Origin: Ascidiella aspersa
Taxonomy: Eukaryota
Assembly (NCBI GenBank): GCA_963924565.1
Contig: OZ004613.1
Coordinates: 30,194,001 to 30,258,000, forward strand
Length of the DNA stretch: 64,000 bases
Direction: 5' to 3'
Made by a program: the position numbers and the translations under genes. This document shows positions 1 through 64,000 of the stretch, piece after piece; the first letter of the stretch is position 1, and each line of letters begins with the position of its first letter. Below the pieces are notes generated by a model. The model did no database searches. It saw only the letters and a program-made list of their open reading frames with translations, and had not been told where the DNA came from.

Positions 1-187
1 TGGTTCAGAAATCATGGCTAAAATTTCCATATTCGTTTGATATCAGATCCGCACCGATTTCACCCTAGTTTTGAAAACTACAGATACAACCACTTAGCAT
101 CGGGCATTGTCTCTTATATTACAGAACATCTCTATTATACATGTAAATAAATGTTTAAAGCTTTATTACATAGTGCTTATTTTTCAG

Positions 188-3100
188 GCTCCGACCTGAA
201 GAAGCAAGAACAATGGGAAACGTTTAGCGATCGAACTTCGAGTTCAACTACACTCGCAAACTTCGACCAAGGCCCAGACTCCACTACTGTGAGTTTTTTC
301 ATTAAATGCACACATATATTACTGTATTACAGTTTGCTGCATTACCATTATCTTAAAGATGGAATTTTATACAGTCTCTTTTTATTTGTTTTATCCAGGA
401 CCACCTGCACCACCCGGTCCCTGTCCGTGTGACCCCGTCACGTCACCATGACAACTGGAGCCAGCTTGAAAACCCGACCGACTCACCGAAGTCGAAGGAC
501 GAAACGCTGGACGAGGAGTCGACCACTTCGTCGCCGCAAACTCGCAGCAAAGTAGTCACGAACCCGTACGGATTCCTGCGAAACGAACCGGACAGTGGAG
601 CTGATGATAGAGGTGGGTTTAAACTTGGTTTGTTGTGGTTGTTGGTTTTATGTAGAAGTGGATGTTGGATTCACTTTTATTTTCTGTGTATTACTTTTTT
701 AAACTTGCGGTTTTAGAATGATTGTGAGTTAATTCAAGATCCCAATATTACAAAAAGTAATTTTGACAAAAGACTGGACTTTGTTAGTTGACCTTTTTAT
801 TAGTTCAGCATTTTTAATGCCAAAGACTTGGACTTAGGCTTAACTTGATGTTCGTTTAAAATGCACTTGAGTAATAATATGATCCATTTGCAAGTTCACT
901 ATTATGTACACTGTACTACAGTGTACAGGTATTCCAAATTGTGTGTTGCAACTAAAACATTTCTAGAACCAATGACCATTTTGATTTTCAAAATTGAACC
1001 AATGACCATTTTTGATTTCAAAAAAATGGCATGATTTGGAAGATATACATGTTTAATAAACCATGTTTATTTGAGATTTAAAAAGCACTAATGCTACGTT
1101 AGCAACAGTTTATAAAAGGATAAGATCTATTTGGGTATGTTTAGATCATCTTAACAGATAATCTGAAAGACCTGTGTGAAAATTGGAAGGAAACCACAAG
1201 ATTTATTAGACCTTTTCCTTTTTTTTCTTGCAGAATGACTTTTTGTGACTCCTTTTAATACAATAAGGATATATTTTACCTTTTACATCGGTGAAAACTT
1301 TTAATCGGGTAGAATAAATGCATTATTATTTCTCAAGCCACCCAAATTGCAGTGTTTGAATAAGACTATAATGGACACTAACACGGTATTGAAATTTACC
1401 AATAAATTTTGTTTTGTGTCTTTAAACAACAAGATATTTTCTCCATCAATCAAAACCATCAATCAGGCAGCCATTGTAATTTCACTGCATTATGAAGGCA
1501 TCCCAATAACGATGTCTGAATAAAAGTAGCACACTCTTAACAGAAGATTAAAAAAAAACAGCAATAAATCTTGTTTTGTTTAGAACTAAAAACGTCTTCA
1601 TCGGATTCAACCGCACAAAATGCACAATCGGACGACAAACCATTCAGGAACCGGAGAATCAGGGGTGAGCATTGTTGGTCACAATTAGCATTGTTGTTTG
1701 GACAATGCAGAGGTTATGTATTCTTCCTTCCTAATATTGAACTGCAGGTCACCACATTTACGTACCTATCATTATTTAGGTTGAATCCAGGGTAAAGGAT
1801 ATGAGCAAGTGCAGTTTAGCCATTCATTGTTGCTATTATATTCTGAATAAGGAAGTACACTCACTCATCCAGGTTAACCAAAATATTTCAGGCAAGGGAA
1901 AAACCTATTCAAAATATTACGCAAGTAGTTTCTTTTTGGTGATTTTTTCTTTATGCCGGAACTGCCAAATTAAACTTCACTAAAACCTCTGCTTTACCTT
2001 TAAAAGTCAATGTTTACCACTTTTACTGGTGGATATTGTTGGTGAATGCAGGGCAGCAGTTTTATTACTTTGGTTGCCACCTTACAGAAACTATTAAAAC
2101 CTATGGACCCTGCTCATTAAAGAAAATCTTGATATGATTAATAGTTTGATGTGAGTGAACAGCTAAACAAACTAAAAAAAAGAGAGTTTGAGATTTTTGA
2201 TTTAGGCAGACTGTAGAAAACTTGCATTAAAAACCTTGAAATGTTTGCATTGAGGCTTTCAAAGTATTTAGATTTATTTGAACAGTTTGATGTCTTTAGA
2301 GCACAATGGCTGGAGGTTGTAGTAAGAATATCAAAGCCCATACAGAAGTAGAAAGCATTTTGTGAACGTTTCAAATAAATCTTAAGATAATAGTTGGAGG
2401 TTGTAGTTAGACGTAGAATGAATATCAAAGCCCATACAGAAGCGGGTAGCATTTTGGATCAAAAAATTTGTTTCAAATAAATCTTTATTCATTTTTAACA
2501 TGGTATTTCATGTCTGTTAATTTATTTACCACTTTAGATAAATAAACAAAATCAAACTGGAAAAAATTGCGCTTGACACAGTCAACATAAAACTTAAATA
2601 CAAAAAAACATAACCTTCTGCTCGGCACTAGATATTCCGACAATAAAAATTTTTATCATCTCAGCTCGGTCGCGCTCCAATTCCTCCGTCTCATCCACCA
2701 CATCCTCGGTTGCCACGAGCGACCGAACATCCGATGAGGACAGTTTCAAACACAACCAGGAACGATCGGACGTCGAGCATAGCGACTGGTCGTCCAGGCC
2801 CCTCAGACCCAGGTGTCGAGATTTAACTTCGCTGTTTTTAATTCTAGCTTTTGCATAGAACTTGTTAGGTGCAACATCTAACTTGTTATAAGGTTATGGA
2901 TAACTGCTGCCCTCGTAAAATATATGTTTTGTTTCAAAGAAGATTTTTGTGTTTCAACCTCTGTGCGAATACTTCTAAGTAATCTTGCATAAATCATACT
3001 ACTACAGCAAGTTGTGCTGTACCATTGTACTTCTCATATAAAGTTTCCAACCAGTTCCTAATGTTCTTTTGTTAAATCATAACTAGACAGTAAATTGTGC

Positions 3101-6100
3101 AATAAAGCACAACTTTTCAAAAATCTATAAATTCGACTTTTATTAATTTGGTTTTTATGTTAAATTTTAAAACTTTTATTTTAATTTGTAGCATTTGTAA
3201 AAACATTAAACTTCATATTAAACCATTCATTTTCCACTGTTTAGCTATTACACAAATGTGTTTCGCATGATTAAAAAACTTTTTGTCGTTTAGATCTGGG
3301 TCGAGTTCATCTATGGAGAGTGGTTCGGTCCCCCCTGCGACTGCCCCCCCTAACCCCACCACAGCTGCCCCGACACCCCCTCCCCGACCCCAGGTGCACC
3401 CCCAACACACCGCCTCACCCATACCAAAACCAAGACCTACAGTAACAGCCTCCAAGTCTAATGAAATCAAGGATGCAAAGATCATTGTGAAAGGTTGGTT
3501 AAATAGCATAAAAACATAGGAATCTTTAACGACAAATTGTATTAAAATCTTAGTAAGCTCTCGCACAACCGTAATAGCTCAAAAGCTTGTCAACACTGTA
3601 CAATTGGCCGTTTAGAGTGCCATCTGATTTCCAGATTTAGTATTAGCCAAACTGGTCTTCTAACAAAGATTAAAAAATATAAAAAGGCAGAACAATTTAT
3701 CTTTTGTACTAGCGCAGCTTCACGCCAAAAAAACAAGCTATGTTTGTATATATTATGAAAGCTTTCTCTTGTGAAGTGAAGGTATAATGTAGACGAGTGG
3801 TTCCTTTTGGTTAACCCTTTGATTAAAAGAACCTCACAAGTTCTTTCAAATAGCCCTAAAACCCATAGTTTACAACCACTTATCATGTCCAAATAGTTTC
3901 CTGATACTATATATTTTTGATATATTAGTTTTGCAGTATTTTTAAGTTTTGTTGAGAATGTTTTTTCTAATTAAATTGGTTTATGCATAAACAACAGTCT
4001 TACTTAGTGAACATATTGCATGTTGCTTGTTGTATTCAAATTACAGCGCGCTAACATTCCAGTAATTACAGCGCCACTGATTGACGTTTGTTCTTAGATT
4101 CTGAGAGGAGGTTAGACGGGCCAACGCCCCCTCCACGCCCACATCCAACAACCAATGTAAGCACATCTTTATCATTCTTTGCATTTCACTTGTTTTTGTG
4201 CTAAATTTCACAAAATTGCAAGATTTAAAGTTTGCCAAAATGTTTGGATTAAAGTCTGCAGTTATTTAATCTTAAACCCATTGTTATGATGCACAATTTG
4301 TAACAGATTGACTGTTATTGTACCTTGTTATTTAGATTATTTTAACGCCGTTATATCCTCGAGCAAGTTAATTGACACTTTACCTACCATGACTTAATTA
4401 CCTCGCCAATTAGCGCTAATATTAGCAACAAAGTAACTCGTATGCTATCCAAGTATGTAACACTAACAAATAGTAGAAAAAAGTTTGATTAAATTTGTTA
4501 CTGCTATCTATATCTTCCTTTTTAAATTATTTTTTACTTAAAACAAGAAAAGGGTATCGCGACTTTATACAAACTGATACGTAACTTGCTAACTTAACAT
4601 AATTTCTTAAAGCTAAAAACGCCAATATTGGCAGCATTTTCGGTAAAGCATTGTTGTGCAACCTTGTATTATGACGTCATACAGAGCAAGGGCGACAAGG
4701 ACGCGAAACAGACGCAAGAGTCGTTCGCCGACTTCAGCAATTTCAACAAAGCACCGGAAGCTAAAGTCGCCCAGGTCGAAAAAACGAAGGAAGTCGAAGT
4801 GAAAGTTGAGAAAGTTAAGGCGAAAGCACCGAAGGAGCCACCAGAGAAACCTGTACCAGCACCAAGACCACAAAGTAAGGTTCTAGATCACTAAGCGATG
4901 ATTTATAAGCTTTAATTAACAATTTTTAGTTTGAATTTTCATATGCATATCTTGTTTTGTAATTGAGATTGTAATAAAGTTCAATCAAATATGAGATCAC
5001 AAAATCGCACCAAATTTTCCCAAATATTTCAATTACTTCAGAAAGCCCTTATCACTTTTCTTAAATGAACGCTATAATTTGCCCAAAAGTCAATAAACTT
5101 CCTTTTCACTCTATGTTAATACTCGATTTTTTCTACATTTGTAGAAGAAGCAGCAAAAGCGGCTGAAACACCAGAAAGCGATAGCAAAGACCTCGAAGCT
5201 GACAAAATGCACGGGAAGAAGGTATTTATGGTTGAAATCAAACTAAATAAGGCATAAGTGTAATATTGCTCAATGAAGATAATGCTGATTTCGCGGGATG
5301 TTTTAAATAAATCATAGCATAAATATTACATTTGTCGTAGTTGTGTTATACTGTTAATTGCTTTAAAAGATCTATTGTTATTTGGAGGAAATTAACTGCA
5401 AAATTCTTTTGTGTTAGATTTTTTTAAAGAGTCTTTAACAAGTTAACAATGGTTAATTCGGCAACCGAAAAACAAACGTGGAACCATAATTTCCGTATAC
5501 CTAGAAAATTCATAAAGTGCTAGTTACTTTGTTTAACTCTTTCCCAACCTTTTTTACACCGTACCCCCTTTGGAAATTTTTAAGGAATTAATGGCCCCTA
5601 TTTTTTTTTAAATTCGGAAAAAAAATTAAGAAACGTCATTCTAATTAAAAAACTGGTTTATACAGTACCCAATAGTTAGAAAAAAAACCTAGGGGGCCAT
5701 GGCCCACAGGTTGGGCCCTGGTTTACCGAATTAAAATTGTTTTAATTGTAAATCCCCCTAAAATTAAAGAATTTTTTAATTCAAGCATTAAAATCGGTAC
5801 TTATTTTATTTTTGCCGTGCCTTGATTTAAATATGTTACCCCAGGCGCCGGTTAAGCCACCCCGGTCGCGAGTTCTTAGCTCTGAGGTTTGCAAACCCGA
5901 ACCGATGGTTAACACGTTGAGGATACGAGGGAGTGAAGAAACGACCATAGCACCAGCTCCTAAACAAGGGTGAGTTGTAGGGTTTGTGGTAAACTAGGCT
6001 GTTCATTAATATGTTCCGAAATTATGGGAGCGAAGTTACACGACTACAATGTATGTAAATATTCACCCCACTGTTTCACTTTTTTGCAGAGAAAAATGCT

Positions 6101-6638
6101 AGTTTTAAGATTAAATTAAGCTCTACATTCGAACTATTTTTAAAATGGACAAAATTAGTTGGCCAGTTTATGCAACGCCTTAAATTGGGAGTAATATGTA
6201 GTTTGTAGCCTAATAGTACGCAGTTGATTTTTTTTTAAACTCTAATTATATAGCTTAAGTTATTTAAATTAATTTAAATTATTAGGCTTGACTGGGATTT
6301 ATTTTTTTATATTTTGTCAACGAAATATCTTGTCTTAACGACATTTTTCCGCGTTTTAAGACCCCCCTGGCAAAATTTGGCTAAAGTTTAAATGATTTAA
6401 GGTATTGTGATCGTCACCAATGCAACACTTTTAACGTACCATTACAAATACCTTGGTATGCACACACAGATCGAACCGAAACAAAAGCGAACTCCAATCC
6501 ACGATTCGTGAGCTCAAGAACCGCAACACGCAACTCACGAGGTTAAACGGTGACCTTCAACAGCAGCTCAAGGACGTGATGCAGACCAGAATCACGGTCG
6601 AAATGACGATTCACCAGATGAGACCTTTCACGCAATGA
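188..6638 (+). CDS. REPS1: RalBP1-associated Eps domain-containing protein (REPS1/REPS2 homolog), 3' portion; 5' exons lie before the window
   Basis: Ten phase-consistent GT-AG exons: 188-288, 399-612, 1584-1664, 2665-2812, 3294-3493, 4098-4156, 4685-4874, 5145-5221, 5845-5969, 6470-6638 (TGA). Motifs match REPS1 as recalled: EQWETFSDRTSSSTTLANFD, HPVPVRVTPS, PPPRP repeats, FADFSNF, and the C-terminal coiled coil [35 protein letters not shown] (REPS1: [35 protein letters not shown]). Confidence 0.9.
2305..2456 (+). repeat. interspersed repeat family A (~85 bp unit), two tandem units
   Basis: Consensus tggaggttgtagttagacgtagaatgaatatcaaagcccatacagaagtaggtagcattttgaacgtttcgaata. Other copies near 7570, 9060, 19490, 21470, 30370, 31140, 37741, 50795, 55790, 57526 and 60090. 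Confidence 0.85.
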
Positions 6639-9600
6639 TAGCTCTTACGGCGTGATGGAAATCATCTATATCTAAGCACTCACGATCGCAACTTTTCATA
6701 TGAAAACGGTCACGCGTCACGGCAACTCATGAAACACAAGAGTGATGCTCATTCATCACGATCACATGAAAAACAGTATTTTTTTTATAAAATCCAAAAC
6801 TACCCGCAGCATAATGGCTGAAAAATTTATCATAAATGCTAAGAAAAAAATTAAAGTAAGGTTGCACAGGAGAATTTAACGTTTTAAATTAACTTTTTCC
6901 AACCATTATATTCACTTCTCACGAGCTTTTGTATTTATTCTATATTATTACCAGAAAAACTTATTTTTATTAAATCTTTTCTTTTAATAATAATCAGACC
7001 CTGCATCAAAATCCGTTGCACCTAATCGCAATATTTAACACGCACAGAACCTTTAATCCAACAGCACTTTAAACAATTTGCTTTATAAGCCAATAAATAT
7101 AGTCTCTTACTTGTATTACTTTAATTGTACAGAAAGATTAAACCAACAGAAATCCCAATACTTAGACCACTGAAGAGGCTACCTCACACCACAGACCGCG
7201 TATAAAAATAAACTGCGATCTTATACACAAAATTTCCACTCATTCCTTTTCAAGCCGCTTTCTTTCGATTCGAAATTGAACGCAAAACGACTCTATGGTG
7301 CATTTTTGTAAAGTTATTTCATGTTGCAGAAATCGTAGTGTTCAATATAACGGTCCTCTTGTAATTTACTGGATCGAAAAAGTGGTTTAAACCGTTTTGC
7401 AAAAAGGTTTAATGCCAGCTGTTCTGAACGCATACCCGTTCGTTCTGTGCAAACCCCTTCCAACAAATCAAAACGGTCGATTTTTAGATGTAGTAAGAAT
7501 ATTATGGTCCGTATAGAATGAGGTAGCATTTTGAATATTTCATTTATGATGTTAGAATGTTGAATGAGTTATTCGAAACGCTCAAAATGCTTCCTACTTC
7601 TGTATGGGCTTTGATATTCTTACTACACCTCACTACAACCTCCAACCATTAGCTCCAAAATATGTTTCATGTTTCAACAGCAAATGCCAACCGTCTAGCA
7701 CCAGTTTTATTAATTTCCTGTCTTGCCACAAATCAATCGCATGTCTTAAAAAGATCACTTCAGTTTAAAACGTCAAAAGTTCACTGATGCGCTAACTTGC
7801 CCTACATACTTGGTCCAACTTGGACGTAATCAAGCTAAACTGTTGCCCAAAGTCATTAAAATGTGCTTAAGTGTGGCGTTCTAGTGCGTTTCTATGTTGA
7901 AGTGCGAGAGAGATCTTTATTTGCGTTTTGTTGTATTTTTCCGAGAAATTCTATAGTTGTGTTTTCATCTTTTCAGCAGTGGCGTGAAGAAATGTCCGAT
8001 ATTTAAACCCTTTTTCCGATGCCCGATATTATGGAGAAAAAGTATCGCCGATACCAAATGACGTCATTACTACTGTGCTCAAACAATCAAAATAGATAAA
8101 ATTGATTAAACGATCATTTGGCTAAAATTTTCTTTAGCATTAAGAAGTAAATACATTTTCAAATTTGAATCGCAATTTCTGGCTAAAATTCTTTATTGAT
8201 TTGGTAATATATGTTGACACCGATATTTCCACTTGGCATCAAGTATCTGATACGACACAAAGATCATGCTGTTGCAGTTTTCAACCTTTTGAGTAAACGT
8301 ATATTTTCACACACACATTTTCTTGCGACTTACTGCGCTCTAAAGGTCGCATAGGCCGTTACCACTTCACTCAACCTGTGTGTGATATTTATTATTGAAA
8401 GACCACAACGTCCATTAAAAAGCTGCTGATGATTTCCACCATTTATTAGACTTATTACGCAAATGTGACGCTAATTATGCATTTATCTTTCCCTAATAAT
8501 TCGTCTTTAACATTTACCCTGTCTAACGTTCATATTTCGGAATAGAAAACGTTCAAAATACGTACAAACAAAAGTAGAATTATGTCCCACTTAATATCAT
8601 GGTCAAATGGTGACAGCTGGTAATTCAACTAAAATGCGGCGAACACAATATGTGACGTTAAAAGCGCCTTAATATTTCGCAGCGACGAAATAATACACTT
8701 CGCAGCGACGAAATAATACATATTTCCGAAGGTTGTTTATGACTAATTGTTCGCATAATTCTGATGACAACCGATGTGTTAATTTGCCCGCATATCGTCG
8801 TCCTGTAGTCACGTAGTTTCCGTGTGTTTTGTGAATTGTGTTTTGCTGCCATGCGTTTGTACACAGCAACATTTTGTCGCCGCTACTGTTTCCATTTCTT
8901 GTTATTATTAACCTGTCGTCGTTCGGCTTTGCTTGGTGGAAAACGCGAATGCAGGCAAAATAAAAAAAATATTTTTATTACCAGCGCTTTTAATTCTTCT
9001 ATTTAAAAAGATTCGGAACAATATTTTTTTAAGACCAATGGTCAAAATAGAATGAAAGCATTACAGAAGTAGGTTGAATTTTCAACGTTTCGAATAGGTT
9101 TTTATAAAATAATATTCACAAAATGCCACCTACTTCTGTGTGGGCTTTGGCAGTCATTTTCTACGTCCAACAATTATACCAAAATATTTATAATTATTTT
9201 CGCCTGTAAGTCTAGAACTATATGCAGGTAGCAATCCCAAGATATCGTTCTTGACGTTATACATGTATCTTCAGCAGTCTTTAAAAAGTACGAATTTTTA
9301 CTTTAAAAAAAAAAAACAACGATCTTGCAAATCTGTGCATTATGCTAGTGACCTAAAAATAAATCAGCTTTTTTTGAAACACAAAACAACTTGCCCAGAA
9401 TCATGTTAAATTTGGCGTATTTAGTGTGGTGATTTTTCTTGTTTTTTTCAATTGTCAAAATACAGGAAACCAGATTCGTCAGAAGCCATTTATTTGTAAA
9501 AAACACCACCAAGGAAACAGCGATTAAAACAAAACATTGACAACAATAGGGTTTCTTTTGCATAGGGAGATAACAACGCTAGGCATTTGGTTGCAGGCAT

Positions 9601-10798
9601 CAGATAGGCAAAAATATTCAAAGCCCAATAAGGACAATAATGATGTCAATTTGAAATATTCAGCTTTAGTACTGCAGGATAAAATAGCCTAATCTCTTTT
9701 GGAGATGCCTTAAAAATGTTTTTACTAGATAATGCTATGGCGTATTATTCTGTTAGTTTTTCATGTTTATCAACCAGCAGTCTTAAATGATAAGATCAAT
9801 AAGCCTAAAAATATTAATTTTCCATGCACATTAGAAGGACATATTAAGCATACGAAAAATTGATTTAAATAAATGACTGAAATTTTTAGGATTTTTTTAA
9901 AATGACTAAAAACACTGCAACATGGTAACTGAAATCATTATATAGCAATAACAGAGCTAGTATTTATTCAGTGAAATTAAACTCTGGTTGTAATTTAAAG
10001 GGTTGGGCATATTTTACCTTATAATATTGAACAAATATGGCATATATGTTTCAATGGATTGCTTCATATAGGTGGCAAAAATAAAGAAAATTTTAGATGC
10101 ATAATTTTTCTCTACATTAACCATGAAGTAATGCAGCTTGTTGAATCCAATGAGGTTTAAAACTTTCAATCAAGTATGTTTATAAAAAGGTAAAAAGTAG
10201 CTACAATTAAACTCCCAAAAAATGAAAAGCCACCATATCGAACAGAACACATTTATACACAAAAAAACTTCCACAGATTGATGCAAATGTTAAAAGTTTA
10301 GACAACCACTGGTATAAACTGATGATGCATATTGCATTTTAAATTCCTATGTTTTCAAGACTTAATACTATTAGTCAAGGTCACCTTCATAATGCCTTTT
10401 TTTAATCCTTTAACTTTTATGCAGTGTCATTAATCCGTAAGCAGGCAGATTGGTAGATCATTGGAATATTGGAAGTAAAAATACAATAACTAGCCAGTAG
10501 AGCTGCTTCACCAATGCATTTTAAGGCGAGGGCCTAACCCTGTTTCCCATTAAACTTAACCACCATGGTGAGATGACACCAAAGCAAGCAAGTTCCACAC
10601 CACCATACAAATGCCCCTTTTATCAAATGTTCAAAGTATAACTAAATTTCACCGAAATTGTGCATATTCGGTTGCATTTGTGGCCGAACATAGGTAAGAT
10701 TGCACACGCTTTGAATAAGATGAACAAAATCTTCCGTTTTTGTCAAATTTGAAACATGTTGATTGAAATATAGACTAGAGGTATTTTTTTTATTCGTT

Positions 10799-13640
10799 TC
10801 ATAAATCCCTTGCATCCGTAATATCCTCTGGTAGTCTCACTGTCATCCCATCCATTTCTTTGGTTATGTGAATTTGACAGCCAAGCCTAGACCTTTGATT
10901 TAAAGAGATGTTTAATTAGTAAAAGTATTCTTAAAAAAATAAATCATTTTTGAGTAATGCTTGAAGATCAGGGTATTCAATTAGACTGAGCAAATGTCCA
11001 GACACAGAATTTCAATCGAGCTAGTTACTGAGGTTACTTATTTTTAAACAAAGCCAATGATGCAATATTTCTTGTATACAGAATCAATTTTCAGTTCATA
11101 TGAAATTGAATTTTCCATTTTCTTCGGGAAAGTCGTTGTTGGCCAACAAAATACCTTTGATATATTGAACAAACATTACGGTCCAAGGTACAAAAGATCA
11201 AAACACAGAACACTGAAAGCCATCGCAGAGTCGCTGAATCTGTCAAATGATCTAAGCAAGTTTTCTAGCCTGCAACTTGCTTGCATCATTATCGACAAAT
11301 TCTGTGAGTCTGCGATGGCTTACGGTGTACTATGAAACGTAAGCCATAATCGTTGGTCAAAAAGCAGCTCCAGAAGAGCTAGATCACAGTTGAAGGCATA
11401 TGGGTGTGTATCTTTCATTGAACGCAGAACACTTAGTCTCGGTATAGACCATATATAGGCAAACATGCAACAAATACTGCCAGTCCTTACTACAAATAAA
11501 TTTGTTGAACATACGTTTCAGTCAATCCGCAGGCAAGGTCCAACATATCGACTTCATCCATCAGTGGTTCTTCAAGCTTATCATACATTTCTTCGTCGAA
11601 AATAATATGGCAGGTGGAACAAGCAACTGTTCCTTCACAAACACCTGTCACAAAATGCCAGTGTTGTAATGACTTGAGTCAATAACTTGACTTCACATAT
11701 TTCCTTGCTAAAAGTTGTGTTTCAGGTTATTTTTTAGTGAAGTTATTGCTCATAATGAGGCGATTTACCTATTGTAATTTATTTAAACGCTTAATTTTGA
11801 TACCAAGGACTTGACTTGGGAATTGACTTGCTCCAATTATGACTGGGACTCGACTTGTTATTTATTCATGCTTGACTTGGACTTCAGTCATTTCAAAAAG
11901 ACTTGTTTACAACAAAGTTGCTAAATACTGCATTGGAGGTTTTTCTTGAGTTTGACTAACTTTGACGAAACATGCAAATTTTTTCTACAAATTGCTTCTA
12001 CAACATACTTAACGCACATAGAGGCATGGTAATTGATTACAAGAGTGTTAAACATGACATCCATGGATAACGCAACAAATTAAATCAAAATTTGGGGTTT
12101 TGTTTATTTATAACAATTAAATAACGAAATTTGGGCCACGTATTTTGTTTTCCAGACATTTTAGGTTTTGTTTATTTACAACATTTTCTAGTTGTTCTAT
12201 AGGAATACACAAGTTATCCTTTTATAATCTGTCTAAATACAAAAAATTTTGGTTACCACTACTTTTTATGGCATTGAAAGAAAAGTGCAAAAATATTTTA
12301 AGGACATTGATGCTTTACTTTATATGCATTGAAGTCAAAATAAAAACAAATTTCATGGCTTATTTTTTTTATTTTTTGACAACCCCATTTTTTATGTAAC
12401 ACATTTGTATGTAAGAAAAAAAATCGTTGTTACTTTTCTGACTAGCTTGTATTGTCTTGTACAGAAACCTGTTACAGCCTAAAAACTCTAGATTTCCTGC
12501 TAGCAACCATTCTAAAATAAACTAATTTCAGTTGTAATCAATGCATAACAACGTACCATATGATTCGAAGTCAAGCTGATTGTCGATAACCATGTCCAAA
12601 ATTGAATCGTCAATTGAAGCTTTTACTGTGTGTGTCTTCCGATGCCTGTCCACAATGTTTATTGTCACTCTGCAAATAATGATCGTTTAATATTTTTTAC
12701 CAAACTAGCTTATGAACATTTGTCAATTTAGGTAACGGCTTGGCAAATGATTCACTGTTTACAGAATTGCTGTAAATTGTGTTTAAGTTGGGTTTCAAAA
12801 ATTTGCTTAGTTAGCTTATATCTCTGCATTCCATGACAATTTTTGACGATTCTTAATATGCAATAATAAGTGTTGAGGGATGCAACCACATGGTTATGTT
12901 AACATGTCATGAAAATTTAAACTTGTGTGCTATTACTAAATTACTCATATATACCTAAAGTTCCTTTAAAAACCATGTGTAGGTTATTTATTTTCCCATA
13001 TTTATTTATTTATTGCAATTTCAATTTTTTTTATTAATTTTTTAGTTACTGTAAAAAAGTTGTAGGATTGTAGACCAACGTCCAGCTTTTATCACAATTT
13101 ATGTGCGCAATATACAAATTCGGGTTTGCACACAAATGTATTTAAAAAAATTATTGCATGTGCAACTTCCACAAAAATGCAATTGTGCTAATTAAGTTTT
13201 GGCGCTGGTCTAGAATCCTTCCACATTTCTTTTAACATTTACAACGTGGTCAAAGTTGAAATTGTAAGGAAGGCATATAAATATGTAAGAATAAATATAA
13301 TAATAATACTTGACCCACCCAAACCAAAAGGCTAACTTTCACTCTAACCCAAATATTGTTAGCAATATAAACCCCGGACGAAAATGTGGTAGGATTCTAG
13401 ACCAGCGCCGAAGTTTATAAACATAGAATGCCTTTGCCACAACAATTCTACTTACTTGTCTACACATAGCACAGGTGCAGTATGTAACATTTTCAATGAT
13501 AATTGCGACGTCAATGAAGTATTGCATTTGTACAGCAATGCTTTGCTTAAACTTGGATTAAAAGGATTCTTTTTCATCGCAAATGAGCTTGTGCCAATCC
13601 GTTTGGCATTTACCCACAGATGCTTCCAACGACACAACAT
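10799..13640 (-). CDS. FDX1: Mitochondrial adrenodoxin-type [2Fe-2S] ferredoxin (FDX1-like), 173 aa, 4 coding exons
   Basis: Exons 13640-13456 (basic, Ser/Leu-rich targeting peptide), 12669-12557 (VTINIVDR...[10 protein letters not shown]), 11644-11515 ([18 protein letters not shown]...[15 protein letters not shown]) and 10892-10799 ([30 protein letters not shown]). All four cluster Cys are present and splice phases are consistent. The DFESYG spacing before CEG resembles FDX1 rather than FDX2. Confidence 0.92.
11659..11917. mobile_element. MITE family B (TIR CAGTGTTGTAA; internal gacttgact repeats) in FDX1 intron 2
   Basis: Starts cagtgttgtaatgacttgagtcaataacttgac and ends gacttgtttacaaca; related copies at 52021-52454, 57791-58220 and a fragment at 23830-23912. 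Confidence 0.7.
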
Positions 13641-14239
13641 TTTTGAATTGCAACTTTTACATTAGGTTAGAATTCAATAACATTAAATAATTACCTATAT
13701 GTTCAAATTGTCCTAACTTTTAAAAAAAATTGGTTAAAATATAGCAAGATTTAACTTCACAACCGCAATTAGTTTAAAATTGCTCTTTTTTACAAAGGTT
13801 TTAGTAAGGTCGTTAACACTTATCACGTTGCAGCAAATCCTCATTAACTTATTGTTATGCGATCACATGCTTGCTAGTAAGCTATTAATAAACGATAATT
13901 AAGTCGAGAAACGGACTGAGCAACTAAGAATAAATCTCTTGACTGCCTAACATCACACTTGAGTCTTAGAAACCTTTATGACACTTAACTTTAAATTTGT
14001 AGAAAGAAAATCTACAAATCGCCAAATTACATAAATTTGTCCTTCAAAAGTTGCGTGTTAAACCAAACAATGTTTCATCATTATGGTTTCACATATTTCC
14101 AATATAAATTCATTAAATTATTAGCAAAAGAATTAAAAATAAAAATCATACTTAATTCAATATTAACGTTGGCCTTTATTTTATTTCTTTGCAAATTAAC
14201 TTTTCTAAAAAACGCAATTTAAATAATAGAAACGTTAAT

Positions 14240-14290
14240 TCCACGCCTGGGTGATTTCGTCTCCTAGGAGTCGGCGTCCCTCGCAGCTGA
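14240..14290. promoter_or_regulatory. candidate bidirectional promoter core between FDX1 and the uncharacterised gene, with X-box-like palindrome
   Basis: The most GC/CpG-rich patch between the two head-to-head ATGs (13640 and 14875); GTCTCCTAGGAGTC at 14259-14272. Confidence 0.45.
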
Positions 14291-14874
14291 AAAACTTTCA
14301 ACTTAAACGGATTAATTGTAATCATGGTTAATTAGGTCACGTTAATGAAGGATCTTGGATTAGATAATAGCAGGCGCTTTATCTTTTTATAGAATGCAGG
14401 TTCTTGTTTAATTTAATGTATATAATACACTATTTGCTCTTACAATGGCTTTATTAATAAAGTCAAGTGACAAGTTGTAATATGTTAACAATTTATTATT
14501 TGTTTGTTTTATCTGCTATTTTATCGGTAGATTAGAATTGCAGCTTGTATTTGAATTTTAAATCATTGTACTAGTGATACGATAAAATAAAAAGTACATA
14601 TAGCAATCAGAAATTTAAATTTATTTTTAGCAAATATAAAGTAGGCTACCTATAATTATTTTTAATGGATTAAATTTTAGTAACTTTTTTGTAAAAGAAA
14701 ATAAGTAGACATAAAGTTGTCGCATTTAATGCCTTAAATATATATTTAAAAAATGTGTGCTACCGATAAGTGGTGCTTATGCCATTTTTTTATTTGCCGA
14801 TTCTCTGAATAATTTATGAAACAACACAATAGTTTATTGTTCATGATTACAAATGACTTGAAAGTAATAAATTG

Positions 14875-17800
14875 ATGGAAGAACAAATGAAAAACCCAGA
14901 TGCTGATTTTGTGCTCCAAGGAAGAAAAACACCTTTGAAGTACTGTTAACATTGTTTATGTGAAACAAATAATTGACAAAATAATGTTTTTATAGATGCA
15001 CTTAAATTAATCTTAACATATAACTTTTGTTTAACATTTTTTATGACTTTAATGTTGCTTGATGATTATTATTTGGTAGATTTTAATAAACTAGACAATT
15101 ATTAGATAGGCAACAATTGTGAAATAACTAATGTTTTATTCTCAATAATTAGGGAAAGAGATGAAGAATACCTGACCAATTCACAGAAAACTTTAACAAG
15201 CAAGAACTTAAGTGCAAGTTTAAACTTCTCTGGAGGTAAAATAACATATCTGCAGTATTATAAAGATTACACTAGGCATTGAAATACAAAAAATATTTAC
15301 TATACTTTTATTAATTTCTAGGTATTCATGTTACATAAAATAATACTTTTATTATATTATATTACTACTTGTTATGTTTTTATTAGTTGTTTAACTTATT
15401 TGGTGCAAACTTAAAAAGTTGTTTTGCTGTTTAATTAATATGGTTTGTGATTAATTTTTAATTTTACTCTCGAAGGAAATTTTCAATCAGTTATGACAGA
15501 AAGTCGAAGTGTCCCAAACATTAGTGACCTCGAAAAATCCATAAATGAGTTAAAACTTGAACTGACTGACCTTAATCGAAGTCTTGCGTCAAATTTGGAA
15601 CAAGGAGGTGTATTTGTAGATGATGACTTGCCTGTACAAAAGTTTTCTATTACAAGACACAGGTAACAAAACTAATATAACATCACCAAAAAAAAGTACT
15701 GTTTTTAATAAATAATACACTGGTATATTTCAGTTAGACAACCTGGTTACTGTAAATCTACCTAAATCACTCAATGTAATATTATTTGAAAATGACTGTT
15801 CCGGTTATTCTGTCAGTACAATTCTAGAAAATGCTAAATCTACGATATTATTAAATGTTTATTAGAAATGGTTTAGTTTAGTAGTTTTTAAAATGTCATA
15901 GGTTGTTGTAGTCCCACTCCCATGCCAAGCATTTGAGGTTAACTGTCTAATATGTGAAATAAGATTTGTCCCACAAGGGCTAATGACAATGGTTGAGAAC
16001 AAAAAGCAAAACTTTGGAGAAGTCTTATCATAACTCATGTATTTATCCAAGAAAGTTAAGTCATATTTTTTGTGAAGTGAACAATAAATGTGGTCATGTT
16101 AGATATTAGGAAAACAGCTTTATTCTCTTGTATAAATTTTTCTGTAGTGGATTTTGCTAGGTTTTATTTTTTGTTGATAAACATACTAAATAGTAGCAGG
16201 AAGCTGTTTATAAATCTAAAGTGTTTTGTGATGATCTCGGCTGTGATAAATTCGCCCTTGTTTTATAACGTAGTTCCACTTTATTTGAAAGTCAATATCA
16301 TAAGTGAATGACAAAATAAAAACACATATATTTATGATTTTGTTTTAGTGTCGCAAATGTTAGACAGATCAAAAGCATTTTCTGTATATTTCAGCGAAAA
16401 TTATGAAGATCCTGAGTTAACCTATTTAACGCAACGTCATGATAACGAGGCAGTGAGTCACCTCCCTCCCGACGACTCACAATGGTTCCGCGACCCCAAA
16501 CACAAGACCAGACCCCTAGGGGATTACCCCACAATGCAGGATCTGGGGGTGACGCGACGATCTGTTTCCCCAATCAACAGAAGCACTGGAAGGTTGGGAT
16601 CGGAAATTGCAACCAAAGTAAGACATTGTTTTTTAATTTATAAATCTTTGGTAGTCACATTAACTGAAGATGATAGAAGCTCGTATAGAAAACACCCTAA
16701 TATTCAAGATGATGTCAATCTACTCTACCTTTTTGGCTTTGACATTCTTTATCAAATCTTTGGTAATTATCCAATAAAAAAGATCAAAACAACTCTATTT
16801 ATAAACAACAGACTACTTTAGTTACGCAAAATGCATCATCAGTTCTGCTTAAACACTTATATTTCTTTGGTAATGGTTGGAAGTTTTAGTAAGGCACCTC
16901 TAAGAAAGACCAAACCCTAAACAAACCGTGTAGCATTTTGTTAAACCTATTAACAAAATCTCTACCTTTTTTACCCAACTTAAACATCCATGAGCACAAT
17001 GTGTATATTTTGTAGTCAAGCCGTTCTGGGCTTGTTTTTAGTCACAAAGATTTAGGTGAATCGTTTATCGTTTCTATAGTGTCACCTACGTATGCAATGG
17101 TTTTACACTCTTCTTTCTAACTGTGTTGTATTTGGAATTTGATGGCTTTTATTTAAAAAAACACTAACGAAAACGTATTTTTCTCTCATAAAAGTGTGTT
17201 ACAATATTAATATTTTATGTAAATGAAAATACAGAAACAATAGTTCATACATATGGCAGTTTGTTGCCTATTACTCGTGAAAAAAGATTTCAAAACTTAT
17301 ACTTAATTTTGTTTTGTTGTTTCAATGAGGCTTATTTTGCTCTATACTGTTTTACCTTCCAGGACATAACCGGAAAACTAACGCCTCTCGACATTTCTCT
17401 GAGCGAATCCACTTTTCCTGTACGACTCACTGCCCCACATATTGTAGGGGTCAGGTCGCTTTTACCCCCTCAATACCCAGTGAGGGGGCAGGACAAGGAA
17501 CGGGCAAAATCCCCTAAAGCAAGAACAAGGTATGCTGAATTAACCATTTGTGTCATTGAATCACCGATATTCGGTTAATTGATGCTACTTTTACAATTTG
17601 ACTTGTTTCAACTAATGGGCTAAAAAGTTTAGGACGTTTTATCAAACATGATATTGGCAAATATAAGTTTTAGTCTTTTGGTTTGGCCTTGATACATCTT
17701 CAATGACATATTAATGCGTATAAGCGGTAGAATAACGTTTCCTTTGTTATAAAGCATTTATTGATTAGTAGTAATTGGTGATGCCACAAAGATTCCGTAG

Positions 17801-20800
17801 ATTTTACAGAAACGTAATGTTTGAGCTTTGATATTATACTTAATGTTGCATCGTGGTATATCAAATCATTTTGGTTAGTTGACCTAGAAGAGGCTTATAA
17901 TCGCGTAATTAAATATAAGATGGCTGCCTAAGTTTCCTAAATGTTCCTTGAGCTATATATATCTGGCCCAATGGGAGAAGGTTGCTAAAATAATTGTCCT
18001 TAGTCTACTTTTTAAAATCAAAATATTAACAACATTTTCTAGTCGCGGGCCAAAACCAAACTATAAAAGCTCTCCACCAGTTGTTGAATAAAATGGGTCT
18101 ACCCGTTAAACTCTCGGTGTTACGTTCATATTGAAAAGGCACAATGAATCATGTGAAGCGCAATAAACTGCATTCAGATATAATAAGTTGGCGAAACTTG
18201 AATTGTCGATAATTTTAATCTAAAAAAAATGTCCACCTGATAACATTTCTAAAAACACACACAAAAAAAGACTGAATTTTGGGAACCGCTATTTCAGCGC
18301 GCCCAACCCACTCAAACCATCGTTTTCAGGTCTGTTGACATCGGACTCGCTAGAGGTCGCAGTTTGTCAGCCGGCCGGGTCAGAGGTCGTAGCAGGTCAC
18401 GTGGTAGATCACGTGATCGATCGATGTCCCCCCACCCAGTGTGGATGCCTACCTCACGACACGCAAATGCATCAGCTAAAGCCCCGCCTCCGTTCGGCAA
18501 AAAGAAGAGGTGAGAAAAACAATGCGTTTCATTCCTATACGATAAGAATGAAGGAAGTGTAACTTTCTGCTCAAGTGTCCAAACGAGAAAGAACCTAATT
18601 TGGTATTCATGGAAATAAGCTATTTAACTTGATAATATATTACAAAGCCAAAAAGTCAGTAGATCGACATCATCGTGATAAAGACGTTTCGTTACAAACT
18701 TGTATCATCTTCAGTTAATGATTTACTCGACCTTCTGGGGTTTTCAATTTATTATAAAGCTGCATTGCAGATCCGTGCATAGTGTCACTTCAGGTCACAC
18801 TAACTGGAGATGATACAAGTTTGTAATGAAACGTCTTTATCAAGATGATGTCGATCTACTGACTTTTTGGCTTTGTAATATATTATCAAGCTATGTTACA
18901 GATCCGTGCATAGTGTACCTGAGCTACTTAAAAATATATAGTATTTTGCGCGAGTCGTATCCGTCTCAAGCAAAATAATCAACTCCATAAAGTCCGAAGT
19001 CCAGTTTTACCTAAAATGAGAGGCATACATGCTGAGCCGCGCAATTAAAAATCATTTTGGCGGAATTTTAAACCACATAAAGGGCAGCTTTTAGCGATAA
19101 ATAGTTTCTTGCGAATAAATGTAGTCCCTGTTTCTGTTCGTCCAGGTTAACAAAACGTTTTAAAAAAACATTCTTGATTTAGTATCAACAGAGGGAGATC
19201 CCCTGCTCGCAGACGGCCAGCAACTGCGAGTGGACACCGGGAAAATATGAGAAGCAACTTGTCCAAGTCTCTGCCTATAACCAGGCACTCGCTACCTTCA
19301 ACAAAAACCTTGTCAACCTACAGGAGACCTCGGGTAAGTAGTTTCTGATGCACCTATTGATTTATATTGGTAAAGATTTCATGTTAAAATTTTCTTTTTG
19401 CTGATGTCTGTTGCCCTATGTTCCAGAATTTTAAACACGTTGGTGTTAAATCCAATTTATTTTAAAAGCTATTCAAGTAGGTAGTATATCAAAGCCCGTA
19501 TAGAAGTATGTGACACTTGGAAAGTTTTAAACAAGTAACAAAATATGTTGAAAATCAACAAAGAGATATTTGAAACATTCACAAAATGCTACCTACTTCT
19601 GAACCGGCTTTGATATTCAATATTCCTACTACGTCTAATTACAACCTCCAGCCATTATGTCACAAACTATATTTAAATACGATTCAAACAAATAAGGTAT
19701 TTACAAAAAAAAACTTCATTCTCAAACGTTACTTTAGGTCTTTTATGAAACCCACAACTCTTTAAATCCATTTTTACCCAAACCAGGTTCAACCCCAGCC
19801 AGGCCACATGGAAATGTCGTTCTTAGAAGAAGCAGACAGAATCGATACTAGGAGGGCTTTGGTGAACAACAGTCCATATCAACAGCAGTTGTCCAGGTGA
19901 GTGTGGTCAGTGGTAATTTAGAAATTGCAAGACTAACATGAGTAGATAAGGCCTCAGGTACCTTTGATATTGGCGGATGTTGTATTTTGCTGCCTTGTTG
20001 TTGAACATTTTTATAGACTCTGGTTCGACTGGAAGCTTAAGGTTCATTATTTGGTATTAAAATAGCTGGAGTATCGATTTTGATTTGTGTTTAGTTTTTA
20101 CTAATTTGTAGATATTTAGGTTTTTCTAAATATAGGGATATCGAGGTAACAATTTAGTCTTTTCAAAACCAGAAAATAATGCCACATGTTTCAAAACAAA
20201 AGCAATATTGCTTAACTGCGCATGTCAAATTCCTCGTCTTTAACAAATAACAAAACGGTATTGGTAAAATATGCCGTCTAAGTTGTCTAGTTTATAGACT
20301 CGTTATTATATGCTAGTTTATTTAACTGTATTAACTATTTATACTTTCATCTCGGTTCTCAGGTTAAGGCTGGAGAGACTGAGGGTTGAAGAGGAATATC
20401 TTCTCCAACTCAAGAGGGAATCTGAACTGGAGAGAATAAGAGGCCCAAAGCCCAAGTGGTAAGTAAAGGCCGGTATATGTGCAATAAACTCGGTATACCA
20501 ACCAAAACGCCGTCATATTTTACTGTTGTTGTTATGAAACATGTTGTATGTCTATACGTTTGTAAAATTTTGAAAACTTTTATTATTGCACAGAGTGGAA
20601 TATTAAGATCATTCCATAGCAATCCACTTCACACATACGAAATTCTTTTTAAAATAAATAATCTTAAAAGTGGCTTAGTAAGGCCTTTGTACTTTTCCAC
20701 GTGCTTCTACTTTCTGGAGAGTGTGATTTGAACTCACGTGGTCAATGAATAACATCGCATATTAACAATAATACTCATGCTGAAGCATTAGTTTAGGAAA

Positions 20801-21217
20801 GATTAACTTATGATCAACGCTAGGAATTGTTTAAAACCTTATTGCTTCACACAGGTATAAGATATTGAGATGAAAGGCCAAAACTTCTAAACGACAGTTT
20901 CACAAAGCGTATTACAGTTTTTGGTAATTTTGTAACGATTACAAAAAAAATTGTATTCATTTGACAAAATTTCGACTTTTTTGCCAAGTCAAAAAAAACA
21001 ATCGCCCTACTTTTGATCAAGGTTGGGATCTGTATAGAACATTATTACTTGACACAGGTATGAGATGAAAGGCCCCAACTTCCATTACGAGTGCAACAAG
21101 AACACAACATTACACAGGAGCCGTGACCAGTGGGGCGGAACGATGCGCTACCGTGACGAGTTGCTGAGAGCCTCAAAAGAATTTACTGAAAACATGAACG
21201 GGCCGACGTTCGAGTGA
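14875..21217 (+). CDS. Uncharacterised protein (~473 aa) with a basic RS/RG-rich middle and a conserved-looking helical C-terminal domain
   Basis: Phase-consistent exons 14875-14939, 15153-15235, 15476-15662, 16395-16617, 17363-17529, 18330-18509, 19183-19333, 19787-19896, 20363-20458, 21058-21217 (TGA); total 1422 nt. C-terminus reads RLRLERLRVEEEYLLQLKRESELERIRGPKPKWYEMKGPNFHYECNKN. The first three exons and the start codon are less certain. Confidence 0.8.
18628..18890. mobile_element. foldback/MITE-like element with ~90 bp inverted arms (family C)
   Basis: 18628-18717 is the reverse complement of 18801-18890 with 3 mismatches. Diverged single arms occur at ~16705-16755, ~58721-58804 and ~60692-60719. 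Confidence 0.8.
19480..19656. repeat. family A repeat, inverted pair
   Basis: tatcaaagcccgtatagaagta ... ctacctacttctgaaccggctttgatatt...acaacctccagcc; the same arrangement occurs at 21470-21652 and 57526-57640. Confidence 0.7.
20828..20894 (+). pseudogene. degenerate duplicate of the acceptor and 5' end of the last exon of the uncharacterised gene
   Basis: tgtttaaaaccttattgcttcacacag-gtataagatattgagatgaaaggccaaaacttc resembles 21031-21083 tgtatagaacattattacttgacacag-gtatgagatgaaaggccccaacttc. Confidence 0.7.
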
Positions 21218-24200
21218 TGGAATATTCAACTGGAAATCAACACGTTTACCGTAATGACTAGGAATGTTTATTCTCGAGAAATTGTCGTTTAAAGAGGCCT
21301 TTAAATGCCAAATAGCATGATTAAACAGAAGTCTGTCGTTTTAAAAAGTACTATTAAACGAGACAAAGAGAAGCAAAATGTTAAAGCCTGGTGCTTTCGA
21401 ATGGAGGATACAAATAGCCTATTTTGCAATTAACTTCAAGGCAGTTGACGCTTGAAATAATATCTAACCTAGTTGTAAGAATATCGGAGCCAATACAGAA
21501 GTAGGTATTATTTTGAACATTTCAAATATATTTTTATTCATTTTCAACATAGTGAGAAGGCACTGATTTTAAGTATTCTTTACTGCTCAAAATGTTACCT
21601 ACTTCTGTATGGACTTTGATATTTTTACCACGTCTTATAATAACCTCCAACCTTCATGCTCTAACCGCGTTGTTTGTGTTGAAACTATTTTTCTGTTACT
21701 GGTGTGCGTAGTGTTATCCAACAAGGTTTATATTATCAAATCGTGATATATATATTGACTTTAGAAGCGCGTAGTTGTAAAGTATTGATTTATTAATTCC
21801 TCATTTTTCGATTTATCTTTATAAACTCTAGTTGCAATTTTCTATATACCTTAATGTGCCCTAGACCTTTTTCTGACAAAGTTACTTAAATTTAACCGAA
21901 TCTCGTTGGTCTTTTGGCATAGAGCGACTTAAGTTTGCTATCGGATCGGCGCCGATACTACCCTCCCCAGGGGAAGTATCGACACTACCACTTGGTATCG
22001 AGTATCGGCTCTGATTTGACCAGACATCCTTAACCTGTATAATCTAAGTAATTTTATAGTTGTTCGCGACAATATTCCATGAGGCATACCTTTATCTATC
22101 ACGGGGCTTCTTACACTGAGGAATTAAAGGATTGCGCGACAATTTACTGAGAAAAAAAAACTTTAATTTTATTTTGTCCAACACGAATATTTATTTTACG
22201 AAGTATTTTTTTGGGGGGGTATAACAATTGTTTAAGAACCTAATCTATCTCGAAGCTATGCGCAACTAATTTTACTGACCGTCGCAATGCAAGGGATAAT
22301 TGCCGTTTTTTGGCTGATGTTAATAAATTACCAACAAAGCTGGATGTCATGAACTTCAAAAAAATTGGTACTGTCCCGGACCTATCACTTTGTTAGGATG
22401 ATCCGCATGATTTTTATTCGTTTCAAAGAATTTGAAACTAAAACTAAACTAGCCAGTAAAATATGTGTTCATAAACACAAAACATATGCATGGCTGACTA
22501 GAGACCTGCTGGTAGTCCACCATTCCAATAATTCATTCCATCATATTTATTAAATGATTCGTAGTGCGGATTGAATGTCCGGGGAATACCAGGAGCCTTA
22601 ACCAAACAGCAATTATTTCAAGATTGCTTGCGTTCAAATTCTACTGTGAACTGTTAGATCATGTTGCAAATCGCTGTTCCTTAAGTATAGGATATATTTC
22701 AAGTGTTCTGAGCGTTCGTTGTATGTTTAGCGTTTTTGTGTTGGTATTTCTATACGTTGATGTTGCTTTCAAATGATGTGATTTCACCATCGAGCAATAA
22801 AGAGAAAAATATTTGCGCGTTTAAGCAAAACAATATACGATTATTAATAGCGGGTCTATTCAAAGATACTAAATGTGGTTATCCGGAAAAATATATGGAT
22901 TTTTGCTGAAAAAACTGGTCTTGGACCGAAAGCATTAATCTGGCAAAAAAACAAAAAATTCTTGTGTTTTGACAGTTTAAAGAGCATACCGTGGTTAGTT
23001 GTACCTCAAGACATAGGGTTCTGCAAAAACGTTGCTTAAAACAAATACTTTGTTGATACTTAATGGTGACACATTACTACTGTGAGCATTTTCGTATGTA
23101 AGTAGCCTGTGTACGTTTTGGTTTTATATAGGCTAATTGCACGTTAAATACTTTCACCTATTTTGTATTCACATCACATAATGGTACTATTAAGTTAAAC
23201 CACTGCTCCAACCGGGTATACTGTATACCCGGGTATATACTGGATCAAAGCTAGGGTACATATTTCAGCCCCTTATGGTAAAGTGTGTTCAGCACAGCAT
23301 CTTGGGAAGTTGATGGCACTCTAGCTCCAAATTAAAATCCCCTGAAAACTTACAACTTGCAGTGTTACCTGTTGCGTATCTTATAATGTTTCTTGTGTTT
23401 GGCTACGAGTTTCCCGAGTACATACCGGACCAAAGCTAGCAACTCATCTACGAAGGTTATACATTGGGTCAGTATCAATCCATGCCACAAATGTGACAGA
23501 ATATAAGTTTACCTGACCAATGCTTCAGATTAAAACTTTCAGGAAGGCACAGTTCTAACTGACCCATGTAAGTCACCATGTTTAGTGGGCAGATACAATA
23601 ACAACAAAAATAGCAAGTTTTAGCCAAGTCAATTTCAAGTAAAGTCATTGATATCACAATAAAACAATAAATTATCACATTAATAAACTTGTCCTAATAC
23701 GAGCAATAATTCGACTAAATATAAATAAAAACCGACATAGAGCAAGCAAGTTGTTTTACGTGCAAATATTTCGATAAATAGCTCAATTCTACAAATAAAA
23801 TCTTAAATGAAAACACTTAATTTCAACAAAAGCTATTTGACTCAATAACTTAAGTCAAGTCAAGTCATTTATAAACAATGACTTAGGTGAACTTAAGTTA
23901 AGTCATTACAACACGGCGTCTTAGCAAAGTTGAATTCAAGATCCTGCCTGCTTTTGTTCGTTGTTAGCTTGTGGAAAGGTAGCTCGTGTTAATTTGCCAT
24001 AGTTGGTCTCTCTACCGCCGTATAACGGCAAAGCAGGTTCTAAAACTCGCCGCTTGGTTGTGCTGCAGAGCTATCTAACGTGCAAAGTAACTCAGCATAG
24101 CAAATAACACCGATTATGTGATTCAAGTGTTAAAATGAAGCAAATGTTAGTAGGTGCCAGTGGCACAACCGATTAATGAAATGTGTGGTTTATTACATTA

Positions 24201-25992
24201 CGTCACACACATACGTACGCTACGTGTCACTACATTGGAACACAATTACATTTATGTACACATACATTCATATCAGTGAAAAAGCGTTAATATACCCAAG
24301 CAGAATGCCACTCAAACGATAAAGGTACGGTGTTAGCAAAACATAATAATACAGCATTGGATCAGCATTGGTTAACTTGTGGTTTTGTGGTTTTGGAAAC
24401 TTGGAAATTTATGCAGTCCCAGAGCAAACGTTGAGCTACAAACGCTACAAAAGTCACTCTTTCATGCTCGCACCAACCTTAGGTAACAACTAGGCTGTTG
24501 TTGATTAGTTGCACAACAGGGATAAATTAAAAAAGCAATTGCTACAGAAGGAAAAGCGAAAATACAACAAAATCTGTGATTATACCTGCTATGAATTTCC
24601 AGGACCGCCGTAGTTTGTCCCATCTAACTAATGTTGTCATGGTTAAACGCATTACGCCGTTAAGATGTAAAAATAATACAGGCTTTATTGTTAACGACAA
24701 CACCAAATATAAAATAAAATACTTTATACTTTCTCTCTGTGGTTATTTCTGCAAGAAATATGGGCTTAAGCAGACTTGATTCATTTGTTTTAGATATTTG
24801 GGCAAGATTGGGGCAAATTGGCAGTCTCAGTTTTCGGCAAGACATCATAAGCTATATAACGTAGATAAAAGTTAACGTGGGGTGAAATTGTTTGGATGAA
24901 ATCGTGTGTATGTAGAATAGTGAGTGAAATTGGTATATGAGAAAGAAACAACACTTACAGATGATCAAAAATATAAGAACACTTTGTTTTAAGCACCAGA
25001 AAAGATACCATTGACAGCAAAGCACTTTATGTGTTTAAAAATCAAAGCAACTCTGGACTTTGCCCAAGAGACTGCTTGCTTTTTAAAGGCACTTGTACAG
25101 TGATGAACTTAAAATATTTATTTCATGGTATAACGCCAATACATGCAAAAAGTTTCACACTTCATAGGACTTTTGCATTAGTAAATTATAAAAATTGTTG
25201 AGCACAAATAAAAATAAGTTGTAACCAAAAGTTTTCAATGTAAAACGAGTAAATATATGATTCTGTGTAATTGATTTTCATTCATCAAATTGAAAAAAAA
25301 GTGCCTTAAAGTGCTTTGCGATTAAATCGTAAAAAATTGCTTCCCTCAAAACAATTTTATAAAGAGTAAAAATATTTCTTGATATATAAGAACAAAAACG
25401 TTCGCTTTTGAAACAACAATGAAACTTATGGAAATAAAATATAAACACAAAGAAACACATCTCATTAAAAAGGCACTTGTATGAAAAAACAGTAGGTAAA
25501 GCTACCGATAATAAAATAGAACCTAGGTTTACCATTCGCACACAGAATACTTTGGTAGTTTTAAGAAGGGCATTCATTGACAGGCTTGCGGTAAACAATT
25601 ACAAATTGAATATGTTTTTCCAGGTAACAGTGGTTAAAATTCCATTACGTAGAAAATGAACATCGGAAACTATTGTGAAAGTAATTTAATTGAAATATTT
25701 ACAATAATTGTATAATATTAACTGTTCCATAAAAAAGTAATTTAGGGTGATTAGCAATGAGAAGATTCTGCTTTAGTAACACACTGAAATAAACTACTGG
25801 AATGCTATAAAACGCAATACACCCTTCTTGGGCGATCACACGATAATAACCTTGCCTTTGAGTAACTGATTGAGGCTACTTACAGCACTGGGTGGTTAGC
25901 TCAATTCAAAATGCAGTTAGCGTTAAGATGTTGAATGTTGGAAGACTGGGGTTCGACGCATGCTCCTCATGGGTTAGTTTGTTGTTAGGGGA

Positions 25993-26036
25993 TCACCAAC
26001 CAACCACAACCAAAATGACCAGGCAGGCAACGGCAA
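25993..26036 (-). CDS. candidate alternative terminal exon of quaking encoding hydrophobic tail VAVACLVILVVVGW*
   Basis: Long C-rich tract with CTAAC branch points and a ccccacag acceptor. The phase-1 reading is compatible with the donors at 31331 or 29312. Confidence 0.4.
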
Positions 26037-29000
26037 CTGTGGGGTTAGGGGGTTCGGGGGTTTTAGGGGAAGGAGAAAGGGGTGTTAGGGTAATATGTAC
26101 TGTGTGTATGTGTGTAATAAGAGGGTAGTTTTGGCAAGAAGTAATTGTGATCAAATTGAGACATGATTTAGGACATTTTTACACGTGTTATAATGAAATT
26201 TCGCGCAAATGTATTTTTAAAGACTTGGTAATGATCGCGAAAATTGTTTCGCTGTGAAAATATAGGACTTTTACAACGTTACAAGGTGTAATTATAGATC
26301 TGAAATTGGGAATATATGCAATATAATGTTAAATTCATAACAAGGGCGATTATTTTACGTAGGTAAAAAGAAAAAAAGCTTGATCGGGCTAAAATCGAAC
26401 AAATCTTGGCTATAAGATTATTAACAGGTAAAAAAACAAGCGAACAACTTAAAAAACGCACAAAAGTGGTTAAAATGTGACAATCGAAACACTGTAAACA
26501 TCTCTTTCTTCAAGACACAAGCGGTGGAGTTAGTAATCTGTCGACAAAAAGTCGTCTCTGGTCGACAACCAATCTTTCGATCGCAATCAAACTCGCAAAA
26601 TGACGGTTTTCGATCAATTGCTACATGATGTGGACAAGCGAACAGGCAAAGTCCGGTTTGGTTAGCTTACAGCGTCTCTACGTCATGCATGCCGACGACA
26701 AATGTTGTGTTTTTTACAAAAAAACACCGTGCCACACTTTTGTTGGTTAGTTGGCTGAAGTTTTTTTGTTGTTGTACAAAAAGTGATTTTTGGTTGACGA
26801 AGTGAAGTTTGTGAAAGTTGTTTGGTGTTTGGCAGAGAAAAGGTAAAAAGAGTGAGAGAAAAATAAACAAGACAAAAAATGAATTGATTAGTAATCACAT
26901 CAATTTAAGCAACTAGTTATTAACCAAGCATTTAGGTTTTGTTATATAATTATAACAACCAAATTAAAGTGTGTTTTGTTTGGAAGCACAAGCTAGACAT
27001 CCGGTATAGCATGCCCTTTTTAAATGCTAAAATTATTACAACAGCTTATTATAAATAAAGTGTAAAACATATAATAGTTTAAGCATTTGACAGTTGTGGC
27101 AATTAAGTTTAAAAGCATCATGCAAACTACATTAAGCCGTTATATGGAATTTAAAGTAAAACATACAACATTTTTTTTGTAAGTTTACAATCGCTCAATT
27201 TATAAAAGCATTGTTGTAAACAGGATACTGCAAACTGTGTCAAGTTTACATAGAGAGCTACATCGGAAAGCTCAAATCGTTACATCGCCGATGGGCATGT
27301 TATGAACCAAACAAAAAGTGCTTTCTCACAGTATCATGGTTTGCCATGTTATAGATAAACTGATTAAATTTGACCACGGGCAACAAACAATAGGGCATTT
27401 TTGCATGAGCTTACTGCCGTAAAGCATTAAGAACCACAACTGTAAAGGCAAAATGGAAGTTACACATTGGGTTATTAACTATTTTATCACCAATATTTTA
27501 TGAAAAATTAGGATTTAAATACAATCTTTAGTAAGCTAAAAAGAAATAAGAACGAAGTGTTTGGTTAAATGTTTCCTTTCCAGAATTCCTTTGTAGGTTG
27601 AAGACAATTAAACGAAGCCAACACCAAAAGAAATAAAATGCATTTGGTAAAAACTTGTGTTTGGGTTGGATTTGAAAGTACAAAAGAAAAGTATACAAAT
27701 TGCAACTACTGCCGTTATTAGTAAACAGGTACAATTCTGAACATGCACATTTACATTAGGGCTTACATTTGAACAAATGCATAGCACGGTTGATAAAAGT
27801 GGTAAAGGGGTTGGTTACATAGAGAAAAAAGTTTGGGTCACAACAATAAAAACATGTTACATTCCAAAAGCAGTTAAATGTACCCATTACACATGCAATT
27901 ACGATTTTATTAAAGTGTGCCGAATTAGGTGAAATATATGTGAGTTAGTAGTTACAGCATTACACCATTAAATGTGTGCCTTTATTTGAATAAAAGTTTC
28001 TACCTTTGAAAAGGCACAAGATTTTGTTTTTTGCACAATGATTTTTATTTACATAGAAAGGTGAACAGTACAAAGTGAAACTCTATTTCTGAGGAAACTC
28101 GAAGGCACTTTTTTGCGGCTGCATCGAATAAAATTGAAAAGTGGAACATTTAAAAGGTATCAGATGGATACGAAATAAAAACAGCGAAACTGACAAATAT
28201 GAGCAGCATATTTTCAAGGTTGGTAGTTTCAAGTTCCACACTTCTATAGTTGGGAGAAAATGGCGAAAATATATGGACGGAAAAGTAGCAGATAAATTGC
28301 AAAACACTACAATGCATAATAACAATAACACAAGCACACAAAAACAACTGATCAAAACCTGGACGCTTTTTAAAAAATAAATATTTGTGATTTGTCAAAT
28401 GAGGCGAAGTTACTGATTAGTGTGCTAAAGAGGTCTGCTATTTAACAAGTAGTGTGGTGTTAAAACAAAATAAGAAAGTGACTACTGCATGTTTGATTGG
28501 TTGTACGGAGGAGTACAAAATTATAAAAAAAAACATAAAAAAGTGTTAGGTTTGAATAGTAGTATTTTGTTAACGACTAAGGATTTACTAAACCTAATAA
28601 ATGGCTAAATCCATAAAAAAAAATTGTTTGTGTTAATAAAAATATTTCAAATTGCTACCTAAAAATTACCATCCCGTCTAAGTTAACTAAACAATTAGGT
28701 TCCTTGTAAAATAAAGTGTGATCGACTTTATGTTTCATGCACACTAGATGTGTTAGTGTGTAAATATCTTTTTATAAACAAAAAAAGGTAAAATATGCCA
28801 AACACAAAGATATAATGATTAACTATCAACAACCGACCATCAAAGTTAGTTCCCTAGACAAAAAACTTCAAACAAAATGATTTTAATAATATTTTGAAGT
28901 TTTTTGTCCAGAAACCGTTTTGCTAGCTTGGTCATGACAATTTCACGAGTTATTCTTTGTTGTCTGGCATATTTAAGGTTACTTTGCAATGTAATACTTG

Positions 29001-29301
29001 ACAGCCATTTACAGAGTGCAATTAAAACGCAGTAAATTGCATGGCCAGACATAGGCAGTACAACAAGCTAGGCCTCTAATAGAATAATATGGCGAAAAAT
29101 AATATCTGTACAGGGTGATATATAGAAAACCGATAGAACATATATGAAACTACAAACGTAGAAAAATGGTCATCGCACAATAGTATTTTCATAGCGAATG
29201 CAACAAAACACAATAAAGCGGAGCCTGATTGGGCCAGGTACCATCAGAAAGGACCTAGCAAACACCTTGAAAGAGAGAGTTTGTTTAGTAATATAAAGCG
29301 C

Positions 29302-29384
29302 CTAGGGATTACCTGCTGGCCTTTGGTACGGGTGCACCCGGTTAGCGGCCTGAGGTCTTATAACCTTTGCACCTCCAGGTGAGC
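29302..29384 (-). CDS. QKI: quaking QKI-5-like terminal exon with RVHPYQR nuclear localisation motif
   Basis: ctaaccctacag acceptor; [27 protein letters not shown]. An internal donor G|GTAATC lies at 29312. Confidence 0.88.
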
Positions 29385-32300
29385 CTGTAGGGTTAGAGGA
29401 AATTCGAGTTACTGCATAATTACATGCACAAATAACACACTACATTGCATTGCCCAATTGCGTACCGACGCTAGATGAGTGACTACCATGCTTGGTTTAA
29501 AATAGTACAACAAAGCATAGGGAGTTATTATTTAGCACACCAAATTAATTCTACATTTGAGAATAAATCGAAAAATACAAGACATCTGATATAGAATACA
29601 ATGATTGCTTTGTATATCACTGTCTTGCAATTAACTGATCATAGTTAACTTTTTTGTAATTTTGATGTACCGCCTTTTAAAAAAAGAAATTTGCAAGCAG
29701 TGTAAAAAAGCTGCCGCTTTTCAAAATTTTTTCTGAAAAAACAACATGATAATTTAACTTTTTTTCCACTTGAAACACGAGTAATTTGATTTGTCTGACA
29801 GCTTTTGCCACCAAGCCTTACATCTTTGTCACCCAGATGTGATTAGGCAATGCAAAAAAAATCAAGCACACTTTTTAACAAAATGCAGGTTTTGTGCAAT
29901 GAACAATTAATTAGGAAAGATGCATCCTCAAAAAGAAAACTAATGTACAGAGCTTTGGCAAGGCGATTTTTGAGGTATGCAACATTTAGGAAAGTGTTTG
30001 GTTTAGGTATTATTAACATAATATCTTTACACAAAGGCATCTGTACTTTTGGTTAGGTGGATTTAGGATTTGTTTAATTTGTGTGATTGTTATGAGCGCC
30101 AACTAAAAATGAGGTAGCTTCATAATTGAAAAGGTAATGCATAAAAACATCACAATTTTGCTAAAAGTATCACAAACAAAGGTCACTTTACTGCTTCAGC
30201 GTTTTTCACATGTGTAGATGTGCTTTACCTGAAAAACAAAAAAAATCACTGAGAAAAGCTGAAAAGGCATTTTTAATGGCAAAAAATTAAAAATTTTAAG
30301 ACAACTATCCATATTCAGTAGCACGCAGAGTGTTTATAGACATTGTTTAAAATAGATTAACCTTTGATTAAACGTTCAAAAAATGCGACCCACTTCTGTA
30401 TGGAATTTGTCATTTATTCTACGTCTAAGTATTTAGTTTTTAATAGAAATTTCGTTCAAGGGATTTTCTACAGTGTTGTGTTCTACAAAGAACTGCAGTA
30501 AATCGGACCGGCTACATTTTTAAACAAAATAAATTTTCCTATCTGTTGTTTTAGGTGAAAACTGGCAATCGAGCTTGCTTGAGTCATTAAAGTTTCATGC
30601 TGCCAGGCAGTGTTCTGAGATTAGCCTTACTACAAGCAGATTATCTCGGCAGTTTTGTAAAAAGAACAACAAACAGCAGCCCGTCAACGCCCACGGTTTA
30701 TAAACAGATCTGAAGCTGAGCACTTGAAAAATGTGGCTGCAGGCAATTACAAGAAGCACAGAGCCATGCTAAGAAGTAAGTGTGCATGACCTATTTCAGC
30801 GGAGCAATTTTCTACTGGCACTAAGTTGCCAAGTGCTTAAGCAATCAATTTTCTTGGGGTTCAGCCGAGCCGACATTCCCCTCGCTAAACTTTAAGCCTA
30901 ATTGTAGTTTGGCGTGCAGGTATGCAAGGCCTCGTTGTGAGTACAAAAACAAGTCCAGGAAAACAAATCCCTACAGTAATCTTAAGGAGAAAGTAAGGCC
31001 AGTAGTTCAAACAGTGTAAAGCAATGCGGCCCAAAACAACACTATGACATGACTCGACACTGTTTAGGAACAAAGAATGATTTACGGTATTACCTTTTTT
31101 TTTGAGCATATTGTTGGATATTTTAGTGAAATGTGGTAGAAATACCAAGCCCATATAGAAGTAGGTAACAACAAAGAGTTATTCGCAACATAGAAAAACA
31201 AACATCCTCTAATGGGCTTTTATACTCTATTACTGCAATTTTTTTGCAGATATAAAAATATCACTTGATTTTTTTTACTAAAATGATATCTTCATCTGCG
31301 ACAAAAATTTTGGAATTTCTGTCAATCTTACCTATTAAGCTGCTTGGATCTACAAAACTGTAGTCGAAGGGTAGGCCAGTGTGTGGGTATTCAATGGGGG
31401 TGTAGTACAAAAGGGAGCCGTCTGATGGAGCCAGCACCTGGGGGGTGGTTTGGGCAGAAAGACCATTCGTCATGATCGTCTGAAAAACAGTCAACAATCA
31501 CAATTAATGTTTGCTAACTTTATGAGTTCATGAACTGAAAAAAACATGCAAATGTTGTTTCTATTCTTATAATGACTTAATTTGTTGATTTTTTCCTGTT
31601 TTTTTTACTTTATGGTAGCAGGATTAACCTTGCTATTATTATAAAATGCTTTTGGTAAACCCATTTTTACTTTATTTCATCAGACATTTTTATATTTATA
31701 CCAACTTCCAAAAGACAAAATGATAAGTGCTGTTAAGATTAATCAAGGTTTTTAATAGTGAGCGTAAACATTTTGCAATAATAATATTAAATAGAAATTA
31801 ACTAGAATTGTTTTTTAAACGTTTTCAGAAACATTATTTTATTAGAAATCAATACCAATGTAATTTCATAGTCTAAAATTTGAAATTTAATAAACTAAAA
31901 ATAAAACATTCAGTGCAGAACAAATTTTACTGCAACATTAGGCTATTAACTAGAACTTCAAACTGCAAATATGCAGTGAAAAACATTTTTTTACCTGTCC
32001 ATTTGGTAACCTTAGGAAGGGGCTGTTGAAGCTCATGAGGGGAGGTTGTCCGGGGGTCGGGGCCCTAATGGCCGGCCCCTGCAACATGTGGGGGCTCGTG
32101 ATCAACTTTGGCTGGCCTGGAGGCAAAAAATAGGGATAGGATTTTATAATTTTGTACATTATTTTCGAAAAATAGACAATGAATAAAATGAACAGTGTTT
32201 TTAGTCAAAAACATTGACTTTGTTGCAAAGGCATACCAATATAATATTTAATATCTGACATAGTTTTTACTAAAGTGTTATTTTCTTGTCTACATTTTGG

Positions 32301-35300
32301 GTTATTTATTCCAACCAAAAATAGTCAAAATTGTAAAAAAAAAAACGTTTAAAAAATCATAAAAGATCACAGAACCCCAAAAAGCTCTGTAGTATCCAGC
32401 CCCTAATTAAGTTGCCATAGCAACCAGTTGTCTAGGAACCATAGCAACAGACCGCATAACTTCTATAGTTGTACCCTCAAATGCTAAAAATGTAACCAAA
32501 ACTGCTAAAGTTTATTGTATAGGTGGCTGATATTGATATCAACAATTAGATGAATACAGTATGCACAAAATGAACACACAGCCACAGTCTTTTTTTAATT
32601 AATCTTTATAGTGAGTTCAATTGCCAGAAAAAAAACGATAAAACGTGTTATTACCTGGAACTGAAGAGTAATCTCTGTAGGTTCCATTAATGATGGCCAA
32701 CTCCATAAGTTGCTTCTTCTTTAGTTCATCTTCCCCTTCCTATAGATCAATATGAAAGCATTTATTGAGAAATCACTTTTGTATCAAGCCGATGTTTTTA
32801 CAGCACCCTTGGCCACAAAATTAATCCCAGGGTGTTAAAAAAATAAGCCGATGAGTTTACTGCATCCACAGCTTGCATAGAATGCATTACTAATTAATGA
32901 CATCAATTTTTTATGTTTCTTAGCACTTGCACTGGACCCTGGCTCAGATTTTTCCTGAAGATAAAAGGCGACGTATTGAGACATTTACTAAATAACCTAC
33001 ATTATTTAGGTACACAAAAAATGATTATATGCTGCGCACTCATGTAGTCAACGTGAAAGCTTGAAATGTAAGCAAAGTACTTGCACATTTTGAATTGTAA
33101 TTATTGTTTGGAAAATATATCTTCACAGGGGTTTAGGTAATGTTAATTGCAAAAAGCGTTAGGTATATTTAGTTATTTGCTACACATGGTTGGAATTTAC
33201 ACTCCATTTCACAGCAAAAACAAAAAACATTTCACAACCTAATTTTTTTTTCAAATATATTGAAAACTTGTTCAGTATCTTTATACCTGTAACATGCCAG
33301 AATTTTTAAACAACCAATTGATTTTTAGAAGAAATCCTTTAGGCAATGTTACACCCATTTATCACAATGCAGGAATTCATAAATTGTGAGGTTTTTTTCT
33401 ACAAAATTATTTTATATTTTTACCAAAAAATTAGCTTTGCAGGAATATTAAAAAACTTGATACCTCCACTTCTATCTGACCACCAACATTTTATTAAACC
33501 AGTTGTTTTAAATTCAAACACGACTCACAGTGGGGATGAGCAGTTTGTTGATCTCCTCGATTGCTCGCTGCATCTTTACTCTTGCTCTGTTCTCTGTGTC
33601 CTCCACAGTGATGAGGACATGGAGTTCATCGCTCAGATGTTCCCAGTTCGGCTTCCCTCTGTTCATGTCCTCCTGGAATAAAATATGATGTTTAGAAAAT
33701 GTTTAGTTAAACATGTGAGGCGTTTATTAGAGAAGATTGTTAGAAAATGTTTATTGTGTAGTTTAGGCAGGTTTATATTATTTCTGAAACAAAACAAAAG
33801 TTGAAAAAAGTGTATTTCTAAATATATATATTTTTCATTCTGAAACAAACAGTTAAGGACATTTGTTAGAAAAGTGTTTTACAAAAACATGTTTCCTAGA
33901 ATAATTAGCCTGGTTGTTTTGCTACAAAATAGTATTTTACTTTTTGCAGTGCTACTGATTGCAACTCTAAAATGCTAATTTAAGTTTGGCATGTGTGCTT
34001 TTATTGTTTCTACAATTGTTTGTGCTGTATTTAAAGTTGTTTATTGCAACATACTTTATTGATAAAATGTCTTCTTTAAATCATTGTTTTAATTTCGTTT
34101 ATTAGCAGGCAAATATTGAGTCTTAATTTTTAATTTTTCCCTGGGTAATTTTCAGCACATCCACACGGCAACTAGTACAATTTAATAGCCTGCTAATATT
34201 TCACCACCTACATACAATCTCCCATTTCAACAAGTTCAGGACAGCAAGGAATTTATGAGGGAGTGGGCCAACGTGAATATGTTGTAATAAAACTTATGTC
34301 AGCGCCTAAATATTTGGAGTTACGGCGTAAATTCCAGGCGGCATTAGCCTAGGGCCATGTCAGCATTACCTCGGGCATCCAGTGTTTGGACAAAAGGCGC
34401 ATAATCAGGTTTGCTACGGTCAGCCGCGTTGACAAATTGACCGAAATTGACTTCTTTTTAACGCTGACCGTTTCGGAATATCGCTCGCTGCTGAACAAGC
34501 AAGAGACAACGAACATTTTTTTATTTTTTGCGTTAAATTCGCGCAAAACTAGATTTTACACCTTTTTGCATTTATGATTTTTGTTTTAGTTTTACAACTG
34601 TGTGCCATAGAAAAGCGGTGGGAAGCTATTTTTACTTTCTTGGTATTTCTGTATTGGAAAAAAATGAACAACAAGTTTTGGTTTTTCGACTTTTTTACTG
34701 GCCTTCTGCCTCATTAGTTTATTTGTATAGTTGCAAGACGCTAATCTAGGAAAAAGTGTTATTTTTTGTCAAATGCCCAAATGGTTTATGGAGCAAAGAT
34801 TCAAATTTTTTTGATTTGAGAGATATTATGAAGGAATGAACCGACTTAATACGTCGCGGCCTGAGAGAATATTTAAAAAAACGCGGCGGCATCGCGGTGT
34901 CCATTGTTAAAAGACGCGAAACACAAACGGAAATCAACAACATGACATAAACCCAGCTTTACTTCCCTTCAACAGAGCAGCGGCGAAATGTGCTCGCCAT
35001 CAGCAAAAACAAGAGACTCGACACTCGAGCACAGCGCCACGAACAAAGGGCCACTGTGAGCAAACAATGGACGCCGAAGCTTGCTTCTTTAGGCCAGCTC
35101 AAAGCTTAATTAAAAGGGATTGTCTTTCAGCGGAGCAGGCGCCATACTTGAGCGTCACTGAGGCGTAAAAAAACCACCCAAATTCTTTGTAACTCGCCGA
35201 CGAGCGAGAAACGGAAAAAAGCGTTTCGACTGTGACGTCATAAAACCAGTGCCGCTTCTAGAACGCGGTTGGCGTCGGTTCGAGGCCCATTGAAGGGAAT

Positions 35301-38300
35301 CGCTTAATTGTTTCGAGTGTCACCGAATCCGTGGAGCGGTTTGAAGTCGAAACAGCTGGAAAATCGCTTGAAAGTAGCTGGGTGAAGAACATGGTGAAAC
35401 AGCAGTAATGTACGTAAATGTACAACGTGCACTCCCAATGCTGCAAGCTTCATGGATTCATTTTGATTCCGTTATTAAATCGACGAACTGCACACGATGG
35501 GAAAATTTCCAAAACAACATGTCCGATTGTTTTTGGAACAAATGGGCTTGGAGCTATAGTTAAGGAAACTTAAACTAGGGTCCGTGGACTTCTTGGGGGT
35601 ACGTGGGTTAGTTTTTTGGAGTCCATGAAGTCCTTATGAAATCTTGATGTAGATAGCGTGTTAACTAACGCTTCGGCAAATTCTCCTTCAACGTATTTGG
35701 ACTCGATTTCATGTTCATATTTGCGCTGAAGTTAGACAGAAAACCGCAGGATGTTTTATGACGTCATCAATTTCATACCGGCCCTAAAGCACACGAAGCA
35801 AAAACGTTCAAGGAGGTCCTTGGTGGAAAAAACTTAAGGCCTGGTGTAGTTGATATTTCCGATAATATCGGATCGGTGTCCGATACTAGGGTGGCCGATA
35901 AATTTCAATTTCATCTATTTCGCTTGTTCGAGACTAGTAATGACGTCACTTGGTATCGGATTGCGATACCCTTTGTTAAAATTATCGGGTATCGGAATAA
36001 AATGGATATCAACTACAAACATTCCGGAGAAATGTTGCAAAAAATCCACTTTGTAGTATCTTTAAGTTCGAGTTTGTTGCAGAATTGTATCAAGTGCTGC
36101 CACATCCTCTTTATCTTGCAAGCGTGGTCGTGACTTCGACGTAGAGCCGACAAAAATGCGCACATTGGTGCGTAGGTGGGAAACGCGATACGGGCCTTCT
36201 TAAAAACAATGGGTCGCTTTTTACGACATAATCGACAATTTCGATGCAATACACATTTGTTGCCAACGTTTCGTTAAATATTCATGATGCGTTGGGCTAC
36301 GGAGACCCAATGCACAGATAGCAGGTAATTTGGAAACTTGCGGGCTTTCAAAGATGACAAAGATCCGATAATGCGGGAGATTATTTCGCAGATGTTAATT
36401 ACTTTTCACAAATCTTAAACATCATTGTGACCGAGAAAAAACAACAGAAATGCAAAAGAAATATTACTAAGGGCCAACTAAGACTTTATTGATGAAGTAG
36501 CTGGTTTAAATGAGAGGTGGAAGCAAAATGTTTTTTTTGAATGCAACGCCTGGAAAAAGGGACATAACCAGATAAAAAATTGCGTTTTTCAACTACGTTT
36601 TGGAACGTTCCGGCATACTCTTATCACTGGATTGAATAAAACCTAAACAAAAAATACCACATATATCGCTAACGATTGCTAGAATCAAATATTTGTTGAA
36701 ATGTTGATTATTGTATCAATCATGTCCAAAAAACATGTATAAATAGTCCATCTACGACTTTCAATATATGAAGCCCCGTTGATTTCCTTAACTTTAGAAC
36801 CATAAAACTTGCCCCGCTCGAATAACGCCATTAGCGGGTATTAATAAATAATGAAGTTACTGTCCCCGGGGTTCGATCACTCAACCTCGGGAACTTAAGG
36901 GTTGCTTCATAAATTATGTCAAGGCACTGAATCGCTGACTGATGTATAATTTGGTGACTGTTCTGATCCGAAGCTATTGGATCATGATAATCTATTACTA
37001 TTAATTTTGCAAACAAAACAACTGCGTACAGGTTGTACCGCGCTTTTTTGCACACTATACACACACTTTCCGCTTTCTATTAAAGTCATATTTTAGGTTA
37101 TCGTACAAATCAAGTATTACTCGTTGTACTGTATAAACGTCGAAATAAGAACTTTGTAATTCAATATAACAGTGGTTCTCAAGCATTTTAAGCTTGCAGC
37201 ACCAACAAGAAAAAAGTTCCTATAGTTATGAACACAGAAATATTAATCGTAATTCAATAGGATAGATTGTAGCAGCATTCACATCTCGCGTACCTGCTTG
37301 TAACACGAATTGGTTGGTTTTCCAAATTTAAAAAAGTTTCGCGGTACATTTAAGACCTACACGAAGAATGTAACTAATCTATAAAATAACCTGCCAATGA
37401 AGAACTGTCACGGTCTATTAAACTTAGATTTGTTTAACCTAGATGAACAGCGTCATGATTTACTGTGAAGTAAGACGTCACCTAGCGCATGCGCAGTGAG
37501 GTCCTTCTGTTGCCAAGGACATCTCGAAGGTAATCCAATTGCTCGTGTCCAAACAAAATACACCCCCTCCCTCCCCTGGGCCACGTAATCCTGATTATGA
37601 CGTTTCATGCGTGGCGCGACGCCCTAATCGCTGCAACCGCATCGTTTGTGACGTTGACAATCGACAACAAGGCGGATTTGGAATGCGCGTGCAATAGACA
37701 TAAGGATTTGGGTGCATCGAAATGCGATCGACGGAATTCAATGTTGTAAGAATATCAAAGCCCATACAGACGTAGTAGGCAATTTGTGAACGTTTCGAAT
37801 AGATCTTAATATAATATTTGGATTTTAGTTAGACGTAGAATGAATTTAAAAAGCCATACAAAAGTAGGTAATAATTCTTAATTCATTTTCAACATGTGAT
37901 ACCTAAATGCTACCTACTTCTGTATGGGCTTTGATATTGCAACCTCCATATTTCAACCTATTTCAACCTCCAGCCATTACCTTAAGATTTATTCAAAACG
38001 TTCACAAAATGCTACCAAGTTCTGTATGGGCTTTGATATTCTTATTACGTTTAACTACAACCTCCAGTCCAGCCATTATGCTTCAGGATTTGTTGTAATT
38101 TCGGCCGCCTATTGATCGGACGGTTTGACAGCTTTTATTTGGATTTCGCGCGGATCTTTCTGGACAGGTTCAGCGCCCTACGAATCGTGACAACTAATGG
38201 AGGCGGATTATTATTATTGGACATTTCCTGTAATCGGTTTATGCGCTCGTCTATTGGTTTGAGGGAGAACAAATTAGGTTTAACGATTTTGAAAGGCTGT

Positions 38301-41300
38301 AAGTCGATAAACATCATCATTGAAAATCGCAATTTGCTGAATAATATGTAAAGTAAAATAAAACTTATGATAAAAAACCTAATATCCATATGTGTATTTC
38401 TTGAAAAAGTTTGTTTATTTAAAATATTTTTTATATAATTTACATACACAAAACGAATCAAAATCTTTGTTAAGATTTGCGTGAGGTGAATTAGAGGTAG
38501 ACCTGACATTTGTAAGCCCTATATTCCAGTTCCATGAAGGATTCGCTGTTATTGATTCAATAGTCTATCGAATGTAAATTACAAATACATCCCGTCTCTG
38601 CATTTTAATAATGATCACCATCAATCCGAATCAATGCAGATATTGTTGGACCTGGCTTTTTAATCCTGACCCTAAGGTGATTTAGTCGGGGAAAAAGATT
38701 ACATTTCAGATAACGCTTGATCTAATCGTTCAAGAAGGCCGGTCCAAAGGCTGCCTACATTTTCAGTCTTCGTAAGATCAATTTTGCCGCAAATATATCT
38801 TCACAAATCAAGAGGGATCGAATGTCGAAAAATAGAGGTCAAATAGCGAGAAACCAACGTTTTTGCAAATTGTTGGTTTGTTTAACAAGGTTTTACGAAA
38901 AAATTCAATCACAGACACTAAGAATTTGTTTTTTAATTTTTAATGTTTTTTTTTTTTTATCATTTTTTACTTTTTTGATGGTAATAGATGTGGCAGGGTT
39001 ATAGAAATACAAGTTCGAGTTATGAAAAAACATGGTTTTATCTTGCTATAACACAAATTGCATTTAGGTTGCATTAGGGCTAGGTGTCCCCACGTTCTGA
39101 CTACGATTCAAGTCCTTGAATGATCAATTTTCGGCGTAAACACATGCTTTTAAATCAAGGAAGAACAGATCTCAACAAAAACATTTCAACTAAAACAATT
39201 TTGTTACAAAAAAATGGTACTACAAATTAGCTTAACAAAAAAGTTTGTGAAAAACGCCAGAAAAGCCGTTTTACTTTTCGCTTTGAATCAGAAATTACTA
39301 GCTGGTTTGTTGACTGAATGCATTAGGGTTTGGAGTTTCCCGCTTTCGTGGCATTTCAAGATCGCCAACCTTTCGAAATTGACTTCAGCGGTTGACGATT
39401 CACATCTGGGTCGCTTTGAAACCTAATTTTAGCCGAAGTTCACAAGATTCAAGTTCGATATTTGTCAGCAACCATGGCGTTTCTCAGGTAATTGTGCCAA
39501 GAAACAGCACTTTTAGCATTTCAATCCTAAACCTCACACATTTGGAGGCGTGTAGCCGTCACATTACAACCATCGTTTCTTGTTATGTACGACCACACTT
39601 TCCCGAACAATTTTGCAAGCTTATTTTTGGTGCTATGCCTTGCGGGCAAATTGGACAAGGAGCTTGGTTTGCAATAAAGTCATTTCTTGGCGCTGCTCAT
39701 AAATATTGATGCAACGTTTCCGCCCAATGTCATAACAAACACGTCACTTTAAAACCTGAATCATCTTTTCGTGCATATTAAAGCTTTTTGTAAGGTTTTT
39801 CTAGACCAGCGGTTCTCAACCAGTGGGCCATGGCTCAGTGTTGGGCCATAAGAACATTTGAGGTGGGCAACAGACCAAATTAAAAAAGCTAGATTTAGTT
39901 TCATTTGTGTCACTATATTTGATTTTACAGGAATAATGGTTTGGGGACGAAATAAAAAGGAATGTAAATTTATTGTTCAATTGCAAGTATCTCATTGATG
40001 CACGGTTGAATAAATATTCTATTTTGAAATACGTTCTGCTGTGTTTTGTTCTAAACCTATTTTACTGTTTTTTCTTTTGTAAAAATTTAGTGGGCCATAT
40101 AATTTTTTTGCAACGTTAATGGGCCACGAACGAAAAAGGTTGAGAACCACTGTGATAAAGCCAAGGCCACCACATGTTGCGGAATATCGCTTACACTTAC
40201 ACTTGGAAACTAATCCTTATGGGTAACTTTGTTCACTATAAGGGCGTATATTTGACAAGGATAGAAAATGCTACATATGTTTAACCAATCTTAATGATTC
40301 TACTTATGTCTAAACAACCATTTAATATTTGTACTGTTTTAAAAAACAATTTATTGTATTTAAAAAAAATTACTAAAAAGCGTTTATAGGTATATCTCTG
40401 AGAAAGTAAAAATAACATTAAAGTAATGAAATAGTTCACGAACAAATAATCCACATCGAAACTGGATAATTTGTCGCCGAGTGTTAGATTTCGCAGAGTT
40501 CTTTCAGATCTTGGGACTAAAACTATAAGAGTCATTTTTTATGACAAACCGCGCAAATACATGCTTTAAAGTAGAAGGTAAATTCAACCATCCCTTATCA
40601 AACTTTTTTTCGCACTTCTATTAATAGCAGTTTGGTGGAATTTCGATATTAAAGTGACAACTTTTCAACGTTGCGTGCTCAATTATGTCAATGCTCAGAC
40701 AGCTAACATTTCCAATCGAGCGTTACACAAAGAGAGGAATTGACCTGTGCAGATAGAACACAATAAAGTGACTGGTGTTAATCCTGGTGTGGCTCCATAA
40801 CGAAGCGACGGGGCAACTTGTAGAGATAAATATTCCATCAGTGGTTCTTAAACGCCGTTCCACTATATTTTCCCGGCTCGCCAAAAAGTTTTCGTTAATT
40901 GTTCAATTGGAAATTATGTATTTTTACCGACTTTTTACTTCTCAAAACCGACAAATGCCACCAGGCTATTAATTGTCCGTTGCAAGACCATCTTAAATAG
41001 GCAAGACGATTCCCGACACGAGTTTCAACAAACATAACACGGGTCGATTTGTCGAAATATTGGGATTATATAGTTGGTTCGTTTTCAAAAGTACATTTTC
41101 CGCCATTCTGATAAACGTAAAAATCCGAATCTGCAAAATTTGGGTGAATGTTGCACTGAATATGTTATAAAATCGAAATCTGTTGACCCTTGCAAGATAA
41201 ATGTCGACCTTAATTCCGGATTAGTAATAGCACAATAGTCTAGCAAAACGGGTATTTAGGATAAGACACTTTTTATAGACAAAGGATAACCGTATATAAA

Positions 41301-44300
41301 ACAAGTAGAACACTCTGGCATGTTTTGCGCACCAGCTCGACTATGCAGAGCAGCGAAAACAAGCTGCAATATGTTGCTCACGTTTACTTAGCGGGACGCC
41401 TTGTAATTACGTTTTGCCGACAAGGCGTAAAATCGCCTGTCAATCTGCGTCGCGCGGTGTGCAGCAAACACATGCCTGTGTCGCCTGTAGCGTGTCGCGC
41501 TTAGGGAGGCTGTTTGCACCCAAGAGACAAACACGAGCCAAATAGTCGCGACAGAAGACATTTCTTGTTAAGCAAGTTTGCAAGCCAGCCACCTTGAAAG
41601 CAATCTGCTCACCTTATTAACTGCGCTTTAGCCTATTTCACCCATTGGACAAGTGGTTTTTAAACTGGGGTTCATGAACCCCTTGGGGCTGCGTAGGCTA
41701 GTTTTAGGGAAGGCCTAATTGAAGATAAGAGCTTAGGTAAAAAAGCGTTTTAGCACTGAATGTATTTTAACTCTATTTTAGTTCACATTGGTTAGACTGA
41801 TTTTGTTCATGACGTCAATTTATGACGTCAGCCCGAAAGATTTCATGCCGACCGTTGTCCGTGCAAACTCCCAAACAAATGCATTTTATTCCACCACACG
41901 TTGCTTTTAAAAGTTTTTTTAAGCCACCATGAAGCATCGGCAAATACAGAAATACTTTTGATTATTGTCGTTCGTCCCTTCGACTAATTTTAACGCGAAA
42001 TTGGTGCCAGGCTCATTTTAAAACTTGCCTAAAAACAATTCATGTACGTGTACAACGACTCTGGTTTAACCCTTCAGAATTCGTTGCTAAGTAATTACCT
42101 CGAACAGTTTGCAATAACATGTAAAGAGATCAGATCCCTATGACCATCTCTGTTTGTCATAGAGATCAAAAGCGGGAACAACTCTCTAACAACGTCCGCA
42201 AACCAGTCAAGGGAGTAAAAAACAAGTGCTTTTATTATTCTGTTTTTTGCGATTTCCGCTGATGCGTGTTATATTTAAATAGGACTTTTAAAATCGGTCT
42301 TAAAACACCGGTCAAATTGGTGAAAAGAATACTTAAAACACCGGCATAAACAATTGCGGTCATTTTGAAGCGGCTCTATTTAAAATAGCTCTTATGTCGC
42401 GGCTATTAAGCTTCAACAGCATAAAATGTGTTAAAAAAAGAAAAGCCGAGCGCAATTTCGAGATGCCCACGCAAAAACGGTCTTCTCATTTCGTCTTGCG
42501 CTCCTACCAGCACATTCCATCGCACGGAGAGGTGCTAATTTACTCCGCCTCGTATTTGTCCAAGGCCCGAGCCCTAAATCGCGACCCACTTCTAATGGCC
42601 TTTCTGACGTAACAAGCAGTGACAACAGGATAGCGCGAGCGCGGGACAATCTTCGCTCGCTTTAAACCAAAGTGCCTTAAAATCACAGAGCGACAGCGAT
42701 TTTCGGGCCAGCAATTGTACGAAGCTATTTGGCGAATAGAAACGACGCCGTTTTCGCTTTACAACCCCGTTATTTTCCAGTCATAACCGTCAATGCGTTT
42801 CCTAACCACCACTGGCGCGGTTATTCGATAACAAGCTGGTTCTTATGGGAGGTTTACATATTTTGTTGAACCAGGTTAACTTCACTCCCATTCCTGCAAC
42901 ACTTCACAGCATTGCTTTTCTATACTTTCAACTTCATACACACTTCTTAAAAAACAAAAGTAACCAGTGTAGAACAGGAGTTAACGGAATATTCAAATTT
43001 TACATGACAATTCATTTAAGTTAAGGAACCTTTGCTGTCGTTTAGCCCATATATACGTTAAAAAAAACAAATGTATTCTGTTGTTTTCCAGAATAATGTT
43101 TCAAGTTCTGTTTTCAGCGAACATGTGCTAATAGCCTTGGAATCCAGAAGGCTACACCACAGTGTAGGTGGAATGTATGTTTAAAATGTTTCCACAGGTT
43201 TATGGTTAAAATCCACTTATACATAAAGACATAGACATAACATTTTTTATGATATATACAATCCAATGAACTGTATTGTATAATCTGGAGGTCCTAAGTA
43301 GTTGTATAGGTATCACATTCAATGTAACTTGGTACCGCGAAGAATGTCCACATTGCTTAAAAAGTGTTGATGCTAGGTGAAATTTAAATTATCTACATGT
43401 GACACCAGTTCGTTCAAACAAATTCTTTCACATTCTCACTCCCAACTTGTCATGGTTACCACAAAACATGACTTGAAGTCTAGTTCTGTGTGCTGAAACA
43501 TGTGTGCCAGTGTCTCGCAAGCATTTGCATTCATGTGACAAGGTAGTGATAGGTGGTGTTAGATTCTGAGGACAAAAACATCTGGCCAACTTCAATCTTA
43601 TCTTCTGGTCAATCTCACTTTCCCCGGCTAATGCAATTAGGTCGACACAATCTCCGTTTTGTGACAAGAGAGGGTTAATGTATTTAGCACAACAGAACAG
43701 ACTTGCTCTAATTCCAATAGAGCCTTCACGATTTTAAATTTACAACGTTTTAAAATTTGCACTTTTTATACATTTTTTATGGTGCTAAGTAATATTTGTT
43801 TGGTACCTTTAGAGTTTTGCAAGCATATTAATTTGATTCAGAAACCAAAATGTTTGCTATCAAAGGACTTTACACCTTTCTATCTTTTTACAGAAGCATA
43901 TTTTTACATAACTGTTAATAATTCAAAATTTTAACCTAGCTGTGTCCATATATTTTCAACATATTTTAATGAGTTATTATAACTAAAGTAGTACTGCTTT
44001 TATAGCCATTTCAACCTGAAATCAGCTTTGGTAGTAATATGTTTAACTTGCTATTAAGTATTGATGTGGTAGAATGGCCAGCAGCCCAAAATTTAAAGAG
44101 GTTTGTTTCTCTTTCCGGAGGACAGGAAATATGCTTGAACCCACGTAACTGAGTGGTACTTGTGCTGGCAATACTTGGCAAATACAGCACATTAAAATGC
44201 CACTGCTCAGTTTGGTCTTTATACATTGCTGTACTTTTAATTGAAAAACACAGTTTGTAGATGAACACAAAAATAGGCCCAATATGAAGTTTAAACGCAA

Positions 44301-47300
44301 AATTATTATTACACATTTGGAAAAACGCCTTATTAGTTATTTCCTTAAGCATTTTGTTTCTTTTGACTTGAAAAACATTTAGAATCCTATGTAGGACTTT
44401 TTTATGTAAGAAAAAGTTTTTTTTGTTTTCTTTTTTAAACTTGAATTTAAAACTTTTAAATTTGTTGCCAAATCACCTTCTTTTTGTCTCTCATCGATCC
44501 TTTTCCTCGAACCATGATTTTGCATTTTGTTTCTTGTTCGAGCTGTTTTGCTGTAAGGCCTCTTGGTCCAAGCAAACGTCCCACAAAGTTGTACTAAAAA
44601 GTGAAATATGAAGCATTTGACTTTTTACAGACAAATAGCAGCATTTAAAAGATAAAATAGCAGTAAAGTATGATCATTGGTATTTATAGATTCTCATCAA
44701 TTTAGCTTTTACAAAATGTTTTTTCTTCAAACAACTTTTTTTTTATAAGGCAATATTTGTTGTGATTTGCATAGTAAACAATGTATTGCAGATGATGCAA
44801 AACTTACCTTTTTCCAATAAATTTTAACAACAAAATTACTGAAAACATTGGGTGAATTATACATTTGGGTGGACATGGTAAAATATGACAAGACACAATG
44901 TCAGATGTTTAATTAATGGAGTAAAACTGTCAATGCTATCTCATTTATGTCACAAAATACACCACAAGTTATTTTTACTTGCCGATAGGGAAAAGTGCCA
45001 AATTTAGACCTAAGTAAAACATCCTTTTGCCATTTTTTGATTCGTGTTGAAAAGGAAGCGTTAAATAAAGGGAACAGGAAAGTTATAGAGAGTGAATGAG
45101 CAATTCAGTGTCTGATCACTGCCTGCATTTCCTGGGAGATGCCATTTACATTATTCACAACTGTCAGTAGTCGCATTGCTCGCATGCTAAGTTGTTGGTG
45201 GGGAGCAAGGACAGAAGTTACCGGCAAAAACACAAGTCCAAACATGAATAATTGATTTTGGTCACAGTTATGTTTTACCTTGTTTGTGGCAAAGCGTGTG
45301 GTTCGGCTAGCAATGAAAAAAGTAGGCCATTGGCTAACAAATTAAAAGTCTAAAAGTTTGTGAATTTTCCTAACATTTTAAATTATTGTTTTTTTATAGT
45401 TTATTGATTTGAACTAAATCTTTAGAACAGATTCCACTTGAATAACTTTTTAAGCAAAACTGATGATGCATTTTGCGTAACGATAGAATTCTGCTCTTTT
45501 TGAATAAAGTTGTTTTAGATCTTTTTTATAACCTTTGTGGTTCTGTTTGGATCAGCATTTTAGTTGCTGAAAACTTGAGTAAGAACCAAGAAAATTTTCC
45601 AACTATTTAAAAGAATTTCTTTTTTGTTTTATTTTAATGCATTTCGGTAAAACAACTGCAGACAAAATTTAGAGCTTTTGTGAATGCATTGACATTATAT
45701 AGTGTGTTCAGCTAACAATGGGTGTCAAAAAATTAAGGCTGTTATCTCAAAGTACTGATCAAATATCATTTTTTTTTACCTCTGGGTGATCCTTAACAGG
45801 GACGTAGACTTTCTCGGTGAGGGTGAGGGTGGGACCAGTTGGTGGGGGGAGTTCGAGCGGTTGTTTGTCTCCGTTTTGGAAGAGAACTGATCGAACTTTC
45901 ACAATTTCTAAAAAAAATTAACAATTTGCTAATTTCACACATGGCAATATTTTTGGGTAATTTTTACACAACATAAAACATATCAAAGTTCATTGCAATT
46001 AAAAACTAAACAATAATATATTCCAACTTTAAAACAACTAAAATTTGAAACTATTACTTAAAAATTTAAACGCTTTCCATCATTTTTCCACTACACAAAT
46101 TTAATTTTGTAAACCACATAGTTATTTTTTAAGTTAACCACAAAGTTATGAAAGTATTTATACATTTTAAAAGAAAAAAAAACAAACAAATAAATAGTAA
46201 AATAAATGAACAATTATTGTAAGCAAGGTCCTTTTCCTCATACTTTTTTGTGTGTATCACCAAATATGGTTTGAAGCATTGTATGTGTCACACACTGGGT
46301 GATATGTTTGAGGTCAAATTTTTTTATGATTTATTTGAGTATAAGCCAGACAAAGTGTAGTGGGCGTGTGGGTTGGCACACTCATAAAACCAACTCAGTC
46401 AATGAATCAAGTATATATTTGGTTTAGGTAAATATTCAATCACAGTGAACAAACAAAGTGTAAAAAAACGATGTTTTTACACCACCTAAAATACATTTAT
46501 GCCTATAAACTAAATTACATTTTGAAATATGAAAATAATTTTTTAAACTTTTATTCGTGTGGGAATATCCTATAATTCTTTTAAAATGTTTGGTTTTAAA
46601 TATTGTCTCATATATGTTTGCAGGTAACTTTATATAGGTTTACATTGTTGCAATGATATCAAGGGGTGCAAAGTCTATTTCTAATAACTCTTGCGGAGTG
46701 CTTGATCTGATAAGTGACATTTATTACTTGAAACACATCATAGATGCATTTAATTGCAATTTGATTAGGTTAAGCAATTTACCAAGGGGAATTAAAGACT
46801 CTTTAAATGTGCATATGGCCAATGTTAATTTCCTTCAAAGACACTTTGGCTTTCCTTAAAAGCAAAATAAATAGTAGGGTCTGCGAGAATTTAATAGAAA
46901 AATTGCAAAAGCTTAAATAGCAGATTATTTAAAAAAAAAAATTTATCTTTTGATATAAAGGCTTTAGTTTTTTCACATTAATTGAGATCACATGTTATAA
47001 CTTGGCGTCTGATGGCCATATTGCTGGATTGATTTATTTGTGTGATATCAGATGAGCCGGATATGGCATTAAGGAAATGAGTGGGCAGTTCTAACTCTAC
47101 TAATAACTTGAGTATTCATTGTGTAATGGTGTGCAGATAAAGTTACACTTCAGTTGCATACAATCGTCGTAACACTGCACAACATATGGTTGTTGAAACT
47201 GAACAGTGCAATATTTTTTTGAATGCTTATAATTATCATTTTAAATCTTCTAAATTTAGAACATCTTTTCACAAATAATTTACATTGAAATTATTGAAGC

Positions 47301-50300
47301 AATTTAAATTGTTATTTGTATACCAATGTTTTAAAAATCCATAAATATATATATACTGCTGTGTTCAGAAAACAATAATATCAAAATTGTATATGCAAAT
47401 GAAATCAAGTCAAACCAAATTTGCAGCCCTGTAAATTCACTTTTAACTTTGACATTAATAATTGATGGCATAGTGTGAAATTCTCTGCTGACAAAACTGA
47501 GTTATAATCGATCAAATTGCTTGCACATTGCCAACAGTAATAACATCAAAACAAATTAATATATTTTTCCAATGCGTTTTGCTGAAATTTGTTTAAATAG
47601 TTAGGCCAAAAAAATTTGTAAATGTAGCCAATTTGCTTTAGTTAATATATGGCTTATAAAAATGAATAAAAAAAAAACTTTTTATGATGGTGTTCAATTT
47701 CTAAGTTCTCTTACCTTCATCTAATAACCTCTCAACATGTACAAAAATGCTCGGGTAAAGTTGACATTGTTTTTTGTCCTTGAGTAATTGCTGCAGGTAA
47801 TTAACCCGTTCTTTTGTCTTCTTGTCCAAATGTGAACTTTGGGGTAAACTTTGCAGCATGGCTGCTGTCGTTGACGCAATTAAATTCGACGCAGAGTTAC
47901 TACTACTGTTCATGGACCCCATGGGTGATTGGACCCCATTGCTCAACTGGGGCAAACTGTTGGGAACCGATACAGTTGGCAAGGGGGGAGGGGGAAGTCC
48001 TGCTACGGACATGCTCGGTAAAGGGTTTACGATCGAATGGCTCGTGAATCTTTGCTGCGCGTTGTCGATCTTGAAAGCCAAGTCGGGAAACTGTTGCATG
48101 TTACTGAAATTCATGTTTTATTTATTTATTGCACGTCGGCGTCTCTAGCATCGTTTGCAGTTTGGTTAGTGGAAGATCGGTTAGCTGAAATTGGTTAATG
48201 GCACCTACAGTTAGTATCTGGAAATAAGGAACATCTTGTTTTAATCTTGTCTCAACGAAGCCGAAATGGCCCTTTATAGCACAAGAACACAGCTGCCAAT
48301 TTTTTTTTTCACTGTAAAACCCATTAAGTAATTCCCAGGAAATTCACACTTTGGGGTTATTTGGGTTAAACAACCCAATTTAAAGTCACTAGACTGTAAC
48401 TTCTTGCTGGTATTCAGAGCGTAAAGACACGCATATTAATCGCTACAATAACAACACCTTAACACGCCCTTAAATCCACGCGCCAAGTTGCGATAAATTT
48501 AAAACTCTAACGATTGCAATAAGCGCTGGTTACCGCAAGGGCAAGTAACATGCCCTCCTATTTGAGAGAGCGAACTTTCACACGAGGTCCGGTACAAATT
48601 GCAGACTGGCTGGCAATTCGACCTTCTAACGTGTTTGTAAACAAAGGGTACGTCTGTTGGCGACGAAAAAGCAATCTTGCACTTTAAATTAGTCGCCAGT
48701 TTGCCGTTTCCTAATACAGAGTATACGTCACCTTAATACGAGGAATTATTGCAACCTATAACAGTTTCACAGCTGATAAAAAGCGGTTAATCACCGAATT
48801 AAACGCATTTAAACAGATTACTATCAAAATTATACTGTTATTTCATACCAACATATAAGAAATAGTGTCAACAACTATATCAAACGAACAATATTACGAC
48901 ATATGCTTACTACTAAACTAAGATAACAAGCAACGATGTTTCAAACTACACTAAGTAGTAGTGTATGCCAAAAATTATTTAGAAGAATTTAACTTGTTTC
49001 GTGGCTGATTTAAACTGTTTTATCGCAATTATACAACTAACTGATCGTATATAAATGATGGAATTTATCGAAATCTGGCGTCAGCTATTTAGAAATAAAA
49101 GGCAGATTGCCTTCGTAGCTAGAACTAACAAAAGCAAATGCTTACAAAAAACTAGGAAAATAACTTAAACTGCGCTACTCGTAAAAACCCAACATACTAA
49201 AGCAAAACTGAACCGCACACGGTACGAACGGCCAACGCAGAGCTATTCTGTTTGCCAACAACTTCATTATTAGCCGGCGTTTCCTGCGAGCAATTGCTGG
49301 CGACAACGTCAGTCGACAATTGAAGGCAGAGCGGCCCTTCTCTTAGCACTACTCTACAAGTGAAGTGCTTGGCTGCGATGCGTTTTTCTTAATCGCGCGT
49401 CTCTCTACCTAGCTGTGAAATGGAGCCAACTATGCGCTGTCGTTTCTAGTTGCTTATTCATTGGGAACCGCTTTGCTAAGCCATTATACAGGCCGGGCCT
49501 CTTTTTAAACCTGTTTTGGAACCATTTTTGTAACTTACCGGCCCCTAAACAATGGTTAAATTAGTAACCTTGCTGTATTTTTCGTTAAAACTTGTCTTAA
49601 AAAGCTTTAAATCTTGGTTTAAAAAGACATCCTTTCGCCCTTTAAGTTGGCCAATAAAAGTGGCCAATGTTGTCTGGTGATTCAGGTTGCAACACGAGTG
49701 CTTAATGGGATTTTAAACTGACTACTTTGCGGAAATAAATGACGTACTACGTTCAGTAGACCAGGTGTGTGCAACTATGCACAACATTGTTTCAGTTTGA
49801 TGTTGATTGATAAAAGGTTGAGCTTACATTGAAACTTGTGCAACACATAAAAGCTAAAGCGGCCTAACGTAAATAAAAAACTTGCCGTAAAAAAAGATTA
49901 TTATGATGTTTTAAGACCACAAGTCCACAAGGTTATTCAGACACTGAGTTTATGCGAAATAGTCTTTATAGTCAGCCTAAAAAACAAAATCTTTAAATTA
50001 AAACGAAGCTTTTGGGTAAGCGATTTTAAACTAGTTTTTTAACCTTTTTACAATAAATTTTACCAAAGGAACTCAAATAAAGAAGGACAGATTACAAAAA
50101 TCTATTTGGACGTTTTATTGCGCATTTGGGAATTTTTAATTTGGATTTGTGCTTACCGAGATTCGGTAATTATAGAAACGTTGATACATGTGACAGATTT
50201 GTAATTCATCAATAATTTATAAAGTAACCTGTCATTTTCTTCGATGCAACGGCTAAGAAACACTGTGTTCTAGGGAAATACTTAGAAACGTCCAGCCAAA

Positions 50301-53300
50301 CCTTTGTAACGTGGGTTAATACAGAGGGCCACTAATTTGGCCTAGCTATGCACTAGGGAAAGACTACTGTACTATATATGCTTAGGTTAAATTTTAAAAA
50401 TATATATTCAAAATAGGAAGCCCGTGGTTTGCTTTTTATTCCAAAATGGTCTTAGAACTTCTTTTAAACATGGCTGTAATTTTAAGAAATACAAACACGG
50501 GCCAGTGGTAATGTGCAGGTGTGTGTTTTATACTGAAGTTCTTTCGTAAATAAAACTGATTTAACATTACTTTTTAAGCACTACCCTTTAACACATTTTT
50601 TTTTTTAAAACTGATTTTAACATTACGATTTAAGCACTACCCTTTAACACATTTTTTTGCATAGCTTCTTAACGGTTTTGTGCGATTCCAATGTTTATAC
50701 ACATTTCTTGGTTTATTTGTGAGCTGTGATTGATAGGTGTTTCTGTAAGTTGGCGAACGTCAAATTCAACTGTTGAAAATAAACAAAAAATCTATTCGAA
50801 ACGTTCACAAGGTACTATCAATTTCTGTATGGGCTGTGGTATTCATTCTACGCCTAACTACAACCTCCAGCAATTTCTTAAGATTGATTCGAAACATTCA
50901 AAATGCTTCCTTATTCTGTATGGGCTGTGGTATTCATTCTACGTCTAACTACAACTTTCAGCCATAAAGCCTAAAAAACACTGGAGTATTGCAAGCATGC
51001 GGATTGCGCAAGTGTGGTTCGAACCAAACCGAAGCGTCGTAGTTAAACTATGCAGAAACGCATCAGCCGTCCTGTCTCGGCTGCGGAATTACCGTGGCAG
51101 GAATTTCAATCTCAAGCTCACCTCTTATCTCATAAACAGCGCCAAGGAGCCGAGGCGCTTTTAATTACAGCGGAAACCTGTGATTTGAGGCCGGAGTCGC
51201 TGCTTGTGAGGGCTACTTGTGTCTGCGTCCACATGTGATGATTATAATGCGATTAATTTGGACCGTAGACGCCAACGCCATGTGTATCGCCGCAACGGAA
51301 TGCCCCACGCAACCGCGTTGGAAGCCAAAGACTTAACCTGGGTTTGGAGCCTTTTGTACACAACACCGTTTAAACCGAATTTGTATACTTTTTACATTGT
51401 TTTGTTTGCTTTGTTTTAATATAACGTGGTTTCTTCAAAAAACACACAAGGGTTGCAAATTGCATGATAAGGGGTTTACAATGGAAGGCCGGTTTATTTT
51501 CAAGCAGGTTCACGGCTTTTTTAAACATAGGCGGTCTTAACCGACATTTTTTTTTTTCAAAAATCTAAGGCGAAAAATTCTCACAAAATTATTGAGAAGT
51601 GTTACTCATTTATCATATTTTACGACCATTTTAAAAACAATTGCATTCATTTTTTCCCCATTCTGCCCTTTTTAAAATATTCCTCATATTTGGGCTCCAA
51701 GTGCATTTAATTTGCCAAGATAGCGAGAAAATGGCGTTTAAAGGTGTAATTCGTCTCGACACCGGTCTTAACAGCAGTTGTGTGTTTTTCAAGATCTGGC
51801 GTGCTAAGCTTGTAATTGTTTGCAATTTGAATTGCGAAGCGTTGTTTGCACGAGAGATTAACTACGGTTTCGTTACACTTATTTACTGCGCTGTTCACAG
51901 CATGTACACTGTACAGGGTAACACCGACTAACCACTGCGCTGTAAATCTGTAATTACGGTTAGAACTTGGAGTAAGAATCAATGCCACAAAATTTCGCTT
52001 TCAAAATTCAAAGTATATCTAAGTGTTGTAATGACTTTAGTCAATAACTTCACTTAAGTGCACCTTATTCGCTCAATTTAAATGACTTAACTTGCTTTAG
52101 TCATTGATGCAAAATTACTTGACTTCTCTTATTGTGTTAAATAACTTGAAATTAAGTGTTTTTATATTTTTTAATAAAATTGGTTTATTTATTCCACTTT
52201 TTGACATACAATTTAATTGCTATACTTGTTGCGTTTTGGTTCTTTCTTCGTTGAAATGTTGCTCATTAACAAACAGGTTTGCTAATTTTAAAAGCATAAC
52301 GTTTTATTTGTATGTCAATGACTTGACTTAGAATTGACTCCATCAAACACTGACTTGACTTGCTTTTTTTGCAAATGACCTGACTTGAACTTAATTTATT
52401 TTCCAATAACTTAACTGGGCTTAGACATTTCAAAATGACTTGTTTGCGACACTGGTATATAAACTATGAAGAATGCACTACTTTTGAACAAAATTTTGAC
52501 CGGCAAAATGCCCTTTATTTTAATCGCAGGCCAGAAAGAATGAGGAAATCAAGGAAACGTGCCTAAAGCCTTGCTATGTACGCATTCCTTCATAAAGTTT
52601 CGACACCTAATTAATGAAGTGTAACCGGAACGAAACTAGCTGAAGTTGTTTGGTTGTTTCGGGAAATGCGCAAATTTTTAATGTGCAGCACCCTTAGTGC
52701 ACTGAGTCACATTTCCTTAAGCGATAGACTTTGTTATACACAATGCACCTAATCGATAAAGTGTTAAAAACAGATGTTTATTAGGGACAGAAATAGTATC
52801 CTAAATTTATTTTAATCGTCTTTTAAAATATAGCTGTAACCACATACATGGTTATTGTTGCATAGATAGATTAAATCCTTGCGGTATTTTTAAATTTGCG
52901 AACGATTACGAAAAATAAATCTAAAAAACGTTGACAAAGTGCTTCTCAACGAAAAACCCATTACATATTTCGGATAACCCATAACATTCCCTATAGTTAA
53001 GGTAATTTACCCGAAAAATAATCTTTCGCAAACTAAAATTTTAATTAACATTTCCAAACACAGCTTCCTAAACTGGGGGCCACAACAACGGGTTTGGGGG
53101 ATGTGGGTAAAACATCTTATCTTAAGTTATACTGTTTGCAACTTTTAATACGAAAATGTAAACACAAATCGAGCACAGTCCCCAACTGAACTGCACATTG
53201 CCCCAACAAATGTGTGCGGAAACAGCATTCAATACTTCCAAAATGCGAAGGGTTGCGAAAAGTTTTAAGAAATTAAAGAGACGAAAGACGGAAAAGAAAA

Positions 53301-55505
53301 AAATGGTAGAATTTGGAAATTCCTTCTTAACAATAAAACACTAGTCTTTATAACCTTTTTACCATGGTAATTCCCAACTCCCCAACGCCCCAATTTTCAC
53401 AAACCCGGCCCATTTACGAGACGAGCCTTCAGCAATTTGCACGCGCCACCCCGGTTTGTGACGTCAACAATGCCGCACCCCACAAGAAGATGACGTCACG
53501 AGCATAAATCACCGTCGACTTTCACCGACAGCGAAAAACTACAAATCGCATGTAGTCGAGATCTGTTAATCTACAAGCTCAGAGTGGTTTGATCTGCTGG
53601 AATGGCGCACTTGGACCACCCTGGATGCTACGACTACGCTCGGTCGATCTTCAAGTAAATAACTTCGCTTTTCTTGTCGAGGATTTGGATGATTTACGGC
53701 CGCCATTAGGCGCGCAATAAATTACAAGGCTGTGCTGGCATTGTGCTTTGGGATGTCGTCGACAATTTACCACTTTCGCAAGTTAGTATCTGAACAATAG
53801 TACATTACAAAGTACTGGTTAAGATGCTTTATGCTGTGGCCAATGCGAAAATACCAAGGAAAGAACGGCATTTCCTTACTTTGAAGCAACATCCTTACGC
53901 CCTTACTTTGAAGCAACATCCTTACGCCAATTTGACTGTTTAATATCATTTTTGATAAAAGAGTAAAATAGAGCCTATACGGTTTCTATAATTGTCTAAG
54001 GTTTCTATAGTAAGCTCCATTTTAATCTTTTTTTTTAGTTTTTAGATCTTTCCTTTCATGTTATAAAACTTTATCTCAAACATTTCATAGTGATATCTTA
54101 ATTTCAAGCTGTGTTCCTTTAATGTATGGCCGACTGTAATGTTAGTCTGGGATAACATTGTGCAAAAGACGATTTTTGTGTATGAATCTTGTGTCAAATT
54201 TGTGAATGTACTTTTAGGAGGCTTTCATCGGAGTGTTTATTCGAACACGATTTCCATAAACCCTAAACCAGTGCTTCTTAAACTATTTTTAGTTTTGTTT
54301 ACCCCTAGCATCTATCTCCAGATTTCTATTAACCTCTTATGGTTGGTTCACCCCTGCAAAAATTTTGTTTACCCTGGGGTGAACCATTCACCCGTTTAAG
54401 AAACACTGCCCTATCACAGCCAAGGACATCAGAAAATAGCTCAACCTAAAAAACGTTTGCCCTGGAATAAGTTCAAGCGACCGAACAAGGAAACGGGTGT
54501 TTTTTTCTGTCTTGTTTTTGCCTCGAATCAGTGTGTTGATTCTCAACTTTCATATTCCACCCAACGGAACATAAATGTCCTACGAATTCACTTTAATATT
54601 AAAGTATGTAGCTCAATAGCGCCACTGTATTTTGGTGGTTGTATGTCAATGCTGCGAAGGCTCTTTTGTGTATACAATGTATACTCGCGATATATATGAG
54701 TGTAAAGCACACAAGCTTGAAGTTTGTTTTTATGAACCTTTTTTGGTTACGTTGCAACATTTTAAAAGGATGCAATAAAAAGTTGCCTGCATGTGTAATA
54801 GTTTCTTCTTCCGCCAAAAGTGAAAAAGTTTCATAATTTTCGTGAATTTTCATGTAGAAGTTAAGAAAATGTTTTGCTAGTTTTGTTGTCGGTTAATTGT
54901 CAAAAAAAGCAGAATTTGGTCAAATTTGGCTAAAAATACATAAAAACATCATTTGTTGTTTTTGTCGTGAGATTTTTTGGAAAATTACAATACTTTGATT
55001 TCTCTTTCTCCCAAAAAAAATTTTGCTATTTTTTGCGTTTCCGGTGACAGAAACATTAAAAAACCTAAAATCACAGCATGTTAAACAACTAACCTTCGTC
55101 TAAGATGCGGTCGACGTGCATGAAGCACCCGCTCAAGCCCTGGATCTGCTTCTTATCCTGGAGAAGCTGCTTTAAGTAGAGACACTTGTCCCGCATCTTC
55201 CGATCATCCTCACTAAGAGCAACTCCTCCTCCGTTGCCATGGTGATTTGCTCCACAGGAGGCGCTCATTCCACTCCCGGAAGAAGGCGAGGTGCTGCTGC
55301 TTGGGGGACTGATCAGGGGGGTCTGCTGGTAGCCCAGGGGGGCCTTGGGTAGTGCAGGGGGTGGGGACTGTAGCATGCTGGGCGGGGGGAGGCTGCTGGC
55401 CACTGGGACGCCGCCCTGACCCGCCTGGGCCAGCAGCTGGAGTTGAACCGGATGCATAAACTGTTCGTCGTGTATCGCTGTGGGGGAAACACCGACAGGT
55501 TGAAA
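29302..55505 (-). CDS. QKI: Quaking (STAR/GSG family KH-domain RNA-binding protein), whole coding span
   Basis: QUA1 (two alternative exons), KH with GPRG loop ([64 protein letters not shown]), QUA2 ([23 protein letters not shown]), a Pro/Tyr-rich tail and RVHPYQR. The isoform from ATG 48114 to stop 29302 totals 1227 nt (408 aa). Confidence 0.97.
31332..31479 (-). CDS. QKI: quaking tyrosine-rich exon (last common exon)
   Basis: TIMTNGLS...[27 protein letters not shown], homologous to vertebrate LIYTPYEYPY...EYPIEPSGVL; phase-1 donor G|GTAAGA. Confidence 0.92.
31995..32116 (-). CDS. QKI: quaking proline-rich exon
   Basis: [41 protein letters not shown], resembling the vertebrate PRIITGP...LRTPTPAGP region; phase 1/0. 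Confidence 0.9.
32411..32448. promoter_or_regulatory. RFX X-box cluster in a quaking intron
   Basis: Perfect GTTGCCATAGCAAC (32411-32424) followed by GTTGTCTAGGAAC and an overlapping GGAACCATAGCAAC. Confidence 0.6.
32655..32739 (-). CDS. QKI: quaking QUA2 exon
   Basis: [28 protein letters not shown], phase 0/1. Confidence 0.96.
33529..33672 (-). CDS. QKI: quaking KH exon (second half)
   Basis: [48 protein letters not shown]; 144 nt, GTGAGT donor. Confidence 0.97.
35855..36010. repeat. repeat family D (CCGATA/TATCGG-rich, carries a TGACGTCA)
   Basis: Related in reverse orientation to 7995-8075 (ccgataccaaatgacgtcattacta) and to the 21939-22010 fragment. Confidence 0.55.
37741..38080. repeat. 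family A repeat, inverted tandem array (foldback)
   Basis: Two + units (37741-37870) followed by two - units (37905-38080). Confidence 0.85.
39807..40152. mobile_element. hAT-type MITE (TIR CAGYGGTTCTCAACC)
   Basis: cagcggttctcaacc ... ggttgagaaccactg terminal inverted repeats with subterminal gggcca motifs; no clear target-site duplication. Confidence 0.75.
44477..44593 (-). CDS. QKI: quaking KH exon (GxxG loop)
   Basis: [39 protein letters not shown]; 117 nt, phase 0/0. Confidence 0.97.
45780..45907 (-). CDS. QKI: quaking shared exon (end of QUA1, start of KH)
   Basis: tttttag acceptor; (E)[42 protein letters not shown]; GTAAAA donor. Confidence 0.95.
47715..48114 (-). CDS. QKI: quaking alternative 5' coding exon B (Pro/Ser/Gln-rich N-terminus plus QUA1 copy B)
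   Basis: ATG in the context AAAAC-ATG. Encodes MNFSNMQQ...[32 protein letters not shown], then a phase-1 donor G|GTAAGA at 47714. Confidence 0.9.
49146..49400 (-). promoter_or_regulatory. candidate promoter / non-coding leader exon for quaking isoform B
   Basis: CpG-rich segment ending at a GTAAGC donor (49145), with a matching ccttatttccag acceptor at 48218, 103 nt upstream of ATG 48114. Confidence 0.45.
50551..50658. repeat. ~55-bp tandem duplication
   Basis: taaaactgattt(t)aacattac..tttaagcactaccctttaacacattttttt occurs twice. Confidence 0.85.
50795..50965 (-). repeat. family A repeat, two tandem units
   Basis: ttctgtatgggctgtggtattcattctacg(c/t)ctaactacaac occurs twice. Confidence 0.8.
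52021..52454. mobile_element. MITE family B copy
   Basis: agtgttgtaatgactttagtcaataact ... aatgacttgtttgcgacactg, with internal gacttgact repeats. Confidence 0.7.
53874..53928. repeat. 27-bp tandem duplication
   Basis: ccttactttgaagcaacatccttacgc occurs twice. Confidence 0.9.
54269..54408. mobile_element. hAT-type MITE
   Basis: cagtgcttcttaaac ... gtttaagaaacactg TIRs; degenerate 8-bp TSD ccctaaac / ccctatca; internal tcacccc/ttacccc repeats. Confidence 0.7.
55094..55505 (-). CDS. QKI: quaking alternative 5' coding exon A (Pro/Ser/Gln-rich N-terminus plus QUA1 copy A)
   Basis: Encodes ...[32 protein letters not shown], then a phase-1 donor G|GTTAGT at 55093. First in-frame ATG is at 55457 and there is a candidate acceptor at 55506; the true 5' boundary is uncertain. 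Confidence 0.85.
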
Positions 55506-55559
55506 CTGCAAGGGGCAGGGGAGCTGCTGAATCGCCTCAATCTTGACGTTTTATTTTTG

Positions 55560-55700
55560 CCGCTGCTGATTCGTTAGTTCAAGCTGTTGCTGGTTGCTGC
55601 TTCTCTCGAGGTTTGGCGCCCTGCTATTGGTGCGCACGCTGATCACGTGACGGATTAGTGGCCAATGGGAAGGGGCGACAGGTTTGGGGATTGAGTTAGT
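55560..55700 (-). promoter_or_regulatory. candidate proximal promoter of quaking isoform A
   Basis: GC-rich segment with E-box CACGTG (55644-55649), CCAAT box (55662-55666) and a GGGGCG box immediately upstream of exon A. Confidence 0.45.
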
Positions 55701-55789
55701 AGTGATTAATACAGATCGTTAATGATGGCTAAAGCTCTGCAAAAACAAATTAACATGTATGAAGCGTATAACAATGGTTATCATTGGAG

Positions 55790-55878
55790 CATAATAGTTG
55801 GAGGTTGTAGTTAGACGTAGTAAGAATATCAAAGCCTTTACAGAAGTAGTCAGCATTTGGAACGTTTCGAATAACTCT
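55790..55878 (+). repeat. family A repeat
   Basis: Near-consensus unit just upstream of the quaking exon A promoter. Confidence 0.8.
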
Positions 55879-57790
55879 TTATTCACGTCCAACATAGCGG
55901 GAAGGAACCCAATGTTTAACATGTGGTAGAATCGGTATGTCGTTATGACAGAATTGGAGGTTATAAAAAATATTTGTTTTAAACTGTCAAAAATGCCACA
56001 ATTTTTTGTTGCATTCTGTGCAGCTTCTGAAAAAATCTTCAGAGGAATTCTGTCCGCTAGGGGCGCTCAAGTTCTACATCTTTCCACAACCGCTCTGTTT
56101 TGTTTTGAGATTTTGAATCAAGTGCTACTCAACTTTTGCCAGAGCAATTATTCTGAATACGTACGTATTTTTTTACAAAAAAATGATCAGGCGTCTTTAA
56201 GATAAAGCAATGCCAGTTTGAAATCTGTATAAATTTCTTTGCTCTGGTAAAGGAAGTTAGAAATCTCCTACACACAAATTGAAAATTTTTAAATGAAAAA
56301 ACAAAATTTTATAAATGAAAAACAGTTGAAGTCAACAATGTACGAACTCCAATGATCTACAAGTGCGATTCTTTTTTGTGAGATTTCAGGAAAAACACTT
56401 GCACAGCCAGAAACTCGTAAACCAGAAGTTTATTTACGATGAAAATTTTTATTTTGATACGGGCCAAGTTTGTAATTCCACAGGATTTGCCTGAAAGCTG
56501 ATTAAATAAACAGTTAAAGAAACAAAGAACTATTTTTTGCCGCACATTTTTTCACGATTTTTGAACAGAAAGCCACAACAAAATAAACTAACCTTAAAAA
56601 CATTGTGAAAAAATGTTTCGGAAAAGGATTTCTTTTTAGAGAAATACTTGATATCTCTTTTTTTTACATTCTTATGTTCAATTAGCCGCCGTACATTTTC
56701 TCCACGAACAATTTCTCCAACGCCTTGAACAATTTTGTCCAAAATACGACGATTTTTTGCACGATTTTCGGATTTTACGCGCATTTCTCCGGCCAAGGCG
56801 CGCTAGATTGCAGCTTTGGCGCTTTGCACGCAACAAATTCGCGTCTATTCTTATCAAACAATCGCGATCGCGATCGGGTAAACAAAGCACCACTATGCTC
56901 TCACAATCGCGCTCTCTTTCACACAAAGAACTTATTTTTCTCGTGCACCACTTTTTATTTTATGTACCCGTGACCGATGTGGTTCATCAGATTAATTTGA
57001 AGTTTGAATATGTTCTGTGCATTAGGCCAGGAGAAAATACGAATGAGCATTCGGACGATTCTTTATTTTTTTTTTTTTAACAAACGACTTTAATAATCTG
57101 GATTTAGTTAAACAGCCGATGGAAATTCGTAATTTGGAAATTTTCAAACAGATAAATAGAAATTAAAGTAGTCGAAAAAAACACTCAGGTTATTGAAAAT
57201 TTCAATTCTTCAAAAAGAACGTATATACATAAATACAGCTAAAGAATTTGCACAGATTCAACGGCTAAATAGACGTAAATAGCCTACCTATATACATTTA
57301 TAGCGTACTGGTCGTTTATATTGACATTTATCGAAATTCTACAAAAAAAATATTCAGATTGTACCCTTCGCAGTTCTACAAAATGAGTTCTTTCTTAAAT
57401 AGCCATATAAATTGAAACGCTATCAAAACGCCACCAAGTTTAGAGCTTAATGGCTTGATGTGTTGTTCAACTTGGAATAAATACACGAAGCTCAAACAGA
57501 ATGCATTTTGAACGTTAGATAATTAATGGCTGGAGGTTGTAGTTAGACGTAAAATAAAGCTCCAAAGTTGAAAATGAATAAAGAGTTATTCGAAACGTTC
57601 AAAATATGCGACCTACTCCAGTATGGACTTTGATATTCGTTCTAATCCACTTAGTCTTGCGAGCTTATGTGGTATGTCTTGTATAATGTTGCGGTATGCA
57701 TCGGATTTTCCCACTCGCACCGATGTGTGCAGATAGTAGGATCACAACTTGGCTTTATTGCTTGTTTGAAAACTCACATAAACCATGACC

Positions 57791-58220
57791 CAGGGTTGTA
57801 ATGACTTACAACAAGTAACGGTGCACTTAAGTAACTGTTTTGAAATTACTCATGACAACTAATTGACCAATACATGAATATACACTTTTTGTTAGTTTTT
57901 CGTACAAATTTGTATTTGAAACAATTTTTTCGATAAATGTTACGTTTTTTTGCGAATGAAAATGTCACTCAAGATCAGACGAGTTTCTCAGTTTTAATAA
58001 TTTAACATTATATTTTGATGCAAATGACTTGAGTTATATGACCTTGAGCGAATTTACTTGCTTAATCTAAGTTCTTTTGCAAATGACTTTTTTAACATTT
58101 TATTTTAATGCAATAACCTTGATTTATATAACCGTGACTTACATTGGGGCTTTACTTACTTTTTGCAAATGACGTGAAATAAACTAAGGTTATTTTGCAA
58201 ATGACATATTTACAACATTT
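57791..58220. mobile_element. MITE family B copy (diverged)
   Basis: cagggttgtaatgactt ... gcaaatgacatatttacaaca. Confidence 0.55.
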
Positions 58221-61200
58221 TAAACTAGTAATAAAAAGGCGATAACAAAAACAAGTGATACTTAACAAACTTGCTTGACAACTTAGATCTGTTCACCTAT
58301 CAGTTATTTGTCCGTTCTAGTTCTAGGTCAAGGCCTTGTAAGCCTAAATCGGTTCATGGGTTGGAACCACGCTTGGCTTGTTCTTGCTTTGCATTCCGCG
58401 CAAGTTTGAAAACAAACAAAAAGCTCGTGTTCAGTTTGTTTTTACCAGCAACAATTTTCTGCGTGGTTACGCCTGCTAAAATAACTTAGTTGAAACTGCA
58501 TTTTTCACGCTTAAAATTGTCTTAAGTACGGACATGTTCATTGTTTTTGTTTTTTTAGTCGATTTCCTTATCAAATTAAACGTTGCGCCTAATATTTCCA
58601 AAGTAGTATTGACGAAACTTGAAAAAAATCTAATAATCATGTTTGTCTTTATTTTATACTTGCTTGATAATGAATTGCAAAGCCAAAAAGGTTTACTACT
58701 CATTCACATTAACTGAATACAATACAAGTTCGTATTAAAAGGTCTTTATCAAGATGCTGTCGATCTACTAGACCTATATGGCTTTGACATTTATTATCAA
58801 GCTATAATGAAAATGTTGTAAAATTTGACTAAAAAAATCTTTTCAAACTTAAACCACAAGTTTACCAGAAGTCAGGGCAAAAAGTGAGTAAAAATGCGAA
58901 ATGTTATTTCTAACAAGCTTCCTTAAAATTCGAACGCATCGATGAACGACATAAAAATAATAAATGTTCAAAACGAATAAATGAAAAAATAGCGTAAACG
59001 ACTAACGATGTAAAACGGAGAATTTTCATCGCCATAAAGTTTCAAGATCGCCTGATAAAGCGCGAAACTTTAAATCTCCAATCGACGTAAATCTTGTATA
59101 AGAGTCTTAAAAATTGAACCTGATATGGGCTCCGTGTTTGCTGCATGAATCATAACACGAAAGATTTCGTCCGATCTTGGTGAGTTTGGTCGAATGCGAT
59201 ATGGCCATAAGCCCCTTTACTGCGATGCTTAGCCTTAATAAAATTTTCACGGGCGCATTTATGGCCAACGCCGATTTATGCGCCATTCAAGGACCCTAGA
59301 ATGTCGCACTTTCCCGCCATAAAATGCATAATTTAACGCATTTAATACGTCACTGCATGAAGGTGCACGCGAATGACTGGAATGACGGGAATATTTAGAA
59401 AGAATAAAATTATGCTGTTTATAAGTTTAAACGAGATGGAATTCAGCGTAAATTCACTTAAGGCGCACACGATAAAAAAATATTTACAATGTTTAAACTC
59501 ATATAGTTTACCAGAATTATTTTTCAATCAATTCTATGAATTAGAAAAATAGGACGGATGTCTTCTTTTTTAAAGATATATTAACACATTAAAACAAACT
59601 TTTTTCCTTACAAATTAAACTTTACAAAAATACACTTTGAAATTAAATTTTTTATATAAAATAACCTTTTTTTGAATACCTTAAACGTGAAAGGGCATTT
59701 TTGAAGTGCCTTTTTTGGCAACAGATTGTTGTTGTCTCAGTTTTAAGAGTTATACAATTTAAATTGTCGTACTTTTTTCAGCTTAATTTACAAACGCCCA
59801 AAAATTATACAAACTGAGCTTATAAAACCTGACGTCATTAACAACCTCTTTTCCGCTAAGTTCTGCTAAACAGTGGGCTTTGGCAGTTTAATCATTTCGA
59901 CAACTCGTCGTACCCCGAAGACATTATCCATCAAACCAGTTATATCAACACTTCCACCGGGAGCCAAACATTTCCTGCGTAATGTTTGGCACAAAGTCAA
60001 GCACAACGCTTCGGTTCTGAACTAATCGTGATTATTGTTTTTCTTCGTATTGCGGTACTTACAATATTACAAGGAAACTATACCTACCTGTTGTAGTAGG
60101 AATAACAAAGGCAAAGTCAATGCAAATGTAGGATTTTGAACGTTTCGAATACCTCTTTAAATAAGAAAATATTTGAAACGTTTAAAATGCTACCAACATC
60201 TGTAGGGGGGACTTTTCGTACTATACGTCTAACTACAACATCAAATCATTGTAAAATCGTTTTTCCGGCAATTTTTTAATTATTATTACTTTTTTTTAAA
60301 TAATTGCCTGATGAACAATTATTTTAAAAATGATAAAATGCCTGGCAGCCACAATATAATTAATACTTGAACGCCTTTCAAATATAAAAAGACGCAACTA
60401 TACATTGAATCAAACCTTTTTACAACATTAAGTTGTCTGCTCTATTCTCGGCTTGATAACGCCAGCTATTAACCTCTGCACACCGGTTGTTACACAACTT
60501 CATTTACACCAAAAATCTATTCATATCCACGCATTAATAACACTGCCAAGAATGCTCAGGAGTTGTGCTTTATTGTACAAACGCTCATTGATGTCTCGAA
60601 GTCTCTTTCACTTTAATTCTTCTTTAAAATTACTACGATTCTTCGGTAAACTACGCACGGATCTGTAATGAGCTTAAAAATGAACGTCAGAGCCAAAAAG
60701 GTCGAGTAGATCGACATCAAAAATTAGTGTTATGTATTTCTTGTCCTTTGTACACCTGAAAGCACATCCGTTATTATACATAACCTTTAGCGCACAAAAG
60801 TCTAAATTCAAGGTCCCTTTTGTTTGTGCCGCGAGATACATTTCTCGTGGGCGAGGAGTTCGATCGCAAACCGGTTGCAATTAGGTCTAAAGTTTCGCCG
60901 CTTTTTCGTTTTTATCTCGTCATTCAACCCCGCTTAACTGCGCTCGGCTCATATGTCGAGCTCAATTTGCTGGCAAGGTCCTCTATTCTTCGGATTTTCG
61001 GTTCTATATTGGTTAGGCGAGAAATGGCGCTGATGATGTCTAAGTACACGGCTGTGTGTGAATTATGTTTCGGAAATCTAAGCTATTAGGGCAAACATGA
61101 AAATACATATGCCGGTTTACCTATAAGGAAAAAAGGGGCTAATTAGGCAACTAACCTTATAGTTTAAAACGCATTTTAAACAAGAATTTTTTTAGTTTAC

Positions 61201-64000
61201 TTATTTTGTATTGCTTGGTATATTGGTTATAAAAAAAACATTTCTTAAAGGTTAAAATGAAAAGGCAGAATACATTGGTTAACAATTTATCCAATAAACA
61301 CGATTTTTTATCTAATTTTAATTAGCAAAATTGTTCGCTTCAACATGTAACAGATATTTGAATTTTAAAACGCGTGTGAAACTATCTACTTTAATTGAAT
61401 TTTTTCTATGCTGTTTATTTTGTAATGAACTAACTTACAACAAAACGATCGAAATGTTAGTCAGATTGGTAGTTTATCAACAACAAAAAACTTTGTTTTA
61501 GCCAAAATCAGTTAAAAAGGTCGTTTTACCTGCGCACTGCGCAGTGCGACACTAATTTGTTGTCGGAAAATTTTGCGGGTTATTTTACGCTTGGAGTGAG
61601 CCAAGTCGGCGAATTTCCAAGCCACTGGCTCAGACCCTGAAAAGCTCTTAAACGTCGATGCGGGCCCAGGGCGAATATTATCAGATACAATGTCAGTAAC
61701 TTTTCTCAACACCCCTTGCCTAATGTATTTTTGCTGTCGCTTGAATTTAAGTTGATCTGTACGAAATTCCATCAGTGAAATATTTCGAAAACGTTTTTTT
61801 GGTAAAGTTAAAGTACAACACAATCGCTAACAATTTAATTTTTAAACTATCAAGAAAGTTATTTATTATGTCAATTTCTATTGGACTATGGGCAATACAG
61901 CTGCACATAAATATGCTGGTGCTACCACGTTGGTTGAATAAGTATATGCCAGAGGAACCTATTTTAAATACAGCTGCACATAGGCGCTAAGAAAATAAAC
62001 AAATCTAGTTGCAGAAAGATAAATTCGGTTGACTTACAAACATATACAATACCACCACTTTAACTTAAAATAGTTCAATAGTAATTTCAAATTCCTTATT
62101 CAATAGACCGTTTTGCTGATTTTCAAACTTTAAAAGGCCGAAAAAGATGTATTATTTCAATTCCAATAGCATATCTATATAAAGTTTTATCAAAAACCTC
62201 CTATGGGAGTTTTATATTTAATCGCTGCCTACTTTGAATTATCGAACTCAGTTTGGTTTGGCATCTGGAAACGTGTAATTACAGACCAAGCTATTCAAGG
62301 AGTGCAAATTTCAACCGCCTAACATATTTGTGGATCATATATAGCTTCACGTTGTGTACTATAACACACTTGCGGGTTATTTTATTCTGTGAAAGCATTA
62401 AGGATACATTTATAATTTGAAAGCAAGTTTGTTCACAAATCCCTGAAATTTAATGGCTCTAGTATTCAAGGCAATGATTTTTTCGCAAATTGGAATTAAA
62501 GCTTTTAAAACAACATCAATTTTACAACAACAATTTAGGCCCATCCCTTTAGCGGCTTACATATTCGCGCAGAGTGTTTTTGCAAGATGCAAAACAAATA
62601 CATATTCAAACAACTGCAGAAATGTTTGACGTTCTCGGAAAGTTAACAATGAATCTTTATATTTTTAGGCGATGTTAAACAACGCGATGTCACCAACTAA
62701 AACTTTTAGTCCAAGTAAAGGTTTTAATTTTTTGCTTTTATATTCATATTGGTGTAGCTTGCAAAATAGCTTAAAAAAACATACATATAGATATAATGTT
62801 GCATATGGTCATCCTACTAGAAAACACAGCAAGAAAAGTTATTTTACATCCTGTAAAACTGCCAGATATTACTTTGCCTCCATTCAGCTGCAAAAGACCG
62901 TAACAGTCTCTTTCATCGCACTTTTTATAGTATTCACATGTTCGTAGGGGGGGGGGGCAAAATGTCTCCAACCTGAACTCAATTTCACTGTGAATAGCGG
63001 GTTTAAATATTGCAAAGTAAGGTGGGCGATTTCTATACAGCAGAATGTGCCGTGCTGAAATTCAAAACCGCACTAGCACTTGAATGCTAGTGTCGTTTTA
63101 TACCGATTTGCAGACACAAATGTTAATTGTTGCAACTTAAATTTTGAGCAACGTTGTGGTTAGGTATTTTTTTTAAGTAAAACAATATTATTATAATTTT
63201 GTTTAAAAAATTAGGATTTCAGTTCTAACACGATCTTTTTTCGAATTCATAGGATTTAAAATAAAGCACAAAATATTTAAAAGAGTATTTCTAAAACAAC
63301 AAATATATTTGAAATATTCTAAAACCAACAAAAATCCGAATAACTGCAGTTACGCAAAGCTTTACAATTTCAGACAGAACGTTAGAAGTGTTAACTGAAT
63401 TGTAAATGCTTTGAAATATAGAAACGTTTCCCGAAGCCAAGTCGTATTATAGAAACCCTTATTATCAGGTGTATTGCATTTTTTAAAACACTGCTTGTAA
63501 CATCGTTGCACAACTTAAACATTTGCTACACATGCTTGAGACCAACATCTTGACAATGTCAAAGTATATCTCCAAGCCTGTCAGAAACGATTTCCCTTTG
63601 CAAGCTTTAAGCTAACCCACACGTTCAGTTACAAATCCACCACACGTCTTAACGGCGATAAAGTTTCCAATATTTGTAATATTTGTGTAATATGTACCAG
63701 TTCAAGTTAAGTTTATTTCACAGGATTTATTAGACAACAAAAGACCAAGTTTTGCCATCTGTGCTGATTTAGAATTGTTAGAAACACCCAATACACTAAT
63801 TATTCTGTAACTCATGTATTTTTCAGTGGATTTGCGGCCATAAAGTCGATCTAACCACGACATGAAAAATAAATGTTTTTAACACTTGCCTGTCAGTGCA
63901 GTAGCAGCATAATTTCAATTCACCGCAAGATAAATAATGTTGCAACCGACTTGAGTCAACTTTAAAACAACAACTACCTTTGGCTCATTACAATCTTTCG

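What the first reader, a model, noticed from the sequence alone, without database searches (positions are those of the whole stretch)
47715..55505. One quaking gene, two interchangeable dimerisation domains: duplicated alternative QUA1 exons
Seen in sequence: two separate exons about 7 kb apart (55094-55505 and 47715-48114) each encode a long Pro/Ser/Gln-rich N-terminus and a QUA1 helix pair. The two QUA1 copies are [28 protein letters not shown] and [28 protein letters not shown] (17/28 identical, with a reciprocal K/Q swap and a different loop). Both end in a phase-1 donor splitting the Glu equivalent to mouse QKI E48 and can splice to the single shared exon at 45907. Only one KH/QUA2 body exists in the window. 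Established: QUA1 mediates STAR-protein dimerisation, and vertebrate QKI diversifies mainly at its C-terminus with a single QUA1. Inference: promoter choice swaps the dimerisation interface and disordered N-terminus while keeping RNA specificity. This would allow A/A, B/B and possibly restricted A/B dimers, a combinatorial system I do not know to be described.
Basis: partly seen in the sequence, partly recalled or inferred. Interest (0 to 1): 0.9.

Follow-up and report, generated by a model that had tools for sequence, protein, structure and literature searches.

The report
Tunicate quaking: two alternative QUA1 first exons
This sea-squirt quaking (RNA-binding protein) gene has two alternative first exons, each encoding its own version of the dimerisation helix pair; the arrangement is real and conserved across tunicates, and both isoforms are already in public annotations, but nobody appears to have studied what the swap does.

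Summary
On the minus strand, exon A (CDS 55457-55094) and exon B (CDS 48114-47715) each start with an ATG. Each encodes a disordered N-terminus plus a Pfam STAR_dimer (QUA1) match above the curated cut-off, and each ends in a phase-1 GT donor inside the Glu codon equivalent to QKI E48. They are the only two QUA1 matches in the 308.6-Mb genome.

RNA reads and one transcript-like contig show B spliced to shared exon 2 (45907). It is seen in relatives:
- Phallusia, Clavelina, Ciona and Styela each have an A-type and a B-type protein with (near-)identical bodies.
- Oikopleura has a B-type protein, plus a metatranscriptome A-type with the same body.
- Two intronless larvacean-like contigs differ entirely before that Glu codon and are 97% identical after it.

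Three further genomes keep the order A, B, exon 2, KH. A and B separate by one tree branch (93/99), so the duplication predates the ascidian/larvacean split.

A and B differ at four of six non-polar dimer-interface positions. Whether this restricts A/B pairing is untested; a heterodimer prediction gave only weak support. This is a new variant of a known kind, of moderate interest.

The parts
55094..55457 (-). Exon A coding part (distal alternative first exon). It encodes a Pro/Ser/Gln-rich N-terminus with a conserved SPP...SPSS cluster, then A-type QUA1 ([33 protein letters not shown]) and the first base of the split Glu codon. The 5' leader extends upstream by an unknown length.
   Evidence: sequence. 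(PF16544, 39.3 bits). (orthologous exons in at least 8 other contigs, all ending LDE followed by a G and the donor). (pN 0.05-0.15 with synonymous sites saturated).
55088..55093 (-). Donor site of exon A (gttagt), phase 1.
   Evidence: The same phase and position hold in all orthologous exons, where genomic ORFs read LDE-G into the intron.
55694..55757 (-). Conserved non-coding block about 240-300 nt upstream of the exon A ATG; a candidate promoter element. CCAAT boxes and an E-box lie between it and the ATG.
   Evidence: 78% identity over 64 nt to L003 at the equivalent place. (sequence). Function is inferred.
47715..48114 (-). Exon B coding part (proximal alternative first exon). It encodes an N-terminus with conserved DLxxKxxN and [15 protein letters not shown] motifs, then B-type QUA1 ([32 protein letters not shown]) and the first base of the split Glu codon.
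   Evidence: (PF16544, 57.9 bits). (RNA depth about 2.8 on the gene strand; joint 47715>45907). (100% identical over 38 residues to Clavelina and Phallusia B).
48115..48219 (-). 5' leader of exon B, at least as far as the transcript-like contig reaches. It contains the conserved block ATACTAACTGTAGG (48217-48204) and two further CUAAC motifs.
   Evidence: X2 record 9 spans 47715-48219. (block conserved in L001 and L002, partly in L007). (motif positions).
45780..45907 (-). Shared exon 2. It completes the Glu codon and QUA1 helix 2 ([23 protein letters not shown]...KDHPE).
   Evidence: (joint 45907-47715 with CT..AC ends, i.e. GT..AG on the gene strand, in 4 reads and 1 contig; the loose end at 45780 reads into [10 protein letters not shown] of the KH exon). 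(conserved in L001, L002 and L007).
44477..44593 (-). Exon 3, the start of the single KH domain ([39 protein letters not shown]). Coordinates are approximate.
   Evidence: The loose-end consensus matches its first 30 bases.

Best explanation
The window holds the 5' half of the single quaking/HOW-type STAR gene of an ascidian, most similar to Phallusia.

Transcripts begin with either distal exon A or proximal exon B, never both. Each first exon supplies its own start codon, its own disordered N-terminus, and its own copy of QUA1 helix 1, the loop and the first half of helix 2. Each is spliced in phase 1 to the same exon 2, which supplies the rest of helix 2. The single KH/QUA2 body follows.

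The gene therefore makes two protein isoforms with identical RNA-binding parts but different dimerisation modules and N-terminal tails.

The exon pair arose by tandem duplication of the first coding exon in the tunicate stem lineage. B kept the ancestral HOW/GLD-1-like sequence and A diverged. Both have been under purifying selection since.

Shown: exon anatomy, conservation, the B to exon 2 junction in this species, and A-type and B-type mRNAs in relatives.

Inferred:
- That A is used in this species.
- That separate promoters drive the two exons.
- That the swap changes dimer properties or regulation. I put about 0.3 on real homotypic preference and about 0.5 on the main difference lying in the tails and in expression control.
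For: Anatomy in this window:
- Exon anatomy and frames.
- Both exons pass the Pfam STAR_dimer cut-off.
- There are only two QUA1 matches in the genome, and one KH exon in the window.
- The B to exon 2 junction is seen in 4 stranded RNA reads and one RNA-like contig, and exon 2 runs on into the KH exon.

Conservation of exon A:
- Exon A is present with intact frame and donor in at least 8 other contigs.
- L001, L002 and L007 keep the same order A, about 5 kb, B, exon 2, KH.

Paired isoforms in relatives:
- A-type and B-type full-length proteins with (near-)identical bodies exist in Phallusia mammillata, Clavelina lepadiformis, Ciona intestinalis and Styela clava. Oikopleura dioica has a B-type protein (P0039) plus a metatranscriptome A-type (P0030) with the same body.
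- Intronless contigs L010 (A) and L011 (B) are unrelated before the GAA of EIVKVRS and 97% identical after it.

Selection and age:
- pN is 0.02-0.15 while synonymous sites are saturated.
- In a tree of the 38-residue QUA1 parts, one branch separates A from B (93/99), larvacean and ascidian A group together, and tunicates stand apart from outgroups (95/94).

Fold:
- The A-type orthologue aligns to the QKI STAR structure 4JVH from the start of QUA1 (E 1.4e-75).
Against: - No read or contig showing A joined to exon 2 was obtained for this species. The one RNA run laid (X4, only 24 reads on the stretch) gave no loose end of 3 or more reads at 45907, and its exon 2 depth (3.05) is about that of exon B (2.8).
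- No A-type transcript of this species is in the protein collection.
- Exon A alone finds no solved QUA1 at E <= 0.01, so it is the more derived copy.
- No transcription-start data exist for either exon.
- The TATA box upstream of B is not at a conserved distance.
- Nothing here measures dimerisation.
Confidence: 0.85

Rival explanations
1. Same gene structure, but the QUA1 swap is functionally neutral for dimerisation. The first exon was duplicated to gain a second promoter, leader or N-terminal tail. Its QUA1 half came along only because the ancient intron sits inside QUA1. A and B would heterodimerise freely, and the isoforms would differ in where and when they are made and in tail-borne regulation, for example the Ser-Pro cluster of A.
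For: - All polar and aromatic key residues listed for QUA1 dimers (pXqua Y41, Q44, D48, F62, H64, R67, E72; PMC3592866) are identical in A and B.
- The A/B heterodimer prediction reached the tool's mark. Score 0.50, best of 3 controls 0.01. That mark was reached by 51 of 78 solved complexes and 2 of 108 mismatched pairs. But at 0.60 or under it was reached by only 5 of those 78 solved complexes and by all 4 mismatches that passed, so the support is weak. Runs agreed in at least 95% of contacts and partner pLDDT was at least 78.
- The N-terminal tails are also type-specifically conserved.
- C. elegans asd-2 uses two tissue-specific promoters and first exons without touching the STAR domain (PMC3875643).
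Against: - Four of the six non-polar interface positions differ between A and B, and each state has been held for the whole tunicate radiation. B is C52/Y55/I-or-V61/L68 everywhere; A is aliphatic at 52 and 55, with a small or variable residue at 61.
- B's QUA1 part is 100% identical among three ascidian genera. This argues that the exact surface matters.
- The prediction cannot tell family members apart, by the tool's own caveat.
Confidence: 0.45
2. Exon B mRNAs are not made from a promoter of their own. They come from the long primary transcript started at exon A, by spliced-leader trans-splicing to an acceptor just upstream of exon B. Isoform choice would then be a splicing decision, possibly autoregulated by quaking protein bound to the CUAAC motifs there.
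For: - A polypyrimidine tract plus CAG ends at 48218, immediately before the conserved ATACTAAC block. The X2 transcript contig stops at 48219, two bases into that AG.
- Three CUAAC motifs lie within 100 nt upstream of the B start codon, and similar ones are found in L001 and L002.
- SL trans-splicing is common in tunicates (my own knowledge, not tested here).
Against: - The AG is not conserved in L002 or L007.
- The contig carries no extra leader letters beyond 48219.
- No spliced-leader sequence was seen or searched for.
Confidence: 0.15
3. Exon A is a decaying or silent duplicate in this species, or belongs to a different gene or KH body, so only the B isoform exists here.
For: - No A to exon 2 read was seen in the one RNA run laid.
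- Exon A scores lower against Pfam and finds no solved QUA1 structure on its own.
Against: - The frame, start codon and donor are intact.
- The QUA1 part is 92% identical to the expressed Phallusia A isoform.
- Exon A is under purifying selection in 7 genomes.
- There is no other QUA1 exon anywhere in the genome, and only one KH exon in the window.
- The RNA-like run X2 holds 54% of the exon A words. Its exon 2 contig depth (52) is about twice that of its exon B contig (24), which leaves room for a second upstream exon. Contig depth is only a rough guide.
Confidence: 0.04

Closest known systems
C. elegans asd-2 (quaking/HOW orthologue) isoforms ASD-2a and ASD-2b
   Same: A STAR-family gene with two tissue-specific promoters and two distinct first exons: 1a in hypodermis and pharynx, 1b in body-wall muscle and pharynx. 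These give N-terminally different proteins (PMC3469465; PMC3875643).
   Different: [quoted passage not shown] In the tunicate gene each first exon carries its own diverged copy of most of QUA1, so the dimerisation module itself is swapped.
Vertebrate QKI-5/-6/-7 isoforms
   Same: One quaking gene makes several proteins with the same RNA-binding core and different functions (PMC9786888 and PMC5695090, listed).
   Different: Vertebrate isoforms differ at the C-terminus (localisation) and share one QUA1 exon. The tunicate isoforms differ at the N-terminus and within QUA1. Tunicate transcripts also vary at the C-terminus (L010 versus L011), so the two kinds of variation may combine.
Solved QUA1 homodimers of QKI, pXqua, GLD-1 and Sam68
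   Same: Both A and B keep the helix-loop-helix pattern and the key residues Y41, L42, Q44, L45, D48, F62, H64, R67, L69 and E72 (pXqua numbering; PMC3592866; alignments). The intron sits in the codon of the Glu whose E48G change abolishes QKI dimerisation.
   Different: A and B both have the short HOW/GLD-1-type loop. They differ from each other at interface positions 52, 55, 61 and 68, and A has lost the loop proline in this species.
Genes with tandemly duplicated, mutually exclusive variable first exons (e.g. clustered protocadherins, UGT1A; from my own knowledge)
   Same: Duplicated 5' exons, presumably each with its own start site, join one set of constant exons. The variable exon encodes an interaction surface.
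   Different: There are only two variants here. The variable part is half of a small dimerisation hairpin in an RNA-binding protein. No evidence yet shows that the variants differ in partner specificity.

Membership tests
STAR/GSG protein of the quaking/HOW/GLD-1 type | QUA1 dimerisation region (Pfam PF16544) N-terminal to the KH domain | tested here: met
   Exon A scores 39.3 bits and exon B 57.9 bits against a cut-off of 26.3. Each covers profile positions up to 35 of 53.
STAR/GSG protein of the quaking/HOW/GLD-1 type | Key QUA1 residues: Tyr-Leu at the start of helix 1, Gln and Asp on helix 1, Phe-x-His at the start of helix 2, Arg, Leu, and the Glu equivalent to QKI E48 | tested here: met
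   All are present in both A and B. The residue list comes from PMC3592866. The Glu is the split codon completed by exon 2.
STAR/GSG protein of the quaking/HOW/GLD-1 type | Maxi-KH domain followed by QUA2 on the same transcript | tested here: met
   The KH exon lies in the window and is linked to exon 2 by the loose-end consensus. QUA2 was not looked for in the window. The A-type orthologue P0031 aligns to QKI structure 4JVH across QUA1, KH and QUA2.
STAR/GSG protein of the quaking/HOW/GLD-1 type | QUA1 actually mediates dimerisation | not testable with these tools
   Only a prediction is available. The A/B heterodimer scored 0.50 against a best control of 0.01. The tool rates this as weak support and warns that it may reflect memory of solved QUA1 dimers.
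Alternative (mutually exclusive) first coding exons | Two exons, each with its own start codon and a donor in the same phase, and one common acceptor | tested here: met
Alternative (mutually exclusive) first coding exons | Each first exon is found joined to the common exon in mRNA | tested here: inconclusive
   In this species the B junction is seen and the A junction is not. In relatives both are seen: paired annotated isoforms, and intronless contigs L010 and L011 that diverge exactly at the junction.
Alternative (mutually exclusive) first coding exons | Separate transcription start sites | not testable with these tools
   No CAGE or 5'-end data are available. The B transcript contig ends at 48219. 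There is a conserved block upstream of A.
asd-2-type N-terminal isoforms (STAR domain common to both) | Alternative first exons lie entirely upstream of the STAR domain | tested here: not met
   Here each alternative exon encodes QUA1 profile positions 1-35. ASD-2a and ASD-2b share the STAR domain (PMC3875643).

The most novel reading that the evidence does not exclude
The two QUA1 versions have co-evolved interface residues: B has C52/Y55/I61/L68 and A has I52/L55/C61/I68. As a result A and B dimerise mainly with their own kind. One tunicate gene would then make two insulated quaking dimer pools that can be regulated and localised independently. That role is filled by gene paralogues or C-terminal isoforms in other animals. 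The Ser-Pro cluster next to A-type QUA1 would put only that pool under proline-directed kinase control, as reported for HOW.
Probability: 0.25. Interest if true: 0.75.

Novelty: new variant of a known kind. Interest (0 to 1): 0.5.

Why it matters
QUA1-mediated dimerisation is essential for quaking function; the mouse E48G change is lethal. It is thought to let the protein read bipartite RNA sites.

An isoform pair that has kept the RNA-binding body constant, while holding two different dimerisation modules apart since before ascidians and larvaceans split, is a natural experiment on what QUA1 does beyond simple pairing. Ciona is a tractable system for isoform-specific knock-outs, reporters and domain swaps.

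The finding also flags an annotation problem. The Oikopleura dioica model P0028 fuses both QUA1 copies into one protein, and RefSeq names the two isoforms of one gene 'quaking-A' and 'quaking-B' as if they were the fish paralogues.

Tried and rejected
**Reads**
- I had one read-laying run, limited to 6 kb. I chose 45700-51700 (exon 2, exon B and part of the A-B intron) so that B junctions and any foreign loose ends at 45907 would both show.
- Depth in the RNA run was only about 3. No loose end of 3 or more reads appeared at 45907.
- Exon A itself was therefore never laid.
- X1 and X3 turned out to be DNA-like (even depth over introns) and say nothing about expression.

**Searches for an A-type transcript of this species**
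- The exon A search returned only genomic ORFs running into the intron.
- The A-specific part of Phallusia P0031 as query returned no protein from this species.

**dN/dS**
- Synonymous sites are saturated, and my simple Nei-Gojobori script gave pS near or above 1.
- No ratio is quoted, only pN against saturated pS.

**TATA box at 48278-48273 as the B promoter**
- Rejected as evidence. It lies 55-60 nt from the contig end, and its distance to the conserved block differs in L001 and L002.

**Trans-splice acceptor at 48218**
- Kept only as a minor rival, because the AG is not conserved.

**Solved-structure search with exon A alone**
- Nothing at E <= 0.01.

**Literature**
- The Ohno et al. 2008 paper on asd-2 is not held.
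- Searches for a description of tunicate quaking N-terminal isoforms found none.

- Exons were searched one by one by reference, and full-length comparisons used orthologous proteins returned by the searches.
Full report
**What is in the sequence**

The gene runs on the minus strand.

Exon A has its ATG at 55457 and encodes 121 residues. These are a Pro/Ser/Gln-rich tail followed by [33 protein letters not shown]. One further G at 55094 precedes the donor gttagt.

Exon B has its ATG at 48114 and encodes 133 residues ending [32 protein letters not shown]. One further G at 47715 precedes the donor gtaaga.

Exon 2 starts at 45907 behind a tttttttag acceptor. Its first two bases, AA, complete a Glu codon with either G, and it continues [22 protein letters not shown]...KDHPE down to 45780.

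Both exon peptides match Pfam STAR_dimer (QUA1) above the curated cut-off. A scores 39.3 bits and B 57.9 bits, against a cut-off of 26.3. Each covers profile positions up to 35 of 53, so the rest of the domain lies in shared exon 2.

A six-frame search of the whole 308.6-Mb assembly finds only two QUA1 matches, exons A and B. The window has a single KH exon. Exon A therefore has no other body to join.

**Expression in this species**

The run search with exon A returned three small runs of unknown kind and one 2026 RNA-seq run. I had one read-laying run, limited to 6 kb. I laid 45700-51700, which covers exon 2, exon B and part of the A-B intron.

- The RNA run X4 is stranded and covers exon 2 (depth 3.05) and exon B (2.8), but not the intron between them.
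- Four X4 reads, and one contig of run X2, skip 45907-47715. The ends are CT..AC, which is GT..AG on the gene strand.
- A loose end at 45780 reads into [10 protein letters not shown] of the KH exon.
- X2 behaves like RNA: exons at depth 23-52, and the B-exon 2 intron at 0. Its B contig reaches 48219.
- X1 and X3 are DNA-like.

B to exon 2 is therefore shown.

A to exon 2 is not. No loose end of 3 or more reads was listed at 45907, but only 24 reads of X4 were laid, and exon A itself lay outside the stretch.

There are two weak hints that A is used. X2 holds 54% of the exon A words. X2's exon 2 contig is about twice as deep as its exon B contig (52 versus 24). Contig depth is a poor measure, so I do not lean on this.

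**Conservation of exon A**

A search with exon A found nine proteins, all genomic ORFs that read through LDE-G into an intron. They carry MHPVQLQLL..., [20 protein letters not shown] and an almost invariant [16 protein letters not shown]...HVDRILDE.

Fetching their contigs showed that L001, L002 and L007 keep a second QUA1 exon of B type about 5 kb downstream on the same strand. Exon 2 and the KH exon follow.

Outside these four exons, and one block upstream of exon A, nothing aligns at the DNA level.

In the QUA1 parts, non-synonymous differences are 0.05-0.15 (A) and 0.02-0.08 (B) per site. Synonymous sites are saturated. Both exons are under purifying selection.

**Transcript-level proof in relatives**

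I searched with the QUA1-plus-exon-2 region of a full-length hit. This returned annotated tunicate proteins that come in pairs:

| Species | A-type | B-type |
|---|---|---|
| Phallusia mammillata | P0031, UniProt A0A6F9DPG5 | P0047, A0A6F9DQ81 |
| Clavelina lepadiformis | P0036 | P0046 |
| Ciona intestinalis | P0037, 'quaking-A isoform X4' | P0049, 'quaking-B isoform X2' |
| Styela clava | P0045 | P0050 |

Within each pair, the sequence from [11 protein letters not shown] through the STAR domain is identical or nearly so. Some pairs also differ at the C-terminal end.

In Oikopleura dioica there is a B-type protein (P0039). There is also a model (P0028) that contains an A-type and then a B-type QUA1 in a row, which is probably a mis-prediction. 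It still shows A upstream of B in one locus.

Short intronless contigs from marine samples and Logan assemblies encode complete A-type proteins (P0020, P0029, P0030, P0038, P0040) and B-type proteins (P0034, P0035, P0041, P0042, P0048).

L010 (A-type) and L011 (B-type) are unrelated upstream. From exactly the GAA of EIVKVRS onward they are 97% identical in nucleotide sequence. That is the signature of alternative first exons in one species, at the homologous junction.

**Age and direction of the duplication**

I built a tree from the 38 residues encoded by the first exons, leaving out shared exon 2.

- One branch separates all A from all B (ultrafast bootstrap 93, SH-aLRT 99).
- Larvacean and ascidian A sequences lie on the same side.
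- Tunicate sequences are separated from vertebrate, arthropod and nematode ones (95/94).

With 38 columns this is only indicative. It agrees with the diagnostic motifs: A has [11 protein letters not shown] and DR[IL]LD; B has YLQQL[LI]KD.K.C..YP..F.HVERLL.

B resembles HOW and GLD-1 ([26 protein letters not shown]). Exon B alone finds the solved GLD-1 and Xenopus QUA1 domains. Exon A alone finds none.

The likely history is a tandem duplication of the first coding exon in the tunicate stem, after which A diverged.

The window's B part is 100% identical to Clavelina and Phallusia B. Its A part is 92% identical to Phallusia A. The species is an ascidian, closest to Phallusia among the named species recovered here, and I did not identify it further.

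**What the swap changes**

The Xenopus QUA1 paper (PMC3592866) lists the dimer contacts, in pXqua numbering (QKI number plus 24):

- Non-polar contacts: M52, L55, I61, F62, L65, L68.
- Polar and aromatic contacts: Y41-H64', D48 with the backbone of 63'/64', H64-Q44', and the R67-E72' salt bridge.

HMMER's alignment of an A-type protein to QKI, together with the motif table, gives the following mapping.

| Interface position | A-type | B-type |
|---|---|---|
| 41, 44, 48, 62, 64, 65, 67, 72 | same as B | same as A |
| 52 | I | C |
| 55 | L | Y |
| 61 | C | I |
| 68 | I | L |

C52, Y55, I/V61 and L68 of B are fixed from Oikopleura to Ciona. A is aliphatic at 52 and 55 and small or variable at 61.

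The Ile/Cys exchange between 52 and 61 looks reciprocal. This is compatible with repacked, type-specific interfaces, but it does not prove them.

I ran one complex prediction for an A/B heterodimer, using 56-residue QUA1 segments of Phallusia P0031 and P0047.

- It scored 0.50 against 0.01 for the best of three controls.
- The tool calls this weak support. Its mark was reached by 51 of 78 solved complexes and 2 of 108 mismatches. At 0.60 or under, it was reached by only 5 of those 78 and by all 4 mismatches that passed.
- Runs agreed in at least 95% of contacts, and partner pLDDT was at least 78.
- The tool warns that close relatives of solved complexes pass from memory.

The result therefore does not decide between free and restricted heterodimerisation.

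The tails also differ in conserved ways. A carries a Ser-Pro-rich cluster just upstream of QUA1. The same paper notes that threonines next to HOW's QUA1 are phosphorylated by MAPK/ERK. A link between the two is my speculation.

**How the choice is made**

This is inferred, not shown.

Exon A sits in the only GC-rich 500 bases of the region, 55% against about 35%. CCAAT boxes and an E-box lie upstream, along with a block conserved with L003.

The B transcript contig ends at 48219, next to a conserved ATACTAAYTG(TAGG) block. That block contains a quaking-response-like ACUAAC, and more CUAAC motifs follow.

A polypyrimidine-CAG just before the block could be a trans-splice acceptor, but the AG is not conserved. 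Separate promoters are the simplest reading. Trans-splicing of a long A-started transcript remains possible.

**Comparison with what is known**

[quoted passage not shown] There, the isoforms share the entire STAR domain (PMC3469465; PMC3875643).

Vertebrate QKI varies at the C-terminus.

Both tunicate isoforms are already in RefSeq and UniProt. The existence of two N-termini is therefore not new data. I found no paper that mentions them or the QUA1 swap. Ciona and Oikopleura quaking are known only as notochord and muscle genes (PMC3034685).

I class this as a new variant of a known kind: alternative first exons that, unusually, exchange most of a dimerisation domain.

**Limits**

- I built no joined exon model of the window's gene. 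Exons were searched by reference, one at a time.
- The A junction in this species remains to be shown.

Noticed in passing
window 48204-48217 (minus strand): A conserved 14-nt block, ATACTAACTGTAGG, lies about 100 nt upstream of the exon B start codon. It is shared with L001 and L002 and partly with L007. It contains a quaking-response-like ACUAAC, and two more CUAAC motifs follow within 50 nt. The transcript-like contig of X2 ends right at it (48219). It could be an initiator, an autoregulatory binding site or a trans-splice region.
   Followed up: partly
window 55500-55999 (minus strand): Three ACTAAY motifs lie in the leader/promoter region of exon A, where about 0.33 per 500 nt is the window average on that strand.
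   Followed up: partly
window about 50790-50955: A high-copy repeat sits inside the A-B intron. DNA-run contig depth is 4000-8500 against a background of 55-120, with many alternative joints and loose ends. It is probably a short interspersed or MITE-like element.
   Followed up: no
window 51529-51700: Stranded RNA reads on the gene's strand (depth about 1.7 in X4) lie inside the A-B intron, at the edge of the stretch laid. The region is not conserved in related loci. It could be an unannotated exon, a transcribed repeat or intron RNA.
   Followed up: no
P0028 (Oikopleura dioica, NCBI/UniRef): This public gene model strings an A-type and a B-type QUA1 into one 380-residue protein. Transcript-type contigs show separate A (P0030) and B (P0039) forms, so the model is probably a mis-annotation.
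   Followed up: partly
L010 versus L011: Besides the alternative first exon, the two larvacean-like transcripts differ by a 384-nt segment near the 3' end of the coding region, present only in L011. N-terminal and C-terminal variation may therefore combine.
   Followed up: no
P0052, P0021, P0023: Divergent quaking-like sequences of unknown origin mix A-like (KC.YL, DRILDE) and B-like (QLLKDK) features. P0052 sits on a long branch beside the A group. They may come from an unsampled tunicate lineage and would help date the duplication.
   Followed up: no
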